From Octopus vulgaris (taxonomy: Eukaryota), in assembly GCA_951406725.2 (NCBI GenBank), contig OX597828.1, positions 8,370,001 through 8,434,000 of the forward strand: 64,000 nucleotides of DNA, read 5' to 3'. The position numbers and the translations under genes were made by a program. Shown here piece after piece: positions 1 to 64,000 of this stretch. Every line of letters begins with the position of its first letter. Within the stretch, counting starts at the first letter, position 1. The notes below the pieces were generated by a model. It saw only the letters and a program-made list of their open reading frames with translations, did not search any database and was not told where the DNA came from.

Positions 1-400
1 GGCTAAATGTCTGCTCCGTTTCCTGTCGATTTAGCTGTTCGTTAAAAGCATATAACAATTAAATTACACCCCACCCAGCATATTCCATTTAACTTCATTT
101 GCTAAGGTAATTTTATAATGAATGTTATTTATTTTTAAGTTTAATGAACGTGTATCCCATTCTTAATTTTGTATGTGTGTGTACTTTGGTGTATGTGATT
201 TTTTTCTTTATGTATGGGTTTGTGAGTAAATAAGGGAAAACTTTGGAGAATTCCGGACATTTTGGAATCTCTGTTATGTCTATTTGAGATTTGTATCTAT
301 TCTTTTTACAAACTACTTAATAATTTAAAGCATTATCTTTTCAACTTTGATAAAAATAACATGTTTTTGATAGAATTAATGACTTAACTCATAAGTTACG

Positions 401-568
401 GGTTTCAAATTTTGACACAAAGCCAGCAATTACAGGTGAAAGTGTTAGTCGATTATATCGATCCTACTGCTCAACTGGTGCTCATTTTGAACTCAAAACG
501 TAAAACCGAACGAAATGCCGGTAAAGACTTTTACCTGGGTTGATAACGACTCTGTCAGTTTACCGCCT
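401..568 (-). mobile_element. SINE family B copy (degenerate, internally deleted)
   Basis: Reverse complement matches the family head AGGCGG..CTGACAGAGTCGTT, the B-box-like GAGTTCAAA and the tail TTGTGTCAAAATTTGAAACC seen in other copies in this window. Confidence 0.75.
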
Positions 569-1649
569 GAGTTTCTTCATTAATTACTGTAAATAATTCA
601 ATATAATGAAATACGAGTTCAGATAATTATGCTGTTCAGAAATTTTAGATGTATTACAGGAATCTTTTCTTACGCACAATTTTTGGCTATAATAAATTTA
701 TGGTACCCTATATCAATCATTGATAATATTTTCAGGTATTGGTGTACTTCTGATTTCTGATTCTTTTCCAGTTTTCCTTATCTATTCCAGTTATTTTTTT
801 TTTTTCGTAACTTTAATTTTACCTTTGATATTTTACCATGATATTTTTTAAGCTCTATATTGGATAATGAGAATACTGATTTTTCATTTAAATTCCTTGC
901 TTCCTTAATGAATCTTCTTTCTAATCTCATCCAGTTATGCAATAGAGCTGTCAACCATGTGATATTGATAATTTACATTAAGTAAATGGCACTTGATGAT
1001 TTGACACATCATTCCTAAAATAGGTCTACAGCCGGATAAAACTATGAAATTGATTTTATACCATCAAAACTGGCCCTACGTGATCACCCAACTGGATAGA
1101 AATAGCAACAAAATATTCTTTCATTACACTATAGCGTCTTACATATAGCTACATTGTGTAACGTAATACTAGCTGCACAACAGTACAACAACAGCTGCTA
1201 CTAACGCCTATAGGGCAAAAGGGAATAGTAAACAAGACAAATTGAAACCAAATACGGTACGCTATTTGATTTAACCTTAAACACTCACCAAAGTCTCACA
1301 GAAGTTTTCAATGAGTCTTATGAAAGGATATAGGACGAGCTATTGTTAACACTTCCCCGTTTTAACACAATCACCCCCAGTAAAAGTTTTGTAAAGAATT
1401 GTGTAAAATAAGATGATAGTAAATGATAGTAAATGTTGTTCTACGATTTAAAATACTATAATTTGGATTGCTATTATGCTGATTTTCTGTGAAGAGAGAG
1501 AAAAAGAATTCACACAGACACATTTTGTGAATTTCCTCCACGCTGTAATTAGTTCTATCGTTAATGATATGTTTCATATCATAAAATGTTTAATTAATAA
1601 GTCGTACCTGATATCAAGCTGATGGTTTCTGAAAAAGAATGAAATAGTA

Positions 1650-1652
<3 letters not shown>

Positions 1653-1728
<76 letters not shown>
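1653..1728. repeat. (TA)n microsatellite
   Basis: Perfect TA run; one of dozens in the window. Confidence 0.97.
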
Positions 1729-1731
<3 letters not shown>

Positions 1732-3789
1732 CAGAGCTTCGTAATATGTAAAGGAATAAATAAATATATGAATTCTAAGAATCTTTAGCAGTATAATTCT
1801 TTAATTTCTAATATTCTTTACCGAAACAAAACTGGATGAACCATAAGTAGTTCAACGGTTCGTATTACATTATTGGTGTTTACAATCTCTAATGACTTGA
1901 CTCTTAACATCACAATTCTATATATATATTATGATTAGGGACACAGATCGCTAGAAACAATAGGCAGTCCATTTCGTTAACTTCTTGAATTTTGTTGAAA
2001 ACCTGACGTTCAAAGAATGCTTATAAAAAACAAAAAACAAAACAAAAACATTTATGTTGAAGTTTTCATTGAGCGCTGAGTAATGTCAGATAGAATTATA
2101 TTAGGAAATATTAATTACTAGAAATATTTACCAAATCTCCCTCAAACCGCACATCACCTCTCTAGAAATTGAAGTACTAGATTAAACATAAAAAAGGCGC
2201 AATATTCATCACTACTACGTTTTAATCCCAAGCCTGCGTTACCAGGGATCATCCGTTGGTTAACAAATCCAATAGCAATGTAGTCATTGTAAATACTATA
2301 CTTCTTTTCAAAAGACCAGTTTCGAGCAGATGCTGAGATAGTTGATACATTTCTTTCGGAGAATAATACTTTTTAGTAAAACTTTCCAAAGCATGAATCT
2401 GTCAGAATATGCGTTAAGAGGCCATTTTGCTCTGTGGATTTCAGCAGGTGGAATCTATATGTCAATCGATTGAAGATATATTCTCATTCAAAATGATCTA
2501 CTACCTTCTCTGTAATTCTCCTCTAAATGTTGCATGGCAGAGCGATAAGCGGATAGTTGCTATGTTTAGACGGCTTCCATTTAATTTATTTGGCGGGTTA
2601 CATCACTGAATTGCATATTTCGATGAGATGAGAAACCGAGTGGGTGTTAAAATGTAGAGTGTGAGTGTGAGAGTGTGCGCGTGCATATCTGAAAGAGAGT
2701 TTCTAGAGTAGAAACCGATAAAATCAGGTATTCCCATTGTAAAAAGAGAAAAAATATTGTGATATTTTTTTCTTGTAAATTCTTTAGTTCTTAATTTTTA
2801 ATTTGTTTTTCATTCGATGTTTCTCATTCAGTTTTCTTCATTGTTTCGATTTCAGAAATGAACTAATTTAAATCATTAGAAAACATTCATGATTTAAATC
2901 AAGAAAAACTAAATAAAATCCAAAATACACACCAGCGACGTGAACAAAAATATCACCATCAGCACCAACGTCCACATCAGCCCTAACAACAGACATTAAT
3001 TATTTCACTATTCATCTGTCTATGCTGTAATAATTTCAGATATTTTTGTTTGTTTTTATTTGTATTATTGTACCCTTTTATATTAGAGTATTTCTAACTT
3101 ATTCATTCGGAACATCTTATAGATTCGCTGAAATAATCAGTATTCTTTTGAAATTAATTGAAATTTTAATTGAAATAACAGAAACGGAAAGCGTTCGATG
3201 CAAAAATTCTGAGATGGGTGTGAATATTCATGAAGTCAGTTGATTCTCTTTCAGGACACATCTATTTCTCTTTCCGTATTATCAGTTAACATGGAAATTT
3301 TTAGACACTTCAGATTTTCACACAAATAACCATTTAATTTCATTGTAAATTTTTCAAATCCATTATTTACATGATAGTATATTTTATATTTAAACACAAG
3401 CCGCTCGCAACTGATTTCTCTAACTATAACTTTCACGCAAACGCTTCAAATCTTGGGCCGCTTGTTTTGGATCAGTTTCTTTACGGGGGCGGTTAAGTAG
3501 AAAAAATATATTACGCTGCAACAGAAAGAAATTCAATCGATGTAACATTCTAATCACTCTTGCAAAGTCCATTCCACAGAAATGTTAATAAGTTACTTCG
3601 AGTAATGTGTAACATGTAAGTAATGAGAAATATGATGAAGTGCAATGGAATGTTGAACGACTGTATAGTGTAGATATAAAAGAAGAGTGATATATGCAAG
3701 ACAAAAAGAGGGGTTATGATAGAGTATAAGAATTCCAGAATATAAATGGTCTACCCCATGAAGACAAACCGTAATTGAAGAAAGTAGAC

Positions 3790-4003
3790 AGGCTGTAAGC
3801 TAGCAGAATCGTTTCCACGCCGGGCAAAATGCTTACCGGGATTTCATCCATCTTGACGTTCTGAGTTCAAGTTCTGCCGAGTTCGACTCGGCTCTTCCTT
3901 TTATGGAGGTTCATAAAATAAGTACATGTTGAGCACTGTGGTTGATGTAATCGTTTTCCTCCTACCTCGAAAATGCTGACCTTGTGCCAAAATCTGAAAC
4001 CAA
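3790..4003 (+). mobile_element. SINE family B copy
   Basis: AGGCTGTAAGCTAGCAGAATCGTT head, GTTCTGAGTTCAAGTTCTGCCGAG B-box region, AAAATAAGTAC core, CCTTGTGCCAAAATCTGAAACC tail. Confidence 0.8.
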
Positions 4004-4499
4004 TATTGAAGCAAGAAGACAAAAGAAATAAAAGGTGTGAGGTCGTAGACTTCACAATATTACATGATAATAGAGTGGATAACAAAGAAATAGAATAAAC
4101 TAACATACATCTGGAACTAACCAGAAAAGTGAAGAGAATTTGCAAGAGTAACATAACAGTTCTTCATAGAGAAAATTGTAGCTGGGCGTGTTTTTGTTTT
4201 GTTTTTCTTTTTTGTAGCGGGACATGGAACTGTGAAAAATGTTTTCCATAGCAAACATACTACACCTAAACTCAGCCTAATCAAGCCAATTCCTCCTGTG
4301 TGAAGATTGTTTGCTACATCATATCGCTACTCTAATGCCCTAGTGTGGATATTGCCAGCTCACTGCCTATCTATTTGCTTCAATATTACGGTTAGTCTTC
4401 TTGGGGTAGACCATTTATATTTGGAAACTATATAATTATGAAATATTTAAAATAAAGTTCTTTTTTTTTACAACCACCGGAGGTGCATACATTTTCTGG

Positions 4500-4552
4500 A
4501 AAGTTATAGTGAGGCCTGAGGAAAAAAATAGTTTGGGAAACACTGGTCTAGA
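4500..4552. mobile_element. Single terminus of a hAT/Charlie-type MITE
   Basis: AAAATAGTTTGGGAAACACTG followed by GTCTAGAT. This is the reverse complement of a CAGTGTTTCCCAAACT TIR plus an NTCTAGAN-type target, typical of Charlie elements. The partner end was not found. Confidence 0.45.
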
Positions 4553-7500
4553 TGTGTAGCATTTCAAATATGAAATCATGAATTTTCTTATAAAGAAGAT
4601 CCCGTTCTTATTCAGACGAAATGATAAATTAGGTACTTTCAAATGGTCATAAATAGTGAGTTGTTTATAGAAGTCATTTCGATGATGTGAGGTGGCTATG
4701 TTTCTCCTTCAGGCACTTGTTGATGTAACAAACACCAAACAAGAATTTGCTGGAACCTACAACGTACATGAGAGGAAAGCATACCAATTGTCAATTTTCT
4801 TACTCGACTCAAATTAAAGTATGAGATCACAAATCTACATTGCGACTTACTTGTTGATAGATCGATATAATACCGAGATTCACTGAGGGGAATTAATAAA
4901 GAGAAAAACAGCTATAGTTAATATTTTATCGTGGCAACGAATGTTTTCCTCTAGTTTACCGAAATAAACATTACGTTTTGGTTTTTACAGTTCTTATCCT
5001 AATTTGTTGGTTCTCTTGGCTCTATAGTAATAGTAAATCTAGTCATCATTCAGACGCCGTCATTTTCATCAACATAGACGTCGCCATTGTCACCGTCTTC
5101 GTGGTGGTCATGATGATGATGATGGTGATGGCCTTCATCATGATCATCATCATTATCATGATCACCTTCATCGATTCGTTAACCAGTTTTATATCATCTG
5201 TTGGTGGGGCGATCTGAGGAGAATGCCGTATAGCTAAAATTCCCTGAGGCAGAGAACTATGAAACACTGTCCGTATTTTCTTCGGTGCATATGCATAAGA
5301 AAATATTTTGCAATACATAGGGACAGGCTTTACTGCGAGAATCATTTTGGTCGTCAATCATAAACTTGATAACTTTTAATTCGTTAAACGTAAAATTCCG
5401 TCCAGTAGCATAGTCAAGGAAAATGGCCTAGTTCACGTACAATAAAAGATATCTTTAACGATACATTGTAATCTGTTTGCTGCTAATGCAGTATAAATCA
5501 AGCAATGCATTTACCTCTTTGACGGCAAAATATCCGCATTAATACAAATTCTTGCTCTTTTACGTCTTTGCCAGAATTAATTTTTTGCGAGCCTACATTC
5601 CATGGTTCTGATTTGAAAATAAGCAAAATCTTTCTATCAGAGCATCTCACCTTCAATACTACTTTATTATAGCAAATGACTACAAATCAGAAAATATTAT
5701 ATCTAACTTCAGAGACGATTATTAGAACTGACAAACAAAGAGTACCAACAGAAGGAATTGTCTTGTATATGTGCAAATGTAGACGGTGTCAAGGATGCCA
5801 CATCTAATTACACAAATAACTGCACATATATCATCATCGTTTCATTTCCTTTAACCTTCGAAGCACATAGGACTTTTAATGGAAATCTAAACGTGAATTA
5901 TACTGCAAGTTTGATCCGAAAACACAGTTATCTTCATCAGGAACAAAATTCAATCACTACTCATAATATTAAACCGGTTTTATCCCATTCATTTTTAATT
6001 AAAATATTCAACTTCGTTATGAATACGAATGCTGCAGTACACGCCCTTTCTTTTCTTTTCTACTCTTAAAGTATTGGTAAATTATCTATTTAAAACGTAA
6101 TATAAAACGTATACAATATAGCCAGCTTCTGCATTACCTCATTTCCACCGTTTTACTAAACTTCTTTACCATAATTGCACTCATATGGACCTTTTTCTCT
6201 AGCCATGTTTACCCTTTAACCATAAATCAACATCGAGGATAACAAGAGGATCAGTTAATGTATTTGTCTAACTGGTCTAGTAGGGCTTTTATAGGGCGTG
6301 AGTGGTACCTTTACTTAGGCGGTGAATTTTCATTAGGACTAGTCTAGTTGTATTATGGACTAACATTTGTTGCGGTTTTATATCTACTCTGCACAAGTAG
6401 ATACATAATAAAATGTTCCAGTAATGAACATCTAGTATTTCTTGACGCAATGCAAATGGTAGACTTCATGATCCACTGTCTCATATTTCCTTCCCTTGTA
6501 AATTAATGGGAATCTTTTGACGCTATTTTCAGGTTATATGACCTATTGGCCAAAGATAAAAGATCAGAAACAGCCAACAAAACGGACGAATAGATGAGGG
6601 GAATGTGGAGAAAAGTTAGTTTGATCAAATAAATGTCCTGTTCTCTTGTGCATTATTTAAAAAGCCAAAATTTAAACATTCTACATTTAAAACAAATTCT
6701 TGAATTTGGTACAAAATTTTACTAAAGAGATGTAATATTGGACTGGTTTAAATAAACGTCTTATTGGTCCCAGGCCATCGTATGCTTCCTGTATCATTTA
6801 GTGTGTATCACTAAGCAATAAATGCAACCAAAACTGTTATTGCTTTCCGTGTTAATATATTATATAATAAACAATTTATCTTGCAAGGGAAGTTGAATTT
6901 ATCATTGATTCAGTTGTAACAAAACAATAATTTTATTACAAGAACAATAACTATATTTACTGTTCTAATTAACATTTTATTTATTTACTTATTCACTTAC
7001 TCATTGAGTTTTCACGTATTTCATTCCTGTGAGCGCATCAGTTCACCTATTGACCCACTTTCTGAAGAAATAGAAAATTTATTTAAATTTACAATTTATT
7101 TACTCAATTCTCTTCGTTTGAATACATTCTAAGATGTAACGTTTCGATTTTGTGATTTTATATCTTTGTGTATATATATATATTTTTTTGCATTTTGTAA
7201 ATGAGACAGGTGTTTAAATCTTAAACAGTATAAAAGGAAATGAAAGAAGAAAAATGAATATCGGAAAAAATGTATAAAGAAACAAAAAGAAGTAAATAAA
7301 ACATGGGGGTTGGTAGAGAAACAGACAAAATGAATGAAATGAAGAATGATGACATAAACAAAAAACAAAAAAAAACCAGTTAAGAAAAGAAAGAGAGACG
7401 TAAATTAAAGACAGAAACAGATTAAGAGAGAATCAAAGATAGAAAGAATCAAAGAAATAGAACTGAATGGTGAATGCCTGCAAAATCAAAATGCAAAAAA

Positions 7501-7944
7501 TAAATGAAATAAAAAAAAATACACAAATGAGAGAGGTTACTTCAAATTCGAACGAATCAGTCTGTGTTGGCGCCAGATCTGTAATTATGCTGCATCACGG
7601 AATCGTAAAATAACAAAGTGTACCAAATACCATATTGAAATTCTATCGACTATTTACTGCGGCTGTCTCTTTCTCTTCAAGTGAAACTCAACAACTTAGC
7701 TTTCATTTCCTTACGATTCTCGTCCATGGCGCTATTTGTTTCCTATTCCTTTACTTCCAATTCTATCATCCTCAATGTGATCGTTATGATCATTGTGATC
7801 TTCACCCCCCCCCCCCTAGAAAATAACGTATGTATATGTGTGAGTGAGTTATCTATGTATGAGACTATGTATGTATACTATGTATGTATATATGTGTGCG
7901 CGTAAATATGCATATATATATATATATTTTTATAACTATGTATT

Positions 7945-8007
<63 letters not shown>

Positions 8008-8008
8008 G

Positions 8009-8049
<41 letters not shown>

Positions 8050-8144
8050 TTGTGTATAAAACGTATGCGTTTATATAAAATGACCATATAAAATAACATA
8101 TATAACAATTTGAAGTAACCTCTCTCATTTATTTATTTTTTATA

Positions 8145-8190
<46 letters not shown>

Positions 8191-8657
8191 TATAAAACAT
8201 GCATCTTTTTATATAAGATAACCACACACACACACACACATATATATTTCAGACGAATTTTAAAAGATTAATAAATGTTACATAATTATTGAATAATTAT
8301 AATATAATTATTACAGTGGAAATTTACTCTTTATCACTATTCAGAGTTCTGCGAAAATGCTTGCTTACACATATACTAACAAACACACAAACACATGCGC
8401 AACAAAAATATGCATCACTGAATAGGCATGTATATATATGTATATATATGTACGTGTGTGTATGAGAGAGAGAAAGACATGGAGTGTGTGTGTTTGCGAG
8501 AAAGATGGGGAGAGATATACATAAAAAGATAGAGCGCCTTGTGTGAATTCGGACGAAATCATTTCAGCTGGATTTATTATTATTGGATTATATCAAACAC
8601 GTCGTTCATTTTAGAGCTAGCGTCAAAATAATGTAGCAAAAATTAGAATCACCATCA

Positions 8658-8878
<221 letters not shown>

Positions 8879-9235
8879 TACAGCAGAATTTGTATTAGCA
8901 TTTCATCATCATAATTGGTAATACTGGATATTTGGCGGCTTTTTTTCATTATTTGTTAGAAAATGCGTTTCTCCCTCATGCGAGAGGTTCTTGTTAAATG
9001 CCACTAAAAGTAATAGAATGTATTATTACTTCTAGCAGCAGCAGACGCAATAGTAGTAGTAGCAGCAGTAGCAGTAGCAAAATGGCTGCTAACTAAATGA
9101 TTTGTTATTAATATTCGAATACTTCTTAACATTCCATCATTCCCCACCCCCATAAACATTAATCTAACATACTAGACTAATTTCCGATCGATTCTGTTAC
9201 TATTACCATTACCATTATGATCATTATTGTTATCA

Positions 9236-9321
<86 letters not shown>

Positions 9322-9337
9322 GTTATTATTATTATTA
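9236..9337. repeat. (ATT)n microsatellite
   Basis: Direct reading. Confidence 0.95.
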
Positions 9338-9781
9338 TTTTAATTTTTATATTTATTAATTTAAACTTATTTCAGTTGTATTGTAAAAAAATAATTCTTT
9401 CTTTCGTATTTCTTCCTCTGGACAAAGATATCAAAGAGTATAAATTTTTATTGTTCTTGTTCTTGGTATTGCTTGTTATCTTTTTATCAATAGGCTCTGG
9501 ATCACTTTGTTCAGACAATTAGCATAAAATTAAGAAAAAAAGAAATACAACAGAAATTAAGAAAAAGAAAATTTAAAAAAAAGAAATACGAATACACTTA
9601 AGACGAAAACAAAAATATACATGTTTTTTTTTTCCTTTTTTCTTTTCGAGAATAGAAAATTGAAGAGGAAAGCCATTTTAGTTGGAAAACGAAAAGCAAC
9701 AAGGAGAAAGAATGACTAAACTTTATTGAGTCGTCTTGCTTTTATATATTACTTTCCTAGATTTTTCCTTCATTTCTTAAC

Positions 9782-9834
<53 letters not shown>

Positions 9835-10327
9835 CATCATTGTCATTTTTGTTTTTGTTGTTGTTAAATTTTTGAAAAGGTTTTTCTTGTATTTTACATC
9901 GGAAATGAAAGTATCTTGAAGTAGCTTTAGATTGCTTCTAATAAAGTAGTCATAGGTGAATTGGAATTGAATTGTTAAATGAAACTAAAAGATTGAACTG
10001 TATTATGAATTGTATATTTTTTGTAGTGTTTTCTTGAGAATGGTTTTTCGTTTACCCTTATAAATTTAGATTTACTTTCCAAAAGAACATGAGAACATTC
10101 GAAGGGAAACAATTTTTATTTTGATCTTTTGATGTACTTTTTAGATTTTTTTCGTTATACATGTATGCATGTGTGTATGCGCACACACACGCACATGTAT
10201 ATATATATGAAACTATATATACATATGTATATATATGTATATGTATGTATATATATATATATACATATATATATACTATAAAGATATGTATGTGTGTGTT
10301 TATGTGTATGTGTGTGTGCGTGTTTGT

Positions 10328-10380
<53 letters not shown>

Positions 10381-13339
10381 CGCGTGTGTGTTAGCTATGG
10401 ACTTTTGTATTTCTAGTTGTGAAATATTCGTTAAAGACGATGAACTCGTGCCATCTTCGACAGCGTAGCTGCAAAGTGATTTGAATTTTTATCATTACTG
10501 TTTCTAGACGCTGTAAATCAAATAAAACCATTGGAAGAAAGTTAGATATGTAAAGTAACCCTCCTATGCACAGTATCACTTATTCCATTTGACGATTATC
10601 CGCAATGTACCCCAGTCAGCGATAGCCTCAACCACTTGCACTATATTTGAAAGCATAGTGAAATAATGGAAGAACAGGGTACTCATATATGTTATAAAAG
10701 ATTCGCATAAACACTTAATTTATAATATCGGAATATATTATTCTTTTACGATCTTCAGATTTTAGTTATATTTACCTTTCTTCTCTTAGCGGACGAAACT
10801 GAAGTACAAAGTAGTAAAAGAGTCGTTTACCATTCCTCTACTTATTGTCCTTGTTTCTGTTTTGCTGCTTATTCATTGTTTCCTCTACTCTTCCTCCTTC
10901 TCCCTCACTCCCCCGCCATCAGTAATTCTTTTTTTCTGGAAGAAATGAGGCCACGATGAGATACGGAGGAAAGTGTGATATTTGTTTTCGCATCGATTAT
11001 CACTAAGATTTTAATAATCCGAATGCATCATTCTCTTTCGATCTACAATTGATAAATTGCATATCATTTACTCCTGCAGCAGCAAGTGTAAATGTATCTC
11101 AACAAGGTCTAAACCATTGTCCGTTTGTTCTTGCATTGGTGTATTTCTCGCAACTCTTGCAATCCAACAGCTACAGAAGGTGTCTCGAATTTCTCAATGA
11201 ATATGCTAGATATAACAACTGAAACATTAAAAACCTTTTCAGCAATAAAGGAATCTGCAGAATCTAGATGAGACACCATCATTTGCTGTTAATGCTGTGA
11301 CGTAGAAGTTATTATGAGGCGCCACTGTTTCAAGTTCTCACGTATTTCTGTATCAGTGTTTCTGAATTTTGCTGTTGTATTTGTTCGTATGTTATAATAT
11401 ATCTCTAGCGAAATTAAGGATGCTTAACAAATGGTTTTGAATATGAATGTCAAAAACAGTGATCATGAATATGCTGCAGAGAAAAAGTAAATCCTTCTCC
11501 AAGTAAAATTAGCAAAGCTTATTCTTATTTCCGTAATTACGAAAGGTATTGATTATAATAATACTCATAGCTGAAATTATCTTCATATTATTTGAGGATC
11601 TTCCCAATATCTCAGAGAACAGAGATAGTTTAAATTTATATATTGCTACGACTTGCCACTAAATCTTTGATGAATATTGGAAGTGCAGAACACCAAGATG
11701 GTGATAATATCTTATTACAGCGACCGATTAACTTCGGTTGTATTTTTGTGTAGTGCTCGTTTTTTACATTTGATTGAGCATTGGTAAGATGTCATACGAG
11801 CAAAGGAATTCGAGCTACGATCATGTCTTGATTCAGACATAGTGTAGGGTATATTGGCTTATATTACCTAACGTGTTCTTGCTTCTTCTTCCCTGAACAA
11901 GATGAATTGAAAAGTATTTGACAGATGCTTATAACATGTCAATCGACAGCACTGAGACTTCCGTATCGTGCTTATGTTTTATTTTATTAAACATACCGGT
12001 TGCTGAATATACACATGTATATTTTTTCATTCAGTAGATATGAAGTATCTTGTCATTGTTAAATTTCCTGGATGGTGTTCAAAATATGATGATGAAAATA
12101 TGTACATTTCTGTTAACCATTTCACTAACGCCTGCTACCCAGGAAAAATACACATAAACTTATAGGTACATATGCTCAAGATTATACACTTCCACACAAA
12201 GAAACATACATATACACTGACACAGATGCGTATTCTTGTGCAGGAACTTCTGATGTTAAATGTATCATCATTCATATGAACAGAATTCCGATTGTTATGA
12301 ATTCAGCGTGTAATATGTTTGAGGCAATTTTATTTCAGGTTCATTTCCTAATTATTCTCACTCGGCGTTACCTCATCTTTAAATAAATATAATCTATAAT
12401 ATTTATAGAATATCACAATTACGGCGAACTGCTATTCGTGTCATTCCTAATGAATTTAGCCGAGTAACTCAAGCAACTCCTAACAATTATCGAATTCCTC
12501 ACAGTTCCCCGGAACCTTGACAAAACTTGCACTGACATATTAACAATATAACTATTATCACAAGATTCATCACTTTCTTTTAACATTGCAGACAATGTCA
12601 CCAGCCGCAATTTAACTTTACCATCACCCCAACTAACACCATCATCACCACCATCGCCATCTTATCAGCGAAATTGTCGTTGATAGTGTAACCGTGATCG
12701 TTATTATTCCCATCAGTCACCATCACCACAACAACCGCCGACGCTACCACTACCACTACTACCAATTCTGTCGTCATTATCGTCGCCGCCACAGCACCGT
12801 CCACATCAGCATAGGCTTCCACGTCATAACCACCACGACCACCACGAACATATCCATAACCATATAATAAAAACTACTACCATCATCGTCATCGTCGTCC
12901 TTCTCATCATCATTATCATCGTCGTCGTCGGTGTCGTTGCTCCGTCGTCTTCGTCATCATCATCATCCTCATACCCTGATTAAAAGTTTGATTGATTCGA
13001 CCCATATTTGCTGAAGAACCTAACCTAAAAGCAAGGGGAATGTTTTGGAGAGTTTATAAAGTGAAGGATCAATTTACGTGGTGATTCTTTTCATTTTTGT
13101 TTCAATGTTTCATTTTTTAAAGAAATTATTGTTGCTATATATCATATTATCATAATCGACATTTTGCTTTATTCCAACTTAAAGTTACGGCTGTGTATGC
13201 AGGCCATCACCGGTTTTCAGTCGGTGGTGGTGGAAAAACATAGATCATTTGACAAATCACTCGCAGACACACATGTCTGTGCACACACACACATTCACCC
13301 ACACAACGATATTTCCCTCATATATATATATATATATAT

Positions 13340-13630
13340 TCCCGTGATCACCGTGACCGACCAGGCTATCAGATGTTGCTACAGATCGCTGGTCATAATG
13401 CGCTTTGCATTGTTATAGCCTTCAAATGACGCTACCCCGCTGGCTAAGCGAGCAGGCCAACAGAAAAAAGAGTGAGAGAAAGTTGTGGCGAAAGAGTACA
13501 CCAGGGATCGCCACCACCCCCTGCCGGAGCCTCGTGGATCTTTAAGTGTTTTCGCTCAATAAACACTCACAACGCCTTGTCTGGCAATCGAAACCGCGAG
13601 TCCGGTGCCCTAACCACTGGGCCATTCCGC

Positions 13631-13632
<2 letters not shown>
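13340..13632 (-). mobile_element. tRNA-derived SINE family C, near full length, inserted in (TA)n
   Basis: Minus strand starts AGGCGGAATGGCCCAGTGGTTAGGGCA (A box) and contains GGTTTCGATTGCC (B box). GC-rich body with TA runs on both sides. Confidence 0.8.
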
Positions 13633-13676
<44 letters not shown>

Positions 13677-13678
<2 letters not shown>

Positions 13679-13771
13679 CAGGCTTCTTTCAGTTACCACC
13701 AATCAAATCCACTCACAAGGTGTTGGTTGGCCCTAGGCGATAGAAGAAGACGCTTGTCTACGGTACCACGC
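13677..13771 (-). mobile_element. SINE family A fragment
   Basis: GGCTTCTTTCAGTT..CAAATCCACTCACAAGG matches the 20348 and 53193 copies. Confidence 0.75.
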
Positions 13772-14376
13772 TGAGCTAATAAAATAAACACCAAAATAAA
13801 AACCAACTACAAGCAAAACTTTTGTGTAAAATTAAACACAGTATACACAAGGAAAACCTCAATGCTATGTTGTAGTGGATATTTAATCTTTCAACATAGC
13901 GAGCGAGCGTTTCCGTTTCCCCATTCTTCAGTTTATGCTAAAATTAAAATATTTCAGTTTGTTTAATGAAATTTTACAGGTTGATTGTCATACCTACAGG
14001 GAACATTCTGCGTATACTTTCAATTTAAAATAGACAGCCTTCAGTTTTACCATAGTCCTTAAACTTTTCTCAACTGTTTTATCACTACGTAATACTTTAT
14101 ACCAGCCATTTTCAATACGACATTTTGTTCTAGTTGTTTTCACCTGCTATATTTGATTAATGGAAAGCAAGAAAACAACTGAATGTTAGAAATCTTCGCA
14201 CAGCATTTCTAACTGTTTTTGCGAATTAAATGTTTCAATTTATGCTTGAATGATAGTTTGATTATTTATATTTAAATAATGGGCAAATATAAATACTGCA
14301 TGTAGAATAAGAGATGCTTTAAAAAACTTCATGATGTATCCTTCATCAAACATTAATGACAATGTACTCATATATA

Positions 14377-15354
14377 TATCAGGTCACCCCCATAAGTTCT
14401 GTCCGAATTTTGGATAAAGAAAACGAGTGATCAAATGTTATATTTAATTGAAATTTAATCATCAATGTACTTTCCCTGATTATCTATGACTTCCTTCCAT
14501 CTATTTACAAACTTTTTAATCCCATCATTGTAAAACTATTTTGGTTTCAAAACAAAGAACTCTGAAACGTCAGTTTCTATCTCCTCCTGGCTTGCGAAAT
14601 GTAAGTCCCCCAAATGATTATGTAAATTACGAAACAAATTTTAATCTGAAGGAGCAAGGTCGGGAGAATAAGATGGATGAGAAAAATGTTCCCAACCAAG
14701 CTCTTCGATCTTCTGTGGTGTGATCTTTGCAGTGTGAGACCGCGCATTGTCCTGATGAAACATCACTCCTTTTCGATTCACTAAAGCGGGTTTTTTCACT
14801 TCAAAACTTGGATTCATGAGGCACCCATTTGCCAAGTTTAGGAAACTCTCCAAGTTATTGAAGATGACGATGAACAGTTGTATGGCTTGAACTAAGCTTT
14901 ATTGCCAATTCTTCAACTGATAAAACAGGATTTTCTTCAACTAATGCATCAGGGAGCTTATCATCAAAATCAACTGGACGTCCTGTTCGATCTTCATCTT
15001 CAAGGCTGATGTCTCCACTTCTGAATTTTGCAAACCATCTTCTGCAAGTTCTTTCATTCAAGCATTCTTTCTCATAAACTGAGTGTAAGTTTCTGTCGCT
15101 TCGGCTGCAGAGTTTCCTTTTTTGTACTCATAAAGCATCATGTGCCTCAAATGCTCTTTGGATACTTCCATGTTAGAAAGGGCTTTAATTCAAGAAATTT
15201 TGATTCTATTATTCTGCAAAATAATATTCAATTAATTTAAATTTACACAAATGTATAAAGATAATTTTAAAAACCCATTAGACATTCTAAAGTACTATTA
15301 AATTTCAATCAATTTTAAAAATGGTAAAATCGTACAGAACTTATGGGATGATTT

Positions 15355-15358
<4 letters not shown>
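14377..15358 (-). mobile_element. Mariner (Tc1/mariner DD34D) transposon, internally deleted, with TIRs
   Basis: TIRs: AGGTCACCCCCATAAGTTCTGTCCGAATTTT (14381-14411) and AAAATCGTACAGAACTTATGGGATGATTT (15326-15354). Flanked by TA; transposase remnants inside. Confidence 0.93.
14450..15171 (-). pseudogene. Mariner transposase pseudogene
   Basis: MEVSKEHLRHMMLYEYKKG start, ERTCRRWFAKFRSGD..LEDEDRTGRP HTH region, GKWVPHE, FHQDNARSH and HPSYSPDLAPSD motifs. Contains frameshifts and stops, and the segment carrying the first catalytic D is missing. Confidence 0.93.
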
Positions 15359-15384
<26 letters not shown>

Positions 15385-15385
<1 letters not shown>

Positions 15386-15548
15386 AAAGGGCTTAGTAAA
15401 ATAAATTACTTTGCCGCATACTGAACTCATTAGAAATAGCAGCTAAAAAAACTTTTTCAAAAAATATTTCCAATACTTAAAGAAAACCTCTCTCATATAG
15501 TGTTTGCTCAATATAGTATTAATTAATTAATTTTACCCTCAATTGTTG

Positions 15549-15553
<5 letters not shown>
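15385..15553. mobile_element. Short (TA)n-embedded insertion, possibly related to the 35271 tandem element
   Basis: Flanked by TA runs. CATTAGAAATAGCAGCTAAA (15428) resembles CACTAGAAATAACAGCCAAA in the 35271-36148 units. Confidence 0.4.
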
Positions 15554-15606
<53 letters not shown>

Positions 15607-15660
15607 ATATATATATATATTATATATATATATATATAGATATATATATATATATATATA

Positions 15661-15832
15661 TAGAATGGTTGTATACTGTCAATCTAACTCGAACGTGACA
15701 TTAGGGGGGTACACCACCGCTGTATAGCCCTAGGAAACATCGACGCCTCCTGATGGCTTCCTAGGGCTATACAGTGGTGGTGTACCCCCTACTGTCACGT
15801 TCGTGTTAGATTGACAGTATACAACCATTCTA
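15661..15832. repeat. Long near-perfect hairpin (about 80 bp arms, 10 nt loop) in (TA)n
   Basis: TAGAATGGTTGTATACTGTCAATCTAAC...CCCTAGGAAACATC, loop GACGCCTCCT, then GATGGCTTCCTAGGG...GTTAGATTGACAGTATACAACCATTCTA. Confidence 0.92.
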
Positions 15833-15882
15833 TCGCCCCACCACCGTACATGTCTCTACGAGAGATTTAGAAATTTAGTATT

Positions 15883-15923
<41 letters not shown>

Positions 15924-15949
15924 GGTCTGAAAATTCCAACTTTACTTTG

Positions 15950-15988
<39 letters not shown>

Positions 15989-16339
15989 TATATAAAGAAA
16001 GTGAGGATATGCACAGGATTCTACATTATACCTCACTGTATTGGTTTGTTATGTGACTTGCGACTTGATCCACTTAAAGAGCCTTTTTGTGAGTAACACC
16101 GGATTAGTTAAATTCATTTATTGTGCATTCAACACAGACACACACAGGTACACCCTCACACACCCACTCAGAGAAGCACACAAATTTGCATGTATGTATG
16201 TATATGCCAGAAATCTTGATAAACACAAATATATATCTTTTCTTGTTTTTTTTTTTCTTTCCGAGAGCAATTGTGTGCTGGCACACAAGAAGTCATTAGG
16301 GAAGGATTCGATATTTTATTTCCTTGCATGGATGCATAC

Positions 16340-16428
16340 ATACATATATACATACACACATACATACATACATACATACATACATACATACATACATACA
16401 TACATACATACATACATACATACATACA
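16340..16428. repeat. (TACA)n tetranucleotide repeat
   Basis: Direct reading; similar tracts near 18896, 51935 and 54009. Confidence 0.93.
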
Positions 16429-16813
16429 TTCGTAAGTATTCACACTCACACACACACTGACACATACGTACACATATATAAATATTTATAGGTTTATAGG
16501 CATCTACTTTTGAAATTTTGCTAAATGGAGGAGCTGGTTTCAGTTTTATCCTAAGGAAAAGAATACTCTATCGGTGGTCTTTAGACAATAATGTTTATAT
16601 GAGCAATAGAAATGCCTACCAGCGGTTGAATATTCTTCTCACTTATTCAACACCCTTTTATCACGCACCAAGTGCGTGTTAAACGAACGCTTTCTTACAC
16701 CGAAAACACTAACGTTTCCATATTGTGACTAAGTGTTTTTATTAAAGTTGGCAAGTGCATCATTAATTATTGTCCGTCTGTATGAATATTTATGAATGAA
16801 TGAATATATGCAG

Positions 16814-16851
<38 letters not shown>

Positions 16852-19000
16852 CCTGATATATATATAAACTATATATATATATATATATCTATATATATAT
16901 ATATATATATATATCTATATATATATCAGGTTATATAGTTTTCACTTTTTATTTATTATAATATTCCAGTTAGATTGTACGTAACCATTTAACGATTCCC
17001 ATGTGTGCTCACTATTTTTAAGATTCTGAGATTCCATACCCAACTGAAATATCATATATCTGAATTCATTTTGGGGTCCCAATATTACAGTAACTCTAGA
17101 TATATTAATCTTAGATACGCTTCATGCCTTATCATTATATCCCAAATCTTTCTAAGTCTACTACTCCACAACCATGCTCATTGCATGTTGTTTTGACTGA
17201 ATCTATATCGCTGTATTGACATGCATGACGTTTCATAGAGACATTCCGCTTTAATATAGCAGAGAACCGGCAGAAAAAAATCCAAGTTCTCTATGGATGA
17301 GCAAGTGAGTTCATTATAAATTCAGTGTGGCGTGACACTAGCAATCTCAGAAAGCAATAGAGTTCTGTGATTTCTCTGTCATCTCATATAAATTTGCATT
17401 ATACATTCTATCTTCCTCTAGCGTCAGAGTCTCGAAAACGAAATCGAAAACGAAAGGAAAAGACATCACGAAAATTCCCAGAGAAATACAAGCCAAAATA
17501 AAACTGAAGTAATAACTCACGAAGGAATTATGGAAAATTTACGACAATAGATCTCTGAGGTCATTACAATGACTGCTTCGTATTTTTTTGTTTCTATTTT
17601 TTTTTCGTATTCAGTTAGAATGTATTTTTATATACTGTGCAACCGAACCAGTGGCAATGTTGATTGACAGTGAGAATGATGGAATATTATGACAGGTTAA
17701 AGAAAATATCAATAGACTCGATAATAAATTCCAAACCGTTACGGAAGGGGAAGTAGGGGCTACGCAGTCTTCATTTCAGGATTACGAATGCATTCCGAAA
17801 ATACAGTTTGACGCAGTGCTCCACAAAAAAAAAGAAAATATGGTGCAGTGTAGTAATATATCAAAATCTTCATCATCATCACCAATGTCATGATCAGTAT
17901 GACGCTGATTTACATCATCATGACCCGCATCGTAATCGAGATCACCAGAGCTATAAATATCATCGTCACTATTAAAACAACTACTAGGACTACCGCCATT
18001 ACACCAACATAACTACCACCACCACTAAAACCACCACCACCAATAACAACAACATTATTATCACCATAAGCATCGTCAACATCGCACTATTATCTCCAAC
18101 GTTGTCATTGTTATTTTCGTTTTTAGATTTGCCTTCAAATTCTTACTGTAAAAACTTTGGCCAAATTTGAAAGTTTACAACTCAAACTATTCCAGTAATT
18201 CTAACAATACATGTATACACGCATGCATTCGCGCATACATACGTACAACTGCACACACACACATACATAAGCGCAATTATACACTTGCGCGTATGTATTG
18301 AGAGCATTTTTTAGGTTCTGTCATAGGTTCTGGCGTATTCTACGCATCTTGACGTGGATGAAAAACCTGATACCGTCTAGAAAGATTGAAACAGTGGGTA
18401 TTCGGAGATACACTTAGACACGCTAATGCTAGACAGTTGTTCTGTAGTAAATATAGAGACATTTTCATTACTTGTATACAGCTGAGATAAATTCATTCTT
18501 TTCATTTATGTAACTTAAATATTGATCATAGTTATAAATAATTTCTAAGTAGATAAACGTCAAGATCTGAGCAATTAAAACGTGCATTACAAGGCCCGTT
18601 TTTTTTTCCATCGAGTTCGCACACATGTATTAAAATGTATTGGTTGTGCTAATTTCTATATAAAAGTCAAAGAGTGACTAATTTTGTATTACGTAGGTGT
18701 TAGCAAGATAATTTGAAATTTCAATGTCAGTACTATAGCTAAACAAATGAACCATTTTAGTAAATATAATATTTCAGTTATCAATGTATGCAGGAATTGT
18801 CTATTTCATACAAATACATACAAACATACATCATCATTATACATGCATACATACATAATACACATATATGCATACACATACATATATACATACATGCATA
18901 CATACATACATACATACATACATACATACATACATACATACATACATACATACATACATACATACATACATACGCACATACATACAAACATACAACACAC

Positions 19001-19056
<56 letters not shown>

Positions 19057-19060
<4 letters not shown>

Positions 19061-19221
19061 AGATCGTTAGCCACTACATACATTTTTCTTGTTTTTTCTG
19101 TGTCCCTTTCTGTAGAAGAGCGTAGGCTCGAAACGTAAAAGACTTTTTCTATTCCTGAGCGTTATAATATGTTTGTTTTGTACACCACCTGTCTTCGTCT
19201 TTTGTTTTTCTCGTAAACTAT

Positions 19222-19224
<3 letters not shown>
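19057..19224 (+). mobile_element. HHR-bearing short insertion in (TA)n (retrozyme or solo PLE terminal repeat, family 1)
   Basis: 168 bp island between two TA runs. Contains an HHR-like motif and the TTCCTGAGCG motif shared with the 38496, 41803 and 52317 copies. Confidence 0.7.
19106..19141 (+). ncRNA. Minimal type I hammerhead ribozyme motif (variant core)
   Basis: cttt-CTGTAGA-A-GAGC(gtag)GCTC-GAAA-CG-TA-aaag. Stem I cttt/aaag, stem II GAGC/GCTC, palindromic ACGT stem III. A6 is replaced by U and there is an extra A after A9. Confidence 0.65.
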
Positions 19225-19286
<62 letters not shown>

Positions 19287-19518
19287 CATGCATACATACA
19301 CATATTTTCCTGTACAAATGAATTAGTAGCTTGGACGAGACAATGCGTATTGACAGTATGTTGCATAAGTGCAAACTAGTACCAAAGCATACTGTGGAAA
19401 ACCAAAGACACTAGGTTTTAAATTTTGCAGAATATTGTGTATGGTTAGGATTCCTGGTTTTCACCCAGGTAGTGAGGGCTTGATTCAGCATGGGAATACG
19501 TTTTTTTAGGTGCCCTCT

Positions 19519-19897
19519 TGGCTGTGTGGTCAGAAGCTTGCTTTCCAGGTTCAGTTCCACTGCGTGGTGTCTTCGGTGAGCGTCCTGTACAATAGCATCG
19601 GACCGACCAAAGCCTTGTAAGTGGATTTGGTAGACGGAAACTGGAAGAAGACCGTCGTATTTATGTATATATATATATGTGTGTATGAGTTTCTGTGTAT
19701 CTTCGTCTCCCACCATCACTTGACAGCCGATGTTGGTGTGTTTACATCCTCATAACTTTGAGTTTCGGCGGGAAAGATTGATACTATAAGTACGAGGTTA
19801 CGAAGAATAAGTCATGGTGTCGATTTCTTCGACTAAATACCCATTAAGGCGGTTCTCCACCATGGCCGCAGTCAGATGGCTGAGACACGTAAAAGAA
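19519..19897 (+). mobile_element. SINE family A copy (tRNA-derived, internal microsatellite)
   Basis: TGGCTGTGTGGT A box, GGTTCAGTTCCACTGCGTGG B box, GTGGATTTGGTAGACGGAAACTG core, CATGGCCGCAGTCAGATGGCTGAGAC tail. Confidence 0.88.
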
Positions 19898-20347
19898 TGT
19901 TTCCATCTTTACCCGAGGAAAATTATTTGTATCATTATCCTTACAGATGTTATGCATTTTTAGCGTATATTGTAGCAGCACGCAAATCATTATCTAGAAT
20001 ATCAAGTTGGATGTTCTTTTTGTTGGACAAAGCAACAGTATTGTAGCATCAATTCATACAGGACCAAATTTAAGTAGCATTCTCTTAATTTCCTTCACGG
20101 GAAACCAAAGAAACGCTGGAGTAATTTAAAATTGATGAAGACTGAAATGGATGTACTTTCTCATGTACAGAATGTGGACATGGATTTGAAGAAGTGTTTT
20201 GTAATCCATAGCCATGTAGCAATATTTATCGATACCCTGTCTTTTTCATCTATTACCACACAACATATCCGCCTCACTGTAGTATTAGGGGACACTAGAA
20301 TAGAGGAAATATCTAACATCCAAAAATATTTACAGTATGACGTAAGG

Positions 20348-20565
20348 TACTCTTTTACTTGTTTCAGTCATTTGCTGGAGCACCGTCTTTAGTCGAGTGA
20401 ACAAATCGACCCCAGGACTCATTCTTTGTAAGCCTAGTACTTATTCTATCGGTCTCTTTTGCCGAACCGCTAAGTTACGGGGACGTAAACATACCAGCAT
20501 CGGTTGTCAAGCGATGTTGGGGTACAAACACACACACAAATACATACATACATAAATATATACAA

Positions 20566-20599
<34 letters not shown>

Positions 20600-20757
20600 G
20601 ATGGGCTTCTTTCAGTCTTCGTCTACCAAATCCACTCACAAGGATTTGGTCGGCCCGTGGCTATAGTGGAAGACACTTGCCCAAGGTGCCACGCAGTGGG
20701 ACTGAACCCGGAACCATGTGGTTCATAAGCAAGCTACTTACAACACAGCCACTCCTA
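20348..20757 (-). mobile_element. SINE family A copy
   Basis: Reverse complement aligns end to end with 53193-53602. Confidence 0.92.
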
Positions 20758-22129
20758 CACCTACGAGAATAATAGCATTCGAATCTTCTGGTAGATAGAT
20801 GTTGTAGATTAGTTGCTGCCAATTTGTTGAGGCAGTTGCTTATATCAAACGGAAAAGGAGTTGCTACATATTTGGTCCAAGAAACAGACCATATGCTGGC
20901 AGCATTAAAAAGAAAAAAAAAGCTACCCATAACTGGAGAGAGGAGAGAAACTTTCGGAAGATTCTTCAAACATTGCGATTATTTATCGATAGTTCATGAA
21001 AACGGCCTAAGTATAATTATGTCCTTGATATACATAGTAATACAAACACACTCACGCATATACACAATAAATGCTCTCACCAACTCGCACACAATACACA
21101 GAAGCATGGATAGGTAAAATGTGCCCGCTATTGAATAATATAACTAATCGTATTTATCTCTGTGCGAGAGCGTGTCCGTATGTGGACTTGTTTTTCCTTT
21201 GTGAGTGTGTCTATATATGCGCGAATGAATGAATGTAAACAAAAATATTTTAGACGAAAACCATGGTGCAAGCAAATTAAACAATGAAACGAAGAAAGCC
21301 TGGAAACATAGAAAATAAAGCAAGAAGGCAAAAACAATGACACGTACAGCCAACCAAACATTCGAAAACTGAAATCGAACACATAACAGAAGAACAAAAA
21401 CAATAATAATAAAAATAATAAAAGCCGAAATTCATAAAAAGCAACATATATAAGAATAGAATGACAAAGAGAATGGAAGAGAAAAGGGGAGATGGAAAAA
21501 GAGGTGAGAGGGAAAGGAAAAAGAGAGAGAAAGAAAAACGTTGTAATTTTTGATTTAGAATTGGATTCTTCACAGACAAAACTTATTATCTAAGTGAGAG
21601 GAAGACGAAGAAACAAACATCATCTAATCCCCCTCGCCACAACACAGTCAGACATCCATGTCTATATATTCAAAGACTCATGCAAATTCATTAAAAATAA
21701 ATAAAATATCAATGAATACACAAATCGATAACAAAGACTAGTAAATGGAGAAAAAGAACAAACAAAAAATGAAATACAATAAAAAAAAGAAAGAAAATAC
21801 ACAAGGAAGCAGGAAAAACAAACAGACAAATATAGATACACAAAAGCAACTAAAGCATGTCAAAGGTTAAGCATTTAGGGAGCATTTATTTACAAGTACG
21901 AGAAACTCGGTGAGAACGATTTAACCTTTGACCTTACTGTTTGTTGAAGCGCATGCGTGTATAACAGAGATTCAGTAGTGGCGCTTTTTTTATGTGTATC
22001 TGCGTAGGTGCATGTAAATGTGCACGTGCATACATATATTTATAATCACGCAAATATATATTTATGCTATGCACATATCGAATTATATATTGGTGCATCT
22101 GCACACGCAAGCACACACAGACATATATG

Positions 22130-22263
22130 CTTGTGCGTATGTATGTATATGTATGTTATACAAATATATGTATGTATATATATATATATCTACATATGTA
22201 GATATACATATATATATGAATATATATATGTATATATATATATATACATGTATATATACATAT

Positions 22264-22345
<82 letters not shown>

Positions 22346-22836
22346 TATATTTATATACATATATATATATATACATACATACATACATATACGAACAAAC
22401 TCACAGACATATTTCTTTATACGTATATATATGCATGTGTGTATGTGATATACACAAACACGTAATTATATAAATTACAATTTGCATGGCATACAGACAC
22501 ACACACGCGCACACACACATAAACACTTACACAAACACTATTTTGTGCTGTTCGATATATGCACTAGACTGTAGCATTATATCGATCGTCAATCGTCAAT
22601 TTACCTCTTTAATGTTTCTCTGCATTCGGAGCTCTATCTAACAACTCACCAACTCCACAGATACATCAACAACCTTCCTTCCATCGGTCTCTTCCTATTT
22701 TTCGTAGGTCCCATTCACCAAATTTCTTTTTCTTTATATCTGCATGTTCATCATGATATATACATATATAAATAAATATATATATATATATATATAGTTA
22801 TGTATACATATATGTATGTATATATGTATATATATA

Positions 22837-22912
<76 letters not shown>

Positions 22913-23110
22913 TACATTCATATATGTATACATAAAATATATACATGTATATATATATATATATATATAATATATATACATATATATATATACATATATA
23001 CATACACACACGTCCATTCATATATGTATGTATGTGTGTGTATGTATGTATGTATGTATTCATATATATATATGCTCTTCATATGCAAATGCATATGTAT
23101 AAGTATGTAC
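22130..23110. repeat. Compound (TA)/(CA)/(TG) microsatellite region
   Basis: Direct reading; source of the YI/CV-rich spurious ORFs. Confidence 0.9.
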
Positions 23111-23613
23111 GTGCATATCTTTCCGTGCTGGTGTAGATGGGCGTGTTCATGTTGGCTCATGAGCGCTTTCCAGTCGGAAGCGTGCGGCTGTTTTCATATA
23201 TGCATTTGCCTACATTTATGAGCATAAATGCCTTTGCGAGTGCATGTGTTTGTGCATACATGTGTGGATATGTTTCTACTTTTGCTTGGAGAAGTAGTGT
23301 ACTCATTCAAACAGTATTTCCCTCCAAAAAGCCACCATAATCCCAACAAACTCATTTATATTACATTCTCCTGACAAACAAAAATTTCACTAGGTAGGCC
23401 GCCTGTCTATCACATGTTTCCCTAAGATTTATTGGGTATATTCTCCTTTACATGAAAACGCACACGCATACACATGCTCACACACAGACACACACATTTC
23501 TGATGGAATGCAATATGCAGAGACAATGATAAAAAATTCAATAACTTCGTGAAAAATAGGGATGCTATTATGCACGATACCGGCCATGAGATTATACCGA
23601 TTCATGCTATGGA

Positions 23614-23648
<35 letters not shown>

Positions 23649-24701
23649 AGTGTGTGTGTGTGCGTGTGTGTGTGTGCGTGTGTGTGTTTGTGTGTAATTT
23701 ATTTAAAGCTCACAATGCATGTATTAAAGCGCTATGTACACACACTCACACACACATATATATGTTTATATATGTATATATATATGTCATACATATATAT
23801 ACATACGCGCACACACATGTACACACACACATATCTATGTATATATGTATATTACATGAATATATATGTTCGTATGTTGTTATGTATTTGCCAATATCTC
23901 CCTGTATATATGTATGTATATACGTACGTATGTATGTATGTGCGAGTATACATAATATAAATTTATATTACACAAAGCGAAAAGAAGCTTGCACATAGGA
24001 ACATATATTTACAAATAAATATGTACGTAGTTATGTTAGTATTTGTGTATATATGACATCCATTGAATGTGTTTGTATGTATGTGTGTGTGTATGTTTGT
24101 GCGTGTGTGTATGTGCTTGTGTCTCTTCATGAACGGCTATCTGTATATTTGCTAATTTTTATATATGTGCGTGAGGGGTCGTCAATATTTACTTTGATTT
24201 TTATATTTAGGTCTCTGTGTCTTAATGCATATATTGAGTAACGCAGAAAAAAAATTTATCTTCCGATAATCTTATATGTAATCATTTAAATCTTTTGTAT
24301 GTTATTTAAAGGGCCATGTCCATCCCAGCAGAAAGTAAAGTTACGATAAGTTCAATAGAATCACGGTAAAAATAAATATATCTAAAATAATATTTGAAGA
24401 ACAAAGAATATACACATTTCAGAGAGAAAATAAGGCCGCATATAATTTGGGGAGAAAACGTTGTGGACTGTATCTCCGTCGCATTTATCATGACTTTCTA
24501 TCTCTATCTCCCCCTCCTTTTGATTTTCTTTTTACTTTCGATCTATCTGTCTATCAACTACCTACAATCTGCAAAACCCAGGCACAAACGCGCGCACACA
24601 CGCACACAGTCATACACATACATAACCACAGATATATGTATCTATATCAATTTACACAGTCATCGTAATTGTTATAATGTCTTGTTCTTGAGATAGGGTC
24701 T

Positions 24702-24794
24702 CTTTCTGTCCTGATGAGAAGATTGCATTTTACACCGTTTATTCCTTTGGAATAAAACCAATGTTGTCTTCGAAACATATGTCTAAAGTAAAAG
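24702..24794 (+). ncRNA. Type I hammerhead ribozyme motif with long stem II (family 2)
   Basis: CTGATGA (24711-17), GAAGA/TCTTC stem II enclosing an inner TTTATTCC/GGAATAAA hairpin, GAAA (24772-75), palindromic CATATG, TC cleavage site. Stem I is eroded. A (TA)n tract starts about 56 nt downstream. Confidence 0.75.
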
Positions 24795-24833
24795 AATTTG
24801 AATAGCATCTGCGTTCAACTCCATTTATTTACT

Positions 24834-24926
<93 letters not shown>

Positions 24927-25016
24927 TGTGTGCGTGTGTGTATATGTATATATATATATATATATATATTTTCGTATATTTCGGGTATATATTTAGATAT
25001 TTCCCTATATGAATAG

Positions 25017-25445
25017 ACTGTTTTTTTTTCGATCATTTGGTTGTGGCCGAACTGCAGCACTTCCTTGGAGGATTTTAGTCGAAAGAATTGACACCAGCAC
25101 ATATTTTTCAAGCCTAGTAATGATTCTATCGTACTCTTTGCCAAACTGCTAAATTACGGTGGCGGAAATACATCAACACCGGATTTCAGTCGCTGATGGG
25201 GGAACAATCATAGTCACACACACAGATACATCGATATATACACACTACACACAAACGCTCACACACTACACACACACAAGCACACAAACAAGCAAATAGC
25301 ACGGGCTTCGTTTAGTTTCCGTTTACTATATCCACTAACAAGACTTTGATCCGCACGTGGATACATTGGAAGACACTAATCGAAGGTACCACGCAGTGGG
25401 ACTTCACCTGAAACCATGTGATTTGGAAGCAAATTTGTTACCACA
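25017..25445 (-). mobile_element. SINE family A copy (old)
   Basis: CCACGCAGTGGGACTTCACCTGAAACCATGTG head region and AAGCCTAGTAATGATTCTATCG..TTTGCCAAACTGCTAAATTACG body. Confidence 0.8.
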
Positions 25446-25693
25446 TATGCGCGTCCTCGCGCACACACACGCACAATCGTAATAAGTTGAGTTTCCATTG
25501 TTACGTGATGGTAAGATCAACAAAAAAGTGATGCATCGGTGAGACATAAATATTATGTGATAGGCACAATACATGTTTTTATGTGCTATTAATAGTTTCA
25601 TATCTTGAGCAATATCTCAGAAATAATCACCAGGCACAAACCACATATATTGTGTTTAATATACGTGTACGTGTCTGTGTGTGTGTGTGTTTA

Positions 25694-25752
<59 letters not shown>

Positions 25753-25866
25753 ATGTATATATCTATCTACCTATCAATCTATAAGTACATGTATATATGT
25801 ATACCCACACATATACATGTATATATATACATATATACATATATACATATACGCACGCACACACAC

Positions 25867-25922
<56 letters not shown>

Positions 25923-28900
25923 ACATATATATATATACATGTACGCACATAGTTGTACGGAGATATATTTAAGAATATGTATACATGTGTGCGTGTATGT
26001 GTACGTGTGTGCCTGTGTGTACGTGAGCGTGTGTATATATATTTCTACATATGAATATAATAAGCAAATAATGCATGTGCCCCTCGCAAAACAATACACT
26101 GCAGCCCATATCATTTTCATTCACAGCGTGAACTATTCTGGGAATGCAACTTTTCCGAGCAAAGTGTTTGGAGATACGATGAGTTTTCCAGTGTGATATT
26201 TCTCTCACACAACCCACTTTCTACACGAATGTTTTTGAACGCTGTTATTACATTTCTCCCTTTGTGGGACTCGTCGAATTATTTGTTTAATACAATTCTT
26301 CCGAATTATTTGTTTAATACAGTAACATGGAAATTTAATCTCATTTTATTTAACTCCTTTTCTTTAACTTGGTACAATTTATGCTATTCTCAACCTTTCT
26401 TCCATTGTTGGATTCTCTCTCGAAAATGGCGATCAATATCCCTAACCGAGTGATGCTATATTTTGCCTAACAATGTGTGTTTGGCTATAAATGCATTTCA
26501 GTTGAAATAAACCTTCTTTACCTGTAAATACAGTGATCTAGAATATATGGTTCCGAAATTATAATTACTATTAACGGTTTGTTATCATTTGCGGATATTA
26601 TCTAGGTCATTGCATTAATCACAGGATAATACTAAGCGATTCAGTTCACCCGATTGTTGGTTATATGTAACAAAACTTCTAGCAATGTATCTTTTAAAAT
26701 TCACTTCTAATACAGGATATAGTTTATCTTTTACTTGCCAAATTAATTCGATTAGTACTGGAGATGGGCAGCAACATTTTCCCCTAAAGTGAATAATTAT
26801 ACCTACCTTCTTTCGTGTTATTTATGAGGAAAGGATTTGCTACTTCAAAGCGTGTACCTTATCAGTTCACTGCTACTATGAAAAAGCTATCGGTTGTTTC
26901 TATATATAAACGGATAATATGTATGTAAATGTATGTATGTATGTACGTACAAATGTAAGCCGGTCAGGAGTATTCAGTAGAGTATTCAATAGCTGAATTC
27001 GGAGTCAGAAGGATAATTTACAAATTATTGCCTTTATGTATTTTGATATTGAAGGCTAGCTTTAAACATACAGCTTCTATCTTCATACGTCAACTAAATC
27101 AACGATTTTATTTCTTCGTTAGTTCACGAGAACGAGAACCCAGATCTCAAATGCACACACGACACCCAAATTTCTGAAAATAGAAACGACGCATACGGCT
27201 AGAATTAGGTAATCTGCTGACAGAACGCATGTGGCTTTTGACGCTATGCCATTAAATGACTGCTTTCTTGTGGCACAACTCTGTTGGCTATGGAGTATCA
27301 TATTTCTTCCAAAATTTTCGAATATTAAAAAAACAATACAAATAAAAAACAAACCCCAAAAAAGGCAATGGTAATAAGTTCAGTTTCCATTTTTAAAATT
27401 TCATACTTTGATATCTATAATTACATCTTCGCAATAAATGTAATTGCATATTTTCGTAGTTAATAAAATTTCTTTAATGCAGAGTAATGAGATTGCATTT
27501 TATTCAATATGGCTTCTAAATGCAAGAACTACTATCGCCTCTGTATTGAACAATGTAGTTGATGAATTACAATACGGAAATGAGGATCGCCAGATTTGTA
27601 ATGTAAGCACCATATGATCCGCTTCCTGTCTAAATAACATAGGTGAACGGATATACATATATGGGTTATAAATATGTTGCGAATAATCATATCGGTACAA
27701 GCTTTACGTTTTATTGTTGTTAGGTTGTAAAGGGTATTTAGTAGAAACTGAACTTATATTATCGCCTATTCACAGACATTTTCTTTCTTAAAATGTGTCG
27801 ATGTAAAATCTCGCTGGTGTAGCATTTCAAAAGTAATGAATGAATATAAATTATTGTAAAATGATATAACTTTAAATCTGATGAGAGATTATCTTTAGTT
27901 AACACAGGTAACTGAATAACTAAATATCTATTTCTTTCCCTCTCTATTATTCTCTCTATATATTTCTCTCTCTCTCTCTCGCTCATCATATACATATGTT
28001 TGAGCGAGTGTTGTCTAACGTGCCAGTAAAAAAAATCACTCGTATGTTAGGTAACAAATTGGTTATATTCATTAAACAATATTATAAATTTATTCTTTGG
28101 CCAGTCGAAAACATCTGTGTTAGAGAACCTCCCAAGTGTTCGAAGGAAAATCAACAATTGTCATAAACAAATTTCCGGTAAAGTATATTCTGTTCGATTC
28201 ATCGATATCTGATGACTGATTTTCCCTTCCCACACATGGTAGGTTCTTTAACACGAAACCGTTCGATAACGGAAATCTGTTGTAAGGAGGGCATCATTTA
28301 TATTACTGTATAAATCACCGGTAATATAATCTTCCCCAATCGCATGCATTCCTTAATATTATCCAAAGTTGCATTTTGTGTTTTTAAAAGCAGTGTCCAG
28401 ATCATTATAGAAGCTTGAAAACATCAGAATTGATTTCAGTGCACGCAGCACATATTTTGATCTCATTCTTTGATTCGGTTCATCTTTGGTAACCAATGAG
28501 GGTAATCGCTTTTTGCTAATTAGGTGATTAGGTTGTATGTTACAGTAATTTGCTTAATCTATGTCACAATACCGTAAATACTCTGAGGAAGAAGAGCTAT
28601 CGTTACACGGTGGGATTATTTGTGTAGCGCTGTATGATTTCAGAAACGATTACACCTGGACAATGTATCAATACTTTTCCTTTAATGTGAACATGTGGCG
28701 ATATAATATGCCCTACTAGTGGGTGTGTATCAATGCATTGGCGTATATATATATATGTGTGTGTTGAAGCATGCGTTTTTTCATAAGGTTCTTGATATGA
28801 AACCTGTATGTCTATTATATATATATATATATATAGTCACTGTTGTGTTTTGGGTGGGTAAATCTACCGGAGATTTATAGGATATGTTACACATGAGTTA

Positions 28901-28941
28901 CTGAAACAACTTTGTGAAGCAATTAGTATTAATTATTGGCA

Positions 28942-29162
28942 AAGGCGGGGAGCTGGCAGAAACGTTCGCTCGTCGGGCATAATGTTTAGCGGTATTTCGT
29001 CTGTCTTTTTGTTCTGAGTTCAAAGTCTGCTGAGGTCGACTTTGCTTTTCATCCTTTCGGTGTGGACTAGTTAAGTACCAGCTGCATACTGAGGTCTATC
29101 TAATCGACTGGGCCTCCCCGCTCCCCCAAAATTTCGGGCCTTGTGCTTAGAGTAGAAAAGAA
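28942..29162 (+). mobile_element. SINE family B copy with 15 bp target-site duplication
   Basis: AAGGCGGGGAGCTGGCAGAAACGTT head; TSD TATTAATTATTGGCA at 28927-28941 and 29163-29177. Confidence 0.92.
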
Positions 29163-30601
29163 TATTAATTATTGGCAGAATGCAAATGAGTCAAAACAAT
29201 ACACTAACAAACACATACACACACATACATATATAATCAAATTAAATATTCTCAGTAAAGGACTATATATTTCAAAATGTAGGAGTATATTTATTCAATT
29301 GTAAATCGATAGTTATTTCAATTTATTTTACTATTTTCAGTGGTTATACTGATATTAAAAAGATATTACATAATATCTATATAAATCTAATTATTAAAAA
29401 AATTCAACGAAAAGATAACTTTAAAAAAACCTTCCCTTGAGAGATAATGTGAATCACTTATGCATAACGGATTTCCAAATTTTTTTAACCAAGTATAATT
29501 TTATAGCATGATTTGAATATCTATTGAAAATGTAATAGGACAATATTTTTTGTAAAAGATAACGATAGAAGAAAGAGAAGGAAAGATAAAGACAGCAAAC
29601 TATAGAATGGTGTGGAAAGACATAGATAAAGCTCTAAGATCTCACATATCAAATAACATAGTGGATGAATTCTTTATTTATTGGAGCAGAACAATCCCAT
29701 GGTGGCCAGTGGTATTCTTCTGCAAATGGGAATGAGAGATTATCGCCAGAATCAAGAGTTTTCCCTAAATTGACATGACATTTAAGAAACGATGTTGGGT
29801 TTATCACAATTTTTCATAAGAAATCTGTATCAATTGCATTTAAGTTAAAGGTCAACCGTCACAGGAAGCGAAGGTAATTTCCTTAAACCAAGAAGTTATA
29901 TTGTATGCCATTTGTATTCTATATTCACATTTTTTTCTTTCAAATACAAGCTACCAGCAGCCGTCTCAAGTTATTTGTCTTATCTCATATTTGATTTATT
30001 TGTACAAATCAACAATATCATAAACATGCTCCACTTTTTTTCCCTTTTTATATGTAAGTGTTTCGTCTGCCTGATAAACGGTGATGCGGTAGAGTAAATG
30101 TTATAATGCTGCTGCTCGTTGGAGCGAAAACACAAACCAACAGCTGCTCTCATTTCTTCAGACGATGGTAATGAAATTATCCCAATTCTCATTTCGAGTT
30201 GGTACAAGTTTCCCCACCTCCAACCCTTTAGTGATTGCTCTTTCCTTTTATTCGTTCTGATTGCTGAGATAATTTTAATAAACTAAAAATTTATCTTGTA
30301 TAATATGTAAAATAAGCTTATTCATTTCTCTAAATTAAGTCTTCTTTTATGTAGTTAACAATTTAAGTGACTAATACATCTATAATATTGATTTATATTG
30401 CCAGCATATATAAGATATAAGATATATAAGACATAATGCGTAACTATTATAAATCAGTGGTTTCATTGTCGATACGTTTCTTAAATGAAAAGACATCACA
30501 TTAAGACGTAATTTCATTTCTATCCTAATTGATATTAAAGCAATTTGTACCTTTATATGCCTGGTCAAGTTTAACCAACGTAGCTCTATCTACTAATTTA
30601 G

Positions 30602-30636
<35 letters not shown>

Positions 30637-30649
30637 CTCACACACACAC

Positions 30650-30704
<55 letters not shown>

Positions 30705-31879
30705 CATATATACATATTTATATAAATATATACATACATATATTCATATACATATATATTTAATATTACCTTAAGTTATATGTGTTATATAATATGAATC
30801 TATTTCTAATTTATACAAACTGAGACACAAATATTTAGGACACAAAATAGATTTTTAAAAACTGGAATAATATTTCCTTACTAGAGGTTGACTTATAAAG
30901 ATTCATATATGGATTGGAAAAGCTGGCTTATATATGGGGCATAAAGAAGATTGTTTGTAAAAGACAACGTTTCTTGTTAACCCATTCTAGTTTTGACCAG
31001 TAAAATATTATTTTTAATCACTTAGTAGAAATTAAGCAATTTAATTAGTTTTCCTTATTCTCTTATATTTAGGCCTCATTAAGGTAATATTTATTAAAAG
31101 TGACATCACTATTGCCATTATTACTCTATTACTAATTTCGTTAATGATATATTTGCATATTCAAGTTTGGAAAAAAATAAGATAAAATGAATTGTTTAAT
31201 GTAGAAATAAAGTTTGCTAATATTACGTTATATTATATTAGATTAACTTCATTTTTTATAAATTAGTGATATTCATTCATTAAATATCTATGTCATGAAA
31301 CCATGCTCGTGGGTTTACGAAGCTTTCATAATGCGGTGAAGGTGGCGATATATTTTATTATAGTTATTGTTAAAATTTATTTTTGCATTTAGTCAAGTGA
31401 CAGAAATTTGAAATTTCATAAAATAACATAGGATAGGAAGAAAACTAATTAAAGAAAATGAATGAATAAATAAATTAATAAACAAGAAGGCGAATAAGAA
31501 AATATAAATAGAAGTTAATGGGAAAAAAAGAAGAAAAACAGAAAAATGAGAGCTCGGGGTAAAGAATGGTGATTGACAGAGAAAAGAATAAAATGTGAAA
31601 GAAGGATGGGTATAAAAATAAAAGAGGTAGAGAAGAAACAAATTGGACAAACCCATTGTCTGGAAGGGAAGAGATGATGGATAGTAATTCAAACGTAAGC
31701 AGATCTTGGAATTTAATGTGTGCAGAGGGTATTTAGGTGCGCAGTAATGTGAGTGTCTATGATAAAGTATATGTGCGATCGTTAGGTCACGAAGTTTCTC
31801 TGCTGTGAGTTCTACTGACTGAAATTTTTTAAAAATTCACTCATGAGGAAAGCAAACGTAATTGCAGATTTTATTTAAT

Positions 31880-32690
31880 GGTTTCAAATCTTGGCACAAA
31901 GCCAGCAACCATGAGGGAGGGATAAACTGATCACATCGACACTAGTTCTTGACTGTTACTTAGTTTATCGACCCAGAAAGGATGATAGGCAAGGTCGAAC
32001 TCGGCGTGATTTCAGCTCAGAAATTAAAGACGAACGAGATGCTGGTATGCATTTTGACCGGTGTTCTAATAGACTTCAAGTAATAATATCGGTTTCAGAT
32101 TGTGGCACAAGGCAAATAATTACGGGGAAGTTGATTACATCGACCATAGGCTTCAAATGGCATTTATCTATCGACTTCTGAAAGGAAAAATAAAAATGGC
32201 AACTGTATTCTGTACACAGAACGTAATGACAAATGATGCAACGTATTTTGACCTGCGTGCTAGCAATTCTTTTCTCCTTTGGCACAAGGCCCTGAATTTT
32301 GGGGCAGAGGACCGGTCGATTAGACCGACCCCATCACGCAACTGGTACTTAATTTATTGACCTCGAAATGATGAAAGGCAAAATCGACATCGGTGGAATT
32401 TGAACTCAGAACGTAAAGATACGAAATATCGCTAAGCATTCTTTTCTACTCTAGACACAAGACCCGAAATTTTGGGGGAAGGGGCCAGTCGATTAGATCG
32501 ACCCCAGTAGGCAACTGGTACTTAATTTATCGACACCGAAAGAATGAAAAGCAAAGTGGACCTCGGCGGGATATGAACTCAGAATGTAAAGACAGACGAA
32601 ATGCCGCTAAGCATTTCACCCGGCATGCTAACCATTCTGCCAGCTCGCCACCTTTGCGTGCTAGCAAATTCTGAAAACCCATCACCCTAT
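31880..32690 (-). mobile_element. Cluster of four SINE family B copies (tandem and nested)
   Basis: Four repeats of the GGCACAAG..GTCGATT..GAAAGGCAAAGTCGAC..TGAACTCAGAACGTAA module. TGCGTGCTAGCAA is duplicated at 32254 and 32655 around the inner copies. Confidence 0.88.
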
Positions 32691-33265
32691 TTAGAATAAT
32701 AGTCTATACATATGTACACAGTCATACATACACATGCATTCTCACACATAAACATACATATGCATATATATAAATAACACTGCAGTGGTGAGCTTCCACG
32801 TATCTAACTACGAAGTGTAAATTAAATTTCTTATAGAACGATTTCGTTTCGCGTAGTTCTTCTATCAGTGATTCATTACTGTAGTAAACATCACACAACA
32901 GAATGGATAGATACCACCACTCTGGTGTTATTTTGTTACACTATGTAAAGCCAGCAAATAAATGACATATACACTAACTTAAACTGCTGGCAAGCATCAA
33001 CAAATCGACCCCAAATCGCATCCTATCATGTTCTAACAGGACGGTTACATTGAAAAGAGCATGACCAGAAATATATACAAAATATGGTGAAGAGATTTTG
33101 GAGACAGTTGCTCAACCGAAGATGGTAAGTATCCTAAAAGCAGAACGTGTGAAACCGAAGCCTTGTTTGGTAGGAAAAAAAATATATATATATATAAGTT
33201 AGGGAATTTTTATGAACTATGTTAGTTCACATTAAACAAGTCGACTGTAAGCTCATCTCAAAACA

Positions 33266-33634
33266 TCTCTCTATATATAAACGGCAAAATGTCTATCTGT
33301 GTGTGTCCTTTATACAAATCCACAATTTTTTAAGTTAGAGTGCTCGCACTTTCTATGATCATTGAAAACGTCGAAAGGGTGGTCGTGTACATCTTTACAT
33401 TTCACCAGTCAACCCGCAAAGCCATTAAAAAAATCAATAGAAATGACATTTTTGTGAATTTTCTATCCAAAACCCAATCAAAATTCCCGAAACTTGATTA
33501 CGCCAATTGAATGACAGCTACCTATATTTGATTGGTCGGAGATTTGCACAGTACTGGCGTGTATGTGCGCACGCACGCAGCTGTATATGCATGCACTAGC
33601 ACTATGACCAAGCAATGCCCGGTCATTGTGCTAG
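33266..33634 (+). mobile_element. Non-autonomous Helitron
   Basis: 5' TCTCTCTATATATAAA, 3' hairpin ATGACC..GGTCAT followed by CTAG, inserted between A (33265) and T (33635). Confidence 0.8.
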
Positions 33635-34258
33635 TCTATATATTAATTTGTACAATAGGTTTTTTAATGTTAAGTCTGCGTTGAAACTGCTAAAATAATG
33701 TTCCTACAAACTTCCCTTGTGTTATTTTATATCTTTTAGTATATTACTGCTTGCAATAACGATTATTTTCTCAATTTATTGCTCCTATTTATCCTAAGTA
33801 TAAAATGGTTTTCACAAATTGAATATGGTGTTATTAAATAATTATACTAGCACAGTTGAAATAAACCAATTAATTTCAATGTCCATCACATGTTTTACCT
33901 ACATGAAGTTTGATGCGCAATTCTCTACGCAAGAGTACGCATGCGAGTTTTCTTTTACAATCACTAAATCAATTACATATTTATGGATTGATATATAATA
34001 AACAAATTGAAATCAACGTTTGTGTGGCATACTAAAGGTATAATGACCGTCGAAATGCATGATGATGTAACTGTGCCTAAGACGATCATCATCCGTCGTG
34101 ATATTGTGTCATTCGGAGCAAGTTATTTAACGTGGTGACAAGAACACACAACGAAGCAAGAGCGACAGTGATTTTCACATGGACATAAACGAAGACGCTT
34201 TTAAACGATGTATATACATTTATTATGTACCCACTTTGAAATGATATACACACTCACA

Positions 34259-34260
<2 letters not shown>

Positions 34261-34330
<70 letters not shown>
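34261..34330. repeat. (TCTA)n repeat
   Basis: Direct reading; similar tracts at 36891-36988 and 52225-52297. Confidence 0.95.
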
Positions 34331-34616
34331 CATTTGTATGCACATGTGTGCTTATGAGTGTGAGTTTGTATGTGTGTATATGTGCAAGCATCGGTGTGCG
34401 TGTATACATCTATATGTGAGTATGTGTGTACGTGTTTATATATGCGATTGAAAAATACATATGTGTACATACATACATACACATACACATTTACTCACAC
34501 TGATATATATATATATATGTAACTTTTTACGTAAATACATGTAATAGAATAAATATAACTGACTGATTATATTAGTGTGTATGTGTGTGCATATTTATAT
34601 AAAAGTGTGTGTATGT

Positions 34617-34699
<83 letters not shown>

Positions 34700-35181
34700 C
34701 ACACACACTATATTTATATATATCGACATATAGACATATACAAACGAGTATTCGCACACAATATACGCATGTGAAATACAATAGTGTGTACAACACATTA
34801 AAATTGCAAATAGTTGAATTATCGCTTGTTTTCTTACTCGGTTCTATTTGAGTTTGGTTGATATCTTGTATACTTTCATGGGTTTGCGTTACTCGAAAGA
34901 TAAGTTTGTATATTTACTTTACCATATATTTCTATTTTTGTTGTTTTTTTTTTTGTTCATTGAATTCTTGTTTTTGCGAAGTAAAAATATTCAAATTTTC
35001 TAAAATTTTAAATTTATCTTTGTTTTATTATTAGGTTTAACAGTGAACAATGTTGGTCTATGTTATTTTCTCGTATATCATTTAGCTGATAACGAGACCC
35101 CCTTTGGAAAAATTTGATACAAACATACATACAATGTGTGTGTTCGCATACGATTATATTTGTGTGTAATAGGTAATTTCA

Positions 35182-35270
<89 letters not shown>

Positions 35271-35278
<8 letters not shown>

Positions 35279-36157
35279 TCAATATAGGGTGGCAAGGAAA
35301 ATTTTATATGGGAAAAAATTAAATAGTCATATTTTTAATCAACATTATATAATATTCACCCACTAGAAATAACAGCCAAATACCGCAAATAAAGATCAAT
35401 AAACAGGAGAAAATTAAAAAACATTTATAATATATACCGTTTCATCTGCTGTTTATAAACTAACCTGATTAAATTAAATCAAGCCAATCTTCCATAAGCC
35501 CTCAGATTCTTCAGCAAGAAATAGCTCAAGTCGGAACAGATATTTACACGAGGCATACCCAATCCTGCCAAGGCAATATCTGACCTAAAATTTTCAAATC
35601 GTCGCACTCGCGCCAAATTTATCGGCAGCAAATAAATCGTCGATTCCATTACGGAATTAACCAAAAAATTCATAATTAATCAATATAGGGTGGCAAGGAA
35701 AATTTTGCAGAATTTTTTTGCCACCAGCGGCCCAGTGGGAAAAAATTAAATAGTCATAGACCATTTTTAAGTTCAACATTAACAATTAAGGAACGGCCAT
35801 AATAGGCCATTCACCCACTAGAAATAACAGCCAAAGCTTCTACCGCAAATAAAGATCAATTCCGTAAACAGGAGAAAATTAAAAAAACATTTACCCTGTA
35901 ATTTCTTGTACGGTATACCGTTTCATCTGCTGTTTAATGGTAAACTAACCTGATTAAATTAAATCAAGCCAATCTTCCATAAGCCCTCAGATTCTTCAGC
36001 AAGAAATAGCTCAAGTCGGAACAGATATTTACACGAGGCATACCCAATCCTGCCAAGGCAATATCTGACCTAAAATTTTCAAACGTCGCACAAATTTATC
36101 GGCAGCAAATAAATCGTCGATTCCATTACGGAATTAACCAAAAAATTCATAATTAAT

Positions 36158-36164
<7 letters not shown>
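35271..36164 (-). mobile_element. Tandem two-monomer HHR-containing element in (TA)n (retrozyme-like, family 3)
   Basis: ATAATTAATCAATATA recurs at 35271, 35672 and 36149, giving units of 401 and 477 bp. Each unit carries an HHR core on the minus strand. TA runs on both sides. Confidence 0.85.
35901..36007 (-). ncRNA. Canonical type I hammerhead ribozyme with 58 nt stem II loop
   Basis: Minus strand: ATTTCTTG-CTGAAGA-ATCTG-(58 nt)-CAGAT-GAAA-CGGTATACCG-TA-CAAGAAAT. 8 bp stem I, all core nucleotides present. Confidence 0.9.
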
Positions 36165-36187
<23 letters not shown>

Positions 36188-36192
<5 letters not shown>

Positions 36193-36347
36193 GAAACTGA
36201 CTTATTGAAGTCCACCTGAAGATTGTCGATCAAGACAAGAAACGATTGTAGTGGCGGTTTTTTTGACTATTTATTAAAATTTTATGTATTGATTAAGTCT
36301 TTCCTTGTTTGTTTTGCAAAATAGTGGTTTTGTCTCTAATAATATTT

Positions 36348-36353
<6 letters not shown>
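36188..36353 (+). mobile_element. HHR-bearing short insertion in (TA)n (family 4)
   Basis: About 165 bp island between TA runs with an intact HHR and a T-rich 3' part. Confidence 0.75.
36212..36254 (+). ncRNA. Canonical minimal type I hammerhead ribozyme
   Basis: CCAC-CTGAAGA-TTGTC(gatcaa)GACAA-GAAA-CGATTG-TA-GTGG; predicted cleavage after 36250. Confidence 0.9.
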
Positions 36354-36424
<71 letters not shown>

Positions 36425-36889
36425 CATATATATATATATGTATATGTATATTTACATATATATATGTTACATTCAAGTATTGCTAACTTTTTCCTGTGTG
36501 TATATGTGCGTATCATCTTTTTTGTTTTGCATTCAAGCTGTCGGTGCAAAATACCCGTCTTGTATTTAAAACATACGTGTCAAAAGAAAGACTACCCATG
36601 TCTGATACAGTACCTTGATTTTCATAAATAAGTTTGAAGTAAATTTATAAGTTTAGAATGATTTTCTTAGAAGCTATATACTCAACTGGACATCATGACA
36701 ATCAAACATAAATTTAAATAATCATGAAATTCTGAAACAGATATGCTATTTACCAATATTATGACGGAGTTTTCCTTTCCGCATTTCGGCAAGTCTGTCT
36801 TTCTGATGTTGAGATTGTAAAGAAAGTGCCAAGACACTGTACGACAACCGGAGTAGTTCAATGGCTAAGACAAATAAAAGAGTAAAATA

Positions 36890-36977
<88 letters not shown>

Positions 36978-36988
36978 ATCTATCTATC

Positions 36989-37210
36989 GAGACCATTCGA
37001 CATCGCACTTTCGGTCCGTCAGGGATGCCCCCTCTCGTCGCCTCTGTACGTATTGACTCTCGAGCCATTATTGCGGAAGCTGGCAACTCTGAGGGGCATC
37101 CCGCGAGAACTGGGATGCGGGACCAGCGTGTCTGCATACGCGGACGACGTCACTGTCATAGTGTCTAGCCACGAGCACATCGAGCAGGTCGGCTAGACAC
37201 TGAAAAACTA
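36989..37210 (+). pseudogene. L1/Tx1-clade LINE reverse transcriptase fragment
   Basis: SVRQGCPLSSPLYVLTLEPLLRKL...SAYADDVTVIV motifs; a stop follows. Confidence 0.88.
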
Positions 37211-37335
37211 TCGACCCCGAAAGGATCAAAGGCAAAGTAGACTTCGGTGGAATTTGAACTCAGAATGTAACGTCAGACGAAAAACGGCTACGCATTTCGA
37301 CCGACGTGTTAACGTTTCTGGCAACTCGCCGCCTT
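37210..37335 (-). mobile_element. SINE family B 5' half
   Basis: ATCGACCCCGAAAGGATCAAAGGCAAAGT..TTTGAACTCAGAA..CTCGCCGCCTT. Confidence 0.85.
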
Positions 37336-38230
37336 CCTCCTCTTAACCATAAGTCTAGCCTAGTGCCCATTTGACCGTTGTTCTCATGTGTGTTGTGTCG
37401 ATAAGCTACAGAAGGACTTAAACAGCCCCGTACCACTTATATCATTGTCTACTCCCCCATAACCTTTACTTATTTTCTTATGTATTTTGTCTTTATTTAC
37501 ATATCGATTGTAACAGTATTACCTCATGCCCTAGGTTCAAATATAATCGACCAATTGCAAAGATCGCTTGACTTAACCCGTCTCATTGCGGACAACACGT
37601 GGGGTTCTCTGAAATATTTCTGTGAGTACACTATCTTAAGCACTATAAGGTAATATCTTGGACACATTGCAACTTAAGTTTTTTCGTTAGCATAGATAAT
37701 TCCCTTTAACAGTCATGCTAGCAAGTTTCCTTCTAGTTTTTTTTAATGATAATTTCTTTTCATAAATTGTTGAAACATCTTGGTTCTCTCTTATATTGGA
37801 ATTACCCTCAAATATCTTTTTACTCCCTGGACCAGTACTTCATAGCCCTACTCTTACTTCATAGCCCTAAGATGGTAGATTATATGCGTTTCATGTTTAG
37901 GCTTCCAGAACTTCTTTTCTCGGCCATATTCTCTTTCCTATTACTCATTCATTTTCTTTATTTTGGATGCTTTCGTTTTACTCTGCTGAAGCACCGTGCT
38001 CTGAATTTTATTTCCGCAATTATTTGTAAACATTGATCGGCACCGGATGCGGAAATAACCGTAAGATTTCTTATGTCATATAAATATCATGACATGTTTT
38101 GTATGAAAGAATAAGCTATAAATGTGGTCCATGGGTAACATGGGTAACGGATACCGATAATATATACGGATATTTTATCCTTTAGTCGGGTATTATAACC
38201 GCTAACTCTGATTACGTACATACATATACA

Positions 38231-38231
<1 letters not shown>

Positions 38232-38275
<44 letters not shown>

Positions 38276-38442
38276 CTATTGATATGTGGAGTTTATATAA
38301 GTTAACAGAATGACGCAGAAGATAAGCAAAGTACGAGATACGATTTAACCTTCCTTTAATTCTTATGTATGCATTAAATATCAGAAAATGCATTTAGGAA
38401 CATTTATGCCCATATATATATATGTGTGTTTGTGTGTGCTTG

Positions 38443-38496
<54 letters not shown>

Positions 38497-38572
38497 CCTG
38501 CTTCCATTTCCTGAGCGCCTATTAATAATATATATTGTTCCCTTGTTGTTTTTTTTTGTTTCCGTTTGGATT

Positions 38573-38618
<46 letters not shown>

Positions 38619-38811
38619 TTATATATATATATAAAAGCACATACACAAACACACAAGTATATGGGCATAAATGTTCCTAAATGTATTTTCAGATGTTTAG
38701 TGCATCTCAAAGAATTAAAGGAAAATTTAATCGTATCTCTGTACATTGCTTATCTTCTGCGTCATTCTGGTAACTTATACAATCTCTACATATCAATAGA
38801 AACACACTCAC
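38232..38811. repeat. Fold-back element: inverted arms of about 170 bp around a (TA)n core
   Basis: 38274-38445 is the diverged reverse complement of 38633-38805 (for example GAATGACGCAGAAGATAAGCAA / TTGCTTATCTTCTGCGTCATTC). Confidence 0.88.
38495..38578 (+). mobile_element. 3' fragment of HHR family 1 element in (TA)n
   Basis: TTCCTGAGCG..TTGTTCC..GTTTGGATTAA matches the 3' part of 52317-52443; the HHR itself is absent. Confidence 0.6.
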
Positions 38812-38901
38812 TTACATACATGCCTTCATATATGCACCATACACAGACACACACCCACACATGTACGTATATGTTCACATGCACGTATATATATATATAT
38901 G

Positions 38902-38954
<53 letters not shown>

Positions 38955-39940
38955 ATGTATGTATGTATATGTTAACATACACGTACATAGATATCAATAT
39001 CGCTACATACATACTGAAGTATAACATATTGCAGTGCATATAATTTAATGTTTTTGTATAAAGTAAATTTTATGAGTATTTTAACTAATGCATCCAAATT
39101 CTTTGAGACAGACTTGTAGTAATGCTGTGTGGAGAACGATGGAAGGTAGCTATCGTAAATGAAACAGCAAACTAGAAGTACAAAAATATCAGAAACAAAA
39201 TTTTTAAAAATCATCAGTAGTAAACCATTTTATCCGAACTGTACTAAGAATATGCATGGAGCTAAAATTCATGTGGGCTAGAACAGAAAAACATAACAAA
39301 AAATGTTGTACAATTTTACACAACTGTTGCACAGTCGCCCTAAAATAACTGCGCTCTACTCGGTGTAAGGTTTCTGAAATCTCATTAATATCTTCGCATG
39401 AATAAGGATCAGTTCTACATAGAGAACAAGAACTAAATCTCCATAGCAACAGACATTTATGTACCTGGATGTCTTGACGCATGATTCAGTGGATAAGAAT
39501 ATATTAAGCATCTATGCATGTGTGTATAAATATAAGTATATATATACACACATATATATTTATATACATACACGCATACATATACACACACACACACACA
39601 CGTATATATATATAAGCATATATGCATGGGCATATATATGATTTGCGGGAAATTTATGTATATACATATCTGTGTATATATGTATATGTGTATATAATTA
39701 TTTACGTTCTTTTACAATAATATATTTAGACACACTTATATTTAAATATATGTTAGTACATATACATATGCATGTATCTGTATGTATGTAAGAATATATT
39801 TTGTTTTAGATTCGGTCGGTGGTCCAGAATATGTAGTGCTTCGATTGGCAATCGTTCAATCCTGCAGAAGAGAAGTAAAAATCACATTGTATAGACTTTC
39901 ATACATGTGTTGTTTTCATTTTCTATAGTTGCTGTTAGTG

Positions 39941-40043
<103 letters not shown>

Positions 40044-41249
40044 TCCGTGTGTGTGTGATATGTTCTCATTTATTTTTGTCGTTGGATAAATGTGAAAACA
40101 AAACGAGTATTGTTTCATCTATTTCATAACATCGTTATTCTTTGCAAAATATTTTTCCTGTTTTGTCACATACATAACTAAATAGATACTTACAGCTATA
40201 CATACAAATGATCATATATACACACACCTTCATGCAATCTCATATGCAGCCATACACATCCAATCATACATGCCCATCCGCGCACACATACGCGTTCACA
40301 CTCATGCACACATATTTGCTGCATTTATTTAACTGGAAAGTTGAACTTATACTATATAACTCTTTATATATCTTTACGCGTATGTCATCATATGTTCCGT
40401 ATTCTTGTAATATGCACACACCTATATTTACGTAAACATTTATGCATACGATAAGTTTTTTTCTTGATGTGTTGAAACTACAAAAGTAATAATTACAGGC
40501 TTTAAGTTTCCGACGAATCGGTAGTTGACTGGATCGGAAACACGAAACTGGTAGTTGTAAACTCGTGCTCAGAATGGTTTGGAACATGCCACTATTTTCA
40601 TCTGGTTATCTCAAACTTGTTACGTTCCAAAGATTTCTCTACACACATATAGTCTCAGGCTTTGATTCAAGACAGACTATCAGCATAAGAGTTTCTTTTA
40701 ATAGTATAATATCCAATAGCTACAGTACTACAATCGTGATTGAATTAGAAGCAGCGCTGGTGTTGCAAACATCATTGAACACCCATACACAATGTATGTA
40801 CTCTTCTTGTTCACTGGTCGGCTGGAATTTGTTGCGATGGAGATGACTTTCGCAAAGCACCGAGTGTTAAATCATCTGAAGTCATAGACAGGCAAGACAA
40901 CTAACTTCGAGTCTCATTCAGGTGCGATGGACATCGAAGTTTCGCCATCAACACCACATAACTGAATCGAACTGGAGGCAAACTGAATTGTCTGACTATG
41001 TCTCTATGTAAAATTGTATCAAATCCATCTGTTAATATGACCGGACGTGATACTAAGAATAAGTTCAAATATGTGCTAATAAAATATTATAAGACTTCCT
41101 GTACCCGTAAGATTTTAAAACAAAAGCAGATGTCCAACATTTACGTCATTTTCTCAAATAGACTTCTTGCATTTCATTGCCCTATTTCTAGCCGTACACA
41201 AGTCTGTTTATTCCCTCAGGTAAGGAGGTTTGCGCTTGGCTCCGCAGCC

Positions 41250-41387
41250 GTTTGGTGTATTTACGAGACCGACAGAATAAATACTAGGCTTACAAAGAAT
41301 AAATCCTGAGGTTGATTTATACGACTAAAAGCGGTGCTCCAGCATGGCTGCAGCCAAATAACTGAAACAAGTAAAATAGTAAAAGAG
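41250..41387 (+). mobile_element. SINE family A 3' part
   Basis: GAGACCGACAGAATAAATACTAGGCTTACAAAGAATAA..GCGGTGCTCCAGCATGGCTGCAG..CTGAAACAAGTAAAA. Confidence 0.85.
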
Positions 41388-41712
41388 TTGAACGCTGTTT
41401 TTTTCTGGAATCCCACATTAGGTTTCAGACCTGAGACACTTTCAGACCAGAGAAATTGAATCAATGATCGTTGTACTTCCTTGGTGCACGCTACCAAGTT
41501 TACTTTGTAACACAAAAAAGGAAACAGGAATGATTAAGATTAAATTCGGTTACGTAACCACGAATGCTACCTTGAAGCACCGTAAACGATGTTTGTCTAA
41601 CGAGTCGATTCCGGCAATTAAACTCTTTTGTCGAATAGCTAAGTTCCAGAAATGTTAACGCACCAACTTCGGTTCTCAGTTCATGGGGGGAATTGCATAC
41701 GCAGGCACACGT

Positions 41713-41786
<74 letters not shown>

Positions 41787-41802
41787 ATATATACATTCAA
41801 AA

Positions 41803-42011
41803 TGTGACCGCGTGTGTACTGTTGGCGATTTTTTCCCTCCGTCTTCCCTTCCTTGGATCTTTCCTTTTCGTATGTTTCTAACAAAGAGCTCCGCTCAAAA
41901 CGTTATATCCTCCTTCTTTCTTTCATTTCATGAGCGTTTAGTAACACTATACTCGTTCCACGTCTTCGCGTTGTTGTGCTTTCTCTTTGTGTTTTCATGT
42001 TTGGTTTAACC
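41803..42011 (+). mobile_element. HHR family 1 element with decayed ribozyme
   Basis: gttt-CTAACAA-A-GAGC(tcc)GCTC-AAAA-CG-TT at 41874-41904 (G>A decay of the core). The body aligns with 52317-52443 and ends in (TA)n. Confidence 0.7.
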
Positions 42012-42024
42012 ATATATATATATA

Positions 42025-42173
42025 TTAACAGCATTGCTATACATAAATGCCTCAAGATACGAGGGTCTCTTAAAATCAAAACTACCGTAATAAACACAAT
42101 GTGTTTATTTTGGTAGTTCTGACTTTAAAAGTCCCCCGTAGCGTGAGGCATTTATGTATAGTAATGCCCTTAA
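42025..42173. mobile_element. Palindromic MITE-like element
   Basis: GCATTGCTATACATAAATGCCTCA.. / ..TGAGGCATTTATGTATAGTAATGC; the whole element folds back on itself around 42098. Confidence 0.8.
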
Positions 42174-42390
42174 TATAAATATATTTAAAGAGAATAATTA
42201 ATAATTTATCCCTTATGGGGTTTTTCACGCTAACTATTTGATATATTCTAAAGCACTTATCTTATTTTTATATTGTATATATATATTAGAAAAAATGAGG
42301 TAATCAGATCGGATGGTTCATATTCGTAGATATTTATTTATATATTACAGTTTTTACATATATATCATATCATTCAGATCATATCATTCG

Positions 42391-42429
42391 GATTAGCGCT
42401 TTCTCCCAATCTAGTGGAGTCTTCAAATC
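42391..42429 (-). ncRNA. Minimal hammerhead motif in the PLE terminal repeat
   Basis: Minus strand: gat-TTGAAGA-C-TCC(actagattg)GGA-GAAA-GCGC-TA-atc, with palindromic AGCGCT stem III and C3>U. Confidence 0.65.
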
Positions 42430-43039
42430 AAATCAATTGTGGGGAATTTGAACATTTTATAGTTTCGTAGGAGTGCGGAGGAATAAGACAGTATAAGAGG
42501 TTGAGGAGGAAGTGAGACAGAGGAAACATGTGTGTATGTGTATGTGTGTGTGTGTATATGTGTGTGTGTGTATGTGTGTGTGTGTGTGTGTGCGCGCGTT
42601 TATATCTGAGAGGGAAGAAGTGTTATTTCCGTTGGCCTACTGGACCTCCTGTGGTTTTATAAGAATTTTGGCTCTGTCCATTTTGATGTCACTGAGTGTG
42701 TGTTGTGCGTAGGTTGGCCGGACAAATGTCATTTGGGGTCACACTTTCTATGATCATTTTGTGGAGGTGTGTGTGTGTCTCTGTGTGTCCGTGTGTGTTT
42801 GTGTGTGTGTGTGTGTGTGTGTCTGTGTGTTTGGAGAAGGGGAGAGAGACAAAAAGAGAAAAGGGAAAATAAAAATTTAAAAAAAAATAAAAATATAAAA
42901 ATATAAAAATAAAAAATAAATTTTTTTTTTAAATATAAAAAATAAAAAATAAAAAAACAAATAAAAGTAAGGGAGGAAGTGGAGAAGAAAAATATTTTTG
43001 TGTGTTGATATTTATACCAATACATATATATACACACAC

Positions 43040-43326
43040 AGACTTATACATAAAATATTTGAAAAAAACCTTTTTATCGGTTCAAAATGAACAACCAAAT
43101 TATACCATCTTGAAAATTGTATATCATAGGAAAGTTAAAATTAAAGTGACAATTGAAAGGTAAAGATGGAAGTGAATTATAAAGATAATAATATAATATA
43201 ATGTATATAACAGGTAATACACATATCTATACACACACAGATATATATATATACATATAAACACACAGACATATACTAAATGTTCTACTATATTAGATTG
43301 TAAATCGAAAGATGCGTCCTTCAATG

Positions 43327-43373
<47 letters not shown>

Positions 43374-43645
43374 GCTTACACATGAAATATTAGGGAAAAA
43401 TCCACCTACTAACGAATCAAAATGAACAATCAAGTTACACCATCTTGAAAATTGCATATCATAGGAAGGTTAAAGTTAGAATGACAATTGGCAAGTAAAG
43501 ATCAAGTAAATTGCAAAAACAATATAATGTATGTAACAGGTAACATATATACACACACACACCTATATATATATACACACACACATATATTAAATGTTCC
43601 ACTGTATCATATTGTAAATCAAAAAAAATTTTTTGTCCTTCAATG
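43040..43645. repeat. Diverged direct duplication of about 300 bp in the PLE 3' UTR
   Basis: CAAAATGAACAA..CCATCTTGAAAATTG..ATCATAGGAA..GTCCTTCAATGT occurs at ~43083-43328 and ~43418-43646. Confidence 0.8.
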
Positions 43646-43661
43646 TATGTTGAGTAAAGTT

Positions 43662-44386
43662 TCAGCCATTTAATTTGGGGGAGAACTTAGCTATGAAATG
43701 TTTTTCCATATTCCTCCTGAAGGGGGTGTCGTTCTTCGGACACTTGTAGAAGGGAAATATCTTAAATTTTCCTTGTCCACATGTAGCTAGGTGTGTGCTT
43801 AGTGGTATTTTGCGTAGTTCTTCCTGCCGAATATGTTGTCGGTGGATCCTGGCTCGCTGGCACAAAGAATTACCAGTTTCACCTACGTAATTCTCCTTGC
43901 ACGTGGGGCAGGTTATGCAGTATATGACGTTCTGCGTCTTGCAGTTCATATCTGCATTTACTTTGAATATGTCACCATTTTTAAATCTTATCTCTCTGTC
44001 GCTCTCTATGTATTTGTAGGTGGGGTTGCTGCAGGTCCCACATCTACCATCTCCGCACTCTTTTGCAAAGAATTCCGTTTTAGTTTCTGAAGAGAATTTC
44101 GCTCTTGTTAGGTGTTTTTTTAGGTTTTTGTCCTGTCGTCTACTGTTTTTTATGCTATATTTGTTTAATATGTTTTTCATTTTGGGGCTTTGTAAGGCTA
44201 TTGGTAGGTTTGAATGTATGGTTTGGAAGATGTTGGTAACTCCAGGGTTGTGTGTGTTTATAAAAGGGATAGTGTTTTCTTTGTTTTTTGTTTTGGGTGT
44301 CCTGAGTTGTGTGATGTCTAGTTTTAATGCTCTTGTGATACCATTTTCTATTAGTTTAAGGGGGTATTTTTGCTCTAGGGGGAAGC
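43662..44386 (-). CDS. PLE polyprotein C-terminus: RT thumb/linker, Cys-rich linker and GIY-YIG endonuclease (5'-truncated, no stops)
   Basis: The frame extends upstream of the listed ORF: LEQKYPLKLIENGITRA..IPFINTHNP..; then CGDGRCGTC linker; then CKTQNVIYCITCPTCKENYVGETG..R..H..HLATC..R..E..FI GIY-YIG motifs. Confidence 0.85.
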
Positions 44387-44656
44387 TGATTCACAAATAC
44401 GATTAATAAGACTAGATGAACTCAAAAGCTTCCTCACACACACACACAAAATCACACACGGACACACAGAGACACACACACACACACACCTCCACAAAAT
44501 GATCATAGAAAGTGTGACCCCAAATGACATTTGTCCGGCCAACCTACGCACAACACACACTCAGTGACATCAAAATGGACAGAGCCAAAATTCTTACAAA
44601 ACCACAGGAGGTCCAGTAAGCCAACGGAAATAACACTTCTTCCCTCTCAGATATAA

Positions 44657-44688
<32 letters not shown>

Positions 44689-44830
44689 ATACACACACAC
44701 ATATACACACACACACATACACATACACACATGTTTTCTCTGTCTCACTTCCTCCTCAACCTCTTATACTGTCTTATTCCTCCGCCCTCCAACGAAACTA
44801 TAAAATGTTCAAATTCCCCACAATTGATTT

Positions 44831-44869
44831 GATTTGAAAACCCCACTAGATTGGGAGAAAGCGCTAATC
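44831..44869 (+). ncRNA. Second (inverted) copy of the PLE hammerhead motif, decayed
   Basis: gat-TTGAAAA-CCCC(actagatt)GGGA-GAAA-GCGC-TA-atc. Confidence 0.55.
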
Positions 44870-45144
44870 CAAATGATATGATCTGAATGATATGATATAT
44901 ATGTAAAAAATGTAATATATAAATAAATATCTAACAATATGAACCATCCGATCTGATTACCTCATTTTTTCTAATATATAATACCTGTACATCATCTCCA
45001 AACCTTCCGATATATATATATATATATATATAAAATCAGAACAGGAAAATTACATCAAAAAATCATTACAAGATATACGTCAAAAATAATATTGTATTAA
45101 TAGATAGAGGTATAAATATATGCCTCTGTCTATACCTATATATA

Positions 45145-45840
45145 ATTTGTGATTAATCTTTATATTTTGTATTCTTTTAATTTTGTATCTTTTCATTTGC
45201 CTTATGTTCTGGCGTCAGCTAAATTTTCTTGAAATCAAACTTTTCTTTGTGGTAAGAACATATGAGTCTACTTCTAGCATAATGGATGTCCACTTAATGG
45301 TCATCCCCCTTATATTTATGCAATATAATTTTTCTGAATCTTCAAATTTTTCAATATGCTAGATCACTGGTTGGAAACTGATATTAATCAAATTAATATT
45401 CAATTTTTCAACCTTTAGTATATTGAATTTAAAATAAAATATCCATGTTCTCTAACCGGCAAAATTCACTGTAGAGAATTATTTTCTGCTGAATTATTTC
45501 CGGTATTTTGGCGCTCCAAAACGAATATTTTTTGGAAGATAACCCCAAACGTAATTGGTAGAACTGTATACACATTCAATCTCATACGGACGTCTCGTAT
45601 CTAGTTTTTCAAATTATATTTTACTATGACGATCACACTGATGAGCTGTGAACAATTAAGTAATTAATTACGTAAGTGGTATCAACGAAACCGGATTTGT
45701 GATTAATCTTTATATGTTTCTTTCTCGCCTATGTTCTGGAGTTTGCTAAATTTTCTTGAGAACAATACTTTCTTAGTAGTAAGACCATTGGGGGGTCTAC
45801 ATCTAGCATAATGTATGTCTACTTAGTGGTAGGTCTCCGT
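45145..45840 (+). mobile_element. Partial tandem (550 bp monomer plus partial second copy) retrozyme-like element (family 5)
   Basis: ATTTGTGATTAATCTTTATAT..TATGTTCTGG..GCTAAATTTTCTTGA..CTAGCATAATG is repeated at 45145 and 45695, with an HHR motif at the monomer junction. Confidence 0.72.
45632..45703 (+). ncRNA. Type I hammerhead motif with long stem II loop, slightly decayed
   Basis: atcaca-CTGATGA-GCTG..CAAC-GAAA-CCGG-ATT-tgtgat. Stem I atcaca/tgtgat, palindromic CCGG stem III, imperfect at position 16.1. Confidence 0.7.
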
Positions 45841-46519
45841 ATCACAGCGAATGTGTATGCAATCATAGAGGCACAAGCGTGCAAACACAGACGCACACAC
45901 ATACATGTACATAATTTGTGTTCTCTTTCGAAGCGATAGTATAATTTGAATTTGTATTATCTCATGTATATTTGAAGGCACCAATTTACATCACATATAT
46001 GCAAGGACAATGCACAAAACTGCAGCAAACAACTGTAAATGATTTCCCAAACACACACATATTTATTCTTTATTTGACAATACCTATTAGCAGATATTAT
46101 CTCATATCAACTACTGCATTAAATTTCGGTCTTTGTAATCTATCAGTTGTAAGAAATGATACAGAGATTTCAATTATAGAATAATGCTACTTCTCTCGCA
46201 CATAACGAATTTTATGCAGCGGGGCCACCTCATAACAGCATCAACGATTTTTCGTCACTGTTTTCCTATAACAGTGAGGATGAATTTCGTCTTCGCATGC
46301 AGTTTCCAGGAAACTCACGAAGCCCAAAAATGCAGAAATGACCTTCTTAGCAATATCACCACCTCACCTGGACGAATTTCCTGTGCTACTACTGAAATTT
46401 TCTTTTGTATTTAACACTGTACTTGTGTAATATAATAACTATTATCGCAATAAAATTAACTCTCCGTGATATACATTTACTAAATATGATACACAATTTC
46501 CTATATATATATACTCTAA

Positions 46520-46703
46520 TTCTTTTACTTGTTTCAGTCATTTGACTGCAACCATGCTGAAGCACCACCTTTTTAGTTAAACAAATTAACCGTAGAACTT
46601 ATTCTTTGTAAGCCTAGTATTTATTCTATTTGTATTTATTTTGCCGAACCAGCATCATGAGGGGACAAACACAGACACATAAATATATACATACATTCAC
46701 ACA

Positions 46704-46738
<35 letters not shown>

Positions 46739-46810
46739 CATACGCACACACACACACACATATGTATGTATATATACGACAGGTTTTTCAGTTTTCGTCT
46801 ACCAAATCCA
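46520..46810 (-). mobile_element. SINE family A 3' portion
   Basis: TTTTACTTGTTTCAGTCATTTGACTGCAACCATGCTGAAGCACC tail (reverse complement) and TTTCAGTTTTCGTCTACCAAATCCAC core. Confidence 0.85.
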
Positions 46811-46970
46811 CACACACACAGACACAGATATGCATTAATAAGACCACGAAAAAACTGCAGGAAATACACGATTACATATTATTGTGAAATGTTTTACCAG
46901 TTGAACGACTGATATGTTATTAACCTTCTGGATATATGTTATTCATCACACCAAAAGACCGTAGCGAAAA

Positions 46971-47863
46971 TGGGGCTAACGCAGAAACACGGCTTTTCTT
47001 AAAAATGCATTCTTTTCAAAAAAATGTGTTCAGATTTCTACGTTTTAGATGTTGTAAATTACGAATATCCGGAATCTCCGTCATCGAAAACATTGGACTC
47101 CGCTGAAAAACAGAAAAAAAGTCGGAACTGTCTATTTTAGCGTGTATATGGGGCGGGTGACTGTGCAGGGGGAAATTTGAAAACCTTAAAATTTGGAGGA
47201 AGGTGAGGTTGAGGTGAGGATTTTAAATCTGAAAAGGTGGTTTTAAAAAGAAACTTTCGAAAAAAGTTAAAAATTTTAAATGTTGTGTGGTGGTAGGGGA
47301 GGGGTGAATGAGAAACATTTTTTAAGGAGGTGAGCTGCCAGGAACGTTACCACACCGGGCGAAATGCATAGCGTAATTTCGTCAGCTGTTAAGTACTGGA
47401 TTCAAATTCCGCCGAGGACGACTTTGCCTTTCATCCTTTCGGGTCAATGAAATAAGTACCAGTTACACACTGGGGTCGATATAATCGATTTAATCCCATT
47501 GTCTGTCCTTGCTTGTCCCATCTATGTTTAGCCCCTTTTAGGGAATAAAGCAATAAGAAACGTTAGCACGTTGGACGAAATGCTTAGCGGTATTTCGTCT
47601 GCCGCTACGTTCAGAGTTCAAATTCCGCCGAGGTCGACTTTGCCTTTCATTCTTTCGGGATTGATAAATTAAGTACCAGTTACGCACTGGGATCGATATA
47701 ATCGACTTAATCCGTTTGTCTGTCCTTGTTTGTCCCCTCTGTGTGTAGTCCCTTGTGTGTAGTAATGAAATAGGTACTTCGTCTGCTGTTACTTTCTGAA
47801 TTCAAATTCCGCTTTTTAGAAAATGCATTTTTCCAGAAGAGCTGCGAATCTGCATTAGCCCCA
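46971..47863. mobile_element. Non-autonomous inverted-repeat element (about 45 bp IRs) interrupted by SINE B copies
   Basis: TGGGGCTAACGCAGAAACACGGCTTTTCTTAAAAATGCATT versus the reverse complement of 47822-47863, TGGGGCTAATGCAGATTCGCAGCTCTTCTGGAAAAATGCATT. Confidence 0.65.
47324..47812 (+). mobile_element. Tandem SINE family B (2 units plus a partial third)
   Basis: Repeated GAAATGC.TAGCG.TATTTCGTC..TTCAAATTCCGCCGAGG..GACTTTGCCTTTCAT..AAGTACCAGTTAC.CACTGGG. Confidence 0.9.
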
Positions 47864-48254
47864 ACGAAACAAAGAAAAGTTTTCTACTGCAAACAAATAT
47901 AAATGAATGTGTGTATGAATATATATATTCCCATATATATATATATAAGCGTGTGTGTATGTGTGTGTGTGTGTTTCTGTGTGTGTCTGTGTGTGTGTGT
48001 CTATATATGTATGTGTATGTGCATGTGAGTGCATATTTTCTATGTGGTATAAGTGTGAGTTGTGTTCTACTTTGTGTGAGTAGTACTTGTCTATCACTTC
48101 TTGACAACTGCTGTGTCTTGAAGTCACCTAACATTATCGACTCGGCAAAAATGACCGACAGTGTAAATATTAGATTTAAAATAATAACTGGAGTGTCTGG
48201 TTTATTAAACCATTCACCATCAACAAGTCCGAATCACGTAGAACTATAAAATAA

Positions 48255-50012
48255 CCAGCAGAGATCCCCGGCGTTGCTCGGGATTAAAATTGCATAGTAT
48301 GTATATATATTTACAGATATGTGGAAACAGATGATACAGGAAAGTGCAACATTAACGGCAAAACATTTGTGGAGTAACTCCAGGTATTGTGAAGAACGAA
48401 TTTGTACGTTGTCTGATTCTGAGAGCTATTCTATTTGGACATCTGTGTAATCTGGCCTGCTAAAAGTTGTTTTAATGATTCCGCATTAAGGGCTGTAACA
48501 TGTCTTTGCTGATCTTGAGAAAGTCTCATTTCCCATCTGTCTTGGGACTCCACCAAACGTGCTGCAGCAGGCCTTTGTTGATGTTGAGATAGTCTCCTCC
48601 CACTTCTCTCTTGAGAATGTATTTGACGTGCTGCAGCATGCGTTTAGTAATCTTTGGAAAGTGTCATGTCCTTTCTGTATTGAGGGACATCTAACGTGCT
48701 GCAGCATACCCTTACTAATCTTGAGAAAGCCTCATGTCTCTTATGTCTTGAGATTCATGCCTTCGGTTTTCTGCACTTCTCCTTGCTTTATAAGTGTTTC
48801 TGGAAAGGTGGCGTTTTTTTCTTTAGTGTCATAATTTTTTCAGTATTTTGAACCAAATATTATTTTTTTAACAGTTATATGTAGTATGTCTACATTTTTG
48901 TATGCAGTGTCAATTAATCAACTATAAGCAAATAATAAGTATCATGCATATGCACCATATATGTATATTTATGTGTATATGTGTGTGTGTTTAATAACGT
49001 ACGTAACGGGCGCGCAAACACATACAGAAACACTCACAGACACATACTCATTCATATACAAAATGTGACGATACACACTCATGTGCTCTCACATTCAGTC
49101 ACATACATATAGTGAGAGACGCATGTATATATGTAAGTGTAGATGTGTGCGTATGTTTAATAACGTACCTAACGCGGAAGCACAGTCAGAGAGACATACA
49201 CATTCATACACCTACACACATATACTCAGAGATATGTTCACACTCATATATGAGACGTCAGCTTCGTCGTGGTGTAAATTGTTCTTTACTATCTCATACG
49301 TTTCGAACGTGCAAACATACACAAATAAAATGAAACAATATCTTATCGCATTAGACTTAAAAGTGAAAGAATAAAAGTGACACAATATTATATCACACCA
49401 GGAGGTCAATTTGTAGACAGAAGTTACAAACCCCATTTCAGCGTATAAAGCTGTAAAGTTAAATAAGGAGAGTGAAAAAAAGCTGAGCTACTTTAGGATG
49501 TTTTTCTAACGCATGAACTCTCAGTGACGTGGTTGAATTCTTATTGGTTAGTAATGAAGGCTTATCGGCTACATCACAATAGCTTTCGATAGAAGGATAA
49601 AGGTAAATTATGAATTTAAAGAAGCAGATGCAAAAAAATTTTAATAAATAATGTTTTAGGGAGGTGTACAAATGGCGTGAAAACAAAGATATTTAAGCAC
49701 AACAGAGAGAGAGAGAGAGTGAAAGAAACGGACAGAGACTTAAAGAGAATAAGTATTACATAGGCTGTAAGTGAGAAAATGAAAAGATAAATAGAGAGAG
49801 AAGGAGGAGACAATCGGTTGAAAATTGCAATTTTTACAGAAAAACTCACGTGAAAAATTGGTCGGTTTCACGCATTAAATACTATAATCCTTGACCATCC
49901 TTGGCACGTAAGTAATGTGTGTGTAATGTTTAGTGAAAATCGGTTGAAAACTGTAGAAATGCAAACGTACTACACACACAGTCATCCTTTGATTTATATA
50001 TAAATATATAGA
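48255..50012 (-). mobile_element. Non-autonomous Helitron (about 1.76 kb)
   Basis: Minus strand begins A|TCTATATATTTATATATAAA and ends with the hairpin ATCCCGAGCAACGCCGGGGAT plus CTGG|T (CTRR consensus). Confidence 0.8.
48400..48832 (-). pseudogene. Decayed Helitron protein N-terminus with 23-aa (69 bp) STPR-like repeats
   Basis: ACGTGCTGCAGCA at 48557, 48626 and 48693. Translation MTLKKK..RRSAENRRH ESQDIRDMRLSQD**GYAAAR / ESQDRWEMRLSQDQQRHVTALNA / ESLKQ, with stops and frameshifts. Confidence 0.7.
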
Positions 50013-50079
50013 TGTACACATACAAAAGTTTTGCGCTAGAAATGAGAGCAGAAATGAAGGGTGAGACATAGATAAAATT

Positions 50080-50277
50080 GTTTCAATTTTTGGAACAAGG
50101 CTAGCAATTTCGTGGGTGGCAGGTGTTTAGTTCAGTGCTTAGCTTGTACTTATATCAATCCAGAAAACATAAAAGGCATAGGAGCCCGGCGAAATTTGAA
50201 TTCAGAACATAAAGATGTACCAAATGACGCTAAGTATTTACTCTGGTGTGCTAACCATTCTGGCAGCTAACCGCCAT
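50080..50277 (-). mobile_element. SINE family B copy (old)
   Basis: GTTTCAATTTTTGGAACAAGGCTAGC tail (reverse complement) and GAAATTTGAATTCAGAACATAAAG..TTCTGGCAGCTAACCGCC head (reverse complement). Confidence 0.78.
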
Positions 50278-51399
50278 GAGATAAAAATATAATAAAAGTA
50301 GAACTACTTTATCTCGAGAGCTTTAAGGGATCTACCTGATAGATGTTGCGTGAAATCAAATTCTCTTCACATCTAATAGAGATACAACCCGCTCCCTATA
50401 TCATACACTGATTCCCTAAGTTGTTTAACTTATATAAAAACGACAACAAAAATAATCGTTTTCAGAACATTTTTATATAAAGACAATGAAGTGTCTATTC
50501 ATATCAGGAAGAGTCATTCTTTCATTCTAAATTTCCTGGTGTTTGATTTTTTTTTATTCTTTTGTTTTTCTCTATCTTAAAACATTCTTAGTTCTTTTGG
50601 ACTATTTTGTTTATCCATTTAAACATTTCAAGTCATCCTTTTTTATATCTTCCTCTGATAATCCAATTTTTAATTTCTCTGAACTATTCCAACGTCATTG
50701 TTTCTTTCGCTATGGAACTCAGTATTATATCGCTAAACAGAGAGAGCTATTGTCTTAGATATAAAATTAGATGTAAACGTAAAAGCACAATTATGTCGCT
50801 ACTACAACCTTTCTGAAAATTTAGCTTGTTACCTTAAGAAAACCATATACAAAAACATCAAAGGCTTCCTGGATATCTCTGAAATATCGCAGTTATTGTT
50901 GTTCAGTTATAACAAACTAATCTTGTTATCAATAATTTTTGTGTTTCTTTAGCTTTTTTATACATGATTTGTATTTAATTGGCTTCTCTTAATAGCAAAA
51001 AAAAAAAAAAATGAAAACGAAAAAAAAAAAAACAGAAAGAAAAAAAATCACCAGTTGATAATAATGTGACTGAGATAGACAGAAAGAATTATAATTATTA
51101 CAACAGACATGAATAAAAGGTAAAAACGAATAACAATAAAACAGTTATCACATTGACATTTTTCTGCATACAATAAGATAGTTTACAAGAAGAAGAAGGA
51201 GAAAAATGTATTTTCAAAAAAGCCGAGCGACTCGCCTAAGTGGTTTCATTAAAAAAGATCGTGGGCCACATCTAATGTTTCCTTTGTCAGTCAATATTTC
51301 TTATATTGATTTCGAGTCTATTGTTCCTATACATACACACAATACCACACACACAAGCGCGCGTACACACACAAGCGCGCGTACACACACAGCGCGCGT

Positions 51400-51447
<48 letters not shown>

Positions 51448-51647
51448 GCATGTATGTGTGTATGTGCGTGTGTACACATATATATATATGAATGTATATG
51501 TGTGTGCCTCTGTGTACATACAAACATGTGTATACATATGCATACATATGTATAGATATAATTACATGTATATATATATATAAATGTATATATATGCGTA
51601 CCTATATCTATCTATCTATCTACACACACACACATAGACACACACAG

Positions 51648-51678
<31 letters not shown>

Positions 51679-51951
51679 TCGATATATATTGGAGGAATGT
51701 GTGCATATATCTGTTGAATCTACCGGATAATCTCCCTGCCTACATGAGGGTTAGTATGGGTTTATGTGTGTGTGTGTGTGTGTGTGAGCGCGCGTATGAG
51801 TGGGTGTATATGTGCGCATGCATTAGTATGGTTTGCGTCTGTTTTCTAAAGGAAAAATAGCACTAGATACACAGATATATCGAATTATGGTGGTTTTACC
51901 TGTCCCCTTAGCAGTATAGATGTATAGATTCAGCATACATACATACATACA

Positions 51952-51984
<33 letters not shown>

Positions 51985-51990
51985 TTAAAA

Positions 51991-51993
<3 letters not shown>

Positions 51994-52079
<86 letters not shown>
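51994..52079. repeat. (AAT)n microsatellite
   Basis: Direct reading. Confidence 0.96.
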
Positions 52080-52224
52080 TGAGGAAATATTATTCCAATC
52101 TTACAGGCAAAAATTCAATTTAGAAATACTAAATCAAATTTTACAAAATATAATATATATATATATATATATATAAATTAGAAAGAAAACACCTATATAT
52201 CTATATATATCTTATATATATCTA

Positions 52225-52299
<75 letters not shown>

Positions 52300-52316
52300 A
52301 TATATATATATATATA

Positions 52317-52443
52317 GACGAAGAGCTCCGCTCGAAACGTTAAACCCTCCTTCTTTCCTTCTTTCATGAGCGTCCAATAATACAATATTTGTTCCACGTC
52401 CTCGCGTTGTTGTGTTTATTTGTGCTTTCTTGTTTGGATTAAC
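52317..52443 (+). mobile_element. HHR family 1 element, 5'-truncated inside the ribozyme core
   Basis: (TA)n|GACGA-A-GAGC(tcc)GCTC-GAAA-CG-TT-aaac...GTTTGGATTAAC|(TA)n. Confidence 0.75.
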
Positions 52444-53192
52444 TATATATATATATATAGATGTATGTGCAATGTGCATACGCATGAATATATATATAAA
52501 TATGTAAATACATGCATATATATATATATACATATATACGTATATATGCACATAGACACACAAAAATATGTACATAAGAATGTACGCATGTGTGTTTGTG
52601 TGCGTATATAGTGGGTCTTTGTATGTTTGTTTTTCTGTGTTTGTATTTAGGGCGAGTGTTTCGACATATCTACAGCATCTAACAGAATATTTCGGGGCAA
52701 CAAGAATCAGATTAAAACTGAAACTATGATATTTTACTAATCGTGAAATACCAAATGCAAGGTCCGATTTTTCTCATAACGACTCTCGGAATATTTTCAT
52801 AAGCTTAAATTGATATAACACAAGAATCAGTTAACAATCTTATAGATGGAATATCAATATAGACTATAATTCCAGAAATTACAGACTAATGCGTCGAAAA
52901 TTGTAGGCAATAAATAAATAAATGAAAATAGAAATAAAATCAAAAGAGTCACCAAACATAAAGACGACAACTCGCCATTTCGTTCCCCATTATCCTAATA
53001 CCATTTTGAATAATTTAAATTATATGATGCAGTTTTTGAAGAATGACGTCGGCGTGAATAGCTTTTCGAAGCTGCAATCATTATTCTGATGTATTTCGGA
53101 TAGCATGAAGTACGAGTTGCTATAAAAATCGATCGATAGTATAAATACTGTACGCATTTTTGTTCGAATGAAGATGTTTATCGATTTCATCA

Positions 53193-53602
53193 TGGCTGTG
53201 TGGTAAGTAGCTTGCCTACCAACCACATGGTTCTGGGTTCAGTCCCACTGCGTGGCATCTTGGGCAAGTGTCGTCTGCTATAGCCTCGGGCCGACCAATG
53301 CCTTGTGAGTGGATTTGGTAGACGGAAACTGAAAGAAGCCTGTCGTATATATGTATATATATGTATGTATGTGTATGTATATGTTTGTGTGTCTGTGTTT
53401 GTCCCCCTAGCATTGCTTGACAACCGATGCTGGTGTGTTTACGTCCCCGTCACTTAGCGGTTCGGCAAAAGAGACCGATATAATAAGTACTGGGCTTACA
53501 AAGAATAAGTCCTGGGGTCGATTTGCTCGACTAAAGGCGGTGCTCCAGCATGGCCGCAGTCAAATGACTGAAACAAGTAAAAGAGTAAAGAGTAAAGAGT
53601 AA
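53193..53602 (+). mobile_element. SINE family A, near full length
   Basis: TGGCTGTGTGGTAAG A box, GGGTTCAGTCCC B box, internal microsatellite, tail GGCGGTGCTCCAGCATGGCCGCAGTCAAATGACTGAAAC plus (AGAGTAA)n. Confidence 0.93.
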
Positions 53603-53629
53603 ATACATAGCGGAAGATAAGTATTCTTA

Positions 53630-53985
53630 TACATACTGATGCCAAAGATTCCAACATCACCATCAAAATACAAGACCATATACTGCAACAGCTTGGGTTT
53701 CAGAGGACCACAGCTCTTCAACATCCTCCCTAAATGCTTGAGAGACTTGCATGGTGTGGATGTGGGTTTTTTTAAAACTAAACTGGATCTCTTCTTGTCG
53801 GGGTTCCAGATGAACCTACCTCACGATAGGAGACACAGATGCGGGAAGCGGCATCGAACTCCCTTGTTGACCAAGTGCCACGTATCAGAGGTGGATTCAC
53901 ATATCAGTGTAGCTCATTCAGCGGTGGTGCCCCAGCATGGCCGCAGCCTTCGAGCTGAAACATTTTTAAGGATTTAAGGATTTAC
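53630..53985 (+). mobile_element. 3' end of a CR1-like LINE
   Basis: NSLGFRGPQLFNILPKCLRDL..FKTKLDLFL..(PDEP) ORF2 C-terminus. The 3' UTR ends GGTGCCCCAGCATGGCCGCAGCC..GCTGAAAC followed by (TTTAAGGA) repeats. Confidence 0.82.
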
Positions 53986-54011
53986 ACATAGATGCATACA
54001 TAATAAGTACA

Positions 54012-54112
<101 letters not shown>

Positions 54113-54696
54113 GCATACAAACGCACAAATATACACACACGCACACACACACATATCTCACACATAGATTTATGTGTATACATAAAACAAACACATGGGC
54201 AATTTCACGTTTCCTCTGCCAGAATTCTTGCACAAAGCTCTTCAGAGTATAATTGCTAAATGTGCTTTCCTCGATTGAATCTTTGGGAAAGGAATATTTG
54301 AAACACACGAACATGCATCGTTCTTTATCCTCTCAAAGTTAGGCTCGATGCTAAGCAGGTTATGCTGCTCATTATAAGTTAATGAATAAGTAGATTTATA
54401 ATAAAAATTTCCAGAATTATCTAACAACTATCATATTTCAAATTAAGTAATTGAAGTCCTTACCAATACTTCTTGAAAAATGATCCCTACTGTGATCAAC
54501 CTTCAGTTCTTTGATGTCACCATATTGAATAAAAAATATACATCTGAATTCGTAAATACCATATTCGTCCGCTTGTAGCACAATCACCCTAAGTAATCTT
54601 CAGCCGCTTGTAGCACAATGGTCCTAAGTAATCGAACATATGAAACAAACATTTACAATGCCTTATAAAGAGTAAACAGGAATCCAAAATATATTC

Positions 54697-54910
54697 TATT
54701 CTACTCCAGGCACAGGGCACAAAATTTTGTGGGGAGGGGGCCAGTCGATTTGATCGATCCTAGTACATAACGGATACTTGATTTATCGACTCCGAAAGGA
54801 TGAAAGGCAAAGTCGACCTAGGCGGAATTTGAAATCAGAGCTTAAAGACAGACGAAATACCACCGAGCATTTCGTCCGACGTGCAAGCGTTTCAGCCAGA
54901 TCGTCGCCTT
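54697..54910 (-). mobile_element. SINE family B copy
   Basis: ATCGACTCCGAAAGGATGAAAGGCAAAGTCGACCTAGGCGGAATTTGAA core (reverse complement). Confidence 0.9.
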
Positions 54911-55206
54911 CCAAAATGTGAATATTACATAAGATGAAAATAAAAGTATTAAAAAATTGGGAAACATCGAGTTATATGGCATTATCCATTGAATTCTTCC
55001 TAAAACTACGAGAATATGTGCGAAGTTGGTCAAAAATGGAGAAATGAATCTTGTACTGCCGTAGACGACGATAATCCCGTCTGATATAAACAAAGAGGAT
55101 GGGTCCAACAGGCCTTGCATATTGGAAGAAATAACAGTTGAATATCCTTCAAATCCCACACTAATTTCTTATGAAATTTGAAAACGCATCGGCTAACGTC
55201 GTTCCG

Positions 55207-55861
55207 ATATGAAGTCCATCGGTGGCCGAAGAGGACAAAGTCTGAGTTCTCAGGGATGAGAGCGCGTGTCACTCCGCAGTTCAAAGCTGGAAGCACTCAG
55301 ACCAGATAACCCAGTGACAGTTTGTTTACTGGGTTGAGGTGGATTCTACCCTGTGGCATCTTTCTCATGCTGCACCGCAACGCTGTTGCCGGTCCTTTTC
55401 GAAGGCAGCTGTTGCGAATGAGATGAGAGACTTCTACGCTGATCTGTCTGAGGCAGAATGTTCGAGTTCACGTGGGCTTATTCCGCTCCATTTGAGGTTA
55501 CTTTTCAGAGTATCTTTGCACCTTCGTTTCTCCTTAGCGTCACTTCTGAGTGAATCCTTTGTGAGCTGGCCGTACAACAGATGCCTGGTTACACGTCCGT
55601 CAGTCATTCTGATGACATGGCCAGTCCAGCGTAACTTAGCAATATTGACTCAATGCTTGTTGAACAAGCCCTGTCCAAAACTTCTTGATTTGTCACTCTG
55701 TCCTGCCAGTGAATTTCCATGATCCTACACAGTGCCATTGTGTGAATGTGTTCAAGCTGTTTGCTGTGCAGTCGGTATAATCTCCATGTCTGATATCCAT
55801 AGCGTAGTGTAGACACGACGACAGCATTTTAGATCTTGATCTTGGCGATAGTCTGATGTCG
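55207..55861 (-). pseudogene. RTE-clade LINE, 3' part of ORF and tail
   Basis: IRLS.KIKI.NAVVVSTLRYG..IMEIHWQDRVTNQEVL.RA..SIESIL..LRWTGHVIRM..LLYGQL. Confidence 0.9.
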
Positions 55862-56861
55862 ACCGGGAAGCATTGCAGCAAATACCTCACAAGTTCTACT
55901 CAAAGACCTTGGCCTGCAGATGAGATCAAGACCGTCAGAAAAGAAATGATCTGTGGTAAAGCTCTCGGAGCTGTCGAAATAAACGAACAGTTCGCTGCTT
56001 TCTGTCGCTGGAAAAATCTTGGCCCGCTTCCTATTCAACAGACTCATCACCAGCGTCTCGGAGAGTAACTTGGCAGAAGCTCAGTGTTGCTTCCGCCCTG
56101 GCTGCAACACCATAGGCATGGTGTTTGCTGTGTGTCAAGTCAAGGAAAAGTGTATTGAACAACGGATGGAGTTGCAGTCTTTATTCATAGTCCAGACCAA
56201 AGCTTTTGGCATAGTCAATAGAGAAGCTTTGCGGACCACCCTAACTAAGCTACGCTGCCCACACAATTTCACCACACATATAATACTCTTTCATAACCAT
56301 ACGATCGGTCAAGTTCTTTGCAATGGCGACTGCAACTTTTTCAACATCTCCAGTGGCATGAAACAGAGCTGCATACTTGCCCCCGCCTTGTTCAATTTGT
56401 TCATCACACAGCTCTTGCTTTACGCAATGAATGACCTACACCTGGGCATATACATTACATATCGGTAAGATGGCTCAGTTTCTGACCTCCTCCGACTCTC
56501 TACTCCAACCAAGGCAGTGGAAAAGCTCATTACTGAAACCCTATCTGCAGATGATTATGCCTTTGTGGAACATGAGGTAAATCACATGCAGACATTTGTT
56601 GATTGCTTTATAAAAGCGACGAGGCTTTCTGGACTGATCATCAACCCTGCGAAAATGGAGGTTCTAGTCCAAGCAGCCCCGAACACATTTCGCCCTAGTC
56701 AAACATCAGCATCGAGGGAGTCCAGCTTAAGTGTGAGGAGAGTTTCAAGTAACTTGGCGGCACGATCTCAGACGTCGGATAATTGGACTGCAAAATTTCA
56801 TCCAGAATCCAGAAGGCCAGCCAATCATTTGGAAGGATGAATGGGAAAGGCATTAGACTAA
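55862..56861 (+). pseudogene. RTE-clade LINE reverse transcriptase core, inverted relative to the 3' part
   Basis: GKILARFLFNRL..EAQCCFRPG..KEKCIEQ..TKAFGIVNREAL..GMKQSCILAPALFNLF..SADD..GLIINPAKMEVL..RIQKASQSFGR. Confidence 0.9.
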
Positions 56862-57215
56862 CGTTGTTCCACACAGTTCTGAAATGACTGGATAATGATG
56901 ACAGCTGGAATTCCTTTGACAATACGCCTGTCCCATCAGTATCCAAAACAGTGTTACGTGGACCCCGCCCCATGGGTCTAAACTTTTGAGGCCCAAACAA
57001 GGAAAACAGTAAATCAGTGATGCACAGTAGTGTTTAAAGCGGCCATGAAGAAAATTTTAATATAGAAGTATCTATTGCAAGAAAGAGCTAGGTTTCTTTC
57101 TCTAACGTTTTACATGCATGTAAGTTCAATTGACAGAAGTTATTGTGAGGAAAGCAAAATAGGAATTTAGAAGTAAACATCGAAAACTAGTTTTTAAACA
57201 TCGAATGTCTTAGGG

Positions 57216-58964
57216 TAGGGGTGGACAATTGTTTGAAAGGGCCGTGGTTAGCAGAGTGCTGCTCCTTTTATAACTGATCGTATTCAATAGTTAGCATTAC
57301 ATTTCATTGGATGCGAAGTGGAAATTGCGTAATGATAATAAATGAATAAACTAAAACAATAGTGGTACACAGAAAAGGTTTCATTGAATTTATTTACGTG
57401 CAGATTACACATCAGCCAGCACAAGTAATTTAATGAGACAAATGTAAATTGTCACATGCATTTACAATTGTTTTGAAATCAGAAGTGAGGTTGCTTGTTG
57501 AGATCCTCATCGTTGCCTACAAGTTTGTCAGTCACAGAGTATCTATTTTTAATCTTGTTGATTTTTATGCAAGAAAATCGTTGCTCACAAATATGTGTAT
57601 CCTAAAACAAAAAAAAAAACAACATATTCCCAGAAAATTTCTTCATACATGCACATTTGTCAGTTGATAGAAATTTGTAAAATTCTATCAATAGTACAGA
57701 ATTAAGCAATTCTTTCAACGTGTGATTGGACTACATGTTAGTTCAAGCTACACTTCTTCAGGTGCTGTATTGATATCAGCAGCGAAAAGATAAGATAGCA
57801 AATTTAATCCTGCGTCAATTTTCTTAAAATCCTTAAATCTTATCATGATCTCATTGTCCAAACTAAGCAATTGATCCCTAATCTTGGAAGAAACACTTAT
57901 AGGTACATTTTGCTTTCTTAATAAAGGGAAATGATAAAATTTGCTTTCACCTGCTTGCCTTGTAAATAGGCCTAGTTTTGTTTGATATGATCTCACAGGC
58001 CTAAACATTTCATGTACAAACAATCCATTTCTCAGCAATGTCACGTTCAATTCATTTAATTTCTCTAACGTATCTGCAAAAGTCGTCTCATCTCTACACT
58101 CTTCACATCACATTTTGGCCAAAGAAGACAAAAGAAAACCAAAGAAAAGTTTTACTTGCAGAGTTCTGCTGTTCAGTTAGTTCGTCAATAATTAAGCCTA
58201 TGCACCGCAACATAGTCCTCCTTGATTATGAAATGGTTTAGAATTTGCTTCTTGCGTCAAGGCACCGGAAGCCTGTGCAATCTATCAAGCACCGCTTAAC
58301 AATCTCGCCATCAGAAAATGGCTTGTTGCTTTTAGCGAGGTTGTATGCTACCATGAAGCACCATCCCGAAGTGTCGGTGCTTCGTAAATATGACCTATTG
58401 CTTCTTCAGCTTCGTAACACACTCTTCAGCTTATCTTCTGCTTTCCTCCTCGGACATTTCGCTAGCAAACCCGCCGTATTTTGTTTGGTGGTGTCGTTTG
58501 ACATTGTATTTCTTGAGCACGGAAACCGTCACGTGACACAATAAACACATTGCCTTATTCCCTGAATTACTGAACAAATATTTGTGCATCCAGTCTTCCT
58601 TGAACGCATGGCATTCTTTTTCGATTTTGCGCTTTTTAGGAGGGTTCATATTTTCTCAAGTCAGAGCGTTACAAATCGTACTGTTGCAAAGAGAAAACTG
58701 TTGCGTGTAAAGGGATTGCACATGCGTCGGACGAGCGCATGCGCAGTAGGTATCCGCCTATTAAAACACGAGGATAATTTTCTGTGACACAAAGGAAGCA
58801 GGTATCAGTTCAAGTTAGCGTTGGCACAAGCAGTTTACGGTGATTAGTTTACGAAAATTTTAGACTTATAAAATATTTTTTTATGAATGTCTCCGCAGGC
58901 TACAAAAAACTCTGTGGAGGGACGCAACTGGTTTAGTGGGACCACCAGAATAGAATATTAGTCT
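57216..58964 (-). mobile_element. hAT (Charlie/SPIN/GTF2IRD2-like) transposon remnant
   Basis: N-terminal KKRKIEKECHAFKEDW..CLLC..KYNVKRHH BED finger (58431-58649), NELNVTL..FYHFP..RFKDF (57748-58050) and C-terminal TYICEQ.FS..K motif. TAGGGGTGGACAA TIR-like left end; decayed right end. Confidence 0.85.
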
Positions 58965-59564
58965 AAAAGGTTCATTAAAAAAACCCCAATGGTTGAGATC
59001 ACTGTTGTAGACTCTAAAAGTATAAAATAATCTATTTGGCATTAAAGAAGAGTGTGCATGAAAAGAGGACTTGGGAAAATATTTCTTAACATGCATTTTT
59101 CAAATCGTAAATTCAATGAAACTAAGAAGTAATGCAAAATGATTTTCACCATTTGATTTATGTAAACTAAGCTTTTAACTCCTCTACTAAGCTTTCTTTA
59201 AATACTCTGTAATGTTTTTTCTGCTAAATGCAATAAGATACATTTTCTTTCTCGCAACTATTAATCCATTCATCCTGTATCCTGTTACACCAAAAAATTT
59301 CAACCATTTTTGTGAAACATAAGCACAGTATAAACCAACGTAATCATCAGTTGAAAAGAATTTCAGCAATATTTCAACTCTAATCTGTGATATATAGATC
59401 TATAAATTATGACTACTCAAACTTAATTACATTTTTCTACGTTTTCTTCCTCTGAGCATATATCTTTAATTTGATAAAACGATAGAAAGATTAACACACA
59501 TCTTTGATTTGTTAATGAGTTTCTGAATGATTTTACACAAGCAGTGTTGATATATTGTTTTCAT

Positions 59565-59773
59565 AAGGCAGCGAGCTGGCAGAATCGTTAACACGCCGAG
59601 CAAATGCTTAGTGGCATTTTGTCCGTCTGTTGTTCTGAGTTCAAATTCCGCGGAAGTCAACTTTGTATTTCAGCCGTTCAGGGTTGATACGATGAGTTCC
59701 AATTGAAAACAAGGGTCGACATAATCGATCTATCCCATCCTCGAAGTTCCTGACCTTGTGCCAAATCTTGAAA
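59565..59773 (+). mobile_element. SINE family B copy
   Basis: AAGGCAGCGAGCTGGCAGAATCGTT head through CCTTGTGCCAAATCTTGAAA tail. Confidence 0.88.
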
Positions 59774-59804
59774 GATATATATTGAAGTTAGCATATATGC
59801 TTGT

Positions 59805-59852
<48 letters not shown>

Positions 59853-60079
59853 ATGTTTGTGTGTGTGTGTATGTATTTGCATACGTATGAGATATCTGAA
59901 CGGTGATTTGTCGGAGATAAATCCAGTGTGCTTTTGTCTATTTCTGATAGTCTAGACACCATTTTGCCCGCTTATCAATGTTAAAAGGAGACTGAAAAAG
60001 TTTAGCAATTATAGCCTCCCCATGATATCTAGTTTTCTCGAACTCACCACCAAGGATTCTAGTCGGCTACAGTGCATAA

Positions 60080-60220
60080 TTAGTACTTATTTCATCGACC
60101 CCAAAAGGGTGAAAGGCAAAGTCGACATCGGCGGAAATTGAACCCAGAACATAGCGACGGTTGAAATACCGCCAAGCATGTCGTCCAGCCTGCTAACAGT
60201 TCTACCAGCTGACTGCCTTA
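60080..60220 (-). mobile_element. SINE family B 5' half
   Basis: GTACTTATTTCATCGACCCCAAAAGGGTGAAAGGCAAAGTCGAC. Confidence 0.85.
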
Positions 60221-61227
60221 GCATCACCTGTAATAATAGAAGCAACAAGAACAACAGCATTTGTAAAAAGTTCTCAAAATCACTAACAAAATACTATTAG
60301 CATTGCCAGCGTTATAGCAAGAAACTGTAGCTATAGAGACAAAATTATCGACACCATCACAGACATCCCAATAAAACCATTAACAGTACAGACAAAAATG
60401 ATGCTTACAACAACAGCAGCAACTGCTGCAGTGAAAGAAAGAAAAAGTTTTTTCTTGCCCAGATCACAAACGCTATGCGATTCTATCTTTCTAGATCATA
60501 AACACCAACATTTAATTAAGGCGGAGAAAAACATTAAGAGACCAGAACACAGGAAAGCTTTTCTCAATATACCGCAATACCTTTGAAACTAATCAGGATG
60601 GAAAACATTTCTCTACAGATGCATATCGACGAAAAGCGACAACTTATAGCATAGGACTTGAGACCAAGCTGAACTCTGTTAAAAAAGACGAGGTAAGACA
60701 TTAAATTTGTTGTGACAAGCATATAAGATAAGTACTCAATAATACTGGCTTGAAAGTTCTCTGTTGTCTCAACAGAAACCACAGAAAGGAAGAGCTGCAA
60801 GCAGGCATTTTGAAGTACCAACATCTCAAATTCAACCACCACCACCATTACCAACACCAACACCAGCACTATCACCATGAATACCATGGCTACAATCGCC
60901 ATCATCAACACCATCACACCACTAACAACAACACTACTACCAGAAGTAGCAACTGCAACACGAAAACCTACAGCCACTACAGCGACAGAATGAAGCCACA
61001 CCAACAGTGCACGTCACTTCATCTACAACACACGAAGCAGCAACTACAACAATATCCGCAACAAAAACATTAATAAGCAAAACCACAGTAACGAAAAAAA
61101 ACCCCAAAAAATCAAAATGAAAAACAAATCAAAAGCAATACCGACCCCAAGAATCACCTCAACACCACCAATACAAGACTGAAAATCACTACACTTCCCT
61201 ATAACTCCCACGAAACAATAAAATGAG

Positions 61228-61352
61228 GACCGTTATTTCATCGACCCCGAAAGTATAAAAGGCAAAGTCAACGTCGGCAGAGTTTGTACTCAGAATGTCG
61301 GAAAACGTTGAACTAAGTATTTTGTCCGGCGTGGTAACGATTCAGCCACCTT
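61228..61352 (-). mobile_element. SINE family B 5' half
   Basis: ATTTCATCGACCCCGAAAGTATAAAAGGCAAAGTCAAC..ACTCAGAATG. Confidence 0.78.
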
Positions 61353-61359
61353 GCTTTGA

Positions 61360-61361
61360 TG

Positions 61362-61394
<33 letters not shown>

Positions 61395-61578
61395 ACTGAT
61401 GATGACGATGATGATGATGATGACGACGATGATGATGATGGTGATGGTTATGATGATGATGATGATGATAACAGTAGAAGTAGTAAACGTCTTAGTAGTA
61501 GTAGTAGAATTGGTGGTGGTGGTGGCGGTAATAGTAGCGGGAGCCGCAGCAGTACCAGTAGTAGTAGTAGTAGTAGTA
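61360..61578. repeat. Compound (CTG)n(GAT)n(GTA)n(GGT)n trinucleotide repeats
   Basis: Direct reading. Confidence 0.9.
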
Positions 61579-62429
61579 AATGTATCAAGTTATATATTAC
61601 ACACACACATCGTTACCGACGTAAAGTACCTTCAATTATTCCAGTCATTGCTGAACCTCACACCGTAACACTATCCAGCTCATTGCTGCCGTTACTTATA
61701 TGAATGCATCCAAGTATTCATAGTCTTAATGTCTAAGAAATATATTCCTGGACAGGAATCACTTACATGGAATCTAAACGAACTCAGCATTACCATTAAA
61801 TTTAGTCAGTAACAATGTCTGGCCACTACTATCGATTACACATCCACAGTATGGCTATTTCAGATTAATTGAGCCAATCCGCTGAGAGATAAGTACCATT
61901 TCGAGAGAACGGTACTGCAGTTTCCTAGACAAACCACAAGCAGTTCTCACTTCGGCCATTCAGTCAATTATCTCATTTCGCCAGTTAAAGGTCTCTCATC
62001 AATGTGCAAAACTTTATTCATAAAATATCTATAAAAGCTTTAGATACACTATCACTATACAGTTTTCAACTGAAACCTAGTGCATGATAGATTCCTTTGT
62101 TAAAGATATTTAGCTTTTAAGATTACTTCTAATCTAATCATGTTTCCTTTTATTTATTTATTTTTCACTTCAGTACTGGATGTTTTGTTCATTCTGTAAA
62201 ATAGAGAGAAAAAAAGAAAAAAATCCCCCAGAACTCATGAGATTTCATTTTACGAAACAGAGAAAGTAAATACGTTGCTTACTGCAGCAGACACATATGT
62301 TTTAGTGTCTGAAAGTTCTGATATGTATACATTCCAGATGGAAATCTCGTACGCACACACACGCACACACACATCTTTGCCAGGTGTGTTTGTGAACACA
62401 CATATATATACTTTTATTCATTTATTTGT

Positions 62430-62612
62430 TTTATTCTTTTATTTGATTGCGGCCATGCTAGAGTACCGCCTTTCGTCGAAAAAATAGACCTCAGGACTTA
62501 CTCTTTGTAAGCTTAGTTTTTACTTTATTGTACGGTTTTGCCGAACCGCTAAATTACGGGTACGTAAACACACCAACATCGGTTGTCAAGCGCTGGTGTG
62601 GAGACAAACAAA
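62430..62612 (-). mobile_element. SINE family A 3' half
   Basis: TGCGGCCATGCTAGAGTACCGCC..TTTGCCGAACCGCTAAATTACGGG..CATCGGTTGTCAAGC. Confidence 0.85.
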
Positions 62613-62746
62613 CACACACACACACACACACAAACACACAGACACACAAACACACACACACATATATATATATACCATGGTCTCCTTATAGTACATCATT
62701 AGCATCGTCATCATCATCATCAACCACAGTGACTATATTATAGCTC

Positions 62747-62796
<50 letters not shown>

Positions 62797-62888
62797 ATGA
62801 ATATATATATTTATATATATGAATATATATATATTTATGTATATGCATATATACATATATATATACATACCTACATATGTATGTATAT

Positions 62889-63268
62889 ATACATGCATTT
62901 ATGGGTACAGGCCATACAAACCGTTGAACACAACGAGAAACGAAAACATAAAACCCAAAAACATAGAAGCGAACTTTTTCGAACAACGAAAGAAACAAAC
63001 AGAGAAACAGGACATACAACATAAAGAATATTCCCCTTCTTCAGTTGTCCTGTTTCATCAAAACCACTTTCGAAAGCAAGGACAATACGCAACTTCGTTG
63101 AAACAATCCTTCCCGCAAACCAAATTAAATAAATTTGGGGATCTTTTGCGGAGGAGGAAAGTGATAACAAGAACAGGACAGTGAGAACAAAACAGTAAGA
63201 ACAAACGCTGAGGGTTGTTAAGTCAAGACGATAAAAACATTATTATGAACGGTAGGAAGACGAGCTTA
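62889..63268 (-). mobile_element. (TA)n-embedded insertion of about 380 bp with a hammerhead-like half core
   Basis: Flanked by TA runs; T-rich 3' end on the minus strand; an 11 bp stem encloses CTGAAGA. Confidence 0.5.
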
Positions 63269-63378
63269 TATATATATATATAATTTCAGCAAAAATTTAG
63301 ATTCAAATGAATATGGTACTTAATTTAGATGCACCAGAATTTTGTATGGTGTTATCCATAAAAATCCCTGGGGGTGAT

Positions 63379-63466
63379 TATAATCAAAATAAGCAACAGG
63401 AATTACTCCGGTGATGGTGATGATGATGATGATGATGAGTCATTCTTGTTGCTTATTTTGATTATA
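63379..63466. repeat. 30 bp inverted repeat around a (GAT)n loop
   Basis: TATAATCAAAATAAGCAACAGGAATTACTC / GAGTCATTCTTGTTGCTTATTTTGATTATA. Confidence 0.85.
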
Positions 63467-63542
63467 TATATATATATATATATATAATGATGATTACAAT
63501 GATGATGAGGCAGATGTTTATAGTAATAAAAATTATGATTTC

Positions 63543-63750
63543 AAATGTTGGTGCAACGCCAGCAATTTTAGGAGATATGCTGAGTCGATTATATCGGCGC
63601 TTCCGCTCTTCTTATACTTATTTTATCAACCAAAAAGTGGAGAAATACAAAATCGAACCTGACGGATTTTCGACTCAGAGCAGGAGAGCAGGAAGAAATA
63701 CCGGTAAGCATTTTGTCCGACACGGTAATGTTTCTGCCAGCTTGCCGTCT
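63543..63750 (-). mobile_element. SINE family B copy (old)
   Basis: AAATGTTGGTGCAACGCCAGCAATTTT tail (reverse complement); GTAAGCATTTTGTCCG..TTTCTGCCAGCTTGCCG head (reverse complement). Confidence 0.78.
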
Positions 63751-63769
63751 TGATATTAATGACGCTAAT

Positions 63770-63982
63770 CAAGGCAGCTTGCTGGCAGAATGGTTAGCAC
63801 GCCGAGCCACATGCTCAGCGCCATTTCCTCCGTCTTCAAGTTCTGAGTTCAAATTCTGCCGAGGTCTACATTGCTTTCATTTCGTCGGGGTCGATAAAAT
63901 GAGTACCAGTTGAGTAATGACGTCGATCTAATCGACTTATCCCTCTCTTCAATTGCTGACCCTCTGATAAAACTTGAAACCA
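63770..63982 (+). mobile_element. SINE family B copy, head-to-head with the previous copy
   Basis: AAGGCAGCTTGCTGGCAGAATGGTTAGCACGCCG..GTTCTGAGTTCAAATTCTGCCGAGGTC..GGGGTCGATAAAATGAGTACCAG. Confidence 0.88.
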
Positions 63983-64000
63983 ATAATAATAACAATAATC

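Follow-up and report, generated by a model that had tools for sequence, protein, structure and literature searches.

Introduction

Hammerhead ribozymes of metazoan Penelope-type elements (PLEs) are described, in the available part of Cervera and De la Pena (2014; PMC4209133), as mostly solo and heterogeneous motifs with a palindromic helix III that also occur in opposite-strand pairs. A PLE minimal hammerhead (min-HHR) assayed in that part of the study was not cleaved as a monomer and showed low cleavage as a dimer or trimer. PLEs with 5′ truncation, inverted copies and an insertion bias for (TA)n are reported in the accessible text of Craig et al. 2021 (10.1101/2021.04.23.441226), which calls the in vivo role of PLE hammerheads still open. 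The non-LTR retrozymes, in turn, are built from head-to-tail units of 170–400 nt and form circular RNA (available parts of PMC7229834 and of Li, Clavereau, Pollet 2026, 10.64898/2026.07.22.740005), and RNA editing is named there as one possible cause of the heterogeneity of retrozyme RNAs (PMC7229834).

Here, we investigated a short repeat copy with a compact hammerhead, hereafter the island, in a 64-kb window (the whole stretch of DNA that was analysed). We consider it probable that the island is a PLE terminal (pLTR) piece, i.e., the 5′-truncated end of a long element, or else a short non-autonomous derivative, which was put into (TA)n by reverse transcription, and that its hammerhead, silent in the solo copy studied here, acts as a dimer when the parent RNA is tandem.

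A complete type I hammerhead in a TA-bounded island

The island lies between two TA tracts, one of which it shares with a second hammerhead-bearing repeat, family 3, and has the following surroundings:

35181–35273, no strand: (TA)46, adjoining family 3 on its 3′ side (sequence)
35274–36159, minus strand: family 3, two units of ~410 and 485 bp, 5′ end toward the island (sequence comparison)
35901–36007, minus strand: family 3 hammerhead with an 8-bp stem I, a 58-nt loop 2 and a 4-bp palindromic helix III (motif scan)
36160–36188, no strand: (TA)14.5 separating the island and family 3 (sequence)
36189–36352, plus strand: the island, a 164-bp repeat copy of 28% GC with the hammerhead sense on this strand (bounds, run matches, contig alignment)
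36255–36352, plus strand: AT-rich 3′ segment of the island, in which the family varies at 36261–36279 (sequence, contig variants)
36353–36380, no strand: (TA)14 bounding the 3′ end of the island, followed by (TG)19 (sequence)

When both strands of the window were scanned with a descriptor, a 43-nt type I hammerhead with all core bases emerged at 36212–36254 (+), and the only other complete hammerhead in the window was that of family 3 at 35901–36007 (−), in agreement with a relaxed scan. The island motif is composed as follows, all on the plus strand:

36212–36254: type I hammerhead ribozyme motif, 43 nt (motif scan and shuffles; fold of the isolated 43-mer)
36212–36215 with 36251–36254: stem I, four Watson-Crick pairs (sequence)
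36216–36222: core C3–A9, N7 being A (sequence)
36223–36227 with 36234–36238: stem II of 5 bp with the 6-nt loop 2; pair 10.1–11.1 is U-A (sequence)
36239–36242: G12 to A15.1 (sequence)
36242–36249: helix III strand, a self-complementary 8-mer with two G-U wobbles in the window copy (duplex energy, cofold, variants)
36250: H17, the A of a GUA triplet, with the predicted cut on its 3′ side (sequence)

The motif thus has C3 U4 G5 A6 N7 G8 A9, G12 A13 A14 A15.1 and U16.1 H17, together with three helices and an open stem I; helix III is formed by 2 bp with a 4-nt loop, and U16.1 is at 36249. Sequence, coordinates and anatomy agree with the first-pass annotation, which had listed every core nucleotide and perfect stems I and II; the setting that it gave, a 165-bp TA island about 25 bp from family 3, holds with measured values of 164 bp for the island and 29 bp of TA for the distance.

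We conclude that the hammerhead at 36212–36254 is a real motif, beyond chance. Scanning both strands of 300 dinucleotide-shuffled versions of the window gave no compact strict look-alike and two loose ones. That the motif arose by chance or through an assembly artefact has next to no probability, even though Rfam is blind to it and the adjacent family 3 unit has odd GC-rich deletions: besides the shuffles, thousands of related contigs exist in public runs, and an assembly artefact is excluded because one public contig is identical to 36201–36275, i.e., over 75 nt with 0 differences. Rfam gave no match at the gathering threshold in the 64-kb window, and none of the 36 matches at E ≤ 10 in 34500–37500 belonged to a hammerhead family, the family 3 motif being missed as well.

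Comparison with described PLE hammerheads

Like the metazoan PLE hammerheads in the available part of PMC4209133, the island motif is of type I with a 4-bp stem I, a stem II longer than 4 bp and no clear loop 1; it shares with them the palindromic 15.2–16.2 plus loop 3, the membership of a large and mostly solo family, and opposite-strand neighbours. Two traits by which the PLE min-HHR is recognised there are present, namely a short stem I (4–5 bp) whose loop 1 is not well defined and a palindromic 15.2–16.2 plus loop 3 that allows a dimer helix III. Two others are absent: stem II begins right at the 3′ side of A9, with no unpaired base before 10.1 where the min-HHR has an extra base, and U10.1-A11.1 replaces the conserved G-C. 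These absences, which count against derivation from a PLE end, place the motif outside the strict min-HHR consensus, and with its 4-nt loop 3 it is not strictly minimal either. It appears, from its sequence and as far as PMC4209133 is available, nearer to those variants whose helix III is small and palindromic than to the strict min-HHR.

A U-A pair at 10.1–11.1 lowers hammerhead activity. Compensatory changes at 10.1–11.1 are seen in cricket hammerheads in the accessible text of PMC2837043.

Abundance and variation of the repeat family

The repeat family to which the island belongs is very abundant. Of 17 words sampled from it, a fraction of 0.71–0.82 was contained in 20 of the 24 runs among the matches listed; these 20 runs come from 11 studies and carry eight organism labels, one of them is possibly the source sample, and some data sets comprise just 5–6 million letters. 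In four of the 24 runs contigs were aligned to the island (8595, 1134 and 791 in runs X1, X2 and X3, and 40 in X4), most of them less than 99% alike. Other copies, whose absence from the genome the first-pass annotation had named as part of a refutation, thus do exist in large numbers. Depth was higher over the 3′ half of the island, although contig depth gives neither copy number nor a ranking of parts. Pattern scans of sequence collections gave no true relative: in metagenomes one scan yielded 0 loci and another three, which share one identical GC-rich context and have no core upstream, and no locus was found in bacterial genomes; 29 loci in viral contigs were rejected as chance, none having a stem I of more than 1 bp.

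Within the 43-nt motif, G36244A is the sole change that reaches at least 3 in 100 in X1, X2 and X3, where it accounts for 47, 41 and 54 in 100 of the depth, respectively. It turns the 8-nt helix III strand into a perfect palindrome by replacing two G-U pairs with A-U. In the core C3–A9 and at 10.1–11.1 other letters never reach 3 in 100 in these three runs; rarer variants concern loop 2 (insertion of one base, loss of one) and loop 3, and in three contigs of X1 N7 is changed jointly with 10.1 and loop 2. Downstream, 36261–36279 is variable among the family copies, and 36280–36340 has no common variant in X1–X3 and is as uniform as the hammerhead, so that the family may simply be young; that the hammerhead is not uniquely conserved argues against derivation from a PLE end. 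A subfamily in the loose ends of X3 and X4 before 36211 carries ~8 additional bases immediately 5′ of stem I as well as altered loops 2 and 3.

In 24 of the 72 rows of loose ends, inspected by eye, foreign sequence is joined to an internal position from the 5′ side in six and from the 3′ side in one; two of the six 5′-side breaks lie directly on TA runs and one on a TG/TA run. This excess of 5′-side breaks fits the polarity expected from 5′-truncated reverse transcription. It also speaks against the idea, which we regard as highly improbable, that the island is a miniature DNA transposon (MITE) with TA as its target and carries the hammerhead by accident. The first 13–14 nt of the island together with the TA edge do agree, at 12–13 positions, with the reverse complement of a 3′ segment close to the end in family variants, by eye and post hoc; much of this match is, however, A/T, and it is sub-terminal, both variants and the window copy having further family sequence beyond the inverted segment. 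Inspection by eye of the window copy and the family variants did not reveal inverted repeats at both of the true ends, and cut-and-paste elements are not known to make use of a conserved ribozyme.

An explanation that we hold to be unlikely, if less so, is that the island is the solo monomer of a non-LTR retrozyme, in which units of ~165 nt would form arrays elsewhere, be cut by double hammerheads, circularised and reinserted by a PLE. Like non-LTR retrozymes in the available parts of PMC7229834 and 10.64898/2026.07.22.740005, the island is short, AT-rich and non-coding, with a type I hammerhead that would be PLE-related and dimer-dependent. Its ~165 nt fall at the low end of the 170–400 nt range (PMC7229834), monomers are known in retrozyme families, retrozymes derive from pLTRs (10.64898/2026.07.22.740005), and the neighbouring family 3 is such a tandem. 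Unlike the head-to-tail units that give rise to circular RNA in those sources, however, the island is solo in the 64-kb window at 164 bp, and 5′-cut copies of it exist. Nor is a joint between units listed in X1–X4, where the alignments cover the island interior and skip both ends, one joint having been dropped in X4.

Predicted folds and the dimer model

Folds were predicted with an energy model that leaves out tertiary contacts and magnesium. In the isolated 43-mer stems I and II are predicted to form (P 0.6–0.95) and helix III has P 0.04; constructs ending at or before 36258 are predicted to form the stems at P ~0.7. The transcript 36200–36270, which had been proposed for a cleavage assay, is predicted to adopt another fold, with the hammerhead stems at P 0.03, and over the whole island the predicted P of stem I is about 0. 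The cofolding of two copies, by comparison, has as its minimum a double hammerhead of −21.4 kcal/mol, and the duplex of two helix III strands amounts to −5.8 kcal/mol with the G of the window versus −6.4 with the G36244A allele. A palindromic helix III would be the signature of dimer-cleaving PLE hammerheads, and an allele as common as G36244A gives natural support to a dimer model.

The island copy in place is most likely silent, as judged from these models, because the window holds no partner of the same family and the flanks favour another fold; a second island copy was not found in the 64-kb window by blastn. The hammerhead of family 3 would be unusable as dimer partner because it is on the opposite strand, and the cross-duplex of the helix III strands reaches only −1.5. 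We think it improbable that read-through transcripts of this locus are cut by the hammerhead acting as a monomer. It has the full core, and the bare 43-mer, like constructs that end by 36258, is predicted to form stems I and II; against this stand the low predicted P of helix III (0.03–0.04), a stem I that with native flanks has P ≤ 0.03, the U10.1-A11.1 pair, the lack of an evident closing stem or loop 1, and the monomer inactivity of the PLE min-HHR assayed in the available part of PMC4209133. A 2-bp helix III (P 0.04 in the monomer), U-A closing stem II, the wobble allele and the predicted misfolding of 36200–36270 undermine the view that this is the best single candidate for a biochemical test. 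The absence of cleavage, which the first-pass annotation took as part of a refutation, would be a weak one and would not unmake the motif, because the PLE min-HHR in the same part of PMC4209133 remained uncleaved as a monomer.

The neighbouring family 3

Family 3 lies on the opposite strand and is unrelated to the island in sequence, as had been noticed at first sight. Local alignments of the two were no better than those of shuffles (p 0.79 and p 0.40). Common words, tested at 8 letters (p 0.018) and at 10 letters (p 0.16), amount to three to four matches that are not collinear, and on the alignments and the non-collinearity a kinship was rejected. It holds, as first proposed, that two unrelated hammerhead families share one microsatellite. 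This is unsurprising, because the window has 53 TA tracts of at least 16 nt and PLEs have a (TA)n bias. The TA spacer favours two insertions into one tract, although both repeats may also stem from a single event with a template switch.

The two units of family 3 differ by gaps only, with 0 mismatches in 401 nt, and both ends of the tandem break within one short AT-rich motif. From the unit beside (TA)46, 84 nt are missing, which have 58% GC versus 31%, and the 3′ half of its hammerhead is gone with them; this GC-rich gap may be a consensus artefact near the TA tract.

Mobile elements elsewhere in the window

The window is microsatellite-rich and of animal type, and the output of a repeat finder was dominated by microsatellites. 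It contains a PLE and three members of a second minimal-hammerhead family, with bulged A and G10.1-C11.1:

42286–44974: Neptune/Nematis-type PLE insertion, with the 3′ part of its ORF at 43665–44390 on the minus strand (CX4CxxC linker and GIY-YIG)
52315–52443: member of the second minimal-hammerhead family, in a TA tract, cut inside the core
41881–42011: member of the second family, in a TA tract, a decayed copy
19058–19224: more distant member of the second family, in a TA tract, with one core change

The Neptune-type PLE lies 7 kb from the island, adjoins TA tracts, and has a partial tandem downstream of the ORF part (43043–43217 / 43375–43543); the ORF part stands inside 485-bp inverted arms of 95% identity. 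An intact hammerhead was not found inside it (42286–44974). Alignment of the island with this element (42.3–45.0 kb; p 0.48 and 0.86) led us to reject a kinship, which counts against derivation from a PLE end as far as this element is concerned; the element consequently attests to machinery present in the genome and not to parenthood. In the second family the distance from H17 to the TA tract is 102, 104 and 87 nt for the copies at 52315, 41881 and 19058, compared with 102 nt in the island, and its layout is like that of the island, with this spacing of 87–104 nt and variable 5′ ends. The alignment of the island with the island at 52317 has p 0.05.

Several further remnants occur in the window. 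A reverse transcriptase (RT) fragment (Pfam RVT_1, E 1.5e-7) at 36989–37193, directly after a (CTAT)25 tract, is one that we take to be a piece of an L1/Tx1-type LINE, and another RVT_1 piece is at 55983–56465. Tc1/mariner transposase remnants (HTH_48, weak DDE_3) with a Spin-doc zinc finger piece are at 14644–15127 and 58434–58655. The TA-bounded island at 15663–15886 is mostly one long near-perfect inverted repeat, and a short interspersed repeat of ~170–220 bp has more than 10 copies, e.g., at 32266–32657.

Origin of the island

Derivation from a PLE end draws on four observations, i.e., the motif, the high-copy family, the palindrome-keeping allele and the 5′-cut copies; the parent, the insertion mechanism and dimer cleavage are inferred. 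The double hammerhead predicted for two copies, the like layout of the second hammerhead family and the PLE 7 kb away speak for this derivation too. In the proposed course of events, the GIY-YIG endonuclease of a PLE would nick a (TA)n tract, and its RT would copy the RNA starting at the 3′ end, variable stops leaving short solo ends within TA tracts. The 2-bp helix III of one hammerhead would be too weak alone and need a second copy: where the parent is partly in tandem, its RNA would contain two copies, and pairing between their palindromic helix III strands could build a double hammerhead, which would cut after H17 and thereby process the RNA of the element.

The PLE link suggested in the first-pass annotation was the right lead. 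Like the Neptune and Naiad PLEs in the accessible text of 10.1101/2021.04.23.441226, the family is found in (TA)n and has apparently 5′-truncated copies and a head-to-head layout, and a Neptune-type element is present in the window. Unlike the island, the Naiads have no hammerheads according to that text, and the island has no homology to the Neptune-type element. Among the contigs shown, none extends beyond ~24 nt upstream of the motif, which also weighs against a PLE end.

A>G clusters in one sequencing run

None of the runs that contain the family is recorded as RNA. Run X4, which is RNA by guess only, carries the same organism label as X1 and is a different sample; it was compared by eye in a few low-depth contigs. 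Contigs less than 90% alike make up 12 of 40 in X4 versus 387 of 8595 in X1. A>G changes occur in X4 at 36276–36279, with 35 in 100 of the depth at 36276 (five contigs) versus 0.006 in 100 in X1. The loose end of one X4 contig over 36216–36245 reads G for eight of the 13 A of the window, including A6, N7, A11.1 and A15.1, and the sole other change is the common allele. This contig and one more have A>G runs at 36318–36323. The A>G clusters of X4 are on the plus strand only. The end of one A>G contig is presumably a sequencing adapter, and one X4 contig carries two family copies head to head, which would supply a double strand. In the 36216–36245 stretch an A that follows G is found in four of the five unchanged positions versus one of the eight changed ones, and this fits the preference of ADAR given in the available part of PMC4365171.

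The clusters suggest sense transcription and ADAR hyper-editing of family transcripts, including the catalytic core; an equally good account would be bystander editing of the ordinary kind, directed at inverted repeats. A more far-reaching proposal, which we regard as doubtful, is that a short and very abundant hammerhead PLE derivative with the atypical U10.1-A11.1 is transcribed in the ribozyme sense and that ADAR hyper-edits its core (A6, A11.1, A15.1) in every transcript that also contains an inverted copy, so that RNA editing would turn off genomic ribozymes and the processing of the element. No report of RNA editing on genomic hammerheads was found in the literature searched, largely without subscription papers. 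If the clusters are ADAR editing of the core, two processes would be linked that this literature does not pair, and such editing could partly explain the low activity and the sequence heterogeneity of such RNAs.

Significance

The island family is most likely a new family of a known kind, the PLE-type hammerhead, as judged from its sequence. No report of it was found in literature searched largely without subscription papers, and the supplementary alignments of PMC4209133 could already contain the family. It would add one PLE-type hammerhead family, in which the commonest variant of the motif keeps the helix III palindrome. The abundance of the family would let the mapping of 5′-OH or cyclic-phosphate ends probe the in vivo role in bulk.

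What the first reader, a model, noticed from the sequence alone, without database searches (positions are those of the whole stretch)
45145..45840. 550 bp monomer whose first copy begins at the predicted ribozyme cleavage site
Seen: the repeat starts at 45145 (ATTTGTGATTAATC) directly after a TA run. The same sequence recurs at 45695 as the 3' strand of stem I of the HHR at 45632-45703. The insertion's 5' end therefore coincides, within a few nt, with the self-cleavage position. Inference: the template was a ribozyme-processed RNA. The two copies are clearly diverged, so the insertion is old.
Basis: partly seen in the sequence, partly recalled or inferred. Interest (0 to 1): 0.72.

Follow-up and report, generated by a model that had tools for sequence, protein, structure and literature searches.

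The report
Old hammerhead-bearing Penelope-type repeat insertion
This is an old, decayed copy of a common non-coding jumping repeat that carries a self-cutting RNA motif; it begins where that motif should cut, but a short match to the landing site explains the junction about as well, so one copy cannot show that the ribozyme made the end.

Summary
A real minimal type I hammerhead lies at 45631-45704 (1 hit in the window, 0.01 expected), cutting at 45697/45698. The following ~160-185 nt recur from 45145 at 82% identity: about 1.3 units, not two monomers. The 550-nt unit is non-coding and is a high-copy family in four public runs, whose majority letters restore helix II. It fits a non-autonomous Penelope-type element (animal non-LTR retrozyme), a known kind. 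New here: a candidate 10-20-nt target-site duplication (45132-45151 / 45901-45920; about 3-4% by chance). If real, the first 7 letters of copy 1 are a microhomology with the target that straddles the cut site (-3 to +4). A cleaved RNA and an uncleaved RNA joined by microhomology then both fit. The copy also reads through an intact ribozyme, and the one biochemical study I read found cleavage dispensable. No genome was available, so 5' ends of other copies could not be plotted. The scan noted similar single cases in other genomes, and one counter-case. Probability that cleavage set this end: about 0.35.

The parts
45145..45330 (+). Copy 1 of the post-cleavage segment (stem I 3' strand, U-rich tract, conserved block); the 5' pseudo-LTR of the insertion
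45148..45697 (+). 550-nt unit from cut-site equivalent to cut site; non-coding; more structured than shuffles as a circle (-106 kcal/mol, z -3.6, 40 shuffles); high-copy family
45631..45704 (+). Minimal type I hammerhead: helix I 7 bp, core CUGAUGA/GAAA, long single-register helix II (45645-45664 with 45667-45686), palindromic CCGG stem III with an extra A at 45695; predicted cut 45697/45698; decayed in this copy
45695..45867 (+). Copy 2 of the post-cleavage segment; ends about 133-170 nt past the cut site (inferred start of reverse transcription)
   Evidence: analogy with PMC11167929
45132..45151 (+). Candidate left target-site duplication; its last 7 nt are identical to ribozyme positions 16.2 to 1.4 (microhomology across the cut site)
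45901..45920 (+). Candidate right target-site duplication: 17 of 20 identical, last 10 exact; that 10-mer occurs only twice in the window; 3-4% of 1477 random window stretches score as well
45868..45900 (+). AC-rich stretch between copy 2 and the right candidate duplication; not aligned to the unit; origin unknown
45350..45430 (.). Long fold-back within the unit; lies in the most deeply covered part of the family
42275..45009 (-). Neighbouring, younger Neptune-like Penelope-like insertion (GIY-YIG ORF 43662-44390, inverted arms); context, probably a separate event

Best explanation
An old more-than-unit retrocopy of a non-autonomous, hammerhead-bearing derivative of a Penelope-like element (animal non-LTR retrozyme type). 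A Penelope-like RT/endonuclease supplied in trans nicked an AT-rich target and began reverse transcription about 130-170 nt downstream of a ribozyme (inferred). It read back through that intact ribozyme and one whole 550-nt unit (shown by the anatomy). It was then joined to the target through a 7-nt microhomology that overlaps the next ribozyme's cut site (inferred from the candidate duplication). The copy then decayed by about 10% per repeat. Whether the RNA ended at the cut site (about 0.35) or the cDNA jumped there by microhomology (about 0.5) cannot be told from one copy.
For: Real hammerhead. In all 4 runs laid, the family-majority letters at 45646, 45659 and 45682 each restore a Watson-Crick pair of helix II, and the fourth listed change (45651) keeps a pair as G-U. 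The whole unit is multi-copy, and paralogous contigs bridge 45392-45617 and 45539-45715 and join 45788 to 45266, so the unit's links are family properties. No coding signal. In 7 of 19 Neptune-like relatives examined, a permissive descriptor finds a sense-strand hammerhead 55-285 nt after the ORF, mostly followed by a T-rich tract as here; L005 has the same CCGG stem III. PMC11167929: RT starts internally about 85-92 nt past the cut and the endonuclease prefers ATT. PMC7229834 and 10.64898/2026.07.22.740005 describe such units.
Against: No autonomous partner was linked to this unit by sequence: no DNA similarity to the neighbouring element or to 29 related loci. No tandem array of complete units was seen, and only one ribozyme is present. 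The duplication is only suggestive (p about 0.03-0.04, found after looking). The 33-nt AC-rich stretch before it is unexplained. 45064-45139 upstream is itself moderately repeated (11-22 contigs at 45082), so the left flank may be another repeat. 12 of 19 relatives gave no descriptor hit.
Confidence: 0.75

Rival explanations
1. One reading: the template RNA was cut by the upstream hammerhead, RT ran off its 5'-OH end at 45148, and the last 4 nt paired with the target; the 3 letters before the cut match by chance or through an ATT-preferring endonuclease.
For: The junction lies at -3 to +4 of the cut; uniform chance is 0.7-1.3%. The candidate duplication supplies the ATT from the target. Summed depth rises about 5-14-fold just downstream of the cut in all 4 runs, though this measure is confounded. 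Animal retrozyme RNAs are cut to monomers (PMC7229834).
Against: One copy, picked because of the coincidence. Needs a ~4% chance match of ATT. The same molecule kept an uncut ribozyme. Most family depth keeps the extra A in stem III (it is absent in 6-17%), which should weaken cleavage. PMC11167929 found no RNA ends at the cut and no need for cleavage. The 5' repeat of relative L009 includes the whole ribozyme-like motif. No pile of loose ends at 45145-48 or 45695-98 among the 24 of 1037 rows shown (weak).
Confidence: 0.35
2. Uncleaved or circular RNA: the cDNA ran past the cut site and was captured by the target's 3' overhang through the 7-nt match, as in ordinary 5' truncation; or the enzyme chose a target resembling its own repeat.
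For: A 7-nt identity spans the scissile bond, including 3 nt that a cleaved RNA lacks. Read-through of ribozyme 2. In vitro the anole element uses unprocessed RNA and cuts ATT near its own ORF-pLTR junction.
Against: It must still land on the cut site by chance (about 1%). My rough estimate, not a tool result, leaves a 3-10-fold likelihood advantage to the cleaved model before the low prior and selection are applied.
Confidence: 0.5
3. Not one insertion: two independent insertions or a later deletion or recombination created the partial tandem, or it is the tail of an autonomous element such as the neighbouring Neptune-like copy, inherited with an already diverged internal repeat.
For: The young neighbour carries an 82%-identical ~310-nt internal tandem. 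Penelope-like elements insert next to older copies (PMC6765202). The two repeats are no closer to each other than to family paralogues.
Against: Both repeats depart from a single family sequence. The candidate duplication brackets the whole. The neighbour ends in a tail and (AT)n at 45009-45032, followed by a coverage minimum at 45026-45063. Only 1 of the 40 best-supported variants lies in the neighbour's arm against 38 in the finding.
Confidence: 0.15

Closest known systems
Animal non-LTR retrozymes (PMC7229834; 10.64898/2026.07.22.740005)
   Same: Non-coding, AT-rich, type I hammerhead, head-to-tail unit, structured as a circle, high copy, co-occurring with autonomous Penelope-like elements; 550 nt lies within the 51-972 bp range of the preprint
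   Different: Longer than the 150-450 bp of PMC7229834; only 1.3 units and one ribozyme here; a minimal Penelope-type ribozyme with a 20-bp helix II rather than a canonical one; no RNA evidence
Pseudo-LTR partial tandems of endonuclease-positive Penelope-like elements, Neptune and Poseidon clades (PMC4209133, PMC8557442, PMC11167929)
   Same: Minimal hammerhead with palindromic stem III and long helix II; sense-strand ribozyme followed by a T-rich tract; 3' end a short way past the ribozyme; AT-rich or microsatellite target
   Different: No ORF between the repeats; 3' end 133-170 nt past the cut against about 85-92 nt in the anole element and 44 nt in L002; extra A in stem III
R2 and L1Tc elements with 5' HDV-like ribozymes (PMC6765202)
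   Same: The proposed logic: a self-cleaving ribozyme frees the RNA and sets the element's 5' end
   Different: Different ribozyme and retroelement class; established there, unproven for Penelope-like hammerheads

Membership tests
Type I hammerhead ribozyme (minimal, Penelope-type) | Core CUGANGA...GAAA...UH with helix I closing the ends | tested here: met
   7-bp helix I, U16.1=45696, U17=45697; 0.01 expected by chance
Type I hammerhead ribozyme (minimal, Penelope-type) | Helix II with G10.1-C11.1 | tested here: met
   14 of 20 positions pair in one register; 3 family-majority letters restore further pairs
Type I hammerhead ribozyme (minimal, Penelope-type) | Palindromic 15.2-16.2 / loop 3 allowing a dimer | tested here: inconclusive
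   CCGG present but followed by an extra A; that A is absent in 6-17% of family depth
Type I hammerhead ribozyme (minimal, Penelope-type) | Self-cleavage activity | not testable with these tools
   needs an in vitro assay
Non-LTR retrozyme | Non-coding unit | tested here: met
   no ORF of 90 aa or more, no meaningful Pfam, HMM or tblastn hit
Non-LTR retrozyme | High-copy dispersed family | tested here: met
   1209-3474 contigs laid per run on 44760-45870 in 4 of 4 runs; up to about 100 contigs at single positions of the unit
Non-LTR retrozyme | Tandem of two or more complete ribozyme-bearing units | tested here: inconclusive
   Not met at this locus (1.3 units, one ribozyme). Family contigs show each link of the unit, but no array could be seen without a genome
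Non-LTR retrozyme | Expression as monomeric linear or circular RNA | not testable with these tools
   no RNA holder listed
Autonomous Penelope-like element | RT plus GIY-YIG ORF between the pseudo-LTRs | tested here: not met
Autonomous Penelope-like element | Partial tandem with a hammerhead in the pseudo-LTR region, AT-rich target | tested here: met
Ribozyme-defined 5' end (R2-like logic) | 5' ends of many copies pile up at the cut site | not testable with these tools
   no genome; contigs cannot show ends; three collection scans with DNA patterns were empty

The most novel reading that the evidence does not exclude
In this family the hammerhead really cuts the transposition RNA in vivo, so that pseudo-LTRs are bounded at the 5' side by the ribozyme cut and at the 3' side by the internal RT start. 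Genomic copies would then be a fossil record of hammerhead action in Penelope-like retrotransposition, contrary to the in vitro result that cleavage is dispensable.
Probability: 0.3. Interest if true: 0.65.

Novelty: new member of a known kind. Interest (0 to 1): 0.33.

Why it matters
The element class is known. The function of hammerheads in endonuclease-positive Penelope-like elements is stated to be unclear (PMC8557442), and PMC11167929 found no RNA ends at the cut site. A high-copy family with readable target-site duplications would make the question directly testable by counting 5' junctions. My eight searches (open-access library only) listed no title or abstract opening on such a count, nor on this family, and the text I read reports none. 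One old copy with an ambiguous junction is a lead, not an answer.

Tried and rejected
No genome is held, so copies could not be collected. DNA-pattern scans of metagenome, genome and viral contigs found 0 matches. A protein scan of genome contigs gave 19 candidates and 0 relatives. Sequencing runs: no RNA holder listed; this says nothing on expression. The step in summed depth across the cut site was not used as support: the tool says it is no copy number, contig counts differ only about 2-fold, this copy mismatches the family in the ribozyme, and the deepest part is a fold-back. Absence of loose ends at the cut site is inconclusive (24 of 1037 rows shown). My early idea that the minus strand encodes a decayed endonuclease was rejected: nothing meaningful from Pfam on 3 frames, from an HMM of 13 relatives on six frames, or from tblastn/tblastx with 48 ORFs of 29 loci (best E 0.015). 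The idea that the flank is a decayed upstream ribozyme or an inverted copy of the unit was rejected by shuffles. Rfam found no match at gathering score and 6 chance hits. Look-ups of earlier findings by sequence and by place were empty. PMC5850863 and PMC5785218 are not held; the ribozyme details there and Fig. S2 of PMC11167929 (not seen) may bear on the 5'-end question. Of 29 related loci, 19 whose match reached the ORF end were examined for ribozymes and 10 were left out; at least two descriptor hits (L013, L019) are doubtful.

Full report
Observation. The window is AT-rich, microsatellite-rich animal DNA. It looks octopus-like to me from recall; no call names it. An identical 20-mer starts at 45145 and 45695. 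The repeat continues at 113 of 138 columns (82%, corrected distance 0.21) to about 45830, and weakly to 45867. Upstream sequence is unrelated at four lengths tested. The insertion is therefore one 550-nt unit plus about 0.3 of another. The preceding TA run is (TA)4.

The ribozyme. 45631-45704 is a minimal type I hammerhead with a 7-bp helix I, an intact core and G10.1-C11.1. Helix II pairs at 14 of 20 positions in one register. It is the only descriptor hit in the window, against 0.01 per shuffle in 100 shuffles. Rfam misses it and this copy does not fold into it freely. Contigs of four public runs (organisms A, B, C) show that it is decayed. The majority letters at 45646, 45659 and 45682 each restore a Watson-Crick pair in all four runs, and the change at 45651 keeps a G-U pair (40 of 210 variant rows shown). 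Stem III is the palindrome CCGG plus an extra A at 45695, absent in 6-17% of depth (4-7 contigs per run). No change at U16.1 (45696) is among the rows shown. The predicted cut is 45697/45698, so the shared sequence begins 3 nt before it.

The family. All parts of the unit are covered by many paralogous contigs. Single contigs bridge 45392-45617 and 45539-45715, and joints link 45788 to 45266, so each link of the unit exists in other copies. Near-identical contigs of this locus (1-2 differences in 146-188 nt) occur in organisms A, B and C, and both repeats depart separately from one family sequence, which supports an old insertion. The unit has no coding signal and folds better than shuffles as a circle (z -3.6, 40 shuffles).

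Context. A younger Neptune-like Penelope-like insertion occupies 42275-45009. It has a GIY-YIG ORF 41-57% identical to 13 database proteins, 12 of them with an RT domain on record, 96%-identical inverted arms, a short inverted ORF piece, a tail of about 28 nt and an (AT)n target. The Neptune assignment rests on the CX2-5CxxC linker named in PMC8557442. It shares no sequence with the finding, and coverage is lowest between them. Among 19 of 29 related loci examined, 7 have a descriptor hammerhead on the sense strand 55-285 nt after the ORF, mostly followed by a T-rich tract as here; several more are visible by eye. In L009 the 5' repeat contains the whole ribozyme-like motif, though the contig starts there.

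The junction. 45132-45151 and 45901-45920 are 17 of 20 identical with the last 10 exact. That 10-mer occurs only at these two places in the window, and 2.8-4.3% of 1477 random window stretches score as well. This was found after looking and is suggestive only. If it is a target-site duplication, the first 7 letters of copy 1 belong equally to target and element, and the true 5' end lies anywhere from -3 to +4 of the cut. This removes the objection that a cleaved RNA cannot supply the first three letters. It also gives an uncleaved cDNA a reason to join exactly here. Uniform chance of landing within 3 nt is 1.3%, and the chance of ATT in this flank is 4%.

Mechanism. Shown: the anatomy, the family, the decay, and an intact ribozyme inside the copy. 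Inferred: target-primed reverse transcription by a Penelope-like enzyme in trans, starting internally downstream of the ribozyme. This follows the anole element, where RT starts 111-118 nt into the ORF, the cut is at +26, the endonuclease prefers ATT, ribozyme mutants still insert, and no RNA reads end at the cut (PMC11167929). Open: whether the RNA was cut (about 0.35) or the cDNA jumped by microhomology from uncut or circular RNA (about 0.5). These odds are my judgement.

Known kinds. Minimal hammerheads with a long helix II and palindromic stem III in pseudo-LTRs, with self-cleavage and circularisation proposed (PMC4209133, parts 1-2 of 4 read). Partial tandems, inverted copies, tails and unclear ribozyme function (PMC8557442, passages). 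Animal non-LTR retrozymes (PMC7229834, passages and parts 2-4 of 6) and their derivation from pseudo-LTRs (10.64898/2026.07.22.740005, parts 1-3 of 5). Ribozyme-released RNAs of R2 and L1Tc (PMC6765202, passages). PMC11167929: parts 1-2 of 4 and passages read; Fig. S2 not seen. Hammerhead numbering and the general link between microhomology and 5' junctions of retroelements are from my own knowledge. The finding works like a non-autonomous Penelope derivative. Strict retrozyme membership (two complete units, RNA circles) is untested, and it is not an autonomous element.

Earlier notes of this scan (AI-written, unchecked) record similar single cases in other genomes, one family starting upstream of the ribozyme instead, and one case where junctions argued against cut ends. 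They are leads, not support.

Verdict. A real, well-spotted feature of a known class. The mechanistic claim is plausible, unproven from one copy and weakened by the microhomology, but it is cheap to test with an assembly. Interest 0.33.

Noticed in passing
window 42275-45009: Complete young Neptune-like Penelope-like insertion with head-to-head architecture: 550-nt inverted arms 96% identical, 242-aa ORF end on the minus strand, a ~46-nt inverted ORF piece at 44388-44433, a ~28-nt tail, TA/AT repeats at both ends; no hammerhead found in it
   Followed up: partly
window 43008-43650: About 310-nt tandem duplication at 82% identity inside the 3' UTR of that young element, so diverged internal repeats can predate an insertion
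   Followed up: partly
window 45091-45146: Hairpin (15-bp inner stem plus 7-bp outer stem, -21.1 kcal/mol) directly upstream of the finding; the region is itself repeated in 11-22 contigs per run; identity unknown
   Followed up: partly
window 28940-29165, 32266-32654, 37209-37337, 47315-47772, 54693-54919, 59565-59773, 63771-63985 and others: Dispersed ~200-nt SINE-like repeat, sometimes in tandem pairs
   Followed up: no
window 28197-28290: CUGAUGA and CGAAACCG motifs about 45 nt apart without a good helix I; possibly a decayed hammerhead or chance
   Followed up: no
L002 716 and L009 about 3845: Hammerhead-like motifs with the U3-A8 core variant after Neptune-like ORFs (L009 by eye)
   Followed up: partly
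L002 800-858 and 1241-1299; L001 3' end: A 59-nt direct repeat follows the TA run of L002, and its first part also follows the T-rich tract in L001; may be a tail or target sequence
   Followed up: no
window 35274-36164: About 400-490-nt tandem pair at 81% identity next to an (AT)n run, with CTGAAGA motifs on the minus strand at 35514 and 35999
   Followed up: no
window 55983-56840 and 14855-15127: Frames that look, from recall, like remnants of an RTE-type RT and a mariner-type transposase
   Followed up: no
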